Assembly (NCBI GenBank): GCA_030599585.1
Contig: JAUVNS010000005.1
Location: 279,121-343,120, forward strand
Reading direction: 5' to 3'
DNA: 64,000 bases
Source: Promethearchaeota archaeon
Lineage (GTDB): Archaea > Asgardarchaeota > Lokiarchaeia > Sigyniarchaeales > SOKP01
The notes under the pieces were generated by a model. That model was given only the letters and a program-made list of their open reading frames with translations. It did no database searches and was not told where the DNA came from. Positions 1-64,000 of the stretch are shown one piece after another. The translations under genes and the position numbers were made by a program. Each line of letters opens with the position of its first letter. Positions within the stretch are counted from its first letter, which is position 1.

Positions 1-66
1 AATTAACTTATCGCTAATATTTTTATAATCTCATCGTAATAAAAAAAAAATACATATGTAATCCTT

Positions 67-873
67 TTATTTCTTTAACAATCTCTTTGACGACGATCTC
101 ATTCCGATGACTAGGAAAAACAATGAGAAAATCAATGTTAAAGGCAAATGGCCTAAGATAATATAACCAAAAGCAGGTTCAGATGAGTAAGCAAATAATA
201 TAATTGTAACAACTAAGTGAACAATAGAATTCACTATAGCAACATTTCTACTAGGAGATAAAAAACCGAATACTAAATTTGGAATCAGAAATAGTAATAT
301 AATGTTCCCAGTAGATAATAGAATTAACGCTGGGAAAAACTTCGAAAACAGTTCTTCGGTTGTAATATATTGGGTGAGATCGAAAGCCATATAGATAAAA
401 AGTGTTAAATTAATGCTAGCAAAAACTAAAAGAATCGTAAAGGGAGTGTTGATTAGCCAAGAGATCATTATTCTTATTATAGGTGAATGAATCGTTTTAG
501 TTCTTAAAACATCTTGAACAACTTTCTCCATCTCTTCAATGATGATTTTTTCTTGATCATAATCTGGTGAATAAGCGTCAATAAATTCTTGCATGATGTT
601 TCTAATTATTTTTGTTACTAACTCGTTATTATCATTTGAACTGACAATTGCAGCTCCAAGTAGACCTTCATCCTCGATTGGAGCGAGAATTAGTTTATTA
701 TTTTCTCCGAGGTCAACATTTTTTACAGCAGTTCCTAAAGCTTCCCGGCTAAAGTTAGTAATTGAAGTGAAAAACCCTATTAAAATATTGTCGTCGTATT
801 GCTGTTCCTTAATGAACTCTTTGGAATATAATAAAATTCCGTTTTCATCCAAGATATATAAACTTTTTAACAT
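67..873 (-). CDS. Longin/roadblock-like N-terminal domain with C-terminal multi-pass membrane region
   Basis: N-terminus LYILDENGILLYSKEF...LIGFFTSITNFSREAL is typical of Asgard longin-like domains; about 4 hydrophobic helices in the C-terminal half; last gene of the ABC operon. Confidence 0.6.
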   Translation of the reverse strand: MLKSLYILDENGILLYSKEFIKEQQYDDNILIGFFTSITNFSREALGTAVKNVDLGENNKLILAPIEDEGLLGAAIVSSNDNNELVTKIIRNIMQEFIDAYSPDYDQEKIIIEEMEKVVQDVLRTKTIHSPIIRIMISWLINTPFTILLVFASINLTLFIYMAFDLTQYITTEELFSKFFPALILLSTGNIILLFLIPNLVFGFLSPSRNVAIVNSIVHLVVTIILFAYSSEPAFGYIILGHLPLTLIFSLFFLVIGMRSSSKRLLKK

Positions 874-909
874 CTTCTTATATCCTCTTTTATAATCTAA
901 TTAATAACT

Positions 910-2631
910 TCATCTATTTTCAACAAATTCCATATAATCACCGATGGAGGCGGTAGACCTTTTAAAGCTAAAAAGGCTTGAACCCAATAGTTCTGTGATT
1001 TGGATTATTACATCACTAATACTATTTTTTATGAAGATTTTAAATTTCTCGTTCTTTCTTTCTTCAATTATTACCTCTATTTCCTTCATTTCTTTAAGTT
1101 TTTGAATTGAGGAATCGTCTGGATTGTTCAATTCTATGCTCAAAATTTCACCAAATTGAGGTAATTCTTCAATGTAGTCTTTAATAGAGCCTATTTTTGA
1201 TGTATTTTTTGTAATCGTTAGAATTCGGTCACAATTTGATATAATATCTTCCGGACCATGAAAAATTAGGATGACATGAAAATTTTCTTTGATTTTATCC
1301 ATGTATGAATTAAACTTTTCATACTCGAGCTTGCCTAAAATCCCAAATGGTATAGAAAACATTATAATTGTTGGTGATTGGATTAATGCCCTTGTAATAG
1401 AAAAAAGAAGAAATTCCAAAGGAGTCAACTTTGAGAATCTCTTATTTTTCTTATTCAGTAGTCCAGTTGATTCTAAAACTTTTTTTAGATACGCCTTCTT
1501 GCGATTGATTCTATATGACCTGGTTTTTAAGAAATCTTCCATTATTTCATCTAAACTTTGAGCCAAACCAGCTTTCTTTAGCATTAATTTAAATATTTCC
1601 TTCTTTTTCTTATAAATTGCATGTAGATTAATTTGATATTGAATAGCTTTCTTGATCTTCATACTTGTGATTGTTGAATCGTATGCTTGAGGTAGAATGA
1701 AAATTCTTTCTTTCTCAGATGGACTTAATAATATAGTAGGTTTTCCAAAAATTTCGATTGAACCAGAATAGTCATGTTGTGAACCTGCCATGGCGTCAAA
1801 TAAAATCATCAAATCCCGCCTGAGATCAATTTTGGCTAAACTTTTTTCATCAAATATTATTCCTATCGATTTTCCTCGGTGAATTTTGAATGATAATTTA
1901 TCAATCATATCACCTAATGTAACACGATTTACAACCAAATATTGAGAATTTTCTTTTAACACTTTTATTTTTACTCGTGCGGAGACAATACCACATATTC
2001 TATCTACAAGTTCATAAATGTGAGGGGGGTTTTCTGTGTTCCAATTTTTAATCATCTCGTCCTCTATAAATTCTCTCTCAGTGATAATTTTAGATAAAGA
2101 TCTTGAAAAAGAAAAGGTTGGTAAAAACGGATATTTTTCTAAATTAATTTTGAGATTTAAAGTAAAATCAGGATAAGAGATTCTTATCTCTCGGTCGTAT
2201 GGGTTAGTTTTAATTTGATAATTCTCAAATTTTTCGTCAAGTAGTATAATTTCAGTATTTAAAATTCTTAGATGACTTTGGAATTCCGAACTGATAAGCC
2301 TTCTCATGTGGTGGATAATTTTTATGGGATTTATCAATCCGTCTTCATCAAAATCTGGTTCAAATAAAATCTCATTAAAATCAATTTCATTTTCAAGAGG
2401 GGTGTATATCTTCAATAACGGAACTCCTTTTTCAATAACATCACTATTAGGAAAGAATAAAACTTCGATAAACGATTTTTTATAGATTAAATTAATAATA
2501 GAAGCAATCCCAAACGTATTTTCTCTGTAAGTCATCCAAAAACGCTTAGAGAAACGAACAGCATCTAAAATTTTTAATCTTATTCGTTCCAATTCTATAT
2601 CTCTAGAGCTCTTCAATTTCGGGTACCTCAA
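910..2631 (-). CDS. RWD/UBC-like domain fused to a degenerate ABC ATPase
   Basis: LEKYPFLPTFSF...W..ENPPHIYELV resembles UBC/RWD folds; C-terminal half follows ABC layout but Walker A, signature and Walker B are substituted (GIIFDEKS, FSKLTPLE, IIMFSIP). Confidence 0.55.
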   Translation of the reverse strand: MRYPKLKSSRDIELERIRLKILDAVRFSKRFWMTYRENTFGIASIINLIYKKSFIEVLFFPNSDVIEKGVPLLKIYTPLENEIDFNEILFEPDFDEDGLINPIKIIHHMRRLISSEFQSHLRILNTEIILLDEKFENYQIKTNPYDREIRISYPDFTLNLKINLEKYPFLPTFSFSRSLSKIITEREFIEDEMIKNWNTENPPHIYELVDRICGIVSARVKIKVLKENSQYLVVNRVTLGDMIDKLSFKIHRGKSIGIIFDEKSLAKIDLRRDLMILFDAMAGSQHDYSGSIEIFGKPTILLSPSEKERIFILPQAYDSTITSMKIKKAIQYQINLHAIYKKKKEIFKLMLKKAGLAQSLDEIMEDFLKTRSYRINRKKAYLKKVLESTGLLNKKNKRFSKLTPLEFLLFSITRALIQSPTIIMFSIPFGILGKLEYEKFNSYMDKIKENFHVILIFHGPEDIISNCDRILTITKNTSKIGSIKDYIEELPQFGEILSIELNNPDDSSIQKLKEMKEIEVIIEERKNEKFKIFIKNSISDVIIQITELLGSSLFSFKRSTASIGDYMEFVENR

Positions 2632-5600
2632 TTAATTTATATCTAAAAAATTGCTCCATTTTTGAATCAATTTGTTTTAAATCTTGGATTGTATCCTTTC
2701 CTACTTCGTTTTCAATTTTAATAACAAGAGACTCGACATCAAGATTAGTGAATATTGAATAATCCGTCCCTGCCTTATTTTCTAAGACATTCTCTATCCC
2801 ATCTATAGATTCTAACCTTTGGACCATATTTTTTTGAATGGTGTTAAAAGATAATTCAATTGAGCGCCCTTTACCTGGTAACTGAGCAAGTAATTCTTTA
2901 GGCTTCCCGAAATCTATAATCCCTCTATTCCTACCAAAAATTGCAACCCTATTACAAAATCGAGATTCTTCTGGATAATGAGTTATTACAATTAATGTTG
3001 TGCCAAATTGTTCATTAATTTTAGTTAAGGCTAACCATAAATTTTCACGAATAATCGGATCTAATCCCGAAGTAGGCTCGTCTAAAATAAGAAAGATAGG
3101 TGAATGGATTAAACCGATTGCGATACTAACTCTACGTTTTTGGCCTCCTGAAAGATTTTTAACTAATTCATTCATCTTATCTTCAATCTCTAAGCTTCGT
3201 AAGAGTCTTTTAGATCTGCTTATTATTTCTTGCTCAGTTAGACCGTACTGGCTCCCAAATGAGAGTAAATTGTCAATAACAGTGAAATCGTGGTAAATTT
3301 TGCTTAGATCTTGAGGAACATACCCATACATCGGCCGTATCTTTTTAGAAGTTCTTTTATTTATATTTAACCCAAAAATTTGGCAGAAACCGGTTATTTT
3401 CCTCATCCCTAATAAACCCTTAATATATGTGGATTTACCTGCTCCACTTTCGCCTAAAATCCCTAGAATTTGACCGTGTTCTACCTTCATTGTAACAGAA
3501 TCAACAATTAACTTACCACCCGCGTATACGCTGAAATTTTCACAATGAATTGCTGGAAACCTTTGAAGATAGGAGGGTGTGATTTTCCCTCCCAGACCTA
3601 CTTTTTCCTTAATACGCTTTATTAAAGAAATTTTTTTGCGAATTATAAGAAATACATAAGCGCTTAAAATACCAGCTTCAGTTAATAAGATATATATTAA
3701 TAGCACATTCCACGGTTTCGAATCGAAACTTTGATCATATTTTAATTCATCAATTATTATGATTCCATAAGGAGTATTTCTTAAATCAGCTCCAAAATTT
3801 GGATTATCTCCAACCCCTCCCGTACGAACGCTTATACAATCAGAAAACCAGAATAGGGCATCTTTAATGTTTTCTGGCTGAAAATCATAATCATATAACG
3901 ATTTGGAAGCCATGTATGTCGTAAGAAACGAGGATGGTAAGTCTAATAAATCACCCATCATGGGTAGCAAAGAGAAACTACCATCCGAACTTTGCGAAGT
4001 AATCAAGAAATTAATCGCTGACATTTTCGAAATTGGTCCTTGAACGAAACCTTCTTTAAAAATTTGGAGTCCATAATATGTCGAAATGATATCACTATGA
4101 AATCCCATAACAATGGAAAATCCTCCATCTGCATTTTGGCAGGACCTTACCCAATGTGAAAAATTATTGTATTGAATCGTATGAAGTCCGTTAATCAATT
4201 CTAGAGAAACCAAAGCCCAATATGTACTCTCTACAGTAGATGCATTAACATCTATTAAATCCGTAAAAAGTACGGAATAAGCTCCAAAAAGAGAAAACAA
4301 ATAATCAATATCATCACCTACCCTAAATCCACCATCAGGATTTTGCAAACTAGATAGATAATTCTTAGTAGCGTTTAATACATTAATAGGAGTTGTTTGA
4401 AACCATGGACGATTTCGAGGAATGATCATCTCTAAAAGCTTAATACCGCAATAAGTAGAAAATAATGTAGCATTTTGTCCTGGTTGAGACCCAAACCCTC
4501 CATCATATGAATTATAACATGCTCCCACAAAATTTAATATATAATTTTTTATGGCTTGAAATTGAGATGTTTGTATTGTATCTAAATATCCCATTTCATA
4601 ATAAGTTAATACACCAAAATAGTTAGATTCTATTGTAATTTGCCCGAACAGAGCATTCTTAGCTTGAAAAAAGTGCAGCCAATTATAATATTTAACAGAT
4701 ACCTGATGAATTACATTAGAAAGCTCAATTGTGAGATTAAGCCTCGGTGTTAATATTCCAATTGATTTCATTGCTGCCCACCCAGAGTTAAAATCCGATA
4801 TGGTAGTGTTAGGGCGAACACCAAATCCACCATTATTATTTGATGAATTTAAAACAAAATTTAATGTTTCATCCTCATTATTTAATATATTAAACCCTAA
4901 CAGATTCTCTACTATCTCTAATGTTGAAATTGAGTAATAAGTTGTTTGGACATCAGACATTCCCGTTTCAGGATTTGTATACCCTCCATCGAATGAGTTA
5001 TACAATGAACCAAAATACGCCCAAATTGATGTTAAATCAAAAATACTATAGGTCATATTCATCCTTAAATAAGCCCTTACACCGTAGAATGTTGCTTCAG
5101 GAGTGCTGATTAACGAGTTGTTAGTTAACCTATAACTACCTCCAAGCCATGTAGAATTTATAAATTCTCCAACTTTTTTGTTTGTAATACTAGACATTTC
5201 AGATATGCTATAAGATAATTTAATCGCGCTAAAAGTAGAAATTATGTCTGAATCGTTTAGAAATTGATTAAATTTAAAACCCCATCCGCCCCCATTAAGA
5301 GAGCTTAACAGATATTTCGCTATATTATCTGTTTCTCCAAGTTGAACTTTTCTCTCAAGGTATGAAATATTAGCTATTTTTAATGTTTCGATAGCCATAT
5401 AAGTAGAGAACAAATTCCCCAGACCTGCGATATCTGAATAAGAACCATCGTAATTTTGTTTTTCAAATATATAATTAAAGAAGATATCTTTTAGAAAAAA
5501 TTGTACATTGGTATTATTGTTAGGATCAATTAAATCTGGAGCATATATGTTTGTAAATGTAAAATTTGTGGAATCTATTGCTCGATAATTTGAATCGATT

Positions 5601-5809
5601 TCAGGTTCCACAAACAAGCCTATTTGATTATGATGAGTGGTTGCAAATAATGTTGCAAGGTTTTTAGCTTTGCTTACATCTGTTTCACTTATAAAATAGG
5701 TCCATCTAATATTGATTAAAACCAATGATATTATTGGTGTTCCTGCTAAAATTATGAGTATTATAAGCCTTTTGAGTCTTTTTTTGTTTTTACGATTAAG
5801 ATTTATTAT
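2603..5809 (-). CDS. Prenyltransferase/squalene-cyclase-repeat extracellular domain + TM helix + ABC ATPase fusion
   Basis: Many QNxDGGF-type repeats; GESGAGKS, LSGGQKRR, LILDEPTSGLD. Frame stays open upstream of 5725 to an ATA at 5809 behind GGAGGTGA, adding a basic plus hydrophobic signal anchor. Confidence 0.85.
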   Translation of the reverse strand: MINLNRKNKKRLKRLIILIILAGTPIISLVLINIRWTYFISETDVSKAKNLATLFATTHHNQIGLFVEPEIDSNYRAIDSTNFTFTNIYAPDLIDPNNNTNVQFFLKDIFFNYIFEKQNYDGSYSDIAGLGNLFSTYMAIETLKIANISYLERKVQLGETDNIAKYLLSSLNGGGWGFKFNQFLNDSDIISTFSAIKLSYSISEMSSITNKKVGEFINSTWLGGSYRLTNNSLISTPEATFYGVRAYLRMNMTYSIFDLTSIWAYFGSLYNSFDGGYTNPETGMSDVQTTYYSISTLEIVENLLGFNILNNEDETLNFVLNSSNNNGGFGVRPNTTISDFNSGWAAMKSIGILTPRLNLTIELSNVIHQVSVKYYNWLHFFQAKNALFGQITIESNYFGVLTYYEMGYLDTIQTSQFQAIKNYILNFVGACYNSYDGGFGSQPGQNATLFSTYCGIKLLEMIIPRNRPWFQTTPINVLNATKNYLSSLQNPDGGFRVGDDIDYLFSLFGAYSVLFTDLIDVNASTVESTYWALVSLELINGLHTIQYNNFSHWVRSCQNADGGFSIVMGFHSDIISTYYGLQIFKEGFVQGPISKMSAINFLITSQSSDGSFSLLPMMGDLLDLPSSFLTTYMASKSLYDYDFQPENIKDALFWFSDCISVRTGGVGDNPNFGADLRNTPYGIIIIDELKYDQSFDSKPWNVLLIYILLTEAGILSAYVFLIIRKKISLIKRIKEKVGLGGKITPSYLQRFPAIHCENFSVYAGGKLIVDSVTMKVEHGQILGILGESGAGKSTYIKGLLGMRKITGFCQIFGLNINKRTSKKIRPMYGYVPQDLSKIYHDFTVIDNLLSFGSQYGLTEQEIISRSKRLLRSLEIEDKMNELVKNLSGGQKRRVSIAIGLIHSPIFLILDEPTSGLDPIIRENLWLALTKINEQFGTTLIVITHYPEESRFCNRVAIFGRNRGIIDFGKPKELLAQLPGKGRSIELSFNTIQKNMVQRLESIDGIENVLENKAGTDYSIFTNLDVESLVIKIENEVGKDTIQDLKQIDSKMEQFFRYKLIEVPEIEEL

Positions 5810-6840
5810 GGATTGTCACCTCCATTCAATATTTCAGAATTATTTAGACGGTTTTCAATTTCTTCCTCTTCTTGAATTCTGATTTGAAAGTATCTTCTAA
5901 AATTAGCGACGTCCCTGCTCATGGAATAAACTTTTAAATTATTTTCAAACAAGAATTTCATCAATTTAGGTAAGCTATCTTCAAAATCTTCCATTAAAAC
6001 TTCGATAGTCTCGTTTCCAACCCTTAATACTTTTTCTGTGAATGGATACTTTTGTATGGTATTAATTATCTCTTGGTTTAAATTTTCAATTGAAATTCTT
6101 GCTACCAAACCATTACTAGGTAAAGAGTTTATAAGATTTTGTGGAGAATCGAATTCAAGCAATTTCCCTTCCCTTAAAATAGCACATTTATCACATATTA
6201 ACGCTGCTTCTAAATCGTGAGTAATTATAAACATGGTAGTATTTAGCTGCTGGTTTAACTTCTTAAGATAGCTAAGAATATCATAACGCTTAGATGCATC
6301 GACTCCAGTAGTAGGTTCGTCAAGAAATAAGACTTTTGGGTTATGAATTAACCCAATAGCCATTGATAAGCGCTTTTTTTCCCCGCCGCTCATCTTCTTA
6401 ACTCTTTTTTTCCAGGTGTCTTGGGGGATATCTAATATGTTAAATAATTTTTCAGCAGTTGATTTTGCTTCTTTTTTATCCATTCCATAAGTAGAGGTAA
6501 AAATCTCAACATTAACCATGGGATTTAGTTCAAAATATAGATTTAGCAGTTCTAATTGAGGTACATATCCGATATTGCTTAAAATTTTTGAGTGATTTCC
6601 TTTTTTACTCGGATTTAAACCTGTAACTAATACATTGCCACTCCAGTTTTTTTTATCAATCTGGCATGTTAAAACCCTTATTATGGTTGTTTTTCCAGCT
6701 CCGGATATTCCGAACATCCCAATAATCTCCCCTTCTTCTACATTAAATGAAACATCTTGAACTATTTGCTTATCTCCGAAAATGACATTTAAATTTTCAA
6801 CAAATACCATTGTGTTGTTCGAATTCTCAGTAGTCTCCAT
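5806..6840 (-). CDS. ABC transporter ATP-binding protein (ABC-2 type)
   Basis: GISGAGKT, MSGGEKKR, FLDEPTTGVD, H-loop ITHD. Confidence 0.95.
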   Translation of the reverse strand: METTENSNNTMVFVENLNVIFGDKQIVQDVSFNVEEGEIIGMFGISGAGKTTIIRVLTCQIDKKNWSGNVLVTGLNPSKKGNHSKILSNIGYVPQLELLNLYFELNPMVNVEIFTSTYGMDKKEAKSTAEKLFNILDIPQDTWKKRVKKMSGGEKKRLSMAIGLIHNPKVLFLDEPTTGVDASKRYDILSYLKKLNQQLNTTMFIITHDLEAALICDKCAILREGKLLEFDSPQNLINSLPSNGLVARISIENLNQEIINTIQKYPFTEKVLRVGNETIEVLMEDFEDSLPKLMKFLFENNLKVYSMSRDVANFRRYFQIRIQEEEEIENRLNNSEILNGGDNP

Positions 6841-6841
6841 G

Positions 6842-8056
6842 TCACACCTCGTATTTTCTTCTCTGAAACAAAATAAATGACAACACTACGAGAACAAGAC
6901 TTACTCCTAAAAGAGAAAAGAAATCAAAACCAAATACAGATTTCCCTTTAGTAATTATTCCTGTAATTAAAGGGGATCCATGAGATAATGGGAGCACATA
7001 GGCTATAGCTTGTAGGTAAATGGGCATAGCTTCAATGGGAATAAAAATTCCGCTTAAAAGAATCAAAACGAGAAAGGTTGCAAAAAATAATTGATTTGCT
7101 TGGGTTTTAGTTTTACTTAAAGTACTAATAAATATACCAATTGTAAGACCGGCAAAACCTAAAATGAATAAAGCTAGAAATAAATCAAATACAGTTCCTA
7201 GTAAATATAAACCAAAACCTAAAGCGGCCATCACAAGAGAAATATTTTGAACGATTAAAATGCTAAGGTAGGTTACATATTTTGCTAATAGTATTTCAAT
7301 TCTTTTAACCGGTGTGAGTAACAATCTCGCAACGGGCTTTTCTTGAACGATGATTAAGATTGTTGAGACCATACCAACGCCAATTATCATAAAAGACAAC
7401 ACTAATACCATGGTATTATTATACCCTGAGCTGTAGTTTTCTGGAATTGTAAATTCCTCAAAGCCATTGAGTTCAAATTGAGGAGTTAAATTATTCTGGG
7501 ACACAAAAATTTTAATCGAATCGTAAACAGCATTTAAGTTAACCTGAATTTTTTGGATATCTGATGAATCTGTTATACAGTCGATTAAACCTGGATACCC
7601 CCAACTTATTAATTCCGAAAAATCGACAGGAATTGCTATAATAATCTGAATCCTTTTAGAAATCATGTAATTTCTAGCGGTCTCCATTGCATATATCTCC
7701 TCAGTTGCGTTGAAAAATTGGACGAGGTTCAATAAATTTGATGAATTAACAGCCTCGACATATTTAAGATTATAATCATCCAGTTCTGATTCTGTGAAAT
7801 TATTTTCTTCAATAAAAGTGTTTGAATCATAGGAAACGACAACGCAATTAATAGGGTCTGCGGGTCCTCCCGAACTACTAGAGGTTACACCTATTAAAAC
7901 TACAACGAGAGGAGGTACAATTAACGCTATGAAAATATTAAACTTATCTGTCCATAATAGACGAAATTCTTTTTTAATTTGGTTAAATAACCTTAGAACA
8001 CTGTTTTTTTGAAATAATTTCTTACCATTTTTTTTGTTTAAACTTCTAATGATTAT
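6842..8056 (-). CDS. ABC-2 family permease (longer than the ORF-track call)
   Basis: ABC-2 membrane motifs (LSGIFIPIEAMP..LQAIAYVLPLSH); frame open from 7732 up to ATA at 8056 and encodes QIKKEFRLLWTDKFNIFIALIVPP, matching the N-terminus of the paralogous permease. Confidence 0.85.
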   Translation of the reverse strand: MIIRSLNKKNGKKLFQKNSVLRLFNQIKKEFRLLWTDKFNIFIALIVPPLVVVLIGVTSSSSGGPADPINCVVVSYDSNTFIEENNFTESELDDYNLKYVEAVNSSNLLNLVQFFNATEEIYAMETARNYMISKRIQIIIAIPVDFSELISWGYPGLIDCITDSSDIQKIQVNLNAVYDSIKIFVSQNNLTPQFELNGFEEFTIPENYSSGYNNTMVLVLSFMIIGVGMVSTILIIVQEKPVARLLLTPVKRIEILLAKYVTYLSILIVQNISLVMAALGFGLYLLGTVFDLFLALFILGFAGLTIGIFISTLSKTKTQANQLFFATFLVLILLSGIFIPIEAMPIYLQAIAYVLPLSHGSPLITGIITKGKSVFGFDFFSLLGVSLVLVVLSFILFQRRKYEV

Positions 8057-9208
8057 CTATACCTCCAGTTTTTTAAATTTATAACCAATGTAGGCAATAG
8101 TAAGAAAGACAAAAGAAATCATTAGCATAAAAAACACGTGTTCTAAATTTAATGGTAATCCTCTTAGAGTGATATCAGTAATCAATACTGAAGCATGACT
8201 TAATGGTAAAACATCAGCTAGGAATTTTGCTCCACCTAAAGACTCTGCGGGTAATAGTGTTCCTGAGAAAATAATAATCACGATAAACATCATTAGATAC
8301 ATCTGATTAGCTCCCTGTTCAGTTGGACTAATAGCTGAAATAAATAAACCAATAGCAACTCCACAAAACCCAATCAATATTAAAACTAGATAGAAATCAA
8401 AGAGTGAGCCTAAACTATACAAACCAAAAAATGATGTAAGGATAAATATTTCTGTGGCCTGCATAATCATTATTACTGTGTTTGCTATTAGTTTACTCAA
8501 AATTATATCTCTCTTTGCTGTTGGAGTTATAAGCATTCTCGGTAGTGGACCCTCTGAAACAATAGATAAAGATGTAAGATTCATAGTAGTTCCTACAATA
8601 ATTATTGGCAAAATTAGAGCTAATGCATAATTTAATAATTGAGATTCCCACGAGGGTACGCCAAATTCCAGATGAGGGATCATAATAGTAAAATTTTCTA
8701 TCATGTTAATTTCCATCCTAAATAAAGCGAGCGGTTCCTGGATTGCAACTTCTATCGCACCAACAGCGCTAGAATCAGAACCATCGATGTAATAGATTAA
8801 CACGGGATTGGAATTATTTGCGATCGACTCTGAAAAATTTTGTGGAAGTATGATGAAAACATCTATGAGCTCATTTTTTAACAAATATATGCAGCGATTA
8901 AAAGCCTGGTAATATTCTCCAATATTCGTGGAATTAAACTGGTTATAGAGGTCCCATGTTGTCGAATTTTTCTCCATTATCGAGATAAAAATGTTATCAT
9001 ATTCGGTAGAATTTGAAGGAAAATCATCGAAGGTAGGCATTTCATCACGGGTTATGATTGCCGCTGTAAAAAATTTAGTAGGACCGACACCAGTAGTTAG
9101 CCCAAAAATTATAATTAACAGCATTGGGATTGTGAACAATAGTATTAAAGTCCTCTTATCAGATTTAATCCTATTAAATTCTTTTTGAATTAGACTGCTT
9201 ATAGTCAT
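8057..9208 (-). CDS. ABC-2 family permease
   Basis: IQKEFNRIKSDKRTLILLFTIP N-terminus, extracellular loop, C-terminal multi-TM with FSGTLLP/LPLSH. Confidence 0.9.
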   Translation of the reverse strand: MTISSLIQKEFNRIKSDKRTLILLFTIPMLLIIIFGLTTGVGPTKFFTAAIITRDEMPTFDDFPSNSTEYDNIFISIMEKNSTTWDLYNQFNSTNIGEYYQAFNRCIYLLKNELIDVFIILPQNFSESIANNSNPVLIYYIDGSDSSAVGAIEVAIQEPLALFRMEINMIENFTIMIPHLEFGVPSWESQLLNYALALILPIIIVGTTMNLTSLSIVSEGPLPRMLITPTAKRDIILSKLIANTVIMIMQATEIFILTSFFGLYSLGSLFDFYLVLILIGFCGVAIGLFISAISPTEQGANQMYLMMFIVIIIFSGTLLPAESLGGAKFLADVLPLSHASVLITDITLRGLPLNLEHVFFMLMISFVFLTIAYIGYKFKKLEV

Positions 9209-9322
9209 TAAACTATGCTCTCACGTGAGATTCTTTATGAATTGAACATAAAGATTTGATAACTAATTAAAAGATATATAGACTACTTTTATAAAAAACT
9301 TATTACCTTAATTGTCAATAAT

Positions 9323-9880
9323 TCAAATTTTAGGAGAAATTTCAAGAAGAGCATGCTCAGTTTTATGCGAAAAGTCATTCATACTTAAAATCAGCCTTCT
9401 TCTTTTATCTTTTAGAATGAATTTTCGAAAGGTTTCATTGTTTTCGTCAATAAATTCCCAAAACTCATCGTATATTTCCTTTAAAGTCATTTTAGAATTA
9501 GTCTCAGCTTTTATGTCAACATATTTCTTATCTTTATCAATATCTGGCTTTCTTGGTCTAGTTTTAGATTTTTTCTTATGTAACACATTGGATTTATAGA
9601 GATCTAAACTGTTTACAAAGTGGTTATTAGAATCAAACTTATTTTGCTTATCGTTCTTGTCGTGGTTCAATTGGAAATCTACTTTTTGGTATCCCCTTAT
9701 CGCAAAATTTTTGTCTAAAAACAATTGAAAATGGTGCGGACAAATTTTACCTTTTGGTACTGATACAGTAGTTAGTTGTGTTGCATTATTTATTACTGAT
9801 TTAGGAATTTGTATAACATCTTTCGACTTACAGACAGGACAAATAACTTGAACGTATCTATTGGTTGTTATAACTTCCAT
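9323..9880 (-). CDS. Lokiarchaeal Zn-ribbon hypothetical protein
   Basis: CPVC...CPHHFQLFLDKNFAIRGYQKVDF motif. Confidence 0.6.
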   Translation of the reverse strand: MEVITTNRYVQVICPVCKSKDVIQIPKSVINNATQLTTVSVPKGKICPHHFQLFLDKNFAIRGYQKVDFQLNHDKNDKQNKFDSNNHFVNSLDLYKSNVLHKKKSKTRPRKPDIDKDKKYVDIKAETNSKMTLKEIYDEFWEFIDENNETFRKFILKDKRRRLILSMNDFSHKTEHALLEISPKI

Positions 9881-10049
9881 ACAATTTTAAAAAAAAATGC
9901 ATTAATTTTTTCGTCTTACCATTTATTTATATCTTAGAATATAAATACCCCTAATTTTGAAATTAATATAGTCTCGACCTTCAAAACTAAATTTTAAGTT
10001 AAATAAATTATAATCTCTATTATATTCTCTATAAAGGGACAAATTAATT

Positions 10050-11462
10050 ATGAATGGTCAAATAACTGATTTGGATGTTTTTTTTAACCCTAAATCCATT
10101 GCTATTATTGGTGCTTCAGATACTTTCAAATTTGGTTATACTATGACAAATTATTTATTAAATTCGAATTTTAAAACATATCCTGTAAATATTAATAAAG
10201 ATATTATTTTTGGTCATACCGTGTTCAAAAATATTAATGATATCCCAGCTGATATCGAATTGGCAATTGTTGTAGTAAAGAATGAACATGTGCTTCAAAT
10301 AGTTAAGGATTCTGTCAAAAAAGGAGTTAAAGGGATAATTATCGAAACTGCGGGCTTTGCTGAAACGGGTATCGAAAAATTTGTTAAAATGCAAGAAAAA
10401 ATAGAGGTAATTGCTAAAAACTCGAATGTAAGAATAATTGGTCCTAATTGTGTGGGAGTTACTAATTTTGACAACAAATTTACAACCACAGAAATAGATT
10501 TTGATCAATCTATAGAAGGGGGCACTATTTCAATTATCGCTCAGTCAGGTGTATTAGGAAATATATTTGTTGAATGGTCAGCAAGTCAGAAAATTGGTTT
10601 TTCGAAAACGATAACACTTGGTAATAAAGTAGATGTTGATGAGATTGATATGCTGGAATATCTAGATAAAGATACGAACACTAATGTAATAACAGTTTAT
10701 TTAGAGGGGGTGAAAAGAGGCCCAAAGTTAATAGAAACACTAAAAAAATTAACTAAACCTGTTTTGATTCTAAAAAATGGTCGTAGCGAAATTGGTTCTA
10801 GAGCGATAAAGAGTCACACTGGCTCTATCGCTGGAGACGATAAAATTTACGATACAATTTTCAAACAGCATCCCGGTATTTATCGCGTAAATAATTTTTA
10901 CGAAATGTTTAATATCGCTCAAGTGTTTGCTACTCAACCCTTACCGAAAGGAAAGAACATCGCAATAATTACATCTTCAGGAAGTTTAGGTATATTAGCT
11001 TGCGACGAAATTGAAAGGCTAGGTCTAAAACTTGCGGTTTTAAATGAGGCTACCATTCAAGAGATGAAATCTATCGCCCCAAATTGGACTTCTTTGAAGA
11101 ATCCTGTCGACTTGGGGCCTTCATTATTTATGACTTTTAGTAAATCGTTAAAAGCGATACTAAACGATGAACATGTAGATGCCTTATTACACATATTCGC
11201 TGTCCCTCAAAAACCTCTAGAGACCTTTTCTATACCCATAACACCACACTTGAGGGAAATGAAAAATCTTTCGACCAAGCTGAATAAACCTGTTATTACT
11301 TGCGTTTTTGGTTCCCGTTGGGTTCTTGAATACTTTTTAAAACATTCGTATAAATATAAAATTCCAATAATGACTCAAATAAGCCACGCAATAAAGGCGT
11401 TTAAATTTATGTATGATTTTAGTAAATCAAATAAAAATCTGAATAAAGATATCGAAACTTAA
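10050..11462 (+). CDS. Acyl/acetate-CoA ligase (ADP-forming) alpha-subunit-like protein
   Basis: FFNPKSIAIIGAS, IIGPNCVG, AQSG, GNKVD, SHTGSIAG phospho-His motif, NPVDL. Confidence 0.9.
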   Translation: MNGQITDLDVFFNPKSIAIIGASDTFKFGYTMTNYLLNSNFKTYPVNINKDIIFGHTVFKNINDIPADIELAIVVVKNEHVLQIVKDSVKKGVKGIIIETAGFAETGIEKFVKMQEKIEVIAKNSNVRIIGPNCVGVTNFDNKFTTTEIDFDQSIEGGTISIIAQSGVLGNIFVEWSASQKIGFSKTITLGNKVDVDEIDMLEYLDKDTNTNVITVYLEGVKRGPKLIETLKKLTKPVLILKNGRSEIGSRAIKSHTGSIAGDDKIYDTIFKQHPGIYRVNNFYEMFNIAQVFATQPLPKGKNIAIITSSGSLGILACDEIERLGLKLAVLNEATIQEMKSIAPNWTSLKNPVDLGPSLFMTFSKSLKAILNDEHVDALLHIFAVPQKPLETFSIPITPHLREMKNLSTKLNKPVITCVFGSRWVLEYFLKHSYKYKIPIMTQISHAIKAFKFMYDFSKSNKNLNKDIET

Positions 11463-11569
11463 CGGTTAAAATTAATCTAAAAATTGGACTCCATTTTTTT
11501 TATAATCGACTTCAGACTTCTTTTAATTAAAATATAAGTAATAAAAATGAATGAGAGAAGTGATTATAA

Positions 11570-12103
11570 ATGGTTGATTGGAGACAAATAGCAGATCAAG
11601 CCCTATTATATTGGCAAGAGTTTATAACTTGGTTTTTGGCTTTACCCATCTACTCTCAAGTTTTCGTAATAATGGCAGCAGTTGGTGTGATAATCCTATC
11701 GGTAGTCATTGTATACTATACTCTTAAAGGTGTGGCTTATTTAGTTTATTACATCCTAAAAGGAGTATATCTTTTACTAAAAGGAATATTCACTGGTCTT
11801 TATAAGCTTTTTGAGGAAATTTATTATGAGGTTTCTGGTAAACCTAAACCTATTAAGGAATCCTCTGATAAAGAATGTTATGGACAATCAGAAGCACCCC
11901 AACAATCTTACGAGGAACAAGAGATTATTAAACCAATGCAGAAAGAAATTCAAATTGTACAACCTAATGCTGTGTTTTGTAGTGAGTGTGGAAGTCAATA
12001 TACCGAGAGAATGATTGAACAATTAAGTGAAAATGGAACTGCTTATTGTGTGTTTTGTGGAAAAGGATACAAATCTATTAAAGTTGAAGTAGAACAATAC
12101 TAA
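11570..12103 (+). CDS. Membrane protein with C-terminal double Zn-ribbon
   Basis: Hydrophobic N-half; CSECG and CVFCG. Confidence 0.6.
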   Translation: MVDWRQIADQALLYWQEFITWFLALPIYSQVFVIMAAVGVIILSVVIVYYTLKGVAYLVYYILKGVYLLLKGIFTGLYKLFEEIYYEVSGKPKPIKESSDKECYGQSEAPQQSYEEQEIIKPMQKEIQIVQPNAVFCSECGSQYTERMIEQLSENGTAYCVFCGKGYKSIKVEVEQY

Positions 12104-12271
12104 TTTTTTTTCTTTTTTTTTAATCTTTTTTTTACTGTAGGTTTTCTGAAAGTAACTTTTATGACTGTTTGTAGACTATATCTGATGATTAATTTTAAAT
12201 ATTGTTAAGACAATGAAGTAGTTACCGAATTTCGTTATTTATATTGAAATAATATTAAAATTTGATAAAAA

Positions 12272-14002
12272 ATGACAAATGAAAATACCAAAAAGAGTCC
12301 ATATTCGGAAAAAATATGGCTTAAATCTTACGATGCTCATGTAAAACCAAACATTGATCTAGAGTATTATTCTGTAGCAGAAATGATGAAACGTACGGTT
12401 AAGAAATACCCCAATAGTTTATGCTACGATTTTCAAGGTTCTTGTGCGACTTTTAAAGAAGCAGAAAAATATATTAACAGTTTTGCTAATTTTCTTATTG
12501 ATAATGGCGTGAAAAAAGGAGAACGTGTAGTAATAAATCTACCAAATCTTCCCCAATTTATCATAGCGTTATTTGGAACGTTTTACGCAGGATGTGCTGC
12601 GTCAGGGATGAACTTTTTATTACAACCAAATGAAATAAGGTACCAGTTAAAAGACAGTGGAGCGGTTGCAATAATTACTTTAGACTCTTTTTACGAAGAG
12701 AAAGTAAGGGAGGCGCTCAAGACTGGGGACACAGATGTAAAAATTGTGATTACAACTAATGTAGCTGATGTTTTGGATTTGGAACCTGCTATGAAAGAAC
12801 AATTAATTAAAATAGGAAAAATCCCACATGGAAAAGTTGAACCAATTAATAGCATCAAATATTTTAACTATAAAGATATTGTAGAGAAATATCCAAACGA
12901 TCAATCGCCTAATGTTGAAATAGGTCCTGAAGATCTTTTATTACTTCAATACACTGGTGGAACGACTGGTCCTCCAAAAGGGGCAATACTAACTCATCGA
13001 AATTTAATACATATAATGCAAATAGTAGCTCATTGGTTTGAACCTGGTTCTAATCCCGGTAAAGACATTTACATGTCTGGGTTTCCTTTTTTCCATTTGG
13101 CGGGTTTACAATTTTGCCTTCAGAGTGCTTTTATGGGTTCCACTCAAATTTTAGTTCCTGATCCACGAGATACAAATTATATGACTGGTAAAATGAAAGA
13201 CTATGAAGGAAAGATTGCACTAATGTATAACGTTCCAACTCTTTATATGATGCTTTTAAAAAATCGGAAATTTAAAAAATTAGATTTAAGCTCTGTGATT
13301 GGCTATATCTCTGGTGCAGCTCCTTTCCCTACTAAAAATATAAATGAATTTGAAGATGTTGTAGGTCGAGGGAAACTTGTAGAAGCTTATGGAATGACCG
13401 AGGCCTCTCCCGGAGTAACTATGAACCCCTATCTCGGAGAGAAGAAAGTTGGAACTGTGGGAGTTCCATTTCCTAACACGGAAGTAAAATTAGTAGATGT
13501 TACAGACCGAAATAAGGAAGTTCCTATAGAGACACCGGGTGAGATTGCTATTAGAGGCCCTCAAATATTCAAAGGGTATTGGAATAAACCAAAAGAAACT
13601 GAAAATGCACTTGTCGACGGTTGGTTTTATTCTGGTGATGTTGGTGTGATGGATAAGGATGGATATATTACTATCGTTGACCGTACAAAAGATATGATAA
13701 TTGTCAGCGGATTTAAAGTATTTAGCGTTGAAGTTGACGATAAGATGAATAAACATCCTGCAATTGAGTTATGTTCAACTGTTGGAATCCCTGACTCAGA
13801 TCGTCCCGGTTCAGAAATAGTTAAATTGTATGTGCTGCTTAAGGAAGGTTACCAAGCCTCAGAAGAAGTTAAAGCAGATATTTTAAAATTTGCGCAAGAC
13901 AATTTAGCAAAATATAAAGTCCCTAAATTCATTGAATTTCTCGATCAATTACCATTAACAACAATAGGCAAAGTCGATAAAAAAGCTTTAAGAAAGATGT
14001 AA
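12272..14002 (+). CDS. Long-chain fatty acid-CoA ligase
   Basis: YTGGTTGPPKGA, YGMTEASP, GWFYSGD, DRTKDMII, GKVDKKALR. Confidence 0.95.
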   Translation: MTNENTKKSPYSEKIWLKSYDAHVKPNIDLEYYSVAEMMKRTVKKYPNSLCYDFQGSCATFKEAEKYINSFANFLIDNGVKKGERVVINLPNLPQFIIALFGTFYAGCAASGMNFLLQPNEIRYQLKDSGAVAIITLDSFYEEKVREALKTGDTDVKIVITTNVADVLDLEPAMKEQLIKIGKIPHGKVEPINSIKYFNYKDIVEKYPNDQSPNVEIGPEDLLLLQYTGGTTGPPKGAILTHRNLIHIMQIVAHWFEPGSNPGKDIYMSGFPFFHLAGLQFCLQSAFMGSTQILVPDPRDTNYMTGKMKDYEGKIALMYNVPTLYMMLLKNRKFKKLDLSSVIGYISGAAPFPTKNINEFEDVVGRGKLVEAYGMTEASPGVTMNPYLGEKKVGTVGVPFPNTEVKLVDVTDRNKEVPIETPGEIAIRGPQIFKGYWNKPKETENALVDGWFYSGDVGVMDKDGYITIVDRTKDMIIVSGFKVFSVEVDDKMNKHPAIELCSTVGIPDSDRPGSEIVKLYVLLKEGYQASEEVKADILKFAQDNLAKYKVPKFIEFLDQLPLTTIGKVDKKALRKM

Positions 14003-14041
14003 ATTCCTTTTTTTTATTTTATTTTTCAATCAATCAGTATT

Positions 14042-14926
14042 TTAATCTAGTTTTTTTTCGTAAAGAACAACCGCTACGGGTTCGTCTTCCCAAGAGGGAT
14101 CCTTAAACCCTAATTCTTTTACATACTTTACTGCTTCAGCCTTACAGTAAAGCTCAACTAAATCGATTTCATTTTTATCAATTTCGAAGTTTAATGTATA
14201 AGATATTAATTTACAAGCGGCTAATGGATCACCGTAAACTATAATCCATAATTCATTTTCCCTAGGATTTTCCGGTTGAGCATGGCTCTTAATATCTATT
14301 TTTTGTAGTATTGCTTCAGAATTAGTTAACCATACAGCGTTTTTGTCTTCTAAACTTGATAGTGGAATATACGACCACCCGATATTCAATTCATCTCCAG
14401 GGCCAATATCCATTTTTTTATATTTACTTTTTGCTTCTTTGTTAGTTATTTTCCGAATTTGAGAAAAATCGCTTAAGTTCAGTTTTAACTTACTTATCTT
14501 ACATTCTAAGACTTCCATCCTTTTTTTCTCGTTAAATCCGTGAAATTTTGCTAAAGCTTTAGAACCAAAATTACTAGAAGATGTATCGTACTGAGCGACC
14601 TTGGCGCCTACTTGAATTGCATAATCAATAGCATATTTCATTAAATCACGTCCAATTCCTTGCTTTTGATGAGTTATCTTCACTCGACCCCCCTCTAACC
14701 ACGCTATTCCATTAGGAAACATTTTTACTCTTCCAAGCCCAATTAATTCTTTCATTTCTTCTTCAAGAAAAGCACCGTAAGCCAAGTTGCCTTTTTCATT
14801 TAACCATCTCTCTATAACATCAGGGATGTAATCATCACCTTCCCATATGTCTTTACTGATGTCTAAAATTGCTGGTATATCTTTTTTTGTTAAATCTCGG
14901 AAATATAATTTCATAATTTCAACCAA
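14042..14926 (-). CDS. GNAT family N-acetyltransferase
   Basis: WLEGGRV...QKQGIGRDLM acetyl-CoA binding motif. Confidence 0.85.
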   Translation of the reverse strand: MVEIMKLYFRDLTKKDIPAILDISKDIWEGDDYIPDVIERWLNEKGNLAYGAFLEEEMKELIGLGRVKMFPNGIAWLEGGRVKITHQKQGIGRDLMKYAIDYAIQVGAKVAQYDTSSSNFGSKALAKFHGFNEKKRMEVLECKISKLKLNLSDFSQIRKITNKEAKSKYKKMDIGPGDELNIGWSYIPLSSLEDKNAVWLTNSEAILQKIDIKSHAQPENPRENELWIIVYGDPLAACKLISYTLNFEIDKNEIDLVELYCKAEAVKYVKELGFKDPSWEDEPVAVVLYEKKLD

Positions 14927-14966
14927 TAATAAATAACCTAATTATAGAAACAATAATCAGAGAATA

Positions 14967-15593
14967 TTAAGAAAGTTTTTTGTAAAGATTGTAATATAAA
15001 ATAAATACTAAACAAGTATGAACTATCACACAAGCAAATATTCCGAGTGTAATAAGAAGATATCCGTTATAGAGTGCTAAAAGAAATGAGGATATGAGAT
15101 AAGATATCAAGATTTTTAAATTTTTGAATTTAAACCAGATATGTAAATGATAGAGAGAAAAAATTACGCTCGAAATTAAAATCGCTAAGAATAACCCTAA
15201 TTTTAGCTGGTATAATAAAACTCCTATGAGATAATAACGAAAGATAAATTCTTCCATTATCATAGTCAGAGGAAAAAACACAAATAAGATGTTTTTACCA
15301 TTTTTATTCAATAGAGCATTAATTACCTCGTGATGTTTCATAGTTTCTTTGCTTGTTCCTTTGTACATAAAAAATTCCATCACTTTTCCTAAAACCAAAA
15401 GGAATACAAATCCTATTAGTAAAAATGCCAGAGTAAAAAGAGAAAAATCATTGACGATGAGAAATTCAGTGTAAATGCCAAAAAATAATGGAACTATTAA
15501 TAATATTACTGCAAAGGTAATAGTTAGATATTTTTTACTCAATTCCAATTTTCTAATGCCATAAGTAATTATTATATATTGGAAGCTTCCCAT
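14967..15593 (-). CDS. CPBP (CAAX/Abi) intramembrane protease
   Basis: EEFIFR, FSLYH, IVH motifs in a multi-TM protein. Confidence 0.85.
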   Translation of the reverse strand: MGSFQYIIITYGIRKLELSKKYLTITFAVILLIVPLFFGIYTEFLIVNDFSLFTLAFLLIGFVFLLVLGKVMEFFMYKGTSKETMKHHEVINALLNKNGKNILFVFFPLTMIMEEFIFRYYLIGVLLYQLKLGLFLAILISSVIFSLYHLHIWFKFKNLKILISYLISSFLLALYNGYLLITLGIFACVIVHTCLVFILYYNLYKKLS

Positions 15594-15631
15594 TATATAT
15601 TATTTTAATCCATAAAAAAAGGATTTGAAGC

Positions 15632-17149
15632 TTGCCAGAATTGTATCAAAAACTTGAAAAGATTGTATCAAAAAATTGCATTTCAGATAATCTATATGTA
15701 AGACACGCTTATTCGAGGACTGTAGATCCTGTATTACAAGGTGTTCCAGATATCGTTATAAGACCAAAGGACGCTCAAGAAATTTCTGAAATTCTTAAGG
15801 TTGCAAACGAGGAAGATATAGCTGTGATACCTCGTGGAGGTGGTGACTGTGAATTCGGGGGCAGTAAACCCATTGGTGACAGTGGAATTGTCTTGGACTT
15901 AAAGCGAATGAACAATGTAATTAATCTAGACCAAGAAAATCTTATTGTTACCATCGAGGCAGGTATTTCCTGGGGAAAATTGAACAATTATTTATGCAAT
16001 TTTGGATTATATACTGGGTGCTTAGGTCCTGGATCCGGACTGACAGCTTCTGTTGGAGGTGGTATCTCTCATCAATCAGTTGGTGGCGGGGGATGTGCTA
16101 AATATGGATCATGTACGAATCAATTAGTTTCTTTAGAGGTCGTTCTACCTACTGGGGAGATAATTGAAACAGGTTCACGAGCAAACAAATATTCAAAATT
16201 GCCGTTTAATAGATTCGGAAACGGTCCTGACTTTGCAAGCCTTTTTTGTGGTGATAACGGAATTTTTGGTGTGAAAACCCAAGCGTCATTACAAATTTTT
16301 CCAAAACCTCCATTTGCAGATTACAAAACATTTCTCATGCCTCGAAAATCTGAAGAAATATCAGCAAAAATTTTTACTGAATTTAGGCGCAAAGGGATTG
16401 ATGTTTACGATTCGATGTATTTTATGGATTTATTAGTAAGGGTAGGCACAGAAAAAGGAATTTTTCCTTTATGGGAAAACTTAAAGAGAAAAAGAGGTAC
16501 AATGTTTTACACCGTAGAAGCTAACACAGAAATAGAACTAGAAGAGAAAGTTAAACAGTTAGACAAAATTTTTCTCCAAAATAAAGCAGAAGAATTAGGT
16601 CCAGAAATTGCTGATGGGAACATAGGGAAATGGCACTACGAAGAACAAGGACACTGGTTAATTGCACATAATTTATGGGGGTTAGTCCCTGGCTTTACAG
16701 CATTAGATGCAGAATGCCACACGCCAATTACCGCCTATCCCGGAATTTTAAAAGATGTAGACCTTTGGGATTTTGAACACACTAAAGAAATGGAACAAAT
16801 TTTAGGTGTATCAGGAATGCGACCAATTTCTGGAGCAGGACCCATTATACTAATTGGAGATCACAACGTTGAGTTAACAACTGGATTTACAAGCTTCGAA
16901 AGCTATATTGATGGAACAAATTACGAATTTCTTAAAGAATTAAACATCAAACTTTGGAAATCGCTACTCGAAAGAATAACTAAACACGGAGTAACATGGT
17001 ACATGGTAGGAGATATCCTAAGTAGGCTATTAGCCGAAATTGGAGCGTTTCAGCCGGAGTACTTACAATTCTTGAAATCAATTAAAAAAACACTTGATCC
17101 GCGTTTTATTTTAAGTAGAGGAAAGTTTAATTTTTGGGGAGAAAAATAA
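15632..17149 (+). CDS. FAD-binding oxidoreductase (GlcD/D-lactate dehydrogenase-like), paralog 1
   Basis: PDIVIRP, PRGGG, LEVVLPTGEII, GIFGV, KKTLDP. Confidence 0.9.
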   Translation: MPELYQKLEKIVSKNCISDNLYVRHAYSRTVDPVLQGVPDIVIRPKDAQEISEILKVANEEDIAVIPRGGGDCEFGGSKPIGDSGIVLDLKRMNNVINLDQENLIVTIEAGISWGKLNNYLCNFGLYTGCLGPGSGLTASVGGGISHQSVGGGGCAKYGSCTNQLVSLEVVLPTGEIIETGSRANKYSKLPFNRFGNGPDFASLFCGDNGIFGVKTQASLQIFPKPPFADYKTFLMPRKSEEISAKIFTEFRRKGIDVYDSMYFMDLLVRVGTEKGIFPLWENLKRKRGTMFYTVEANTEIELEEKVKQLDKIFLQNKAEELGPEIADGNIGKWHYEEQGHWLIAHNLWGLVPGFTALDAECHTPITAYPGILKDVDLWDFEHTKEMEQILGVSGMRPISGAGPIILIGDHNVELTTGFTSFESYIDGTNYEFLKELNIKLWKSLLERITKHGVTWYMVGDILSRLLAEIGAFQPEYLQFLKSIKKTLDPRFILSRGKFNFWGEK

Positions 17150-17183
17150 AAAGCAAACATTATTAGAAAAAGAAGTAAAAAAT

Positions 17184-17495
17184 ATGTTTAGTAAAAGGAT
17201 TTATCTTGAAAATAACGTGGGGAATATAGTTAAAGTGAAAGGTAGAATTTCTAATGTAATCTGGCAACATATGACGGCTCTTATTGATTCTCATCCACAC
17301 ATGAATTATTTCGACTTAGCTGATAGTTATCAAATTATAGTTTATACTAAGGACCAGATTTCTTGTGAAGATCAGATCGAAATAACTGGGGAGGTCACGA
17401 AGCTAGAGAGTGATTACAACAATCCTGAAGTTAAAATTAGCGATAAATTTGCTGAATATCATATAATTGCAGATTCTTGGAAATGTATTGATTAA
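17184..17495 (+). CDS. Small OB-fold-like hypothetical protein
   Basis: VGNIVKVKGRIS...IEITGEV beta-strand pattern. Confidence 0.5.
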   Translation: MFSKRIYLENNVGNIVKVKGRISNVIWQHMTALIDSHPHMNYFDLADSYQIIVYTKDQISCEDQIEITGEVTKLESDYNNPEVKISDKFAEYHIIADSWKCID

Positions 17496-17613
17496 AAAAT
17501 AAGAAAGTTTGAAAATAAATAAAATAATGATAAATAACACAATTAGAATACATTTAAGTAATTTATAGAGTCTATTATAAAATAATTTTATTAAATTAAG
17601 AGGTTTAAGAAAA

Positions 17614-19128
17614 TTGTCTGAAGTATATAAAAAATTAGAAAATATCGTGAAAGAGAAATACATCTCTAATAGTATTTATGTCCGGCACGCGTATTCGAGG
17701 AATGTAGATCCCATTTTACAAGGCGTTCCTGATATTGTAATTAGACCGAAAGATGCTCAAGAGATTGCAGAAATTCTTAAAATTGCAAACATCGAAAATA
17801 TCCCCGTTACACCTCGTGGAGGTGGGGACTGTGAATTCGGGGGGAGTAAACCAATAGGGGATGGTGGAATAGTATTAGATATGAAAAGAATGAACGAGAT
17901 TATCAAGTTAGACCAAGAAAATCTTATCGTAACAGTTGAAGCTGGAATTTCTTGGGGAAAATTAAACGAATACTTGTGTCATTATGATCTTTATACGGGT
18001 TGTATGGGACCGGGTTCCGGAATGACTGCTGCGGTAGGAGGAAGTATATCTCATCATTCAGTAGGTGGAGGGGGATGTGCTAAATATGGTGCCTGTACTA
18101 ATCAATTGGTTTCGTTGGAGGTAGTACTTCCGACGGGTGAAATCATTGAAACGGGTTCTCAAGCTAATAAGTACTCTAAATTCCCTTTCAATCGATTTGG
18201 TAATGGTCCTGATTTAGCTGGTCTTTTCTGTGGTGACAATGGTATTTTTGGCGTGAAAACCAAAGTTTCGCTGCAAATATTTCCAAGACCACCATTCGCA
18301 GCATATAAAACATTTCAATTACCTCGGAAAGAACGAGTGATTTCAGCTAAAATTATGAATGAGATCAGGCAAAAGGGAATTGATGTTTACGATGTTATGT
18401 ATATGATGGATTTATTAGTAAGATTAGGCTCAGAAAAAGGAATGTTTCCGTTTTGGGAAAACTTGAAAAAAAAGAGGGGAGTAATCTTTTATACGATCGA
18501 AGCAAATTCGGAAAAAGAATTAGAGGAAAAAGTAAAACAATTAGATGAAATCATGCTAAATAATAAGACAGAAGAATTAAATTCAGAAATTGCTGACGGG
18601 AACATCGCTAGATGGCATTATGCTGAACAAGGTCATTGGCAATTCTATCATAACCTATGGGGCGTATCTCACTGCATGGAACCATTAACAGCAGAATGTT
18701 TTAGTCCGATCGATTCATATCCTGAGGTCTTAAACGATATCGACCAGTGGGACATGGAACATAACGAAGATATGCAAAAAATTTTTAATATTGCAAAAAC
18801 TCGTCCGATTGCAGGGAGTGGACCAATTGTATTAGTTGATGGCAATAATGTAGAAATTACATGTGGTTTTACCACCATTGGAAGTTATTTTAATGGAGAG
18901 AATCACGAGTTTCTCAAGGAACTAAATTTAAAGCTTTGGAAATCATTGCTAGAAAGAGTAACCAAACATGGAGTGCAATGGTACATGATGGGAGACTATA
19001 TGTCGAGATTGATGGTAGATATGGGTGCGTATCCCGAACACTATTATAATTTTATGAAGTCAATTAAGCAATCTTTAGATCCAAAAATGATTTTAAGTAG
19101 AGGAAAATTTAACTTTTGGGGGAAGTAA
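17614..19128 (+). CDS. FAD-binding oxidoreductase, paralog 2
   Basis: Colinear and highly similar to 15632..17149. Confidence 0.9.
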   Translation: MSEVYKKLENIVKEKYISNSIYVRHAYSRNVDPILQGVPDIVIRPKDAQEIAEILKIANIENIPVTPRGGGDCEFGGSKPIGDGGIVLDMKRMNEIIKLDQENLIVTVEAGISWGKLNEYLCHYDLYTGCMGPGSGMTAAVGGSISHHSVGGGGCAKYGACTNQLVSLEVVLPTGEIIETGSQANKYSKFPFNRFGNGPDLAGLFCGDNGIFGVKTKVSLQIFPRPPFAAYKTFQLPRKERVISAKIMNEIRQKGIDVYDVMYMMDLLVRLGSEKGMFPFWENLKKKRGVIFYTIEANSEKELEEKVKQLDEIMLNNKTEELNSEIADGNIARWHYAEQGHWQFYHNLWGVSHCMEPLTAECFSPIDSYPEVLNDIDQWDMEHNEDMQKIFNIAKTRPIAGSGPIVLVDGNNVEITCGFTTIGSYFNGENHEFLKELNLKLWKSLLERVTKHGVQWYMMGDYMSRLMVDMGAYPEHYYNFMKSIKQSLDPKMILSRGKFNFWGK

Positions 19129-19132
19129 AAAT

Positions 19133-20365
19133 ATGAGTGAATTAAAAAATCTGAAAGAAGAATGGAAAGCTATATTCAGTTGTATGGGCTGTGGGGATTG
19201 TGGATACGCCATAAGACCGGCAGTTGAAAGATATTTAACTTGTCCAGTTAAGGAAGCAAAAGGTGAAGGAGGTTTTGAAATTTATTTTGCTCGAGGAAGG
19301 ATGAATGTTCTTAAGAGTATATTAGAAAAACAGATACCTCTTTCCAGAGAGCTCGCGAAATTCGTTTATGAGTGTATGGAATGCGGGAATTGCACCGAAG
19401 TGTGTCATATGTCTCAAAACGAGTATATCGTTCTCAATACATCTAAATGGATCGACCATGTAAAAGTATGGGAAGCGTTACGAAAAGATCTTGTAGAAGC
19501 GGGCTTCGCCCCACTTGACAGACATGGCAAGTTAATTGATTACATGAACGATGAAACTATGAGAAATCCTTATGGCGAAGAAGAAGCAAAAAAATTCAAG
19601 TGGACAACCGAATTTCCTGAAATCAAGGACAGAGGTGAGTTAGTATTTTTTGGCGGGTGCACGATGCCGTTAAGACAAGTAGATACCTTAAAAAGCATGA
19701 TGAAAATTCTTAAAGTAGCGGGAAAAGATATGGCAATGTCTAAAGATGAGTGGTGTTGCGGTTCAGTAGCCTTGAGAATCGGAGATGAGAGCTCTGTAAT
19801 TGATATTGTTAAACATAACGTAGAAATTTTTAAAAACATGGGGGCCAAAACGATATTTACTGCATGTGCGGGATGTTATAGAACATGGAAAAAAGATTAT
19901 CCCGAATTACTAGGTGAAGAATTGCCGTTTGAAGTAAAACACATAACAGAAATATTAGTTGACATGTTAAATAATAACGAGATACCGTTTAAATCAGTTG
20001 AAGGTTCGGAAACAGTAACGTGGCACGATCCATGTCATTTAGGAAGACATATGGATCTCTATGAGATACCTAGGGATGTCTTACTAAAAATACCGGGGAT
20101 ACAATTAAAAGAAATGAAACGAAATCGGAATAATGCTTGGTGCTGTGGAGCTGGTGGAGGAGTAAAGAGCGAATTTCCCGATTTAGCGCTTGACATTTCA
20201 AAAGAAAGAATAAAAGAGGCAATAGACACAGGAGCACAAATTTTAACTACGAGCTGTCCATTTTGTATTGGTAATCTGAGTGATACATATAAAGATATGG
20301 ATGCTGAAGTTCGAGAAAAAATTCAAGTAATTGACATAATTGATTTGATAGCTGAAAAAATTTAA
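19133..20365 (+). CDS. (Fe-S)-binding CCG-domain oxidoreductase (HdrD/GlpC/GlcF-like)
   Basis: CxxCxxC ferredoxin motifs, WCCG twice, HDPCHLGR, TSCPFC. Confidence 0.9.
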   Translation: MSELKNLKEEWKAIFSCMGCGDCGYAIRPAVERYLTCPVKEAKGEGGFEIYFARGRMNVLKSILEKQIPLSRELAKFVYECMECGNCTEVCHMSQNEYIVLNTSKWIDHVKVWEALRKDLVEAGFAPLDRHGKLIDYMNDETMRNPYGEEEAKKFKWTTEFPEIKDRGELVFFGGCTMPLRQVDTLKSMMKILKVAGKDMAMSKDEWCCGSVALRIGDESSVIDIVKHNVEIFKNMGAKTIFTACAGCYRTWKKDYPELLGEELPFEVKHITEILVDMLNNNEIPFKSVEGSETVTWHDPCHLGRHMDLYEIPRDVLLKIPGIQLKEMKRNRNNAWCCGAGGGVKSEFPDLALDISKERIKEAIDTGAQILTTSCPFCIGNLSDTYKDMDAEVREKIQVIDIIDLIAEKI

Positions 20366-20424
20366 TTAACTAATTTGGTAAATTCTGAATTTTTTTCCAT
20401 TTTTTTCTTATAGAATAGTTTCCT

Positions 20425-20461
20425 GAATGGTAAATTCAGAGTCTGATTTTAATGATAATTC
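20425..20461. repeat. 37-bp dispersed palindromic repeat, copy 1
   Basis: GAATGGTAAATTCAGAGTCTGATTTTAATGATAATTC matches 21960..21996 at 34/37. Confidence 0.8.
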
Positions 20462-20528
20462 TTATCAAATAAATCAAAATATAAATATTAATCAAGATTT
20501 TTCCTCAAAAGATAAAAAAGACATTAAA

Positions 20529-21680
20529 TCAATGTGAGAATTCATATATAGAAAAGTCTGTCTTGCATGGTGGTCCAAATGAGATATGCAATTTAGGGGA
20601 TTTAGATAGTTCCATGATGACCCCCATGTTTGTATAGGCTCCACTCGGGAGGTCATGGCGACAAATAGGATGTTCTTTCGGATCGTGAGATCTTAAGATT
20701 CTTTTGATCATTTCAACAGTTATCGACTTTGAATTTTCATGTAAATTATGTTTTAAATAATCTAACCGTGTTTTTGTATCTAATCTCCAATTTTCTAATC
20801 CGTAGTCCCCATAATAATTAATATTATTAAGGAGTGTTAAATATTCATCATCTACATCTGTATTTTCGATTGCGTGATTAGTATGATAAACACGAGTAGA
20901 CCCTTGATATGGAAGAAATTGCTTAACTTGGTTAGGTGAACATTCATAATCAACAACACTAGTCCCATCTCCAATGAGATAATTTACCCCTGAGGCATGA
21001 GGTAGTTTTTGAATGATAGAGACTGCGTCCTTAAGAGATTTCTGATTCAATATTAGTCGGGAGACAAAGAGCGCGCCTAATCCGTTTAAATTTTTCTTTA
21101 GACTAGGACTCATTTGATTCAAGCAAGCTCCCATGGAACAATTGTTCATTCCATATATTCCAATTAATCCAGGATAACCTATATGATACCATTCCATTGA
21201 ACTTTCGGGATCTTTTGCGTGGATTAATGTTTCTACTCCAACCCAACCAATTGAATTATCTGCATTTTGAGCTATTATTGGATAATCTTGGGTCTGATCG
21301 AAAACTCCTAATGCAGTACATTGCTGACTCGTGGTCGTCTTAAATACATCATTTAATTTTTGAAAATTTTCTGTACTTGCTCGCAAGATCCAATACCACC
21401 CCATTTCTCCGATTAATTGTCTAACAAAGATGCTGTTGAAATCAAATTTTGCCCCGTCAGCAATTCCTTGTATCTCGTCAATCAAATCTGGAGTCCATTT
21501 CTTGGCAGCCGAAAGAAAATTAGTCGTATCTAAAATATCTTTAGCAAAGAGAGCATATGACTTGAAACCAAAATGACGAGTGATATGCTCAAACATCATT
21601 CTAGGAATATGTTTCTTAAGCGCTTCTCCGTGAATTTTCCCTCTTTCATAAGCGGACCCTTCTGTTTCTAAATAAATCAT
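20529..21680 (-). CDS. C45 family autoproteolytic acyltransferase/hydrolase
   Basis: GSAYERGKIHG, QCTALG nucleophile, AQNAD, GMNN, HTNH. Confidence 0.85.
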   Translation of the reverse strand: MIYLETEGSAYERGKIHGEALKKHIPRMMFEHITRHFGFKSYALFAKDILDTTNFLSAAKKWTPDLIDEIQGIADGAKFDFNSIFVRQLIGEMGWYWILRASTENFQKLNDVFKTTTSQQCTALGVFDQTQDYPIIAQNADNSIGWVGVETLIHAKDPESSMEWYHIGYPGLIGIYGMNNCSMGACLNQMSPSLKKNLNGLGALFVSRLILNQKSLKDAVSIIQKLPHASGVNYLIGDGTSVVDYECSPNQVKQFLPYQGSTRVYHTNHAIENTDVDDEYLTLLNNINYYGDYGLENWRLDTKTRLDYLKHNLHENSKSITVEMIKRILRSHDPKEHPICRHDLPSGAYTNMGVIMELSKSPKLHISFGPPCKTDFSIYEFSH

Positions 21681-21944
21681 GTAATTTCCTTCTCATCATT
21701 AATTATTTTCAATGGCGTATCACCTCTAAGATTAATATTGCAGAATCAATCTCTATTAGTAAGGATTAAATTCTCGTATTTAACATTTTTGTCATAACCT
21801 TTATTAGTATTCTACAATTGTACTACATAAGGCGCATCCGTGGAGGATTTTGGTACTAATCTTTCAAAATTCATTTCGTAATATAAAAAAACTAAACTAA
21901 ACTTCATTTGATTCAATATTAGACTGACTTCTTTTTTTTACCAG

Positions 21945-21996
21945 TTTCATTTGAAATTGGAATGCTAAATTCAGAGTCTGATTTCAATGAAAATTC
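21945..21996. repeat. Dispersed palindromic repeat, copy 2 (longest)
   Basis: Shares 37 bp with 20425..20461 and 19/20 bp with 22570..22589; internal inverted repeat around TCAGAGTCTGA. Confidence 0.8.
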
Positions 21997-22045
21997 CATT
22001 GGAAAATGATATAACAATAGTGTTAAAAACAATTTAAGATTTAAA

Positions 22046-22552
22046 GTGATTAATATGGTTCAGAAAGCGATGGTAAATGTTTATCCCATTAGGTACAAAA
22101 ACAATAATTTAGAGCTTCTCATGATAAAAAGAGCTACAGTAGCTTATAATTGGCAATGCGTATCTGGCTCAGTAGGAGATACTATGGGGGAACCTGATCA
22201 CCCGAAAGGAGAAAGCCCTCTTGAGTGTGCAAAAAGAGAACTTTTTGAAGAAACAGGATACATTCCTACTCTAATGATCCCATTTAATATTCCTAAAGAA
22301 TTATACACAGAAAATGAAGAAGATGAAGGCGATAAATCACCTCCACATCTTCAAGAACTTGTAAAAGAAATTACATTTTATAATTTCATAGCTTGTATAG
22401 ATCAACCTCAGGATCCAGTATTGAATCCTGCTGAACATACAGATTGGAAATGGTGCAGCTTTGAAATAGCCTATAAAATAATAAAGTGGGCTGTGGAAAA
22501 AAAATTGTTAAGGTTTGCCTATAATTACATTATTACAAATCCGTTAAAATAG
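22046..22552 (+). CDS. NUDIX hydrolase
   Basis: GESPLECAKRELFEETG Nudix box; EHTDWKW. Confidence 0.9.
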   Translation: MINMVQKAMVNVYPIRYKNNNLELLMIKRATVAYNWQCVSGSVGDTMGEPDHPKGESPLECAKRELFEETGYIPTLMIPFNIPKELYTENEEDEGDKSPPHLQELVKEITFYNFIACIDQPQDPVLNPAEHTDWKWCSFEIAYKIIKWAVEKKLLRFAYNYIITNPLK

Positions 22553-22629
22553 TAAGAATATTGTCAAAATTTCCTTTGAAATTGGAATGGAAAAGTAATA
22601 TTCAAAAAGAACTAAAATTTCTCATAATT

Positions 22630-23307
22630 ATGGGGAATATTGATATTTATCTACAACCTACCGAATTTTTCGATTTTAATAAAAAATTTGTTAGAGAAAA
22701 AGCTTTTGAGATTACGGCAGGGTTAGAAACCGAAAGTGATAAAGCTAAAGCGCTCTTTTATTGGGTAAGGGATAAAATTAAATACAATATGCATACATAT
22801 ATTCCTTCTGCTAAAGCTAATTTTAAAGCCAGCGTGACTCTAAGACGAAAAAATGGTTTTTGTGTTTCAAAATCCGTTTTATTATCCTCTTTTGCACGAG
22901 CTATTGGAATTCCTGCCAGGATTCACTTAGTAGATCTGATAAATCATAAAATATCTCAAAAAATAATAGATTTTATGGAAACAAATGTCATGCATTATCA
23001 TGGTTATAGCGAATTTTACCTTAATAATAAATGGGTAAAATTAACACCCTCGTTTGACCCAAAAACTGCTTTAAAAGGAGGTTTTACTCCAATGGTCGAA
23101 TTTGACGGCGAGAATGACGCTACTTTTCCTTCTTTTGATGAAGAAGGTAATAGATTCGGAGAATATGTCAAAGATCGCGGAGTTCATGCGGATTTACCTC
23201 TTAAGGAGATTGAAATTATTTTTGATGAAAAATATCCGAAATTTTCTCAACTGAAAAATGGAGAGTTGATATTACCGGTAAAAGACAAAACTCTCACTTA
23301 TAAATGA
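22630..23307 (+). CDS. Transglutaminase-like cysteine protease family protein
   Basis: GFCVSKSVLL..FARAIGIPARI, HGYSEFY..NKW; ATG at 22630 preferred because the upstream TTG extension overlaps the dispersed repeat. Confidence 0.85.
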   Translation: MGNIDIYLQPTEFFDFNKKFVREKAFEITAGLETESDKAKALFYWVRDKIKYNMHTYIPSAKANFKASVTLRRKNGFCVSKSVLLSSFARAIGIPARIHLVDLINHKISQKIIDFMETNVMHYHGYSEFYLNNKWVKLTPSFDPKTALKGGFTPMVEFDGENDATFPSFDEEGNRFGEYVKDRGVHADLPLKEIEIIFDEKYPKFSQLKNGELILPVKDKTLTYK

Positions 23308-23332
23308 TAAATTATTAATAAAAATTCTATTT

Positions 23333-24235
23333 TTATCTTAACTCTCGTAAGTATATCTTAAACTTTCCTAACTTACCACCGTAATTCCCTGCGGAAATCT
23401 TAAGCAAACCATCCATATCAGAAATTCCTTCTATAGTTTTCTGCATTGCTAATTTTACATCATCAAGTTGAAGGCCGTTAAATACAAGTTCTGGTATTGA
23501 TTTCACTCCAGCTGGAACCTCGAATTCGTTTGGAGATAACTTATCTTTAAGCGTAGGACAAAATGGGTGATTAGTTGACGGACCTATTTCGGGATATTTA
23601 GCATCAGGGGGAACCGGTTTTGAACCTGCGGAGCATACATCAAAAGTAGTACACACATCATCGAGTTCAGCCAAAATTTTAACGCCTTCCCTTCCAACCT
23701 TAATTCCAGATTCAACAGAGTCGCAAAATAACCATAAATTCCCTCCCATAACGCCTTTAGCGTAAGAGATGTTTTCTTCAATTAAAAAATCGTAACCCAT
23801 CATGATTGGGACGTTAATTAGTTTTCGATTAAGTTTTTCAACAATCCATTCATATCCGTCTCCACAATGACCTACATTATCCATCATATTAAATTTAAAC
23901 TCAGTTGTTCCTGGGTAATAATCAAAAACTGCAGTTGTAGGAACAACAAGAATACCCTGCCTCATTCTACGACCAAATTGTTCGTAAAACTTAGCTGTCG
24001 CCTTTTTACCCGTTCCAGTTACCCATAATTGAATGATTGCTCCTAACCTTCCATCGATAGTTTCTTTTTCAGAAAGCCACCGAACAATACCTCCCTCCGC
24101 ATCTCCAAAAACTGTTGAAGGAAGCGCAGTAAATGCGTTTGCGGCTCTATTTAAGAATTCTGCGTCTTGAGCAGTGACCATTAATTGAACTACTAACCCT
24201 TCAAACGCTTCACAATAAGTATCCTCGATTTCCAT
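23333..24235 (-). CDS. ftr: Formylmethanofuran-tetrahydromethanopterin formyltransferase
   Basis: IEDTYCEAF, GVMGGN, STNHPFCPTLK, ISAGNYGGKLG. Confidence 0.95.
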   Translation of the reverse strand: MEIEDTYCEAFEGLVVQLMVTAQDAEFLNRAANAFTALPSTVFGDAEGGIVRWLSEKETIDGRLGAIIQLWVTGTGKKATAKFYEQFGRRMRQGILVVPTTAVFDYYPGTTEFKFNMMDNVGHCGDGYEWIVEKLNRKLINVPIMMGYDFLIEENISYAKGVMGGNLWLFCDSVESGIKVGREGVKILAELDDVCTTFDVCSAGSKPVPPDAKYPEIGPSTNHPFCPTLKDKLSPNEFEVPAGVKSIPELVFNGLQLDDVKLAMQKTIEGISDMDGLLKISAGNYGGKLGKFKIYLRELR

Positions 24236-24371
24236 TTTTCACACTTCTTTTCTATTATCTAATAACACTTCTTTGATAATACATGATTAGTTGGATCAAA
24301 TAAAAATATAAAATTAAAAACTTATTACCTAGTAATTAATAATAATTTTATTCAATAAACAACTTCAAAGA

Positions 24372-25304
24372 ATGAGTAATATGCCCGTTGGAATATATCT
24401 CTACGAGATTGACGAATCGTTCGGACCAAATGTATTAGCAGAATATTATCTTGCTCAAGAAGATAAAGTTTCTAATGATGCTTTAAAGGATTTTGAAGAA
24501 AAACACGTTCAAAAAGAATTTTCAAATACGATTTATTGGAAAGAAGATCTAAGGTATTACTCGTGGAGAATTAACGCCTCTTCTTTAGAAAGAGATAATC
24601 TGTTCTTAGGCTTCGTACTTAAGCAAGAAGAGGATTTAGTTTCGTCCAAGAGTATCTTAGAAAACATAGCAGAAAAGGTTGTAAAAGGTTTTACAAAGGA
24701 TAGCGCAAAGCTTGAATCAATTTTGCGAAAAGAATTTGATTCCATCTTCACTTTAATGGAAAAATTAAAAGAGCCTGCTTTGATCAAAGAAACAATCAAC
24801 GATAAGACTAAAAAAATGCTAGACGATGGAAACTTGCAAGAAGCTAGAGAATTGATTGATTTAGGAGAAGAAATCCCAGAAAAATTATCTGAAGAACTTA
24901 AACTGGCTGAACAATTACTAGAAAACAAGTTCTATAAGAAGGCTAAAAAGAATTTTCTTAAAGCAGCAGAGTTAGCAGCTATAATCCAAGAAAACGACAT
25001 CGTTTCATTTTTAACAAATAAAGCCGAACAAGTTGGAAAATTTCCGGAATTAATTAAAGCACAAGAATCGTTAATGAAAGATTTGGAGTCAATTATAGAA
25101 GAATTAAATGCAAACAAACTTCATTTGTATCACGAGTTAATTAGACCAATAGAATCGTTAATAAACATATCTAATTCTTTTGAGCAGCACGAATTAACAT
25201 CTAAACTAACTCAATTATTAAACAACTTTAAAAGAGCAGATATATTAGCAAAAGAGTTGTTTAGCTTAGATGCAAAAATAAACGAGAGATTAGCTAATTT
25301 ATAA
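24372..25304 (+). CDS. Longin/uDENN-like N-terminal domain with helical C-terminus
   Basis: GIYLYEIDESFGPNVLAEYY resembles the uDENN FDxxxGP motif; TPR-like helices follow. Confidence 0.55.
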   Translation: MSNMPVGIYLYEIDESFGPNVLAEYYLAQEDKVSNDALKDFEEKHVQKEFSNTIYWKEDLRYYSWRINASSLERDNLFLGFVLKQEEDLVSSKSILENIAEKVVKGFTKDSAKLESILRKEFDSIFTLMEKLKEPALIKETINDKTKKMLDDGNLQEARELIDLGEEIPEKLSEELKLAEQLLENKFYKKAKKNFLKAAELAAIIQENDIVSFLTNKAEQVGKFPELIKAQESLMKDLESIIEELNANKLHLYHELIRPIESLINISNSFEQHELTSKLTQLLNNFKRADILAKELFSLDAKINERLANL

Positions 25305-25343
25305 AAAATTTTCTAATTAATTTGATGTTAATCGAATTATTGC

Positions 25344-27161
25344 TTATTCAGTTTCCTCTAATGGTTCTTTGGGCTCAGGTGGAATATATTCACCAATATC
25401 TGTAAAAATAATTCTAGCTATCTCCCATCCCTCTTTTGATGGATAAGTCAACGCGTTGGCAATAAGAGATTCGCCAGTTTCATTCGTCAGCTCCACTTTG
25501 TGAATTTCAGATTTGTTCTGTAAAATCATCTCAAATTTAGCACCGCTACTCCCTGCAGGAACTATTAAGATTGCAGAATCTATTGCTTTTTCGTCTATAG
25601 CATCCTTCAATCTTTTTGCAGCGTAATAACCTGCGACACCAGCGCTTCTGTCGAATGTTTTTATAGAAGGAATCTCCAATCCCCATTTCTTCCCCTCAAA
25701 TTCGATTAAAGCGGCTAAAGTTTGGCTCCGTTTTCCTATCATGAATTTATATTCCATTTGGGTGTTGAATTTCTTCTCTTTTGACTCCCCGACCTTCATA
25801 ATACTTTTTAGGGATGCTCCAGCAACCGATGAAGGATTTACCTCTATTATGTATTCTTCCTCTGCTAAAATTTCCTCTATAGTTTTCTTTATAATCTCTC
25901 TTGGCTTTGAAAAGTCTATGACTTCTTCTTCAGCGTCTCCCATTGGGGCTTTAGCTGTTGCCACAATATCTGTACCTGCTTCTAACAACTGTTCTACGCT
26001 CATTTCCTCGGTAACAACCTTGTCAATAAACCTTCTACAAAGTTTAATAGAGTTCCTTGGGTTTCCTTGCGTTTTTTCATAAATCATCTCGATTAGCTTT
26101 TCGTTCAAAGGAAATAATGGATACAATGGAGGATTGAGGTTGTTATCTTCCCAGAAAGCTTCCATCGATTTGCTAAAAAAGATTTTCAAGTCGTTTAAAC
26201 TAAAAGGCTTCAATTCTTGTTCCGGTTCCATTCGAGACCGTAAAGGAGCGTCAGCGATTTCCAATATTCTCGGCCAAATTTCTTTTAAAACAGCTATAAT
26301 AATGACTAAACCTTTAACTTCGTTATACAACCTTTTAAGTATTTCAAGGAATTTTCTTTCAGCAACCTCTCCAAACATACGATACGGGGATTCTAATTCG
26401 TCAAAATAAAGGATAAGAACTCTATCTAAATTTTCAGTTATTATTTTAATCATAGCAAGGCAGACATCGTCTTCTTCAACAACAGAATTTATCCCAAGCT
26501 CACTTAGTTCTTCTGGTTGTAGATCTTCTCCAAGCAACCATCTTTCTGCTAGCGCTTTCTTGTTTTTATCTAACTGATAAGTAACTAACGCTTTCACGCA
26601 ATCTGCGAAAACGCCTGGGAATTCTCTAATACCCTTTTGAATAACTTCTTCTATCTTAGGTTTTTGAAACAGACCGCTTTTTTTTCCTCCCCATTTTTCT
26701 CTTACTAATCTTTCTGAGACAATATCAAGGATTTCTGGGCCTACTTCTTCGATAATGCATGTGTAGACGTGTAATAGGACTCTAATAGAAGCAGGTGGGC
26801 TGGGAACATATATAATCGTCCAGTCAGTAGGTTCAAGTTGACTTACACTCACATTTTCTGTTTCTGTATTGAGTTCTAGTTTTTTTCTATTTTCTCTCTC
26901 TTTATCTTTAAATGAATGATACGCATGAGTCTTTCCAGTTCCAGCGGATCCTAAAATGGGGATCAATCGAGCTGATCGATCTCTATGCGTTTGACGCACC
27001 AACCTATAGACTTCTCTATCGATAAAGCTTCTTGGGCGCGAAATATCGATTTTATCCGGTATATCCCCTCTACTCACGAAATTGGAAAAAGGTAGGATTG
27101 GTGCTTCTTTAAGAATTTCAAGATACATTTCCTTGTCGTCATCAGTTAATTCCGAATACAT
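25344..27161 (-). CDS. P-loop (AAA/STAND-like) ATPase with C-terminal extra domain
   Basis: GSAGTGKT, LILYFDELE, TQGNPR. Confidence 0.75.
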   Translation of the reverse strand: MYSELTDDDKEMYLEILKEAPILPFSNFVSRGDIPDKIDISRPRSFIDREVYRLVRQTHRDRSARLIPILGSAGTGKTHAYHSFKDKERENRKKLELNTETENVSVSQLEPTDWTIIYVPSPPASIRVLLHVYTCIIEEVGPEILDIVSERLVREKWGGKKSGLFQKPKIEEVIQKGIREFPGVFADCVKALVTYQLDKNKKALAERWLLGEDLQPEELSELGINSVVEEDDVCLAMIKIITENLDRVLILYFDELESPYRMFGEVAERKFLEILKRLYNEVKGLVIIIAVLKEIWPRILEIADAPLRSRMEPEQELKPFSLNDLKIFFSKSMEAFWEDNNLNPPLYPLFPLNEKLIEMIYEKTQGNPRNSIKLCRRFIDKVVTEEMSVEQLLEAGTDIVATAKAPMGDAEEEVIDFSKPREIIKKTIEEILAEEEYIIEVNPSSVAGASLKSIMKVGESKEKKFNTQMEYKFMIGKRSQTLAALIEFEGKKWGLEIPSIKTFDRSAGVAGYYAAKRLKDAIDEKAIDSAILIVPAGSSGAKFEMILQNKSEIHKVELTNETGESLIANALTYPSKEGWEIARIIFTDIGEYIPPEPKEPLEETE

Positions 27162-27364
27162 ACAAGATCCCCTCTACTTAATTGTTTTTAATTAACTTTG
27201 ATTTTGAATTACAAACTATTTAGTTGGAATAAGTTTATTAAACTAAACAATTTTTTCTAGAATAAAAGCTATTATATTTCTAGCTTTAGTATTTATATTT
27301 AAATTTATATTTAAAAATTTATTTGTAATTAATATCTAAGTATATTTTACAAGGATGTGATAAA

Positions 27365-28027
27365 ATGTCGGGAAAAGACGAGTATGATGATGAAGACGAG
27401 GAAGATAATGAAGATGAGCCTGTAAATATCTTTGATGCTTTCAAGGGTTTTGGCGATCCTAATATGTTTAAAAATCTAGATCCTGCTAAACTATTCAATT
27501 CAAAAGAGTTTCAGAAGATGTTTAAAGAAATTTTCAAACAAATTTCTAAATCTCTCCCTAAAAATCTCCAGGGCCTTTCACCAGAAGATTTTACTAAAGA
27601 ATTCATGAAAAATCAGTCTAAGTTTGGTAAACAAGGACCTTTTGTATATGGATTCAATTTTGGAATTGGACCAGATGGAAAACCAAGTATGGGTTCATTT
27701 GGGAACATAAAAAAAGAACCAATATCTGGCGAAACGAAAGTAAGGAAGAATAGGGAACCTTTAGTAGAAGTTAACGAACAAGAGGATCACATTATCGTCA
27801 TTGCTGAGATGCCAGGAGTCAAGAAAGACGACATCGAATTGAATGCTACAACTAGATCTATTACGATTTCTACCCAAAAAACTGTTTTTGGGAGAAGTTA
27901 TTTTAAAGAAATTGATTTACCAGCGGCGATTAACCAAGATTACGCAAAAGCGCGGTACACAAATGGAATCTTAGAAGTTCGGTTGAAAAAAATTAAAGGA
28001 AAAGGAAAATCTATTGATATAGAGTAA
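27365..28027 (+). CDS. hsp20: Archaeal small heat shock protein Hsp20
   Basis: GPFVYGF, REPLVEV, IAEMPGV, ARYTNGILEVRL. Confidence 0.92.
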   Translation: MSGKDEYDDEDEEDNEDEPVNIFDAFKGFGDPNMFKNLDPAKLFNSKEFQKMFKEIFKQISKSLPKNLQGLSPEDFTKEFMKNQSKFGKQGPFVYGFNFGIGPDGKPSMGSFGNIKKEPISGETKVRKNREPLVEVNEQEDHIIVIAEMPGVKKDDIELNATTRSITISTQKTVFGRSYFKEIDLPAAINQDYAKARYTNGILEVRLKKIKGKGKSIDIE

Positions 28028-28057
28028 TAACCTTCGATTTTTTACAAATTCTTTCTC

Positions 28058-28393
28058 TTATTCTGTGTGTTCTGCCTTTTTAAATTTAATTTTTCCTACA
28101 GGGCAAGATTGAATGCACATGAAACATTCGTAAAAAGAACCTTGGGATAACGCTTGCCAAAAATTCCACATTTCCAAGCTATGCAATTTTTTAAATAATT
28201 TTTCCGTGGATTTTTCCTTTTCTAATTCGTAAATAAATCGGAGAATTTGTGGCAATCCATGTTTCATTGCATAAGGGCTACATAATTTTGGGTCACATCC
28301 CGATTCAGAAATAGCTCCAGAAGGACAAGCTTTTATACATATATTGCAATCGGTACAATAATTTTTATCATCCTTAGGAGTAGGTTCTAAATC
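28058..28393 (-). pseudogene. C-terminal fragment of an epoxyqueuosine-reductase-like 4Fe-4S protein
   Basis: Frame reads DLEPTPKDDKNYCTDCNICIKACPSGAIS...ECFMCIQSCPVGK directly after an in-frame TAA; N-terminal domain absent. Confidence 0.65.
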
Positions 28394-28568
28394 TTAAAAT
28401 ACCTCAATTTAACCCTCTTATACTAAAAATAACCAAGATATTTACTGACGGAATTTTGAAGTGCATTTTTCATAATACCAAGGTTTATCAAATTTAAAAA
28501 TATACAATACATGCTTGAACAGAGATATTTATAGTTTCAAGCATAAGATTAAAATTTGGTGAAAGTAA

Positions 28569-28709
28569 ATGTCTAATAGAAATTATGGCGATAGAACGAT
28601 GCACAAAGCTACATGCGCTGACTGCGGAAACGAGTGCGAAGTTCCATTTGAGCCTAAGGAAGGCAGACCTGTTTATTGTCGAGATTGTTTTAAAAAGCAT
28701 AGAAGATAA
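28569..28709 (+). CDS. CxxC-x17-CxxC Zn-finger small protein (46 aa, missed by ORF track)
   Basis: MSNRNYGDRTMHKATCADCGNECEVPFEPKEGRPVYCRDCFKKHRR. Confidence 0.9.
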   Translation: MSNRNYGDRTMHKATCADCGNECEVPFEPKEGRPVYCRDCFKKHRR

Positions 28710-28977
28710 TTAATTCTATTTTTTCTAAGTTTTGGTTACAACCAAAAACTTATTTTCTAACTTATCGAGTAATGATTTTTTTTTATTTCTTTTTTATTGT
28801 TTATTGTTTTTTTAATGAGAATATCCTTAGAAGGAAAGTTTCTATCATCATGTTTAATTGTTGATCAAATTTTGGGGTAGCTTAATTATATTTTTTCTTC
28901 GTGAAACGCCAATTTCACGCCCTTTTGTATATCGTAGAGTAGTACTTTAAACTATCTCTACATATTATGTTTAACAT

Positions 28978-29937
28978 TTACGAACTAAATTTACGAATTC
29001 TCTTTTTTATGTCTCCAATAAAAGATTGGGATAGTACATTAGGGTTATCGAAAATACCCGGGTATTTAAAACCGGCTCTTTCTTTATGGCCTCCTCCTTT
29101 AAATTCCTTAGCAAACTCTCGACAATTAAGAAAATCGCTGTGAATTATAATCTCGTTATGCCTTGAGTCGATACCAATAAAAGCTTTCGCATGAGGATAT
29201 TTCTGTCTTACCACCTTCGTAATTTTACCGCCCCCTAACTTAGCCCAAGAGATAACGACATCTCCAAATGATTCTAGAGAAATAGTTATCGCGTGTTCTA
29301 AGGCAAACGATGACTCATCTTCGAGCCATTGTTTTAAGGATTCTAATTGGGAACTAAACCATTCATTTTCAAAATCACCTTGAGATAATAATTTAACTAT
29401 TCTGTGTTTATTGTGATCGTTATGAGCTCCTCTATTAAAACTGATAATTGATTGCAAATCTGAAGCTACCTCGAATATTTGAGTTCTGAAATCTGTATCT
29501 CTGGCAAATTTAGCGATGTTGTTTGATATGATATCGTTTGGTAAAAAGTAATCTTTAACTACTTCCGCCGCACATCTTTCGGGGTCATTTACATATGTAT
29601 CAATTAAGTTTCTCAATCTTTCTTTAATCAAATCATCGACGATATGATGATCAAACCACAATATTTTGCATCCTCGCGTTATTGCAGTCTCAAAATAAGC
29701 AAATAATTCTTCAAAAGAGTCATTAAAACCTATATCAGAGATTATTAACTTTGAAGGAATTTTATCTGTATCCAAAATTGCTCGAATTTTTTCAACGAAA
29801 TCGATATATGTAGCAAACTCATAGATTACTTTCTTTTTTAGGACTACTGACGAAAGATCAAGATGACGTTTAATTATTGCTTGTGAGCCAAGTCCGTCGA
29901 GATCGTGTTCGTGAGTAATTGATACAATCATTCTCAA
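28978..29937 (-). CDS. DHH family phosphoesterase with DHHA1 domain
   Basis: THEHDLDG, ISDIG, FDHH, GGGH. Confidence 0.9.
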   Translation of the reverse strand: MRMIVSITHEHDLDGLGSQAIIKRHLDLSSVVLKKKVIYEFATYIDFVEKIRAILDTDKIPSKLIISDIGFNDSFEELFAYFETAITRGCKILWFDHHIVDDLIKERLRNLIDTYVNDPERCAAEVVKDYFLPNDIISNNIAKFARDTDFRTQIFEVASDLQSIISFNRGAHNDHNKHRIVKLLSQGDFENEWFSSQLESLKQWLEDESSFALEHAITISLESFGDVVISWAKLGGGKITKVVRQKYPHAKAFIGIDSRHNEIIIHSDFLNCREFAKEFKGGGHKERAGFKYPGIFDNPNVLSQSFIGDIKKRIRKFSS

Positions 29938-29998
29938 GTTAAATCCCTCTTAAAATTAATTAAAGCAGAAGAGTATTTTTGTTTTTTGAAATATAGTT

Positions 29999-30451
29999 TT
30001 AGAATAAATCTAAATACGGCTCAACTTTTGCTTTATTACCGTTGTTATTTACGTATTCTAAGATTTTCTTAGCTAACTCTTTCTTTTTTTCGTAATAAAT
30101 TTCCATAAATTCTTCTCGAGTTTTATCTGGGTATCTCATTTGTAGCGCAGGGTCTCTCCTTGAGCACCCTCCTTTTCTCATACAACAATACGATATTGAT
30201 CCAAAACACACGAGATCGGAATCCCAATTGTTTTCTCTCGAAAAATCTTCTTTAATTTTTATAAAATCCTCTGGACTGAGTTCTAAATCTTTTAAAGCTT
30301 CATCCCGGGTACATTTAAAACCAAAAGTAAGAGAATACCCTGGTTTACAACAAAAAGTTAGACCTCGACAATCAGCACCCATACAGATGTGAATTGGAGC
30401 ATTTTCCCATCCTGGTATGTTTCTAAGTTTCTCTGGATCTAAATCAACCAT
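29999..30451 (-). CDS. Methanogenesis marker 9 domain protein
   Basis: APIHICMGADCRGLTFCC, CFGSISYCC. Confidence 0.75.
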   Translation of the reverse strand: MVDLDPEKLRNIPGWENAPIHICMGADCRGLTFCCKPGYSLTFGFKCTRDEALKDLELSPEDFIKIKEDFSRENNWDSDLVCFGSISYCCMRKGGCSRRDPALQMRYPDKTREEFMEIYYEKKKELAKKILEYVNNNGNKAKVEPYLDLF

Positions 30452-30574
30452 AGTATAACCCTATAAGCATTTTTTAATTGCAGAGTAAAATTCACTACAA
30501 AATATTAATTTTTTGTTTATAGTATAAAATAAGGCACCTAGAGGTAAATAAATTGAATTTATGAAAAATAAGAG

Positions 30575-30608
30575 GGCCCGATGCGAGAATTGAACTCGCC
30601 TCTAGGGA
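30575..30608 (-). tRNA. Orphan 3' half of tRNA (probably His); att junction of an integrated element
   Basis: Minus strand TCCCT-AGAG-GCGAG TTCAATT CTCGC-ATCGGGC-C: anticodon-stem 3' strand, variable loop, T arm, acceptor 3' strand, discriminator C; no D arm or anticodon upstream. Confidence 0.8.
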
Positions 30609-30637
30609 ATAAGAATTTTAATAAAAGAGGTGATCTT

Positions 30638-31477
30638 CTAAGGTTTTTGTTTTAGATATTCTTTCTTGAAATTTTCCTTAATTTTCGTTAAAATTTCGAG
30701 CTTTGTTTCTTTATCTAATTGTTCAAACTTGTAAACCCTCAAGCTTGCGGTGTGTTCTTTCCCATCTACAACGATTTTGTGCTTCTCTTTTTTTTGGATC
30801 GTTAAAGTAAGATCGTAATTGAGGTAGAATTCGCTAAAACCTTTTCTTTCTTTGATAGGCGTTAAATCTTCGTTCAATTCGTCAATAAAATGTAAACAAA
30901 ATTTATAAATCTCCTTATGGTATTTTTCAATCCTCTCTTCAAAAAGTTGTTTTCTTTTTCGGTAGCTCTCTCTCTTAGGGGCGTTTAAAATTAATTCTAT
31001 AATTTTGCTTTGGTCTTTTTCTAACTTATTTATTTCTTCTATTATTAGCTTTTCGGGTGGTGCTTTCTTAAGTTTTCTGATTTTTAGCTCGATCTCTTTT
31101 CTGTCGTCGTTTAGATGTTTTACTGAGGATTCGAAGTCGTCAAATGAAATTAATTTTATCATTTTAAGAACTCTCAACCGTTCTTCAATCTCGTTTATGC
31201 CCGAGATTTTAGCAATTTTTTTCGTCGTGTTATTTAGTTCTTTTTGGTAAGAGTCGTTTGCAGGGGCGTTAAACACGTCCAATTGGAATTTAAAATTCTG
31301 TTCCATTAAATTCTTTTCTGCGTTTGATATGGTTTTCGTGAACGTTCCCATCTTAATCTTTTCTAAAGTGTGTTGATATTTTTTAGGTATTTTGATGTTG
31401 CTTAAGAGGTCGAGGTCTTCCGAAAAGTCGCTGTGTGAAAAAAAACTTTTTTTAATTGCCTGTGCTTTTTCTGTCAT
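30638..31477 (-). CDS. Coiled-coil hypothetical protein
   Basis: K/E-rich heptad pattern, no recognised motif. Confidence 0.6.
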   Translation of the reverse strand: MTEKAQAIKKSFFSHSDFSEDLDLLSNIKIPKKYQHTLEKIKMGTFTKTISNAEKNLMEQNFKFQLDVFNAPANDSYQKELNNTTKKIAKISGINEIEERLRVLKMIKLISFDDFESSVKHLNDDRKEIELKIRKLKKAPPEKLIIEEINKLEKDQSKIIELILNAPKRESYRKRKQLFEERIEKYHKEIYKFCLHFIDELNEDLTPIKERKGFSEFYLNYDLTLTIQKKEKHKIVVDGKEHTASLRVYKFEQLDKETKLEILTKIKENFKKEYLKQKP

Positions 31478-31524
31478 ATTTTTTTCTCTCTTTTTTTGGA
31501 ATTGGTTTTAGATTAAAAAAAAAT

Positions 31525-31716
31525 TTATGTATTTCTTAAATGGTTGTAAACTTCTTGCATTACCTTATCGTAAAAAGCTGGTTTACATAGAACTTTGAGA
31601 AAGAAGAAATCTACCTTGCAATTCAGTTCTTTAAGCTCGTTGTCGCTTAAATCGTGAGTTTTTAGGTATTCGGCAAGAACTTCGTTTTGTTCTTTAAATT
31701 TTTGATCTTCGTTCAT
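31525..31716 (-). CDS. Small hypothetical protein
   Basis: ATGA overlap with upstream gene, preceded by GGAGGTGA. Confidence 0.6.
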   Translation of the reverse strand: MNEDQKFKEQNEVLAEYLKTHDLSDNELKELNCKVDFFFLKVLCKPAFYDKVMQEVYNHLRNT

Positions 31717-32639
31717 TTTAGTATATCACCTCCTTTTTTAGCGTCTTGGAAGTAGTGAGTAATGCTCTTGAAAGCTCGCTCGAACTCGTCTAACTCAAAA
31801 GAGTCCGTGATCTTACTTGCCCAACAATTGCTATAAGCGAAATTGTATTGAATGTTCTCGTCAAAAGATTTCATTAAAAGGTAGGCAGTAAGTTCCGCTA
31901 AAACTTCGTTCTTCGCGTAATCTTTGCGTATATCTCCCGCAATCTTAAGTAGCGAAACGGTTATATAATGCCCTAACTCGTGGAAAATCGTGTGTGAAGA
32001 TTGCTCGTATAGAGTTATCTGGTGGGTGAGAGGATCGTAACTTCCTTTTTTGTCTTGGTGTTTGAAGTCTTCGATTATTGAAATGGTTGGATATTTTTGC
32101 TTTACGTGGTCTAAGGCGATATTGTAGTCAATTTCGTGGTTTTTCATTATTTTTTCGTCGATTTCTTTTTGTTCTTTGAGGTAATTTTCTATCTCGCTAG
32201 TCTGCGATATGTCGAACACGTTTCCCGTCTTAAAATAGCTCAATATTTTATCTGCTTTTCCGTCTTCTGATTGAATAACCGTAATTTCTTCTGTTTTCTT
32301 AGTAAAAATCGGTACTATGACTTTATACGCTTTTGATCCTTTTAGAATCTGGATATCTTGTTTTTTCCAGTTAAGAAAGCTGTTAAGAACTCCAACCAGT
32401 TTTTTGTCTAGTCTTTTTTCTGCTTGAGCTAAGACTAAACATAGGTTGCGAATTGAGTAGGTGTGCATTTGTTTGTAGTTGGCAATAATTCCGATAAAAT
32501 CTTGAATGGTTTTCTTTTCGAGGAATTTTTTATAGAGGTCTTGAAGTTCGAGTTTTTCCGTCTCCTTTTTTTGTTTGTACTGTTCTTTTTGTTCAGGCGT
32601 AAAATTATTTTTATATTTTGGTTTTGATTGGCTTATCAT
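31713..32639 (-). CDS. ArdC-like ssDNA-binding antirestriction protein with C-terminal HExxH zincin-like domain
   Basis: YSIRNLCLVLAQ, SFLNWKK...ILKGSKAYKVIVP, FKTGNVFDISQT, HELGH...EVLAE. Confidence 0.8.
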   Translation of the reverse strand: MISQSKPKYKNNFTPEQKEQYKQKKETEKLELQDLYKKFLEKKTIQDFIGIIANYKQMHTYSIRNLCLVLAQAEKRLDKKLVGVLNSFLNWKKQDIQILKGSKAYKVIVPIFTKKTEEITVIQSEDGKADKILSYFKTGNVFDISQTSEIENYLKEQKEIDEKIMKNHEIDYNIALDHVKQKYPTISIIEDFKHQDKKGSYDPLTHQITLYEQSSHTIFHELGHYITVSLLKIAGDIRKDYAKNEVLAELTAYLLMKSFDENIQYNFAYSNCWASKITDSFELDEFERAFKSITHYFQDAKKGGDILK

Positions 32640-32818
32640 AAGTATAAGAAGTTTACAAAGCTATTTATTTGTGTAGGGTGTCAAGATTTACTGAATATTA
32701 AATTGTGAGTCTAAAATTAACAAATAATAGCAATATCAATTATCTTAGCGAAGCCTTTATTATCTTAGGTTAATCTTGTTTAATCATAGTAGTGGTGTAG
32801 AAAGAAAAAAAGGAAATT

Positions 32819-33034
32819 TTAGGATTCGACTTCTAAGGTGTGTTTATCGACGAATATAAACCCCTTTGCTCCTCTTGGAATGTACGCTGGTTTTTTCGTT
32901 TGTTGAACCCAGTCTTTAATAACTGATTGGTGAACTAACTGCCATCCCATAGAAAATAATTTGCTGTACAATTTGGATTTTAAGAACTTTTCTATAAGAG
33001 GGTTTAATTTTTTGTCTTCGGTCATTTTTATCAT
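32819..33034 (-). CDS. Small hypothetical protein
   Basis: Co-oriented, closely packed in operon. Confidence 0.5.
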   Translation of the reverse strand: MIKMTEDKKLNPLIEKFLKSKLYSKLFSMGWQLVHQSVIKDWVQQTKKPAYIPRGAKGFIFVDKHTLEVES

Positions 33035-33043
33035 CTCTTTGTT

Positions 33044-33640
33044 TTATGCTGTTTCCATTATCGAACTATTTTGGCTTTTACGAGGGTTGAGTAGTGCATT
33101 GAGTTCGATCATTGAAAGTGTTTGAGGGGTAGAAAACGTTACTGCTAAATTTTGGTTTGAGCTGTTTTTGGTGATTTGGGCTTGATAAACTGAGAATCCT
33201 AACTTATCAAGAGCAGAACAAAGAACGGAGTCATCATCAATAACCACTATTGATTTGTATCGTTTACTTGACTTTATCTCGTTAATTAGTTTTATTTTTC
33301 CGTTCCAATATTTAACCATAAAGGTTTCTTCATCTATATCTTTTGTTCCTTCGCCTTCATTAAAGAAACTCTCGTCGAATTGATATCCCTTCAGCTCTAA
33401 CAAGTGCGTGATAACGCCTTCTTGAGCTTCTATTCTTCCGGTGATTAAAATGCACTCGGAGTTTTCCGAAATTCTTTCGCGGGTTTGAAACATAAATTCG
33501 TTAAAAAAGGTGTACGCTTCTATCACGCGATTAATGGTTATATTGAATCCAAAATTATCTTTATCGTTGTAAAAAATCGTACCATCGAAATCAAGGATTA
33601 TTAGGTCTATTTTCTCTTGGTCTTGTTTATTAGCTATCAT
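33044..33640 (-). CDS. HAD-superfamily phosphatase (Swiss-Army-Knife RNA repair HAD-like)
   Basis: LDFDGTIF, LITGR, K, IDDD motifs. Confidence 0.75.
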   Translation of the reverse strand: MIANKQDQEKIDLIILDFDGTIFYNDKDNFGFNITINRVIEAYTFFNEFMFQTRERISENSECILITGRIEAQEGVITHLLELKGYQFDESFFNEGEGTKDIDEETFMVKYWNGKIKLINEIKSSKRYKSIVVIDDDSVLCSALDKLGFSVYQAQITKNSSNQNLAVTFSTPQTLSMIELNALLNPRKSQNSSIMETA

Positions 33641-33649
33641 TTTCTTAGG

Positions 33650-34057
33650 TTAGATATTGTAGGTTTCTATCATTTCGTAGTTTTCTTTAACTGCTTTAAT
33701 ATCTTCGATATAGCACTTATCAAAGTCGTTTAGGTCGAAATTAGACTCTATTACGTAGGTTTTCCAAAAGCTGTGCATCGTCTCAAAAGTAGCTTCTAAG
33801 GTCTTGGTCTCCTCGTTCAAGGGCGTGTCAAATTCTATTCCTAACGCGCTCACGAAGTAAAAAAAAGTTTTGTTGGCTTCGTTGTGCAGGGCTTGGTAGC
33901 ATTTCTTACAAACTATCCCGTTATATTTTGTTATTACTAATCTATGGAAGAAGTCGCTACAACTCCAACATTCGACTTTCTTGAAAAAATAATTTAGGTC
34001 TTTTCTGCTTACTTTACTTTTTTGGTCTATTTTTTGGTCTATTTTTAGGTCTGTCAT
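33650..34057 (-). CDS. Zn-finger hypothetical protein
   Basis: CWSC...CKKC. Confidence 0.55.
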   Translation of the reverse strand: MTDLKIDQKIDQKSKVSRKDLNYFFKKVECWSCSDFFHRLVITKYNGIVCKKCYQALHNEANKTFFYFVSALGIEFDTPLNEETKTLEATFETMHSFWKTYVIESNFDLNDFDKCYIEDIKAVKENYEMIETYNI

Positions 34058-34109
34058 TTTTATGGTTGGTCTTGGTTTATTTTTGGTATATAAAAATAAA
34101 AAAAATTAA

Positions 34110-35270
34110 TTAAAACTCTTCCTCGTCTTCTTCAAATTCTTCTTCTGCTATTCTTGGGGCGAGATAGAAGGTTAAAGTTGTCTTGTTTAACTTCTTAAAA
34201 GACATATTAACTTTGAGGGGCGTATCGGTCTTGATTGAGAAAGCTATTTTTTCTTTTAGCTCTAAAATTGAGCAAAAATTTTTTACAACTTTTAGAAAAG
34301 ATAACGAATACGATCCTTCACAATCTTTTTCTTCGAGTTTGTTAGTAAGAGTTAGTTTTTTGATTTTGTCTTGTTCTCGTTCAATTTCCAAAAGTAGTTC
34401 TTTCTCGTTGAAATTGAGGTCTACGAGGTCTTTCTTTTCGTATTCTATTTCAGAATTCCCTTGATTACTCGATTCCTTGAAGATTGTGCCTTGTAGGTTT
34501 ACATTTATCTCCACAATTTCTGAGTAATACCCCAAATTCTTTATTAAGTCTTCGTAGTCGTCTTTGGTCATTTCAAACGTGTAAGGGAATACGAGATTAT
34601 GTAAGGATCCAATAGAATTACCTTCCGGTTCGAAGTCTATGGTGAATAATGTTCTTTTAATAACCCTTTTTCTTTTAGGAGTGGTGAGGTTCATTTCAAG
34701 TAATTCTTCAGAAAAAATAAGTTGAACTTCCGAATTGTTGCTTGTGCATTTTAATTTGTTTTTAAAATCTTCAAGATTTATCCCTACCTTACCGGTTCTA
34801 TAACATTGATAAGTTTTGCTGCCAAAGATGATTTCCATAAGTCCGATTCTTGAGGGATCGGTTGTCACAATTATTACTCCCTCTTCGTTTAATTGGATTT
34901 GAATCTCGTCTACGAATGAGTTTAGTGCTTCTAAAAATTTGTATAGGTGGAACTGTGAAAAGGTTATTTGGGCGTACGCTTTCTTTATTACGATAAGTTC
35001 GAGGGTGGTCTTGAGATTCTTTAAGAAGTCTTTTTTCATTGAGTTGTTGTCGGTTTCTGGTAAAGGCGATTCTTCGAAAATTTGGTCTAATCTGTTGTCT
35101 AAGTCTTGTTTAAACTCTTTTTTGAAGGTATTATTTTCGGAGTAAATCTCGGCTTTGGTAAGTCCAATACAATGAGTTTCTAGAACGGTTAATGCTTTCC
35201 TAATCTCGTCGTAGCTATTGCCTTTTTCGGCTAACTCCCCCCAGTTGTATTTTGGTTTGGTTTCGGTCAT
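34110..35270 (-). CDS. pcn: PCNA sliding clamp with ~95-aa N-terminal extension
   Basis: FVDEIQIQLNEEG...DPSRIGLM, KVGINLEDF, SYSLSFLK, DTPLKV, FYLAPRI, acidic tail. Confidence 0.88.
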   Translation of the reverse strand: MTETKPKYNWGELAEKGNSYDEIRKALTVLETHCIGLTKAEIYSENNTFKKEFKQDLDNRLDQIFEESPLPETDNNSMKKDFLKNLKTTLELIVIKKAYAQITFSQFHLYKFLEALNSFVDEIQIQLNEEGVIIVTTDPSRIGLMEIIFGSKTYQCYRTGKVGINLEDFKNKLKCTSNNSEVQLIFSEELLEMNLTTPKRKRVIKRTLFTIDFEPEGNSIGSLHNLVFPYTFEMTKDDYEDLIKNLGYYSEIVEINVNLQGTIFKESSNQGNSEIEYEKKDLVDLNFNEKELLLEIEREQDKIKKLTLTNKLEEKDCEGSYSLSFLKVVKNFCSILELKEKIAFSIKTDTPLKVNMSFKKLNKTTLTFYLAPRIAEEEFEEDEEEF

Positions 35271-35436
35271 ATTAAATAGAAAGATGGTTCTAAATATAAA
35301 TAGTTGGGGGCGTAAGATTTCTCAATGTTTCCAAAAAGTAAAATTACATCAGGTATGAAGTTCAAATTAATCTTTTGGTTCTCGTTCGTTTTTTGTCTCC
35401 TGTAGTAAAAGTAAAAATGGTAGGGTAGTTAGCTGT

Positions 35437-36100
35437 ATTTTTTTCCAGTTTATTCTTCAAATTAATCCCTTTTTTCCAGCTTATTATTCAAATTTTTCCA
35501 GTTTATTTTTCAAAATGGAGATTTTTCTATAATTAATCGGATATTTTTTCAGAAATAAATTGGAAAATAGCAAAAATAGATTGGAATTTTTCAGAAATAA
35601 AATGGAAAAAGTATGGTTGAGCCGTTAAACGAGCAATCTCCAAAAAAAGATAACTTTTTTCCAATTTATTATTGCAAAAACGTAATTTTTTCCAACTTAT
35701 TACTGCTATTTTTCCAAATTATTATTGCTAGAAAATTGTTTAAACTGTTTTTGTGGTAGTTCTGGGGCGATTTTTTTCCAATTTATTATTGAAAATAACT
35801 TGTTCCTTGTAGTAAAATTTTTCCAGTTTTTTTTTCAAAATACAAATAGGAATTTTCCATAAATAACTGGAATTTTTCCATAATAGATTGGAATTTTTCC
35901 ATAAAAGACTGGAATTTTTTGGATAAAATTTTTAATCGAAATACTCGTTTTTATTGGTTTGTAATGCGCTAGCTTTTTTCTGCTAAATTTTGATAGTGAT
36001 TTTTTTCCAGTTTATTTTTCAAAATTTCCAGTTTATTATTCAAAAAAATGTAATTTTTTCCAGCTTATTTTGGAAAATTTTCCAGTTTATTTTGAAAAAT
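35437..36100. repeat. Field of ~20 phased TTCCA(G/A)(T/C)TTATT-like repeats in alternating-orientation blocks; putative origin or partition site
   Basis: Copies e.g. at 35443, 35474, 35496, 35659, 35690, 35712, 35776, 36005, 36026, 36058, 36080 (forward) and blocks near 35531-35608 and 35845-35915 (reverse); spacings 21-22 or 31-32 bp; no ORF. Confidence 0.85.
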
Positions 36101-36320
36101 TTGTGATCTGTCTAAGGAAAATAGAAGAATTAGAAGAGTCAGATTTTTCCGATAAAACCTTACTTTTTTAGAGTCTGTATTTGATCTTTATGCGAAGCCT
36201 CTGTTATCTTCTGTTAGACTCTTCTAAACAAAGTAGCATTTTGATACATTTGTTTGCAATTGTGAACAAAGTGGTGAGTTTGTAGTAGAAATTTTACCTT
36301 AAAAAATTAAAAAAAAGGGT

Positions 36321-36539
36321 TTATAGAAGAATTGGTTTTATTTGGTTGTAAGCTTTTTCTAAATCTTGAACTGTTAAGCCCGATAACGTGTTTGAGTCAA
36401 AGTCTTCTTCTTCTCCCAGTATGTCTTTGTACATTTCAAGTTGTCCTTCGATGTATAGTCGCATTATCTCTTTGGCTTTCTTTCTATCCATTTTTTTTTC
36501 TTCCAAATTAAAATTTTTACTTATCATTGTTATTTTCAT
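36321..36539 (-). CDS. Small hypothetical protein
   Basis: Co-oriented operon member; start may be the later MDRKK. Confidence 0.45.
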   Translation of the reverse strand: MKITMISKNFNLEEKKMDRKKAKEIMRLYIEGQLEMYKDILGEEEDFDSNTLSGLTVQDLEKAYNQIKPILL

Positions 36540-36726
36540 CTTTTTGGTTTATTTCAAATCTTTTGTATTTATTTAGTCCTTTTACTTTATATCCTATTTT
36601 AGAATCGTCCAAGTTCTTTTTTAGGTTTAAATCTAATCCGAATCTCGTTTGTTCCGATTCGCTTTCTTTCTTTGGGGCTATTTCTTTAAATTGTTTTAAA
36701 AATTCCTTTAACTCTTTTTTGTCCAT
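36517..36726 (-). CDS. Small hypothetical protein
   Basis: 7 bp after the MTase stop. Confidence 0.5.
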   Translation of the reverse strand: MDKKELKEFLKQFKEIAPKKESESEQTRFGLDLNLKKNLDDSKIGYKVKGLNKYKRFEINQKDENNNDK

Positions 36727-36733
36727 TAAGTAA

Positions 36734-37342
36734 TCACTTCTCTAAAGATTTTTTTGATGTTAAAATGTAAGCTCCTTTCGAATTTAGAGGGGTTATTTGA
36801 GCGTAATTAGAAAAAATATCAAAAATCTCTTTCTTGGTAAAAAAATGTTGAAAAGTAGGTCGAGTAGTAATGTATCCGTCTTGAAATCTGATCCAATTGT
36901 CCTTTGCTTCGTATTTATCTTGCCGAACTCCAATTAACACAATGCTTTCATCTCTTAGGAATTTTAATAAAGTTTGAATGACGGTCTCTCTGTCAATTTT
37001 GACTATAACATTTAACACGTAGTTGCATACTATCAAATCAAACGAATCGCGTAAAATTTGTTTGCTTGAGTTGTAGCCAAAATCTTTGTGAGGATCGTAG
37101 CCAATATAGAAAGGAAACTCTTCTTTTAAAGTATTTTCGTCTCGACCTTTACCACAACCGTAATCCAATACTATTCGAATCTTACTCTTTATTTCAGGAT
37201 TATCGTTTAACCACTTAAGAAAATCTTTAGTTGGGGAGGTTGTTCCGTTCGATTTGCCCAGAGCCGTCTTGTGATAATTTGATCGCAATAAATTGATAGT
37301 GTCGATCTCACTAAGCTTTTGAACTTGTTCTCGAACTTCCAT
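36734..37342 (-). CDS. Class I SAM-dependent methyltransferase resembling the DNA-phosphorothioation-associated MTase family
   Basis: VLDYGCGKGRD, GYDPH, CNYVLNVI, DGYITTRPTFQHFF. Confidence 0.8.
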   Translation of the reverse strand: MEVREQVQKLSEIDTINLLRSNYHKTALGKSNGTTSPTKDFLKWLNDNPEIKSKIRIVLDYGCGKGRDENTLKEEFPFYIGYDPHKDFGYNSSKQILRDSFDLIVCNYVLNVIVKIDRETVIQTLLKFLRDESIVLIGVRQDKYEAKDNWIRFQDGYITTRPTFQHFFTKKEIFDIFSNYAQITPLNSKGAYILTSKKSLEK

Positions 37343-37502
37343 AAAATATCAACTTATTTATATTTTGGTCGTTATTAAAAAAAAATAAAGATTTATTCGT
37401 CAATCCCTAATATTTTAAGGGCTTTTTAGTTATGTTTAATGCGTAAACTTGTCTATAAATAAAAATGGGGTGTTGTTAATTACTAAATCACTTACATAGT
37501 TT

Positions 37503-37823
37503 TTATCCTTCAAGTACTTTAACCATTGTTTCGTTAGTGGGTTTTTCTTGTATCCCTAAAAAATATAGAATGTAGTGCATTAATTCGTGATTAACGGTGG
37601 CAATCCATTTGTTTATGTCCAAGTCAGTCTTTCCACCCAGAAGCATAATAAGGTTGTTTTCAGGCTTTACAACTCCGTTGTATTTTTTAGGGGAATAACT
37701 GTAACCCGCAGAATCGAACTTAAATATTACAAACTCGTCGGTGTTGCGATCTTCTTCTTTTAATTCGTAAGGAATAATATCGATGTTTTCAATTTCTATT
37801 GCTTTCTCATTTTCTTCAGTCAA
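37503..37823 (-). CDS. Small HExxH zincin-like protein
   Basis: TVNHELMHYIL...NE. Confidence 0.55.
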   Translation of the reverse strand: MTEENEKAIEIENIDIIPYELKEEDRNTDEFVIFKFDSAGYSYSPKKYNGVVKPENNLIMLLGGKTDLDINKWIATVNHELMHYILYFLGIQEKPTNETMVKVLEG

Positions 37824-37837
37824 ATATGTTCACCTTG

Positions 37838-38794
37838 CTAGTATGTGCAAAATTTCTGGAATGGACAAATATCACACTTGGAATCTATCTTCTTACTGTT
37901 GCAAATTCCCATAATTCCCAACCTCGAAAGGTATAAATCTGCCCATAGCTTGTTTTGAGGGCTTATAAGTCTAAGGAAATCTGAATACCTTGTTACATCT
38001 GCCCATTTGCAACCATACTCTCGGTCAAATATCCCGACTCGCTTAAGAACCCGTTTTACCGTAACATCTACCGGTGGTAGTAAGTCGTTGTGAGGGATAA
38101 AAGTCCATAGGTGTAGGTCTGGATCGAGTCCAACAACCCATCGAAAAAAGAGTAAATATCGTTTAAAACACTTCTGAGATGTTAGTTTAGGAGTTCCGAA
38201 TATTCGAGGTTCACCGCGAAAACTCTCGACAAATTTTACAACGAACTCAACGAAATTTTTTGACTCCTGATAGAGTTTTTTTGCGTTCTTTTCAAAAGAT
38301 TGGTTCTCGTTTATAATTACTTTTAGCGTTTGTAAAATATATATGAGCTGGTATGTTTTTAAAATTCTGTGATGGCTCCAACCGATTTGATTCACCTTTT
38401 TTCCGTCTTTACTTACCCATTGCCACTTAAAATTTGTGAGAAGAATTTTTTTTGAATGAACGTCGCTATTAAGAAAAGCGATAAAATCTCCATCGTACAA
38501 AGTTATAATCGAATTGGCAATACCGTCTAACAAGGGGATCATAAACTTTTGGACTTTCACGGAAAAATTGATAATAGAGCAGAAAAAGGCCCATGCATCT
38601 CTACCGTTGTCTTCAGAAATTTTTTTAGTGCAGGATAGCACGCTGGTTTTTTCGGGGCTTATTCCTTGCGTTTTGGTGTGTTGCTCGACAAAAGAAACTA
38701 AATCGGTTCTTATAGTTATAAGTAGTTTTTCTAAGTTTTCCACGTTGGAAAATTTAGCCTTTACATCTTCAAGAGGTATTTCTTGCGAACTCAA
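37838..38794 (-). CDS. DUF2400/TIGR02757-like HhH DNA-glycosylase-fold protein with EndoIII-type Fe-S motif
   Basis: KRYLLFFRWVV...DLHLW.....LLPPVDVTVKRVLKRVG; C-terminal CNSKKIDSKCDICPFQKFC. Confidence 0.75.
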   Translation of the reverse strand: MSSQEIPLEDVKAKFSNVENLEKLLITIRTDLVSFVEQHTKTQGISPEKTSVLSCTKKISEDNGRDAWAFFCSIINFSVKVQKFMIPLLDGIANSIITLYDGDFIAFLNSDVHSKKILLTNFKWQWVSKDGKKVNQIGWSHHRILKTYQLIYILQTLKVIINENQSFEKNAKKLYQESKNFVEFVVKFVESFRGEPRIFGTPKLTSQKCFKRYLLFFRWVVGLDPDLHLWTFIPHNDLLPPVDVTVKRVLKRVGIFDREYGCKWADVTRYSDFLRLISPQNKLWADLYLSRLGIMGICNSKKIDSKCDICPFQKFCTY

Positions 38795-39639
38795 TAGACT
38801 TTTCCCTCCTTCATCGTTTTAATTGCGTCCATTGGATACATAGGCAAAAAACCTTCGAAATATTGGTTTTTAAGGGCGACTGGCATTTTCTCGCTTTGGA
38901 ATATGGGGTTTTTCTTGCTGGAATTAATCTTCTTGATTACGGTGATATACTCCCAGAACTTGCGATTAGTATATCTTCCCCTAGCCTTGATGTGTTTCTC
39001 TAGAGACACGGGTTTTAATTCGGGCTTGATTTTGTTGTTCTCCAAGTTTAAAACGACTTCTTTAAAGTTTTTAGCTGAAGTAGAATACCCTTTCACCCCA
39101 CCTTCTGGAATCTCGTAGATTAGCTTAAACGGTTTTCTTGCCCTTTCAAGTGCTTGTCTTAAGATAAAATAATGGTGAGTTCCTCCAATGTAGTAAATGT
39201 ATTTACGTTTATGTTGCTTTCTTTTCACGATATTGAGCCAATTGGCTAATCTAATGGTAAATTCTGTCTCGTCTTGGATGGTTAAATCTTCGGGTGGGAC
39301 GTTATAATCGGGGTGCTGTCCTTCTAAAGCGTATGGTACGATTGTAAGCGGTTCTGAAATTACTACTCGCTCAAAATCTTCGCATCGAGTAATTGCAGAT
39401 AAAAATTGGTGGGTCGTACTGTGAGAAAACATCTTCTTACCGTATTTAGCACGAGTTTTGTTTGCACTAGCACAAGGAAGGCACACTAAAGGTTTTTTCT
39501 TGTGTGGAAGCCAATTTACTGCGTAGTTATACCACAATGTGTTTGCGACGGTAAAAAAAGATTGGTTGAACCCTGGCATTTCGGGTTTTTTCTTTAAGTT
39601 GTGTTTTTTTGGTCCTGTGATTTTTGTTTGATGACTCAT
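38791..39639 (-). CDS. DUF5591-like (archaeosine synthase ArcS catalytic-domain-like) stand-alone protein
   Basis: LVCLPCAS...FSHSTTH and VVISEPLTIVPYALE..HPDYNVPP parallel ArcS LPCSxxKPYSxSxSH and SPLGxVPRELE..YP..Y. Confidence 0.7.
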   Translation of the reverse strand: MSHQTKITGPKKHNLKKKPEMPGFNQSFFTVANTLWYNYAVNWLPHKKKPLVCLPCASANKTRAKYGKKMFSHSTTHQFLSAITRCEDFERVVISEPLTIVPYALEGQHPDYNVPPEDLTIQDETEFTIRLANWLNIVKRKQHKRKYIYYIGGTHHYFILRQALERARKPFKLIYEIPEGGVKGYSTSAKNFKEVVLNLENNKIKPELKPVSLEKHIKARGRYTNRKFWEYITVIKKINSSKKNPIFQSEKMPVALKNQYFEGFLPMYPMDAIKTMKEGKVY

Positions 39640-39642
39640 AAT

Positions 39643-40260
39643 TTAAAATTCTCCCTCGCTGCTTGTTTTAATTTGGATAGGAATTTGTAATTGAGATGAT
39701 TGCGATTCAAAGTTCCAAATACACTTGTTTTTGTTCTGGTAATGACAAAAATAACATGTTCGGGGATAATTATCTTCACCTTTGGAATAAACGCACTCAG
39801 CAACTCGAAATTTAGACAAATCTTCTAAGGTTTGAGGTCTTGTTAGTTCGTTGAGCTTGGCTATAAGAGAATAGTAGCCAAATATCCCTTTTTTATCGAA
39901 TACTATCGAACATTTAGAATCTAGAATAGGCGAAATTACCTCTCGATACTTTTTCCCTAAGATAACTATAACCGTGTCGTAGGCTTTGTGTAGTTCCACG
40001 AGTCGATATAGACACTTTTCTTGCACTCGTTTGACGTCGGCTTTGGTACTGATTTTCATGTCGTAGGGATCGACCAGATCGTCCATAGTGAGCAAACCAT
40101 ACTTACCCGACAATATTCTTTGGTCAAATTCGTGCAGTTCTGAGAATTTCCTCACCATGCGAAAGAGTTGTCCGATATAAAATTCTCTGGCTGGGGCGGG
40201 GTGGGATAGCTTACTCTGAGAACAGCCATTGATTACCAAAACTTTGCGTAAACCCTCCAT
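39643..40260 (-). CDS. DUF6884-like (YaaA/TGT-associated fold) protein with Cys-rich tail
   Basis: GCSQSK...PAREFYIGQLF, ILSGKYGLL...VDPYD, LGKKY; CYFC...C tail. Confidence 0.75.
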   Translation of the reverse strand: MEGLRKVLVINGCSQSKLSHPAPAREFYIGQLFRMVRKFSELHEFDQRILSGKYGLLTMDDLVDPYDMKISTKADVKRVQEKCLYRLVELHKAYDTVIVILGKKYREVISPILDSKCSIVFDKKGIFGYYSLIAKLNELTRPQTLEDLSKFRVAECVYSKGEDNYPRTCYFCHYQNKNKCIWNFESQSSQLQIPIQIKTSSEGEF

Positions 40261-40443
40261 AATACATCTTAAACAGAAGATTTCGGTATTAAATACCGTC
40301 CGGTTGACAATTTTCTAATTTGTGGTAAAATTATAGAAAAAACTTTGAAAACAGAAAAATTTAAAATGGTATTTAAGCAAATTAAGGCTGAAATTGCACG
40401 GGTGGATAATAATAAAGAAAAGAAATTACGATAAAATTTTGGT

Positions 40444-41535
40444 TTATTGGGGGTTAAAAAAATAATCGATTCGAGAAGGTTTTTGAGGTCTATCAGGATT
40501 AATTTCTTTGGAAAAATGAATAGTATAAATCTTTTTGTGAGAAGCGTAGAGAAGTTTAACAATTTCTAAGGTGTAAATGTTTTGAATCTCGGCGTATTGT
40601 TTTTTTCTGCGAAGTAATTTAAAGATGGGGATCGGTTCGATTTTTCCATAAGGGGTGTAATAGAACGGGGGGTGATGGTTGTGAGGATCGTCATCGTAAT
40701 AAAAATTTCTTGAAGGGCAAAGGTAATAATCTTCCAAAGCGTCGTTTACTCTCCTTCGGGCGTAATTTCTGTAAAATACACCAAGTTTACTGTCGTAATA
40801 ATCTCTAAAATAAAAATAATCCTTCGGGGTTATGTCGGTTTCGTTGATTTCTAAAGAATTTTTCTCTCTTGTAAAAAGTCCGGAAAGAAGTGTGTTCCGT
40901 AACAGTAATTTTTTTCGATATTTCTTTAAAAATTTGATGTGTCTTGAGTATTCTTTTCGCACCAGTTTATGTTTTATATGAAACGTCTGAGTCTTCTGCT
41001 TGTAAGTTTTACCCCCAAACCCTCGATTGCAAATTTCTATTAGTTCTTCTTTGAGTTCTTGGTAGGTTTCGGCAGTCTTGTTTATTAGTTCTCTTGTTTC
41101 GGGCAAAATCTCGTCTTCTTCGTCTTTTTTAGGTCTATAATACTTGTCTAAATTGTTTTCGATGGAAAGAAAAATTGTGAGGGCGGTTGGGTTGAATTGG
41201 GGTGAGGCAATGTTGTGAGTAAACTCTTCTTTTGGTATTTGTTCTATTCTGGAAATCTCACGGCTTAGTTTCCGAACGAATTTATCCTGTTCTTTTTGTA
41301 AAATCCTTTGGGCATTGTCTCTGAAAATTTCTTCGAACTCCGTCATATAGCTATCGCAATATCCTGTCGATTTGTAAAGTCTTTTTGCCTTGTTGTCGTT
41401 AGTGGGGTAAAGGTTGTTTTTACAATCGAGAGAAGAGTGAAATACGCACTTAGCTTTGTCGCAACACTTCCGACCGTATTTCTTAACGCTTGGCTTATGT
41501 TTATCTTTTAAACTTTCTGTCTCGCTCTGGTTCAT
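40444..41535 (-). CDS. Hypothetical basic protein with Cys-rich N-terminus
   Basis: CC..KC....DC...YC cluster; ATGA overlap with upstream gene. Confidence 0.6.
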   Translation of the reverse strand: MNQSETESLKDKHKPSVKKYGRKCCDKAKCVFHSSLDCKNNLYPTNDNKAKRLYKSTGYCDSYMTEFEEIFRDNAQRILQKEQDKFVRKLSREISRIEQIPKEEFTHNIASPQFNPTALTIFLSIENNLDKYYRPKKDEEDEILPETRELINKTAETYQELKEELIEICNRGFGGKTYKQKTQTFHIKHKLVRKEYSRHIKFLKKYRKKLLLRNTLLSGLFTREKNSLEINETDITPKDYFYFRDYYDSKLGVFYRNYARRRVNDALEDYYLCPSRNFYYDDDPHNHHPPFYYTPYGKIEPIPIFKLLRRKKQYAEIQNIYTLEIVKLLYASHKKIYTIHFSKEINPDRPQKPSRIDYFFNPQ

Positions 41536-41912
41536 TTTACCTTACCTCCAAATTCGCGAGAAAAACAATCTTTACACCATTTGTGAAATTCTCTGTAAGT
41601 ATCCGCGACTTCCGGGCAAAAATCGCACTTCATCGAATCAGTTTCGATGTTAAAACCGTTTTGGTAGGAATTTAAAATGGAATCAATTACTAAATAAATC
41701 TCGAACACCTGCTCTTTTGCTCTGGTCAAATCGTTTTTGACCGTCAAAATGTCTATCGACCCCTGCTCTTTTAGTTTTGCTAGCAAGTTTTGGGTTGAGT
41801 TGAATGAGTTGAACAAACCGATAAAGGTAATATTTTTTAATTTTTTGACTTGGTAGTTCTCAGGGGTTGGATCGCGTTTTTTTTCTTCACTGAAATTTGC
41901 TAATTCTAACAT
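41532..41912 (-). CDS. Hypothetical protein with C-terminal Zn finger
   Basis: CDFC...CKDC. Confidence 0.55.
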   Translation of the reverse strand: MLELANFSEEKKRDPTPENYQVKKLKNITFIGLFNSFNSTQNLLAKLKEQGSIDILTVKNDLTRAKEQVFEIYLVIDSILNSYQNGFNIETDSMKCDFCPEVADTYREFHKWCKDCFSREFGGKVK

Positions 41913-42012
41913 TTTTAATCAGGTATGTTTTTGATTTTTGGTAAGATAGGTAGGACTTAGCGGATATAAAAACTAAAAGAAGTAGTTGGATTAATGAATT
42001 GCGTCAAAAAAA

Positions 42013-42108
42013 GGGTGAGGATTGAGGAGAGTGGCAGGCTCTCCCTAATCCGTTAAAATAGTGAAGGTTACTGGTCTTAATTTTTGTGAGTATTTAAATA
42101 AAAAATGA
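42013..42108 (-). ncRNA. Promoter plus putative ~60-nt hairpin small RNA, copy A
   Basis: TTTAAATA box, hairpin GGATT.GGGAGAG/CTCTCC..AATCC, oligo-T end; homologous to 49566..49662. Confidence 0.55.
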
Positions 42109-42251
42109 CTATTGGAATACTAATTTCCATCGCGTAGCCCTTAAACCCTTCTTTAGTTAAACCTTACTAATCGAGGAGGAAAAGGTATAGTTTTGTTATC
42201 AAACGCGTATATTTGTAAACAAAATAACGCAAAAGTAGACAATTACAAGTG

Positions 42252-43214
42252 TTAATCAATAAGGATTCGAATAGAATCTTTTTTAAGACCTTCTGGAATA
42301 GATTTTATTGGATTTCGATAGAGTTGAATAAATTCTAACGACTTCAATTCAATTATAGAACTAGGAAGTTCTGATATTTTATTCCCGCCCAACTTAAAAG
42401 TTTTAAGAGATTCTAAACCGCTGATCTCGTTTGGTAATCGTTCCAAACGATTATTCACCAAAGAAAAATACCTCAAGTTTTTGAGATTACCTATAGATTT
42501 AGGTAATGACTTTAAGCGATTGTTTTTTATATCGGTTTTTGTTAAACTTTCGAGACTTCCAAAACCTTCAGGTAAAATTTCGATCTCGTTATAAAGTAAG
42601 TAAAAAATCTTTAATGATTTTAACTCCCCTATTGACTCTGGTAGTATTTTTATGTGATTATGAGACAACGAAAGATGGTCAAGCTTCTTTAATTTACCAA
42701 TCGAACTCGGAATTGAAGTGATTTCGTTCCCTGACAAATCTAACTTTTTAAGAGAGGTAACTTCTGGTATAGATTCTGGGAAAGTTGTTAATCTGTTATC
42801 CATTAGGGAAAGAATTTCAAGCGATTTTAAGTTTTTTATTGAGTCGGAAACGTCACTAATCTCGTTTCTGTCTAACCCTAATAATTTCAACTTTTCAAAC
42901 TCCCAGACTGCTTGAGGGATGGAAAAAATAGGATCGTCTATTTCTGATCCTAACCAAAGTTCAACTATATGTCTTTTTTCAACGCTAATCTGTATATAGC
43001 AGTCAACAATGTCTCTTAACTTTTTAAGACAAGTGTAATCTTTGGGATTTAGGCCATTGATGACGATTTTTTTTATTTGCGTATAATCAGAAGGGGGATC
43101 AAATCCACACGTGGGCTCAAGAGGATCCCATCCGTTCAATTCTACTTTTTCCATATTAGAAAATTTCTTCTTATAGTGATATATTGTCTTTCTTAGCATA
43201 TTAGTTAGGATCAA
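42252..43214 (-). CDS. Leucine-rich repeat protein
   Basis: About 9 LxxLxLxxNxLxxLPxSIGxL repeats. Confidence 0.92.
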   Translation of the reverse strand: MILTNMLRKTIYHYKKKFSNMEKVELNGWDPLEPTCGFDPPSDYTQIKKIVINGLNPKDYTCLKKLRDIVDCYIQISVEKRHIVELWLGSEIDDPIFSIPQAVWEFEKLKLLGLDRNEISDVSDSIKNLKSLEILSLMDNRLTTFPESIPEVTSLKKLDLSGNEITSIPSSIGKLKKLDHLSLSHNHIKILPESIGELKSLKIFYLLYNEIEILPEGFGSLESLTKTDIKNNRLKSLPKSIGNLKNLRYFSLVNNRLERLPNEISGLESLKTFKLGGNKISELPSSIIELKSLEFIQLYRNPIKSIPEGLKKDSIRILID

Positions 43215-43269
43215 AAATAAAAAAAAAAGAAGTTAATATTTGATGCCAAATTCGAGGCTTAAAATTTAC

Positions 43270-45213
43270 TTACTTGTTAATCATAGCTAAAAATTCTTCT
43301 TCCGTTATGATCTTCGAACCTTGTTCTTGAGCTTTAGTGTATTTACTGGTTTGCTCGGTGCTATTGGTTACCAAATACGACAAATTTGTTACCACCCCGC
43401 TTTTTGGAGTGCCGCCGTGTTCGGTTACTAAAGCGTTGGCTTCGTTTCTATTCATAGTCTCGAGTTTTCCCGTAAAACAAAAGGTTAGTCCCTCTAATTT
43501 ATTACTTCCCATTTTCCTCCTCCTTATTGTTATTTTATTAGTTTTTAGAGTTTGCTGCATGTCAAAATATAGCGCGTGAAACTCGGTGTAAAACTGGTTA
43601 GCGGTAATGTCGGCAAATAACTCTACCCTCTTTAAATCGTGGACGGTTGCGTTGCTGATTTTCTCTAAAGTGTCGTATCCCGCCTGAACAATTTTTTCCA
43701 CTAACGATTCTCCGATGTTTTCGAGGTCGAATCCACCTACAAATTTTGCCAGAGGGATTTGTTTTACCGCAAGTAAGTTGTTTAACGCTTTCTGAGCTGA
43801 TTTTTCTCCAACTCTATCCAATTTGGTAAGGTCTGATACCTTTAAGTCATACAAGTCGGCTATTTTCTTGACTTTTCCAGAGCTAAAGAGTTGTTTTAGA
43901 ATGAGTTCGCCGAAATTTTTCACGTCGAGTTTTTTAATCCACCTTAAAAGTCTATGATACGCTCTTTTGGGACATTCTTTGTTAGGACAATACAACCGAG
44001 TGCCTTCGTTAACTAAGACGGTGCTACAAGCGTTGCATATGGATGGATACTGCACTTTTTTTGCTTCTGGTGGAGTGTGGATAACCCTCTCGATCTTTGG
44101 AATGATATCGCCTCTTTTTGAAACGATGACCCTCGAACCGATTTTTAGGTTAAGTTCATTTACTAAGCTTGGGTTGGCTAAACTCGCTCTCTTGACCGTA
44201 GTCCCGGCAATTAGTACTGGTTCGATAATACCGATGGGCGTGTAATTAGCACCAGATTCGCTCCATTCCACGTCTATTACGGTGGATTCTATCTCCTCTG
44301 GATCGAATTTGAAGGCAATTTGTTTTTTCGGTCTTGCTCTTTGCATGTCTTCCAAGTCAATCACGTTTCCCTTTATCACCAAACCATCGATATCGAAGTT
44401 AAGCTGTGCTCTCATAGAGGCCATCACTTCGTCCCTAAAACTTACCACCTCGTTAGTCGATTTGAAAAAATATGTTCTAACTACTTTAAATTGGTTTGTT
44501 TTTAACCATTCTATCTTTTTTCCCTCGTCTTTGAATTTATAGTTAGGATTCTTGCTTATAGCGTCGTAAGCTAAGATAGTTAAATCTTCACTTCCTTTAC
44601 CGTCCTTTCTTTTGGTGATTCCGCTAGCCATATTTCTGCTGTTCTTTGCTTCGGGATAGTTCTTGTTGAATATACACTTGGTTAAAACGATTTCACCTCT
44701 TATAGCTCCAGTAAATTCGGGATTTATCTCAGGAACAAAGAACTGCATCTTCTTTAAGTTGTTTGAAATATCATCTCCGATTTGTCCATCGCCCCGAGTC
44801 ACTCCGCATTTAAACATTCCTTTAATGTATTGAAGTTCTACGCTTATTCCATCTAGTTTGAATTGTGTAATAAAAAGATCGTAATTCATCTTCCTTGCCC
44901 ACTTGGTAAACTCGGCAGAATTTGTCACCTTAGCTTGCGAATTCATCGGAATTATGTGTCTAATCTTATTAAGAGAAGTATCATAATCGTAACCAACTTT
45001 GGTAAATACTTCGTTATCAGGATCGAGTAGTTTTAGTTCGTCCCAGAGTTTGTCGAATTCAGCGTCAGAAATTTCTGGTTGGGCGTTGTAATAAAGATGT
45101 TGGTGGTATTCTATTTGTTCTTGTAAGATTTTAATTCGATCTGATTTAGGTCGATTATTTGAAGACTTTTCTCCCGAAGAGACCGAGTCAAACAATTTTA
45201 ACTGTTTTCCCAC
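43270..45213 (-). CDS. ligA: NAD-dependent DNA ligase
   Basis: YYNAQPEISDAEFDKL, KLDG, TRGDG, DGLVIK, GDIIP, Zn finger, HhH, C-terminal BRCT (FCFTG...ITEEEF). Confidence 0.95.
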   Translation of the reverse strand: MGKQLKLFDSVSSGEKSSNNRPKSDRIKILQEQIEYHQHLYYNAQPEISDAEFDKLWDELKLLDPDNEVFTKVGYDYDTSLNKIRHIIPMNSQAKVTNSAEFTKWARKMNYDLFITQFKLDGISVELQYIKGMFKCGVTRGDGQIGDDISNNLKKMQFFVPEINPEFTGAIRGEIVLTKCIFNKNYPEAKNSRNMASGITKRKDGKGSEDLTILAYDAISKNPNYKFKDEGKKIEWLKTNQFKVVRTYFFKSTNEVVSFRDEVMASMRAQLNFDIDGLVIKGNVIDLEDMQRARPKKQIAFKFDPEEIESTVIDVEWSESGANYTPIGIIEPVLIAGTTVKRASLANPSLVNELNLKIGSRVIVSKRGDIIPKIERVIHTPPEAKKVQYPSICNACSTVLVNEGTRLYCPNKECPKRAYHRLLRWIKKLDVKNFGELILKQLFSSGKVKKIADLYDLKVSDLTKLDRVGEKSAQKALNNLLAVKQIPLAKFVGGFDLENIGESLVEKIVQAGYDTLEKISNATVHDLKRVELFADITANQFYTEFHALYFDMQQTLKTNKITIRRRKMGSNKLEGLTFCFTGKLETMNRNEANALVTEHGGTPKSGVVTNLSYLVTNSTEQTSKYTKAQEQGSKIITEEEFLAMINK

Positions 45214-45384
45214 GTGATTTTCATCTCGTATATTTTGATATTGGGTTTTAATTTGAATTTTGGTTAAAGAATTATACGCACCTTAGCCTTAAAAAGTCTA
45301 TTACTTCTCGAAATTAATGATTTCTGGAGTTAAAACAAAAAAGATCGATAATTAAAATTAAAAGTAAGTTTTGAGTGTTATCTA

Positions 45385-46890
45385 TTAAAAATCAATTTTT
45401 TCAATATATTTAGCTATCTGATTTTTTGATGGATTAAAATAATTTTTCCAAATTGGAAATATTTTTTTGCTAACGATTTGATATATTTTCATATTTCTTT
45501 TAACTAATTTCGAATTTTTTATTTTCAATAAATTTTTAGTGACTTGATATAAATTAACCGTATATGGTAAAAATTCTTTTTCGCAAAATTTGTTAAGTTC
45601 ATACGTTAAAGGCCATAGATCTTCAAAACCAGTTTTAAGGTAATCGTGTTTAAAAGCTTGAAATCCGTGTAAATGGTGAAAATCAATAGGAATTTTATCA
45701 ACCTGGTCATCTTTATCTATAAAAATATCAGAAGTAAGCGGCGATAATTTCAAATTATGAAGTTCGTACCAAGATAGATTTAATCTTGCAAATTTGGATA
45801 CTTCCAAACGTATATCTTCTTTAGTTTGGTTAGGAACGCCTATAACAAAGGTTCCCAATGTAGCAATTCCATAGAAGTTTAATTTGTCGATTAATTTTGG
45901 TAAATCTACATTTGTGTTTTTTTTGTATTTTTTTGTAAAACTTTCGATTCCAATTAAAATAGTATCAAATCTTAAACTAGAATTAGTAATTCTCTCAAAA
46001 TCAAGATTTTTCAACGATGAAGAAGTAGTAGGAAGATACAAAGGAAAATCTCCTTTTATATTCTCAAAAAGTTCAAATAACTCGTACCACCATTTTTTAT
46101 AAATTATGGCGGTTGGCTCAGCAAATTGGATAGTGAATGTTTTATTTCCATTCTTTTTTTTATAATCAATAATAAAATCAAACATTTCTTGAGGGGTGAT
46201 TATATTTTTACTAAATTCATTATGAAATAATTTATTTGTTTGACAAAAATTACAATCATTAGGACAACCAATTTTGTTTGTTATTATTAAAACGTCTCTT
46301 ATTACCTTATTATTTCCCACCTTTGCAACGATTTGATAGGGAATTGAACCAATATTATATTGTTCGTTAATATCTTCGTTTAAAATCTCTCTTAAGAAGG
46401 GTACACCTCTTCCTTTGCAAACATAATCTACGTAATTCTCAATTATTGGATATACTGAACCGTATCCTCCAGCTATAATTGTTATCTCAGGATAATGAGT
46501 TCTCACCAATTTAGTACATTCTATAAAATTAGTAAAATCGTTTGTGATTACGCTAAACCCTACGTGTGAATATTTTTCTTTTTTTAATTCATACAAAAGT
46601 TTATCTTTGGTACAACGTCCTTCGATAACCGTAGTAGGTGTTTTAAGATTATTTTTAATAAAATGTCCTGTAATATTTGCGCCTCCTATACCATTAGTTT
46701 GAAAATATTCTTGAGGCCATGGGATTTCACTTTCAAAAATTTGGGGTTTGATCCACTTTTTTGCAAAAGGATATGTTTTATTGAGGACTGATAAAAATTC
46801 TTTTGGATTATTAAATACTACGTTTTTAGTTGACATCCCATTATAACACTGACAAAATAGTAACTTATTTAACATTTTTGTTAACCACAC
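45385..46890 (-). CDS. Cobalamin-binding radical SAM protein
   Basis: IIAGGYG...DYVCKGRG B12-binding-like region; GCPNDCNFC; GIES; FVIG. Confidence 0.8.
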   Translation of the reverse strand: MWLTKMLNKLLFCQCYNGMSTKNVVFNNPKEFLSVLNKTYPFAKKWIKPQIFESEIPWPQEYFQTNGIGGANITGHFIKNNLKTPTTVIEGRCTKDKLLYELKKEKYSHVGFSVITNDFTNFIECTKLVRTHYPEITIIAGGYGSVYPIIENYVDYVCKGRGVPFLREILNEDINEQYNIGSIPYQIVAKVGNNKVIRDVLIITNKIGCPNDCNFCQTNKLFHNEFSKNIITPQEMFDFIIDYKKKNGNKTFTIQFAEPTAIIYKKWWYELFELFENIKGDFPLYLPTTSSSLKNLDFERITNSSLRFDTILIGIESFTKKYKKNTNVDLPKLIDKLNFYGIATLGTFVIGVPNQTKEDIRLEVSKFARLNLSWYELHNLKLSPLTSDIFIDKDDQVDKIPIDFHHLHGFQAFKHDYLKTGFEDLWPLTYELNKFCEKEFLPYTVNLYQVTKNLLKIKNSKLVKRNMKIYQIVSKKIFPIWKNYFNPSKNQIAKYIEKIDF

Positions 46891-47206
46891 TTATAATTTA
46901 TTTACTCACAAAATAAAGTAATTTTATATAAAGGAAAAATTGTAAAAACATCGGAACACGATTCTAAAAAATAATAAAAAAAGAAAAATAAAATTCGCAG
47001 TTTTATTTCTTTGCTCTGTTATGACAATATAAGAAAAATTATTATTTTATAATCGTAATTTAAACCAGATTTGTGGTCAAAAGCGTACAAATGTAAACAA
47101 AAGCATACATTCGAGATATAAAATTACCTTACCCACAATACGAGGTGAGGCCGAATTTTGATGTAAGGTCCTAGCTTTATCTTGATCTTTTTTCTCAATG
47201 AAATTT

Positions 47207-48661
47207 TTAGAATTCTTTGTTAAACATATTCCTCACCAAATTATACACGTAGTTGCCTTTTACGCCTTTGGAAGTTATCCATATACAGTTCGAACTGTCG
47301 ATCACTTTGTAGGAAACGCCTTCGACGGAAAAATTGCAAGCGGTGTACGTGGTATTACCCATTTTATGAGAATGTACGACCTCCTTACTAATTTCGTAAG
47401 AGATTTTTAGCTCGTCTAAAGTTCGCAACAACGCAGAATACGATTTTGGCTTCATATATCTAAACCTCTTCTCTACTTCTTTTTTATTTAGAGCAATTTT
47501 ACCTTGAATAGTTTTACTTACAGATTTTCTGTTGTTTAAGTCGTTTACCCTAACCTCTCTTTCTTTTTTCTGCTCTGCGTATTTTTCTCTTCGGTAAGCG
47601 CGAAGGTATTCATTTCGTCTAACCCTATTATTAAACCTAACGCACCTTAATTTCATAGCGGTCAGCTCCTTAACCTTTAACTTTTCTAAGTAATTTTCAA
47701 TATTATTTTCTACTATAATTCTCGTTACTTTTAATGGTCGGTGAACCTTACGCGCAATTTCTCGATAACTTAATTTTTCATTTCTAAGCCGGCACGCCGT
47801 GAGGATTTCTTGCTGTGTAATGCGGTATCGAACATTATAATTACTGTAATCGCCCAAATTTTGCTCCAAGACGGAGATTATTTTATCTTGTGGCAAATTT
47901 ACACACTTAGCAATATCATCTAGAGTCCGACCTGAGCGCCACAATGCTTCGATTTCTTCTTTTCTCGTTCTGGCGTTAATCTCGAGTTGGGAAGCTTTTT
48001 CGTTAATTTTGCGTTTCATTAATTCAAAAGAAGGTTTAAGACCAAGAGTATTTGGAATATTTAAGTAAGGAAAAATTTTATTTGAAACAGAGGTGTAAAT
48101 AGTACTCTGGCAGATGCCAGCTCTTTCGGATATTAGTTTTATAGTAACGCCTTGAAGGCCTAACGAAATAGACGTGAGAGCGCAAATTACTGCCGCAACG
48201 ATCTCTTCTTTTTTATGCTGTATAAGCGGATAAAAAAGGGTAAAAAGAGCCAAAGCGTTCGCAATAGTTAGCGGTTTTGCTTTGAAGCTTCTTAAAATCG
48301 TTGCAATGTATTTCTTAGTAATGGTCTTTTTATCGCGTATGGTATAATCAGGATAAAATTTTAACACTTTTTTTAAATTCGTCGTAAACCCTTTGTATTT
48401 TAAGTTAAAATAATCCAAAAAATTGGGAAGGACTATTAGAATTCCCCGCGTTTTCAAAAAAATGTAAAATACAATCGGACCAAGCTTATCTAAAGCAGTA
48501 AACTGCGTGTGAGGGTTCACTATATCTCTTACTTGGTAATAAAAATGGACGAAATCGTCGCAATCGCCGTTTAATTTTTTGACTTGTAAAAATTCTAGCG
48601 CGCCCAAGTAGAATTTACTTACTTCGTTTTCTTGTTGTTTTTCTACTGCTATTGTTTCCAT
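47207..48661 (-). CDS. TFB-like cyclin-fold protein with C-terminal HTH domains, paralog 1
   Basis: Two cyclin-repeat-like segments (EIVAAVICAL...IKLISERAGICQSTI); LSYREIARKV HTH; no N-terminal Zn ribbon. Confidence 0.6.
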   Translation of the reverse strand: METIAVEKQQENEVSKFYLGALEFLQVKKLNGDCDDFVHFYYQVRDIVNPHTQFTALDKLGPIVFYIFLKTRGILIVLPNFLDYFNLKYKGFTTNLKKVLKFYPDYTIRDKKTITKKYIATILRSFKAKPLTIANALALFTLFYPLIQHKKEEIVAAVICALTSISLGLQGVTIKLISERAGICQSTIYTSVSNKIFPYLNIPNTLGLKPSFELMKRKINEKASQLEINARTRKEEIEALWRSGRTLDDIAKCVNLPQDKIISVLEQNLGDYSNYNVRYRITQQEILTACRLRNEKLSYREIARKVHRPLKVTRIIVENNIENYLEKLKVKELTAMKLRCVRFNNRVRRNEYLRAYRREKYAEQKKEREVRVNDLNNRKSVSKTIQGKIALNKKEVEKRFRYMKPKSYSALLRTLDELKISYEISKEVVHSHKMGNTTYTACNFSVEGVSYKVIDSSNCIWITSKGVKGNYVYNLVRNMFNKEF

Positions 48662-48839
48662 TTAATTTAACCTTTTAATCACATTTTAATCATTTCTATT
48701 TAAAAGAAAAATTATACAAAAATAGTGATAAAGATATCTTTCTGCTGTATTTATTATAGTTAAGACAAGAATAATCATTTTATCTTTAATATAATGTTAT
48801 AAGAGATTCTGCGTGACTGGACGGTATTTTATAAAAAGT

Positions 48840-49125
48840 TTATAAAAAGTAATTTTTTTTATTATAATAAATTGGGTTAAAATCAAGAAGGCTAGGATGT
48901 CGTAACAGAAAGTGTTTCATAATATACTTGGAGTACGCGGGTGGGATTGCCTCAGTTAGAGGGTGTCTACTGGGTAACACCGGACCAAGCGTAGGGTGGT
49001 TGATTGAAACTCGGTACTTTTCGTCTTTCCATTCGAAAGGAATCCAGTCTATTTCCATTGCTTCGGACCAATCGTCGTAAGTTCTAACAAAGTATCCCTC
49101 TTTCTCGCGCCTTCCATCTGGTTGC
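48840..49125 (-). pseudogene. C-terminal remnant of a phage-type C5 DNA methyltransferase
   Basis: WSEAMEIDW...LTEAIPPAYSKYI matches the AMGIDW...EAIPPAY C-terminus of small phage cytosine MTases; catalytic N-terminus replaced by repeats. Confidence 0.6.
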
Positions 49126-49145
49126 AAAGTTAATATCTGGTTAAT

Positions 49146-49381
49146 ATCTGGTTGCGACACTTTAGTGAAACGCAGTCGCACAAAGATTAAACCGAAGGAT
49201 TCATATCCAAAATCGTTGTGCTACGGAGAGAAACGAGTTACGCGCAACCTGGTGGCGTAAAGTAAGCAAATTTCCATCTGGTTGCGACACTTAAGCGGAA
49301 CGGAGCTCAACCAAACTGAGCAAACCGAAGGATTCATATATAGCGAATGGTCGCGAAGTTCAGCGAGTTACGCGCAACCTG
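49146..49381. repeat. Two 106-bp structured units at 130-bp period with three invariant blocks
   Basis: ATCTGGTTGCGACACTT / AAACCGAAGGATTCATAT / CGAGTTACGCGCAACCTG conserved; intervening segments differ. Confidence 0.9.
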
Positions 49382-49565
49382 TTTAAAAAATTCCCGGCGA
49401 AATTATCTAATTCGGCGCTTTTGTTCCTGCTGAGAAAAAACAAGATTTTATCATCTTTTTCTTTTACCATTTTCTGCCGATCCATACTATAAAACATAAG
49501 AATTAGAAGATTTAAAAACTAAGGGAAGCAAAAGGATTAATAATTTGTGTTCAGACAAGCGTGGG

Positions 49566-49662
49566 GGGTGAGGACAAGAGAGAGCTGGTGCGGACTCTCT
49601 CCAATCCGTATGGTAGTGAAGGACAAAAACTTCTATCTTCGTGAGTATTTAAACAAAAAATG
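49566..49662 (-). ncRNA. Promoter plus putative hairpin small RNA, copy B
   Basis: Same blocks and 18-nt spacing as 42013..42108; hairpin retained despite substitutions. Confidence 0.55.
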
Positions 49663-49773
49663 CAAAATTTTTCCAAGTATAAAAAAGTAATAACATCAAA
49701 TAAATCTGGGAACTACATTTAAATATTCATTTTATTCTGTGGTAAAAAAAAAGAAATAAAAAAAGGAAAAAAA

Positions 49774-50607
49774 TTATTTTACTAGGTTATATCCTTTTAC
49801 TTGCTTTTTTTGACAGCAATACCAGGCGACTTCTTTAGCATCTTTTCCAAGTATAAAAAAGCCCGACAAGTCGGCAAACCATTCGCTTAGACCGAAACCT
49901 TTTGTAATGTATCGCATCATAATGTCAAACGGGTTCCTAAATCGAGAAACTATTATTTCTCCAGAAAAAAGAGATTTATGTGGTTTTGGTTCGAAGCTAA
50001 CTTGACCGACGAGAAAGTAATCTTCTAATAGTTCGGAAAGTTCTGCAACTATCTTGAAGTCTTGATTGTAAAGTTCAATAGTTGTAACTGGCTTGGCACC
50101 GATAAAGGCTCGTACGACTTGATCTTTCGTTCCACCGTCGCTATAAATGTGGTGGTAATCGTCAATAATTTCTTCTAATATTCCAACTCGCTCTTGCGAA
50201 CAGTATTCCGATAGGTCTTGAAGGGTTCTACCGGATAATACGTGTGACAAGTCAGCAAGATTATCTAACTTGGAGTCCCATTTGTAGGAGTAATAGTGAA
50301 ACGATGTTTCGAAAAGATTTTTAAACCGGGAGAGAAGTATCAATTTCGAACGCGTGGATCTACTTGATCTGTCTTTGAAAGGAATTGCCCCAGCGTAAAA
50401 AAATTCGCCTAAATCCCTAACAAATTGTTCTATCTTTTCGTCTTTTGTGTCTGGCAAGATAAACATTGTTGCAGGGGTTTCGAACCTGTAGGCGTTAATT
50501 ATTTGATCCTTTATCCCAGTATTGTTAAGTAAATTGTGGTAATTGTCGAGGATCGAGGTTAAATTTTCGCTTTTTTGGTCCATTACAATAGCTACTATTT
50601 TACACAC
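49774..50607 (-). CDS. Hypothetical protein made of two tandem homologous ~130-aa domains
   Basis: ILDNYH...KDQIINAY...SRFKNLFE...LADLS vs IIDDYH...KDQVVRAF...SRFRNPFD...FADLS. Confidence 0.7.
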   Translation of the reverse strand: MCKIVAIVMDQKSENLTSILDNYHNLLNNTGIKDQIINAYRFETPATMFILPDTKDEKIEQFVRDLGEFFYAGAIPFKDRSSRSTRSKLILLSRFKNLFETSFHYYSYKWDSKLDNLADLSHVLSGRTLQDLSEYCSQERVGILEEIIDDYHHIYSDGGTKDQVVRAFIGAKPVTTIELYNQDFKIVAELSELLEDYFLVGQVSFEPKPHKSLFSGEIIVSRFRNPFDIMMRYITKGFGLSEWFADLSGFFILGKDAKEVAWYCCQKKQVKGYNLVK

Positions 50608-50748
50608 CTTAATTTGTTTAGCTAAAACAATTTTACGTCTTATGTTAAGAATAATCGGTTAATTCGGAATTTAAATGTTGTCGGGTGGATGGATTAGTCA
50701 TTTGTGTACTTACCGAATCTGTATTTATATAGAAAAAAAAGGAAAAAA

Positions 50749-50931
50749 TTAAGAACTAAAAGACTTAAAATACTCACACTTCCCGCCTTTAAGTAACCCT
50801 ATGTTAGTAATTTTCGAATAAGCTTCTTGGTAGTCGGAATCTTGTAGCATCTCGTGTACTTGATCTTTCGAATCGAACTTAATTACGATAAAAATAGAAT
50901 TTTTGGGTATTCTTTTGCTTTGACCTGACAT
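50749..50931 (-). CDS. Small hypothetical protein (DUF1330-like tail)
   Basis: IVIKFDSKDQVHEMLQDSDYQEA. Confidence 0.35.
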   Translation of the reverse strand: MSGQSKRIPKNSIFIVIKFDSKDQVHEMLQDSDYQEAYSKITNIGLLKGGKCEYFKSFSS

Positions 50932-51236
50932 TTGCTTCTAACCATTAAAGTCTGTTTTTGTATACGTTTGTAATACTTTGCCGACGATCGTATATAAAAG
51001 AAAAAGATTGCGTACGATCGCCAACAATTGTCAACAAAATGGTGATTTTGTGATCAAAAGGGTGTGATTGCGGAAAAAATCAAACAAATGAAAACAAAGG
51101 TAAGCAAAAGTATCCTTTTTATTATCTTCGTGTAATCTGAGGAAAAAGGTATAATGGTAACTGAAAGCAAATTCAAGTTTTTCCTTTAAGTATTTAAAAG
51201 AAATTATGTATAGAATAATTGTAGAGGTGAAAGTTT

Positions 51237-52145
51237 ACGAATCAAAAAGTAGAACAGTTTAGAAAGATTGGAAATTATTACATTCATCCTGCCTGTGAAA
51301 TCTACGACGATTTGCGCGGGGAAGAGTTTGACGCTTTGGTTAAGGACATAAAGAAGAAAGGATTAATTCTACCAATAATTTTGTACGATGGAATGATAAT
51401 CGACGGGAAAAATCGATACAGGGCATGTTTAAAAGTAAATGTGGGCCCCATGTTTATGGATTATAAAGGATCTTTATCTCCGATCGATTTGGTTACTTCG
51501 TTAAACGATATCAGAAGGCATTCTAGCCCGGCGAAAAAAGCAGAAACGGCAAAGCGGATTATGGAATTTTTAAGAGACGAAAACGAAGATGCTAAACTCG
51601 AAGAAGCGCTAAAAGACGAAGACGAAGCAACGAAGGAGAAAGTTAAGCTCGTAAGAGAAAAGAAAAAAATCATTAATGCCGCTGAAATGGCAGGGACGTC
51701 GAGCGAGACTATGAAGCAAAGCATTATAATCGGCGAAATAGCTCAAGACCACCCAGAAATCGCTAAATATTGGGAAGAAGCGAAAAAAGGCAAAAGGTCG
51801 GTTAGTTCGGTATATAAAGCGGCGGTAAAAATGCAAAAAGAACAAGAAGAGAGTCCACAATTAAAACTGGGAGAGGAAGAATCAAAAGATACTAGACCGA
51901 TTTTAGTTCAAGTAAACGAAAAACTTCGGGCAGAAATTAAAGATGTGCGCAACGAAGTTATGGAATGGAGGGACAAATACCACAACTTAAAAGTTATTTA
52001 CGAGAATCTAGAAAAGAAATATAATAATCTTAGAAATGCGATGAAAACCGCGTTTGAGAGCGTTGGGATGGCTGACGGGAGATCCAAGAAAGAAAATCCT
52101 TTTTCTGATACAAAACAGTTGAGAGAAGCGGAATTAAAATATTAA
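51237..52145 (+). CDS. ParB/Srx-like N-terminal domain protein with coiled-coil C-terminus
   Basis: HPACEIY..L...EFDALVKDIKKKGLILPI...IIDGKNRYRAC; frame open upstream of 51312 to ACG at 51237 behind GAGGTGA. Confidence 0.75.
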   Translation, partial: TNQKVEQFRKIGNYYIHPACEIYDDLRGEEFDALVKDIKKKGLILPIILYDGMIIDGKNRYRACLKVNVGPMFMDYKGSLSPIDLVTSLNDIRRHSSPAKKAETAKRIMEFLRDENEDAKLEEALKDEDEATKEKVKLVREKKKIINAAEMAGTSSETMKQSIIIGEIAQDHPEIAKYWEEAKKGKRSVSSVYKAAVKMQKEQEESPQLKLGEEESKDTRPILVQVNEKLRAEIKDVRNEVMEWRDKYHNLKVIYENLEKKYNNLRNAMKTAFESVGMADGRSKKENPFSDTKQLREAELKY

Positions 52146-52309
52146 AATATTTTGAATAAGGAAAAATTCGAACAGAAAATAAAGAAAAAAATCGCTAAAA
52201 GAAAGCAAAAACATTGATGTTGGTGGAAATATAGACATGTTTGCAGTATTTGGCGATTAACCATAAGAAATTTTTCCTTTATATATGGAAAAAAATTGAA
52301 TTTTTCATA

Positions 52310-53212
52310 ATGACCGAACAAAAAAATCCTGAGAAGGTATGCGAGTTTTGCGGTTGTAATTACAATCCAACAAGGAGTAATCAGAAATTTTGCTCTAAAA
52401 AATGTGGTTCGGCAGATAACTACCAAAAAAACAAAGATAAGAGAAAAGAAAGAGAGAAAATTTATCGAGAAAACAACAAAGGAAAAATAGCAGAGCGTGC
52501 TAAAAAATATCGAGAAGCTAATAAAGAAAAAATCTCAGAATATAGGAAAAAATACAATCAAGAAAATAAGGAACGGAGATCAGAATACAACAAAAAATAT
52601 TACCAAGAAAATAAGGATCAAATAGACGCAAGAATTAAAAAATATAACGAGAATAACAAGGAAAAAGTCGCTGAGCGTAAAAAAAAATATGCTGAAGCAA
52701 ATAAAACTCAAATTGAAGAGTGGCGAAAAAAATACAACGAAGAACATAAAGAAGAGATAGCTGAACGAGGTAGAAAATACAGGGAAGCGAATAAGGAAAA
52801 AATTGCAGAGCTCAGTAAAATATATCGGGAAGCAAACAAACAGAAATTAGCCGAGGCCAATAAGAAATATTACGAAGCAAACAAAGAAAAAATTGCTGAA
52901 TATCATAGAAGAAATTACAAGGAAAACGTTGCAAGCATTAAAGAACAACACAAAAAATACTATAACGGGCACAAAAAGGAAACTGTGGCGCAAACTAAGA
53001 AGTATTACCAGAATATCTACGAGGAGTGCGAGCAAGGATTAATTAAGAATACTTTAATCCATCTAATCTTTGATTTTCTGAACAATAATCTGGAAACGAG
53101 TCTGGACGAACTGCGCGTTATGTTCTACCACAATAATCCAGGTTCAGTTGCGAGTTTTTACTTTTGGTGGTATAATTTAACGTACGAAAAATACGTGGAA
53201 ATAGAAATTTAA
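52310..53212 (+). CDS. Zn finger + KKYxExNKEKIAE repeat + C-terminal helical domain protein, paralog 1
   Basis: CEFC...FCSKKC; ~15-aa repeats; ATG MTEQK preferred as start. Confidence 0.7.
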   Translation: MTEQKNPEKVCEFCGCNYNPTRSNQKFCSKKCGSADNYQKNKDKRKEREKIYRENNKGKIAERAKKYREANKEKISEYRKKYNQENKERRSEYNKKYYQENKDQIDARIKKYNENNKEKVAERKKKYAEANKTQIEEWRKKYNEEHKEEIAERGRKYREANKEKIAELSKIYREANKQKLAEANKKYYEANKEKIAEYHRRNYKENVASIKEQHKKYYNGHKKETVAQTKKYYQNIYEECEQGLIKNTLIHLIFDFLNNNLETSLDELRVMFYHNNPGSVASFYFWWYNLTYEKYVEIEI

Positions 53213-53257
53213 GATTTTAAACTTTAATTGTTTTAATAGAAACGAGAATTACCAATC

Positions 53258-53950
53258 TTGAATAATCATAACCAATGTGGAAAAAGTTATGCTCCTACAG
53301 GTCTTAATCAAAAATTTTGTAGAAATAAGTGTCAGCATGATAATTGGCGGTTGGAGAACAAAGAAAAGGTAAATAGATCAACTAATAAATACTATCACAG
53401 TCACAAACCAAAATCGCAAGTAAAAGCTTGCGAGTATTGTGGGGACGAATTTGTACCATTAAAAAACAATATTAAATATTGTTGCGAAGGGTGCAGAGTT
53501 GCGAAACGTCGGTTAAAACGCGCGCAATACAATAAAAAATACAGTAAGTCGAACCCCGAGAAAGAATCTGCTAGGTTTAAACGGTATAGAGAAGCAAATA
53601 AAGATAAAATAAAAAAATATCAAGAAGAAAACAGAGAACATATACGCGAAAATAATAAAAATTGGCGGTTGTTGAATAAAGAAAAAATTATAGAACGGGC
53701 TAAGATATATAGAGAAGAGCACAGAGAAGAAGTGGACAAACGTATAAGAGATTATTACCGCAGAATATATGAAGAATGCGAACAAGGGGTTGTTAGAGAT
53801 GCTCTCGTCAGTCAGATATTTTCCTTCTTGAACAATTTTCCTGAAACGTCGATTAAAGAACTGGTAATTAAGTTCTATGGGTTTAACCATACCACTGTAA
53901 GGGGTTATTATTACCTGTGGTTTAATTTTACTTTTGAAAAATCAATCTGA
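53258..53950 (+). CDS. Double Zn finger + K/E repeat + C-terminal helical domain protein, paralog 2
   Basis: Shares IYEECEQG...IFxFLNN...W.N.T.EK C-terminus with the upstream gene. Confidence 0.7.
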   Translation: MNNHNQCGKSYAPTGLNQKFCRNKCQHDNWRLENKEKVNRSTNKYYHSHKPKSQVKACEYCGDEFVPLKNNIKYCCEGCRVAKRRLKRAQYNKKYSKSNPEKESARFKRYREANKDKIKKYQEENREHIRENNKNWRLLNKEKIIERAKIYREEHREEVDKRIRDYYRRIYEECEQGVVRDALVSQIFSFLNNFPETSIKELVIKFYGFNHTTVRGYYYLWFNFTFEKSI

Positions 53951-53957
53951 TCCGTTA

Positions 53958-54905
53958 TTATTTAAAAAAATCGTCTGCGTGCACGAACTGAAACCCACAC
54001 CGGTTCGCAAAGGTGTTGTCGACTTTCATATCACCAACCATTATACATTGTGAAGGATCAAGCTTGTGTTTTTCTATAAATTCTACCCCGATTCCAGGCA
54101 TCGGCTTTCTGCAATAACAAACTTGTGGAAACGCCGGATGAGGACAAAATTTACGTTCGAAATCGATCCCTAAAAGCGCGTGGGTGTTTTCGAAGCATTT
54201 GATAAGCTGTTTGATGGTGAAATCTCCTTTAGCAACAAACGATTGATTCGAAACCCCTAAGAGCAAGTAGCCTTTTTTCGGGTATTCTTTTAACACTTCG
54301 GCTCGGTTAGGAAGTATTTCAATATCTTCAGGAGTTGAAGGATATCTTTCTCCTGACTTCGTTTTTCTAAGAGTCCCGTCGTAATCTAAAATAATAGCTT
54401 TGTTTTTATATACTGTTTTATCAATTTTCCGTTTAAACTTTATCTTTTTTACGTTGTGAAACCCTTCTTCTTTTTTTGGAGTTTGAACCGTCTTTCGGTA
54501 CTTGTAGATTACTACCGGAGGATAAACACCCACCTCTTTTGTATTTTTTATCTCTTCGGGGTTTAAAAGGCTTCCGTAGGTGTCGATTAACCGCTTAGAA
54601 GCGTTATATAAAGTGTCTCCAACGTCAATATTAATGTATTTACAGTGAATTTCGAAATCGTTGTCGTGGGCCCATTTGATAATTGACTGTCGAGACTCTA
54701 CTGTCGGGTAGGTGTTATCCATAACAAATTGAGAAGTTTTGCTGTTAATATACTGGTGTTCTACGTGTTTGACTAAATCGTTTAACGACCCGCCCAGTTC
54801 GTCCCTATTAACCCTATAACGTCCTTGAGTTTCGTATTTTTTTGCGAGCACAGTTTTTCCTGAAGCAGGATATCCCATAACGATAATAATTTCTTTTTTC
54901 GTCAT
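53958..54905 (-). CDS. Polynucleotide kinase/3'-phosphatase (kinase + HAD-IIIA)
   Basis: GYPASGKT, RVNRD, MDNT; LDYDGTL, SNQS, CRKPMPG, MVGD. Confidence 0.88.
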   Translation of the reverse strand: MTKKEIIIVMGYPASGKTVLAKKYETQGRYRVNRDELGGSLNDLVKHVEHQYINSKTSQFVMDNTYPTVESRQSIIKWAHDNDFEIHCKYINIDVGDTLYNASKRLIDTYGSLLNPEEIKNTKEVGVYPPVVIYKYRKTVQTPKKEEGFHNVKKIKFKRKIDKTVYKNKAIILDYDGTLRKTKSGERYPSTPEDIEILPNRAEVLKEYPKKGYLLLGVSNQSFVAKGDFTIKQLIKCFENTHALLGIDFERKFCPHPAFPQVCYCRKPMPGIGVEFIEKHKLDPSQCIMVGDMKVDNTFANRCGFQFVHADDFFK

Positions 54906-54983
54906 ATTCGCTCTTTATTTGTGTAATGCTTATTAAATTAAAAAACAAAAAAAAAGAATAGAGAGTGTCTAACTTTATTGTAA

Positions 54984-56843
54984 TTAACAATGTTTACAAG
55001 CGAAGATTTTCTTGTTGTCTGGATATATTTGCAAGAAGACAAATTTGCCGCACTTTGCGCAGAGAACGTCGGTTTCTCGTTCTTCCAACAGTTCCCCTAG
55101 CTGCTCCATTAGCAACAATCCTTTCCTAACAATTGGTTTACCGAAACCAAGTTCTTTCTGTAACAACTCAATTTGATGGAAATTTATTTTCCTGCCTATT
55201 ACACCCGTAATAATTAGCTTTATCGCTCCCTTTTTAATAGACGGACAAGAAGCGCAAATAGTGGTTGCGAGAATGATCGCTTCGTCCCAAAAAAGATTTC
55301 TTTCCTTCAATAACTCAGTTATACTTTGAATCTGCGCTTCGATTTTTTGAACTTTATCTGCTACAGCCCTTAGATCTTTAGCTTCTACTTGTGGTATTTT
55401 TGGCGCGGAAGCAATAATTTCGAGGTAATCAAATATCGACTGGAGGTTAATTTGTTTTTTAATAACTAGATTAACCTGTGTTGCAATGGTTTCACCAGCA
55501 AACTTTTTGAGGGCTAGATTTGTTCTTATGGCGGTCCCGCTGATACCGATTAGATTTGCTACCTCTTGCTTAGGGATTTGTGGAAAGCTCAACGCCAATG
55601 CTATCCCTAAAACTGTTTTCTCAAATCGGTAAAGTTTTACTTCAGACAAGTAACGACCAGTCTTTGTAATATTTTTTTTAACGCTCTCTTCGTTTTGCAG
55701 GAGAAGGTAGTCTAACTTGCTTAACGGAATTTTTTGACTTCTTTTTTCTTTAATTTTTCTTAACAGTTCGAAGTAGAATTGGACTATTGGTTCGGGGTTA
55801 ATAGAACCTCTTGGGACTTGTAATTTTGCTCGTTTTACCCGATCTCTAGGGGGGATGTATTTATAAGCAGCGTGACCTTCGAGATTATTTTCTACGATTT
55901 GTTTTATAATCTTTTGCTGTCGATGGAGCCTCAGAGCGATCTCTAGATAACTCAACCCTTTCTTCCTGAGTTGACAAGCAGCGTCGATTTCTTGTTGCGT
56001 AACGTTATATCGGATTTTATAATTTCTATAATCGCCTAATTTATCCTTTAATAAGGCTATAATTTTATTTTTGGGATTTTCTACTAAATAAACCACTTGA
56101 ACGAGAGTAAGACCCGAGCACCATAAATCTACGACTTCTTCCTCTACCGTTCTAGCGTCAATTTCGGCTAAGGAAGTCTTTTTGCGTATCTTCCCTTTTA
56201 TCAGCTCAAAAGATGATTTAAGCTTAAAAGTACTGGGAATACCTAGGTAAGGAAAAATTTTAGTAGTAATTGATTTGTGAAGGCTACTTTGGCGGATACC
56301 GGCTCTATTACAGATAAATCTCATGCTCACATCGTGAAGGTCGAACGAAATCGCTGTGAGCCCGCAGATTACTGCCGCTACGAGTTCTTCTTTCGTATAC
56401 TGTACGATCGGATAAAAATGGTCGAAAAGAGTTAAAGCGTGCGAAACAATCCTTTCTTCTACGAAGAAGCTTTTTAAAATGGTCCTGATGTATTTCTTAA
56501 CAATACTTGGTTTGTCTCGAGCGTTAAATTCAGGGTATATTTTTATAACTTTTTTTAAATCCGTAGTAAAATCGTAATACTTTACGTTGTACAAACGCAA
56601 CAAATCCGGAAGAATAAGTAAAATCCCCCGCGTTTTTAAGAATATGTAGAGCAAACTCGGACCAAGCCTATCTAAAGAAGTAAAATGCGTGTTTGGGTTT
56701 ACCAAGTCTCTTACGCCGTAATAAAAGCGAACGAATTCTTCGCATTTATCGTCCATACCCTCTATCAACAACCAACCCAAAGTGTCCAGAAAAAATTTGC
56801 TAATGTCGCCTTCTACTTGTTTTTCTATCGAAACTGTTTCCAT
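54984..56843 (-). CDS. TFB-like cyclin-fold protein with HTH and C-terminal Zn ribbon, paralog 2
   Basis: First ~320 aa colinear with 47207..48661; extra QEVANLIGISGTAIR segment; CAKCG...CKHC. Confidence 0.6.
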   Translation of the reverse strand: METVSIEKQVEGDISKFFLDTLGWLLIEGMDDKCEEFVRFYYGVRDLVNPNTHFTSLDRLGPSLLYIFLKTRGILLILPDLLRLYNVKYYDFTTDLKKVIKIYPEFNARDKPSIVKKYIRTILKSFFVEERIVSHALTLFDHFYPIVQYTKEELVAAVICGLTAISFDLHDVSMRFICNRAGIRQSSLHKSITTKIFPYLGIPSTFKLKSSFELIKGKIRKKTSLAEIDARTVEEEVVDLWCSGLTLVQVVYLVENPKNKIIALLKDKLGDYRNYKIRYNVTQQEIDAACQLRKKGLSYLEIALRLHRQQKIIKQIVENNLEGHAAYKYIPPRDRVKRAKLQVPRGSINPEPIVQFYFELLRKIKEKRSQKIPLSKLDYLLLQNEESVKKNITKTGRYLSEVKLYRFEKTVLGIALALSFPQIPKQEVANLIGISGTAIRTNLALKKFAGETIATQVNLVIKKQINLQSIFDYLEIIASAPKIPQVEAKDLRAVADKVQKIEAQIQSITELLKERNLFWDEAIILATTICASCPSIKKGAIKLIITGVIGRKINFHQIELLQKELGFGKPIVRKGLLLMEQLGELLEERETDVLCAKCGKFVFLQIYPDNKKIFACKHC

Positions 56844-57098
56844 TTTGTTTTACCTTTATTTTTTTTTAACTGTTTTAATCCCAATATCTGCTTGGTCTAT
56901 ATAAAAGAAAAAGAGGATAATTCGCGCGATGGTGCAATTTTTGTTTTAGTAGAATCGTAGTAATCTGATTTAAACTAATTTGATTAGGAGAAAAGGTTTA
57001 AGTAATTGAAATTAAGAAAAATAATCTAACCAAATTTTTCCTTTATATAAAGTTACATAAACTAAAATATAATTTGAAAAAGTTGGTAAATAAACATT

Positions 57099-58796
57099 AT
57101 GAGCGTTATAAGCGCGAAGGATACTCAGGCTAAAATGCGATACGATTTTCTAATTTCACTTGGAATTTCTCCTAACGAAATCAAAAGCAATCGAAATCTA
57201 CCTCTAAGGACTATACACGCACTACAATCTAACTACGATTCGTTGATAGCGTTGGGGATGGCTCACCGTAAAATAGTGAAGTATACCAGAATCCTTATGA
57301 TGTCTCCAGATACGGTGAAAGAAAAACTTAATTTTTGCGGCGAATTAGGATTGGATGTTCGCAAATTAGTGCAAGCGCCTCGTACTTTGTGCCTAAAAAC
57401 CACTACTTTGCGAAAGAGATACGAGTATTTAAAATCTTTAGGGTTCTCTAACTCCAGAATTAGCACTTTTAATCCTCTATTAAGAAAAACTTTGCGATCC
57501 CTTCAAGAAAACTACGATTTTTTGCTAAGTAATGGATTTACGCCTAAAAAAATAGTTCAAAGCCCACAATTATTAGGGAGATCGCACGTTTCGTTATTAA
57601 AAAATGTTAGATATCTAGCTTCACATGGAATAAAAGAAGAAAAAACTAAACAGTATCCGTTTTTACTGGGGTTCAGTCAAGAAACGCTAAAAAATAAGTT
57701 TGAGGGTTTGAGAACCTTGGGCGTATCTCAAAGGCAAATTCAACGTTTTCCGTTCCTGTTATCGAGGAAGGTAGAGACGTTACAAAAAAAATACGATTAC
57801 CTCGTATCCTTAGGGTTTACGCCCTCCAAAATTTCTTCTTGTTCCGATTTACTCGCCTACGACGTCAATACGATTAAAGAACATTATTTACACCTAAAAA
57901 GTGTGGGGTATTCCAAAAAATTAATTGAGGACAATCCGGAGCTTTTACGCATGGCGTTGGAGACGATTGATTCGAAATTAAATTTGTTAAGAACAAGGGG
58001 GTTAAACGAAGGTGACGTGCTCAAGAACCCTCTTCTCTTGCGTTTGTCCGAAGAAACGTTAAACGCAAAACTAGATTTTTTGGAGTACGAACTTGGATTT
58101 TCTCCTGCTAAAATATCAAAGCATTTAAGATTGGTGCTTTCTAAGATAGATAGCCTCAAAGAGAAATTAAGAGTCTTTATCGGTCTTGGTATCGAGCAAA
58201 AGAAAATATTGAAGCATCCTCCGCTCCTTCAAGCAAGCTCCGATACTATTCGACGTAAGATCGATAATCTGCGAAAATTAGGAATATCTATGAAAAAAAT
58301 TTCTGACTACGCGGGGTTGCTGCTTCGTAATCCAGAAAAGTTAAACCAAAATTTTCAGTATTTAACGGAACTCGGAGTAAAAAAATACCGAATTTGCGCT
58401 CAGCCTCAAATTCTATATGGAAATCCCGATTCTTTTGCAAAAAGGTTCCGTATTATAAAATTAAATGTTCTTCGGTTAAAAATGAGAGATGATTTCGAAG
58501 TAAATAATTATCCTCACTTTTTCCATCGCTCTCCCGCAACATTTTTGGCTAAAATTCACTACTTAACCGATGCAGAAATCAATTATGTTAAAAACGCAAA
58601 TTTGCTGACGCATTCTTGGCAAAAATTGATTACGAAAGCTATTGGGGAGAATGTGTCTAAAGAATACGCGAGTAACACTTCAAAATCGTATATTGGACCT
58701 TTGAAAGCAAGATACGACGAATGGATGGGAGAATATAGACTCTGGGCTTCAAACTTTGCTTTTAGAAGAGGTCGAAGGTTGATAAAGAAAATTTAG
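57099..58796 (+). CDS. mTERF-like tandem repeat protein (14+ repeats of 31 aa)
   Basis: Repeat consensus PxLLxxSxETLxxKxxYLxSLGxSxxxI, matching the mTERF motif. Confidence 0.8.
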   Translation: MSVISAKDTQAKMRYDFLISLGISPNEIKSNRNLPLRTIHALQSNYDSLIALGMAHRKIVKYTRILMMSPDTVKEKLNFCGELGLDVRKLVQAPRTLCLKTTTLRKRYEYLKSLGFSNSRISTFNPLLRKTLRSLQENYDFLLSNGFTPKKIVQSPQLLGRSHVSLLKNVRYLASHGIKEEKTKQYPFLLGFSQETLKNKFEGLRTLGVSQRQIQRFPFLLSRKVETLQKKYDYLVSLGFTPSKISSCSDLLAYDVNTIKEHYLHLKSVGYSKKLIEDNPELLRMALETIDSKLNLLRTRGLNEGDVLKNPLLLRLSEETLNAKLDFLEYELGFSPAKISKHLRLVLSKIDSLKEKLRVFIGLGIEQKKILKHPPLLQASSDTIRRKIDNLRKLGISMKKISDYAGLLLRNPEKLNQNFQYLTELGVKKYRICAQPQILYGNPDSFAKRFRIIKLNVLRLKMRDDFEVNNYPHFFHRSPATFLAKIHYLTDAEINYVKNANLLTHSWQKLITKAIGENVSKEYASNTSKSYIGPLKARYDEWMGEYRLWASNFAFRRGRRLIKKI

Positions 58797-58875
58797 AATT
58801 TTATTTTTTTTATTTTTACCCTTCCAATTTGCGTATTTTCTTGAAGTATAAATTTTTGTACCTTATTAGTATCCT

Positions 58876-59016
58876 ATGACGCTTGAGAAAGAAAATGGCA
58901 AATTAACCTTTAAAGAAGTGTGTTGGAACATAGTAAAGCTCAACCGATTACAGTACGATAATCATTCTTGGCTAATTAAAATGCTAGAATACGTTTTTTT
59001 GCTCAACACTAGCTAG
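58876..59016 (+). CDS. Possible 46-aa small protein
   Basis: MTLEKENGKLTFKEVCWNIV...; TATA-like gtataaa ~25 bp upstream. Confidence 0.3.
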   Translation: MTLEKENGKLTFKEVCWNIVKLNRLQYDNHSWLIKMLEYVFLLNTS

Positions 59017-59105
59017 TTTTTTGATATTACCAAATTATTTTTTCGGTGGGGGGCACAATACCACTAACCGAACGAACTATTTTTCTTTAAAAACGATGGA
59101 TAGTA

Positions 59106-61112
59106 TTGTATCTTGATATGATCAAACATCATCGATACCTAGATTTTTTTCCTTACCCGATTTTTCGCAAAGACCAGGAGCAAATTATCGACCAAATAGA
59201 AACAAGCGCTCGGCAAGGTAAAAATATTTTGTTGGTTGCGCCAAACGGTACGGGAAAGACGGTAATGGCGTTGAGCGGGTTGTTGCCGTTGGCTCAAGAC
59301 AAAGGATTTAAAATTGTATACCTTTGCCGAACACACGCTCAATCTTCGAGGGTAATCCAAGAACTAATTAAAATCGAAAACTCTCTCTCTGGTACTGGTA
59401 AAACCGTTTCGGGTATTTCGATACGGGGACGAAATAATATGTGCTTAAACAACGTGCTTTTAAGGTTGAGGGCGAGTCCTTCCGAATCAATGGCGGTCTG
59501 TGCTGACCTTCGCAAAAACAACAACTGCGTTTATTATCGAAAGGTAAAAAAAATTAACGAGGGACTCAAAAAGTTCGATATGATTGAGTTCAACAGACCG
59601 GTGGACGCAGAAGAGTTAATAGAATATTGTAAAGAACACAAGTATTGCCCTTATTTTCTTACGAAGTATCTGTTAAAAGAAATGTCCGTGGTGGTGTGCA
59701 ATTACCAGTGGATTTTTAACCCCGATATTCGCTTTCGCTTTCTTAAATTATTAAACGTTAAGCTAAACAAGGTAATTCTTGTTATTGACGAGTGCCATAA
59801 CATCGTAGATGTAGCAACGAGCGTAAATTCTTATAAATTAACCCCGAGTGCGCTTACTACTTGTATAAAAGATATTCAAGCGCTTAAAATGCCGATTAAG
59901 TTTAGACAGTTTGCAAGTTACATAAAAAATCAACTCAACCAGAAAAAAAGAGATTTAAGCCAAGGGGAGATCGAAGTGCTTCCCGACGCCGTTTTGGATT
60001 CTATTCTCAAAAGGCTTAAGTTAAAGACGAAGGCAGAATTTAGGAAGTTTCTCAAAGAATTAAAAACTTCTTACGAAAGCTTCGACTCAAAAACTAAGGA
60101 AAAAGCGGGAACTTCTCGAACCCAAATACCGTATTTAGTGAAATTTTGGGTAAATTGGTTGGCCAAGTATTTATCAGAAAAATATTTTTTCTGTTACAGC
60201 GTAAAAACTTATAACAAGCGGAAATCCATCGCGTTAGAAATCGTGTCTTTAGATCCACGCGAGATAACTTTGTCACTGTTTAAAGGGAGCTACGCGTGTC
60301 TTAACCTAACGGGAACAGTGAACCCTTACGTGTTTAACAACTTGACAGGGCTGTTTTACAAGTTCAAAAATGGAAGCGACGACAAACTAAAGAGCGGAGT
60401 GAAGGGATATACCGAAATTCTAGCAGATTCCCCGTTCAAAAGTAGGAACGTAAGGGCGTTGATTACTAAAGGAATTAACACCAGTAGGGATAATAGGACC
60501 GTTGATACATATAAACGAATAATTGCTAGTATTTCTGAGGTTGTAAATAATACTCCCAGAAATGTTGGCGTGTTTTGTGCTTCCTACAAGATTCTCAATT
60601 CTCTTAGAATGCACGGAATTACGGCTGCTATTAAGAGTAAAAAGTTGTTCTTCGAACGGTCGAGTTTAACCGCCTCCGAGAACGCTCAACTGCTCAAAGA
60701 TTTTAAAGATCAATCTAAGAAAAACGGGGCGGTGCTGTTAGGAGTATGCGGTGGGCGTAATTCGGAAGGAGAAGACTATCCCGGCGATTATATGAACGCA
60801 GTAATAATTGTAGGGCTTCCGTATCACTTTCTTTCCGCTCAAGTAAAGGCAAAAATTATCTATTACGACAAAGTGTTTAGCAACCAAGGGTGGTTGTTTG
60901 CATACTTGTATCCCGCTATGCAAAGAGCAAACCAAGCCTCAGGGAGACCGATCAGAAAAGAGACCGATAAAGGTGCTATAATATTTATGGATGAGAGGTT
61001 TATAAAACGAGTGAACTGGATTTCTGACTGGGTAAGAAAAGAAATTGAGGTCGTGTCTAATTTAGAAAAACCAATGAAAGAATTTTGGAAGGTAAAAAGT
61101 TATGGAAAGTAA
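59106..61112 (+). CDS. XPD/Rad3/DinG family Fe-S DNA helicase
   Basis: FFPY..FR..Q, APNGTGKT, four-Cys Fe-S domain, IDECHN, SEGEDYPG, QASGRPIR. Confidence 0.92.
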   Translation: MYLDMIKHHRYLDFFPYPIFRKDQEQIIDQIETSARQGKNILLVAPNGTGKTVMALSGLLPLAQDKGFKIVYLCRTHAQSSRVIQELIKIENSLSGTGKTVSGISIRGRNNMCLNNVLLRLRASPSESMAVCADLRKNNNCVYYRKVKKINEGLKKFDMIEFNRPVDAEELIEYCKEHKYCPYFLTKYLLKEMSVVVCNYQWIFNPDIRFRFLKLLNVKLNKVILVIDECHNIVDVATSVNSYKLTPSALTTCIKDIQALKMPIKFRQFASYIKNQLNQKKRDLSQGEIEVLPDAVLDSILKRLKLKTKAEFRKFLKELKTSYESFDSKTKEKAGTSRTQIPYLVKFWVNWLAKYLSEKYFFCYSVKTYNKRKSIALEIVSLDPREITLSLFKGSYACLNLTGTVNPYVFNNLTGLFYKFKNGSDDKLKSGVKGYTEILADSPFKSRNVRALITKGINTSRDNRTVDTYKRIIASISEVVNNTPRNVGVFCASYKILNSLRMHGITAAIKSKKLFFERSSLTASENAQLLKDFKDQSKKNGAVLLGVCGGRNSEGEDYPGDYMNAVIIVGLPYHFLSAQVKAKIIYYDKVFSNQGWLFAYLYPAMQRANQASGRPIRKETDKGAIIFMDERFIKRVNWISDWVRKEIEVVSNLEKPMKEFWKVKSYGK

Positions 61113-61422
61113 AGAAATTGGCCAAAGTCTTTCGCTTTACATGTGGCAAGTAGGAAAAATTCTTACTGAGCTAATGATAGTGTCAAATTCGACAGATTCT
61201 CCTATTATCGTGCAGACTTTTCAAGCAGCAGGACAACTTTTCGATAAACTTGGAAGTTGCATATACGGATCGGCGGATTACGAAGAAATTTTTCCTAAAT
61301 TAAACAAATTCATAGGATCGTTAGATTACAACGCTGACAAGAATTTTGCTTCCGTTTTAGACTACGCACACGATTTTAGCAAGGATTTGCTGGTCTTCTT
61401 AGCAGAAAATAACTTAAAGTAA
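61102..61422 (+). CDS. Hypothetical helical protein
   Basis: Overlaps the helicase stop. Confidence 0.55.
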   Translation: MESKEIGQSLSLYMWQVGKILTELMIVSNSTDSPIIVQTFQAAGQLFDKLGSCIYGSADYEEIFPKLNKFIGSLDYNADKNFASVLDYAHDFSKDLLVFLAENNLK

Positions 61423-61683
61423 AATAGCGTACAATCGGTATGAAAGGTTTTTTACGAAATAAGGTTTACAATCTAAACTTGTTACGCTTAAAAGTTTAAA
61501 AAAGAGATAATGGCGTGCTACTAATCTGGCTATGTGAAAAGGTTTAAATACTCGAAAAAGAAATAGTAAGTGTAAGAAAAGATAAAATCTTAGCATTTTT
61601 TTCGCTCCTAATTTTACATTTTGAGAAGAAAAAAATTCCAATAAAAAAAAAGAAAGATTTACGATGGGGAAAAATTAAACTAT

Positions 61684-61800
61684 GACTCCTGTTGCCGCCC
61701 TGGATTTTTGTCTTTTGGTAGTGTGTAATCCACACTATATTTCGCCCTCCTCCCCCTATAATCTTTCTGACCTTCTTATTAGGTCTTGGCGACAGGAGCC
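61684..61800. ncRNA. Putative multi-stem structured RNA
   Basis: 11-bp closing stem CTCCTGTTGCC/GGCGACAGGAG enclosing hairpins TAGTGTG/CACACTA and GACCT/AGGTC in an AT-rich intergenic region. Confidence 0.4.
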
Positions 61801-61891
61801 AACCTTATGTTTTTTATCGCATCTGTCTTGTTACTTGATCAAGTAAACCATCAAAGAATTAATAATCACAATATAAAAAAGGTCTAAAACT

Positions 61892-62062
61892 ATGAGTGAA
61901 GAAAAGAAATTTACTCAAGAAGAATGGGAGCAAATAAAAAGAAAAGAACGCGTTAAAGACGCTTCAAAAGGAGTGACAAGAGGTCTTTTCAAATGTACTT
62001 GTTATATTATCTTAATTTCCGTAATTTTTTCGTTTGTATTTATATTTCTATTTACAGGGTGA
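61892..62062 (+). CDS. 56-aa tail-anchored small membrane protein (missed by ORF track)
   Basis: MSEEKKFTQEEWEQIKRKERVKDASKGVTRGLFKCTCYIILISVIFSFVFIFLFTG. Confidence 0.6.
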   Translation: MSEEKKFTQEEWEQIKRKERVKDASKGVTRGLFKCTCYIILISVIFSFVFIFLFTG

Positions 62063-62117
62063 AAATTTTCGCTTTTTCTTTAAGGTTTGATCTTGGCGTT
62101 TTAAGCCGTTTTTATCG

Positions 62118-62756
62118 GTGGGTACCAAAGGGGTACGGACCGAACAATGCGAAAAAAAGGATATTCTATTAATCTTTAACAACAAAGTATATTTTATCAA
62201 GAATTATCTTTTAAACACAATTACAGAAAAGTGGCGATTCCACGTGGTAAGCAAAAAGAGAATTTATGGCGATTATAGTTTGTTAGAAGAAAAAAGGAAG
62301 CGATATCGAAATCATCTTATCGTCTACTTACTTGTGTTTATACCTTGCGTATTAGCTTTAATCGGCTTTAACGTTCTTCTACTCTATGCGTCTACCAATT
62401 TTTTCTTAGCTCTTTTAGTTGCGGTGTTTGGACAGTATGTGTTTTTAATTAATTTTTTTTTGATTGTGTTTGATAGCCTTCTCGGTTTGTTCGTTATTCT
62501 TTCAACGAGAGGTTTTATATCCACTAAAAGAAAAATAAACCGATTTGAATACGCCTCACCCAGGACCGAAAACAAAATTTTACAGTTTCTAATTGATAAC
62601 AAAGAAGAATCGTTCAGTTCTGCCTCGATAAGCGATCAAATAAATTATCAAGGAATTTCAGAAGAATTTGAGGCCATACTTATCCATTTAGTAGAAGATC
62701 GCAAAATAAACAAGAGTTTAAAAGAAGAAGCACCGAATTACTCTATAAATCTGTAA
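62118..62756 (+). CDS. Membrane protein with C-terminal winged-helix-like domain
   Basis: Hydrophobic core; ENKILQFL...S.I...I...L..LVEDRKI; start uncertain. Confidence 0.55.
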   Translation: MGTKGVRTEQCEKKDILLIFNNKVYFIKNYLLNTITEKWRFHVVSKKRIYGDYSLLEEKRKRYRNHLIVYLLVFIPCVLALIGFNVLLLYASTNFFLALLVAVFGQYVFLINFFLIVFDSLLGLFVILSTRGFISTKRKINRFEYASPRTENKILQFLIDNKEESFSSASISDQINYQGISEEFEAILIHLVEDRKINKSLKEEAPNYSINL

Positions 62757-62767
62757 GAAATTACTTG

Positions 62768-63619
62768 TTAGGTCTCTAATTTCTTGGCGAAACGGATTAA
62801 GTGTCCAAACCCTCCAAAACTATCCTTAAAAAACTTAACAAGTTCAGCTTTTTCCATCTTTCTGTGTAGATTTCCGCTTGTCAACAACGAAACCAAGAAT
62901 TTTACGAAGTCGTCCCTTAACGGTACAAACTTGGTCTTAAATTGGGAAGTCATTCGAAAAATAACTGCCTCCTCCATGTAAGAATTAATAACGCTACCAA
63001 TTTTTTTATCTGCAACGAGCTGTTTTACCTTTTGAGCAATGTTCATGATAGAAGTAAAGCGAAATTGAGGGTCAAAATAGACGCAGAGGTAAAACCCGAA
63101 CTTGAAGACTCCCTTTGTAAATGCCCTCATCGACTCAAGAGAGGTGTTATCCGTTAAACTTTTGTTGAGATGATACAAACTGCGGATAAGAACGTTATCG
63201 TAGTCAAATTGTAGGCGAGTAACTTCAGGTAATCGGTTGCGAACGTTTCGACCGTAGAGAAGAACGGAATTTTCAGAAAGCTTTAGGTCGAGCAAGCTCC
63301 ACTCGTAGTTGGCAAACGATTCTTTTTTGAATTGATCTCGGTTTTGAAGGCCTTCGAGAGTGTTAAACCCTATCCAAATTTCTTTGTCCCCTATCCGCTT
63401 TTTTTCGTATCGTACTTCGGTCCAGTCTTGTTTTGTGATAGGCTCTAAAGAATCTACGATTGTGATCAAGTCCACGTCGTTCTTAACCCAGTTACCGGGG
63501 AGATTCTCGTCAAAGTAGCTTCCTATTCCGAACACGCTTACAACGTGCTTCGAAAATCGAGATTCGAGGTCAATTAAGACGTCTTTGATCAGAGGATCGT
63601 GGTTATATTTTTGATGCAA
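62768..63619 (-). CDS. Pol-beta superfamily nucleotidyltransferase-like protein
   Basis: FGIGS...NDVDL (GS..DxD) followed by a helical domain. Confidence 0.65.
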   Translation of the reverse strand: MHQKYNHDPLIKDVLIDLESRFSKHVVSVFGIGSYFDENLPGNWVKNDVDLITIVDSLEPITKQDWTEVRYEKKRIGDKEIWIGFNTLEGLQNRDQFKKESFANYEWSLLDLKLSENSVLLYGRNVRNRLPEVTRLQFDYDNVLIRSLYHLNKSLTDNTSLESMRAFTKGVFKFGFYLCVYFDPQFRFTSIMNIAQKVKQLVADKKIGSVINSYMEEAVIFRMTSQFKTKFVPLRDDFVKFLVSLLTSGNLHRKMEKAELVKFFKDSFGGFGHLIRFAKKLET

Positions 63620-63643
63620 GCCGAGAATATTACCTTCTTTTTT

Positions 63644-64000
63644 CTATTTTCTTTTTCTTTTTGCTATAAACTTATGTGATTTCAAAACCACAAAAATCCC
63701 GATAATTCCTATCAATATTAATGGTATAGAACCAGGAATTGCTGCTGGATCGTTGTACGTAAAGTGTATATATCCTCCAATCGAACCAGAATTCAATAGA
63801 GTTATAGTATATTTCCCCTCTTTTGTTGTTACATACACTCCGCTCCCACTCTCAGCAGTTATTAAATTTTCAAAATGACCATCAGGATCATCTATTCTCA
63901 CTAAAGCTTGAAAAGAGCTGTTATACGTCTCAAATTCCCAGTTGAGATTAAAATTTTCGGGTAAAGTCAAACTAAAGTTTGTCCACGCAAAAGGAGATAG
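63644..64000 (-). CDS. Partial surface protein with Loki-CTERM-like sorting signal
   Basis: Frame open to window edge; ends IPG + TM helix + KRKRK. Confidence 0.6.
   Translation of the reverse strand, partial: LSPFAWTNFSLTLPENFNLNWEFETYNSSFQALVRIDDPDGHFENLITAESGSGVYVTTKEGKYTITLLNSGSIGGYIHFTYNDPAAIPGSIPLILIGIIGIFVVLKSHKFIAKRKRK

Follow-up and report, generated by a model that had tools for sequence, protein, structure and literature searches.

In the genome of a Promethearchaeota archaeon, a stretch of 270 nucleotides was found to be composed of four pieces of retron DNA, which lie beside a broken gene. It covers positions 49112–49381 of the window, the whole stretch of 64,000 nucleotides that was analysed in our study. 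We consider it probable that this stretch is a patch of DNA that was derived from the reverse transcripts of a type XIII retron and became fixed where the chromosome had broken. Retrons are known as bacterial systems, and the Asgard lineage studied here is mostly known from metagenomes only. In the literature that we consulted, we found no description of a retron in an Asgard archaeon, no report of natural ncRNA arrays in type XIII retrons and no explained function for type XIII retrons.

Results

Layout of the hairpin units

The patch contained two hairpin units of 106 nt each on the plus strand. Unit 1 extended from nucleotide 49146 to 49251 and unit 2 from nucleotide 49276 to 49381. Both units contained the same three constant blocks, without any mismatch: a block of 17 nt (from 49146 and 49276), followed by blocks of 18 nt (from 49189 and 49322) and 18 nt (from 49234 and 49364). 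The variable parts between the blocks were 26 and 27 nt long in unit 1 and 29 and 24 nt long in unit 2. The layout given in the preliminary description of this locus, two 106-nt units with three constant blocks, was thus confirmed to the nucleotide. The variable parts add up to 53 nt in both units, as had been stated there, but this sum is not a rule of the family, since unit lengths vary. No further copy of any constant block was found within the 64-kb window (expectation from shuffled sequence, 0.02–0.26 matches). The second constant block forms the constant apical loop (plus strand, 49189–49206 in unit 1 and 49322–49339 in unit 2), which reads cGAAg as DNA and cUUCGg as RNA, and in the alignment this loop was conserved in the units of both Asgard archaea and Bacillota.

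The terminal 7-bp pairing and the differing internal pairings of the two units, both of them described earlier, were visible in the folds, and the three C-GNA-G pentamers reported for each unit were read directly on the plus strand. The folding energy of the single sequences was not significant, either as RNA or as DNA (z −0.7 to −1.7), and the case for structure is therefore built on the comparison with relatives. An Rfam scan by E-value of the window between 46 and 52 kb assigned no family to the units, and the tRNA/tmRNA scan of the window gave no tRNA or tmRNA. The variable segments of the units were compared with the rest of the genome and gave zero matches.

The patch begins with a 14-nt piece on the plus strand (49112–49125), the 5′-terminal piece of a unit-2-type cDNA, which is identical to nucleotides 49272–49285 and corresponds to bases 5–18 of the start of unit 2. 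Next comes a 14-nt 5′-terminal piece of unit 1 (49126–49139, plus strand), which holds the first copy of an 11-nt tandem duplication (49129–49139 and 49140–49150). The 14-nt partial copy and the duplication, which had been noticed before, are both real. The third piece (49140–49267, plus strand) is a complete msd-only copy of unit 1 in the cDNA sense and contains a short leader, the hairpin region 49146–49251 and a 3′ tail of 16 nt. The fourth piece (49268–49381, plus strand) is a second msd-only copy, unit 2, which is of another type, is cut at the base of the stem and has no 3′ tail. Units 1 and 2 meet head to tail, as unit 2 starts directly where the tail of unit 1 ends, and the two hairpin regions are 24 nt apart. 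All four pieces of the patch have one polarity.

Type XIII retron and its ncRNA

The constant blocks were found to recur elsewhere in the same 4.85-Mb genome. The search for them in this genome and in its relatives, which the preliminary description had proposed, gave copies that included full retron ncRNAs on contig C21. This contig contained three tandem full units of approximately 200 nt each, with extra conserved sequence on both sides, and they were located directly after an operon of a WGR/HEAT protein, a SWIM protein and a reverse transcriptase (RT). PADLOC assigned the operon to type XIII (SWIM_XIII, E 3e-169; RT_XIII, E 5e-82 and 1e-63; WGR_XIII, E 2e-15). When the window was searched by nhmmer against the three C21 ncRNAs, unit 1 was aligned to model positions 24–157 of 204 (E 1.3e-16) and unit 2 to positions 26–132 of 204 (E 3.5e-12), so the units match the msd of type XIII retron ncRNAs and cannot be called an undescribed type, as they had been at first. 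The three C21 ncRNAs are of types other than those of unit 1 and unit 2.

The RT of C21 was split into two overlapping frames of 313 and 207 aa on the minus strand (C21:277729–279193, the same as L007:10730–12194), and in the relatives the type XIII RT was one continuous frame. The split could be a frameshift, a sequencing error or a recoding event, and it bears on the question of whether the retron is active today. This is the sole type XIII RT of the genome; a second, different RT is present on contig C15.

Outside this genome, the SWIM protein had its closest relatives in one MAG of the Promethearchaeota (58% identity) and in many Bacillota (51–56% identity); the contig of that MAG contains the sequence of a locus from a genome that belongs to the same family as the genome of the window. 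By nhmmer, most of the loci with SWIM relatives contained the same ncRNA family beside the HEAT, SWIM and RT genes, which gave approximately 40 loci of Bacillota (within L047–L090) and Promethearchaeota with 1–6 units per locus. In the Asgard loci and in some of the Clostridia, the ncRNA units follow the RT gene on the same strand. In the Lachnospiraceae-type loci and those of related Clostridia, up to 6 tandem units precede the operon; they are encoded on the other strand and point away from it. In full arrays the units were 240–300 nt apart, and the interval from one msd stem to the next contained a1/a2, the msr hairpin and a spacer. A search of 135 genomes of the family gave the SWIM gene in 6 of them and in no other genome of the genus. 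Type XIII corresponds to RT clade 10 of Mestre et al. (2020; PMC7736814), and its members include Retron-Mxa1/Mx162, Mxa2/Mx65, Sau1/Sa163, Nex2/Ne144 and a Firmicutes class (PMC7736814).

For the analysis of structure, 64 distinct full units were aligned in the reverse complement of the orientation used in the preliminary description and were folded with RNAalifold. The consensus fold contained an a1/a2 helix of 10 bp, an msr hairpin of 9 bp, which is rich in G-U pairs, and the base of the msd stem, with many compensatory changes. At the level of the family, the full units covary strongly, and they adjoin retron genes, so that the refutation named in the preliminary description, a lack of both covariation and conserved neighbours, does not apply at this level. 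Minimum free energies were calculated for both strands of the 64 full units and left the strand unsettled; it was settled by the count of the non-Watson-Crick pairs, as there were 253 G-U pairs against 12 A-C pairs when the units were read on the minus strand of the window. Because the G-U pairs far outnumber the A-C pairs, the RNA is assigned to the minus strand, and the plus strand has the sense of the cDNA (msDNA) with its 5′ end at the left. The folded single-stranded DNA that the preliminary description had read on the plus strand is accordingly of the sense of retron msDNA. Two opposing G nucleotides, one directly after a1 and one directly before a2, were each invariant in 64 of 64 full units; opposing Gs next to a1/a2 were described as a hallmark of retrons by Mestre et al. 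(PMC7736814). Judged from the alignment and the fold, the 106-nt unit is the msd stem-loop, and the 7 bp that pair at its ends represent the stem base and not a1/a2.

The window units and the type XIII retron ncRNA thus have the long msd stem-loop in common: the stem base and the constant apical loop are shared, and each unit contains variable stems of its own that are self-complementary. The units differ from the retron ncRNA in everything around this stem-loop. The a1/a2 repeats were absent, the alignment being limited to the model positions given above with unrelated flanks on either side. The region of the invariant branching G was absent as well, no msr hairpin was found between units 1 and 2 or beyond unit 2, and there was no RT among the window neighbours tested. 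Without these parts and an RT, the window copies cannot serve as templates for a retron, they do not qualify as retron ncRNA genes, and most likely they are inert. The earlier suggestion of priming is right for the parent RNA, which is a self-priming template, but not for the window copies, from which a1/a2, the branching G and the msr hairpin are missing. The leaders of both window units were shorter and more diverged than the family consensus, and their exact 5′ bases are for this reason less sure than those of most fossils.

Short copies in the genome and its relatives

The nhmmer search over the same genome and the loci from relatives gave 10 full units and 39 short copies. Twenty-six of the 39 short copies begin at model positions 12–18, immediately past the position that faces the invariant G, and the two window units and a copy on contig C12 begin at the equivalent point of a diverged leader. 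At the other side, 13 short copies end at model positions 138–157 and the remaining ends were scattered. The flanks of the short copies were mutually unrelated by eye. A common start of this kind would be expected for DNA that was begun at one priming site, and it would not be expected for random fragments of an array or for a cut-and-paste element. A few short copies reach outside the msd (model positions 5–60, 88–183 and 86–168). Fossils on contigs C20, C16, C34 and C32 match units 2 and 3 of C21, and unit-2-type pieces were also found on C24 and C30 of the same genome and in the genomes G084, G121, G096 and G005. In one short copy of another genome (L022:1480–1582, in G077:C8), the region of the apical loop was inverted beside the 3′ half of the stem, which looks like a snap-back rearrangement of the hairpin.

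The second large locus of the genome, C12:31545–31711, contained unit 1 at 99% identity (C12:31585–31711), beginning at the same first base, with unrelated flanks. It is followed by a 38-nt 3′-terminal piece of the unit-2 type with its tail and then by a 14-nt tail piece, and all of the C12 pieces have one polarity. In the genome G090 of the same genus, two different 5′-anchored pieces were found head to tail. The last 125 nt of the window contig (63876–64000) were 100% identical, in reverse, to the end of C12 (92482–92606). This identity is probably an overlap in the assembly graph, in which case C12 (G+C 0.36) probably continues the island, and the window and C12 loci would be parts of one replicon, in the same orientation and with approximately 75 kb between them. 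Both loci are in DNA of higher G+C than the rest of the genome.

Broken methyltransferase gene and flanks

The left side of the patch joins what remains of the 3′ end of a gene for a probable DNA cytosine-C5 methyltransferase on the minus strand (48840–49111), namely the last 77 codons and the stop codon. The remnant was 84% identical to residues 300–376 of the 378-aa protein P0001; the name methyltransferase is taken from the SPPCQ motif of P0001, to which Pfam assigns no family. The truncation reported in the preliminary description is thus real, and the homology ends at approximately 49112. The blastn alignment with an intact metagenomic locus (L108:1124–1356; 82% identical) ends at window position 49113, and a comparison of the three sequences showed a 2-nt microhomology (TT) where the remnant joins the first 14-nt piece. 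The first 299 codons or so of the gene were found nowhere in the same genome, and no intact methyltransferase was found among 135 genomes of the family. The empty-site test in the genus gave no allele with an intact site, and the state before the insertion was therefore deduced from the 82%-identical metagenomic gene with its short flanks. The only match in that test was the multicopy gene of a 484-aa protein beside the units, with non-syntenic flanks. This protein (window 47207–48661, minus strand) has weak HTH matches and is multicopy in the island, with a paralog at window 55878–56857 and further copies on C10 and on G084:C200; it is present in one other member of the genus, where the flanks are not shared.

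On the right side, a reading frame on the minus strand (49382–49485) starts with the ATG at 49485 and reaches the junction with unit 2 at its 35th codon; it then runs 6 codons into unit 2 before a stop codon. No paralog of these 35 codons was found in the same genome and no partner sequence was identified for the junction 49381/49382; the frame is possibly the 5′ end left over from a second broken gene. Further to the right, a G+C-rich hairpin element on the minus strand (49525–49662) had 69% identity to L108:11–149. Other copies of this element were found at window 41930–42112 and C10:11472–11657, and the L108 copy is at L108:6–197. The element precedes minus-strand genes and is made up of a hairpin stem that is conserved, a loop that varies and a tail rich in C; it could represent a leader or a small RNA. 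In L108, the related copy is followed by the intact methyltransferase gene, and the orthology of the two elements is uncertain because the element is multicopy.

The tested neighbours of the window and C12 copies contained no shared or telling family by Pfam and PADLOC, and no RT, recombinase/integrase, cas or defence family was found among those of the window. In the island near the patch, an NAD-dependent DNA ligase with a BRCT domain and a polynucleotide kinase/phosphatase-like protein were present (43270–45213 and 53958–54905, both on the minus strand), which are enzymes of DNA/RNA end healing and sealing.

Discussion

Proposed origin of the patch

The capture of retron cDNA that we consider probable would have begun with the transcription of an ncRNA by a type XIII retron, in the order a1, invariant G, msr hairpin, long msd stem-loop and a2. 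The RT would prime from the invariant G and copy the msd into single-stranded msDNA, which would have the sequence of the plus strand of the window, with its 5′ end at the left of each unit and cGAAg at the apex. The patch would then represent four pieces of two msDNA types, namely the start of type 2 (14 nt), the start of type 1 (14 nt), the whole of type 1 and a type 2 without its tail. These pieces may have been chained head to tail through template switches of the RT or of a repair polymerase, or through the ligation of single strands, and fixed at a chromosomal break inside the mobile island by an event that would also have removed the first 299 codons of the methyltransferase gene. We regard chained retron cDNA fixed at a break as the simplest account, since the pieces end at the predicted ends of msDNA, have one polarity and adjoin a deletion with microhomology; the argument from orientation is drawn from only three loci.

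Filler DNA and captured cDNA at double-strand breaks repaired by end joining are composed of several short pieces, with microhomology of a few nucleotides and loss of flanking sequence, and the insert of the window is alike in these respects. It differs in that the filler comes from a dedicated retroelement of bacterial type and that all of its pieces have one polarity.

A retron that could have supplied the two msDNA types was searched for widely. The stems of unit 1 and unit 2 were found in no ncRNA of the same genome or of the family, nor in 154 genomes of the order or 400 genomes of the phylum, and they had no match in the retron arrays of G121 and G043 or in two scans of viral contigs. 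The full units closest to the window stems were those of Asgard archaea. The donor retron may have been lost or may be unassembled, or the capture may have happened in an earlier host of the island.

Alternative explanations

The lack of a donor for the cDNA route is also a point in favour of the first alternative, in which the patch is the remnant, at the level of DNA, of a second ncRNA array in the island, from which later deletions took the RT, the effectors, the msr parts and a1/a2. Arrays of 2–6 units are normal for this group of retrons, and the few short copies with parts outside the msd would fit such an origin. However, real arrays have the wide spacing described above, whereas the tail of unit 1 abuts unit 2 exactly. 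The same end-to-end joins are present on C12, so that several precise deletions at the predicted ends of cDNA would be needed, and the stacked 14-nt pieces from the 5′ ends are left unexplained. We consider the array remnant unlikely.

A further possibility is a special form of cDNA capture, in which the event was not accidental and the type XIII system, whose RT is paired with a SWIM protein that has a transposase-like DEDE core, places or traps its own msDNA in broken foreign DNA. We think this rather improbable. If it were true, the patch of the window and the C12 copy would both be scars that a retron left when it acted on a mobile element, and the function of type XIII retrons would be readable from genomic scars.

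It is very unlikely that the units are a working element, either an msd-only array served by an msr in trans or a structured RNA or single-stranded DNA site for recombination, priming or guiding. In its favour, engineered msd arrays undergo reverse transcription when the msr is supplied in trans (10.1101/2023.07.17.549397), and in this genome the stems of both units are intact and unit 1 has been preserved at two places with 99% identity. But the trans arrangement still needs an a2 that pairs with a1, and a2 is present in neither unit; the tested neighbours include no RT, recombinase or cas family, and the sole type XIII RT is on another contig with a split frame. The preliminary description had proposed a recombination site and, as another choice, a guide array with two spacers. 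The units share with integron attC sites and with the hairpin promoters of phage N4 a folded single-stranded DNA with a stable GNA-type apex. They are unlike attC in that the 24 nt between them leave no cassette, the R/L box organisation is absent and no integrase was found in the tested neighbours, and the reading as an attC-like site was therefore not upheld. The guide array was not borne out either, as the variable parts pair within their own unit and match nothing else in the genome, and the tested neighbours gave no cas family. Partial pieces beside a broken gene resemble damage and not design, and the pair of units is present in only two loci.

A MITE-like non-autonomous transposon, whose hairpin ends would be recognised by a transposase such as the IS256/Mutator-like DEDE core proposed for the SWIM protein, is highly improbable: the hairpin ends do resemble terminal inverted repeats, the copies are scattered over many sites and a transposase-like DEDE motif was noted in the SWIM proteins of type XIII (Mestre et al., PMC7736814), but target-site duplications were seen neither at the window and C12 nor at the remaining full-length short copies, including those of relatives. 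Most copies have one fixed end and break off at widely varying points on the other side, which is not the output of cut-and-paste transposition. Of 101 genomes of the family, at least 29 contained short copies, against 6 of 135 with a SWIM gene, a gap that is only suggestive because MAGs are incomplete.

Comparison with known elements and significance

Repeats that resemble msDNA are present in the chromosome of Nannocystis exedens and have been interpreted as products of msDNA retrotransposition (Lampson and Rice, 1997; Lampson et al., 2002), according to the summary of Simon et al. (2019; PMC6868368). As far as that summary describes them, they are, like the window units, chromosomal copies of the msDNA-coding part that lie away from any RT (PMC6868368), and the kind of element reported here is in this sense already known. 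Retron-Nex2 (Ne144) of N. exedens itself belongs to type XIII (PMC7736814). The window units agree with a captured msDNA copy of the Nannocystis type in being limited to the reverse-transcribed part and in starting at the predicted priming site; the donor retron of the unit 1 and unit 2 types is the part that was not found. They differ from the N. exedens repeats, as these are summarised, in that the host is an Asgard archaeon and that pieces of two msDNA types are concatenated at a deletion junction in a mobile island. What is new here is the host, the junction of several pieces with a broken gene and the link in sequence to the arrays of the Bacillota type.

The copies are also natural cases of the entry of retron DNA into a chromosome, the very aim of retron-based editing. 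The locus of the window is the clearest junction found so far, since the join cuts off a gene of which an intact relative can be compared; together with the 2-nt microhomology and the single polarity of the pieces, these features make the capture route testable. For genome annotation, the finding is a warning that hairpin repeats of this kind are relics and not new RNA genes. For the archaeon and its relatives, the copies that are cut at the predicted start of reverse transcription are indirect evidence that a retron made DNA in vivo in this lineage.
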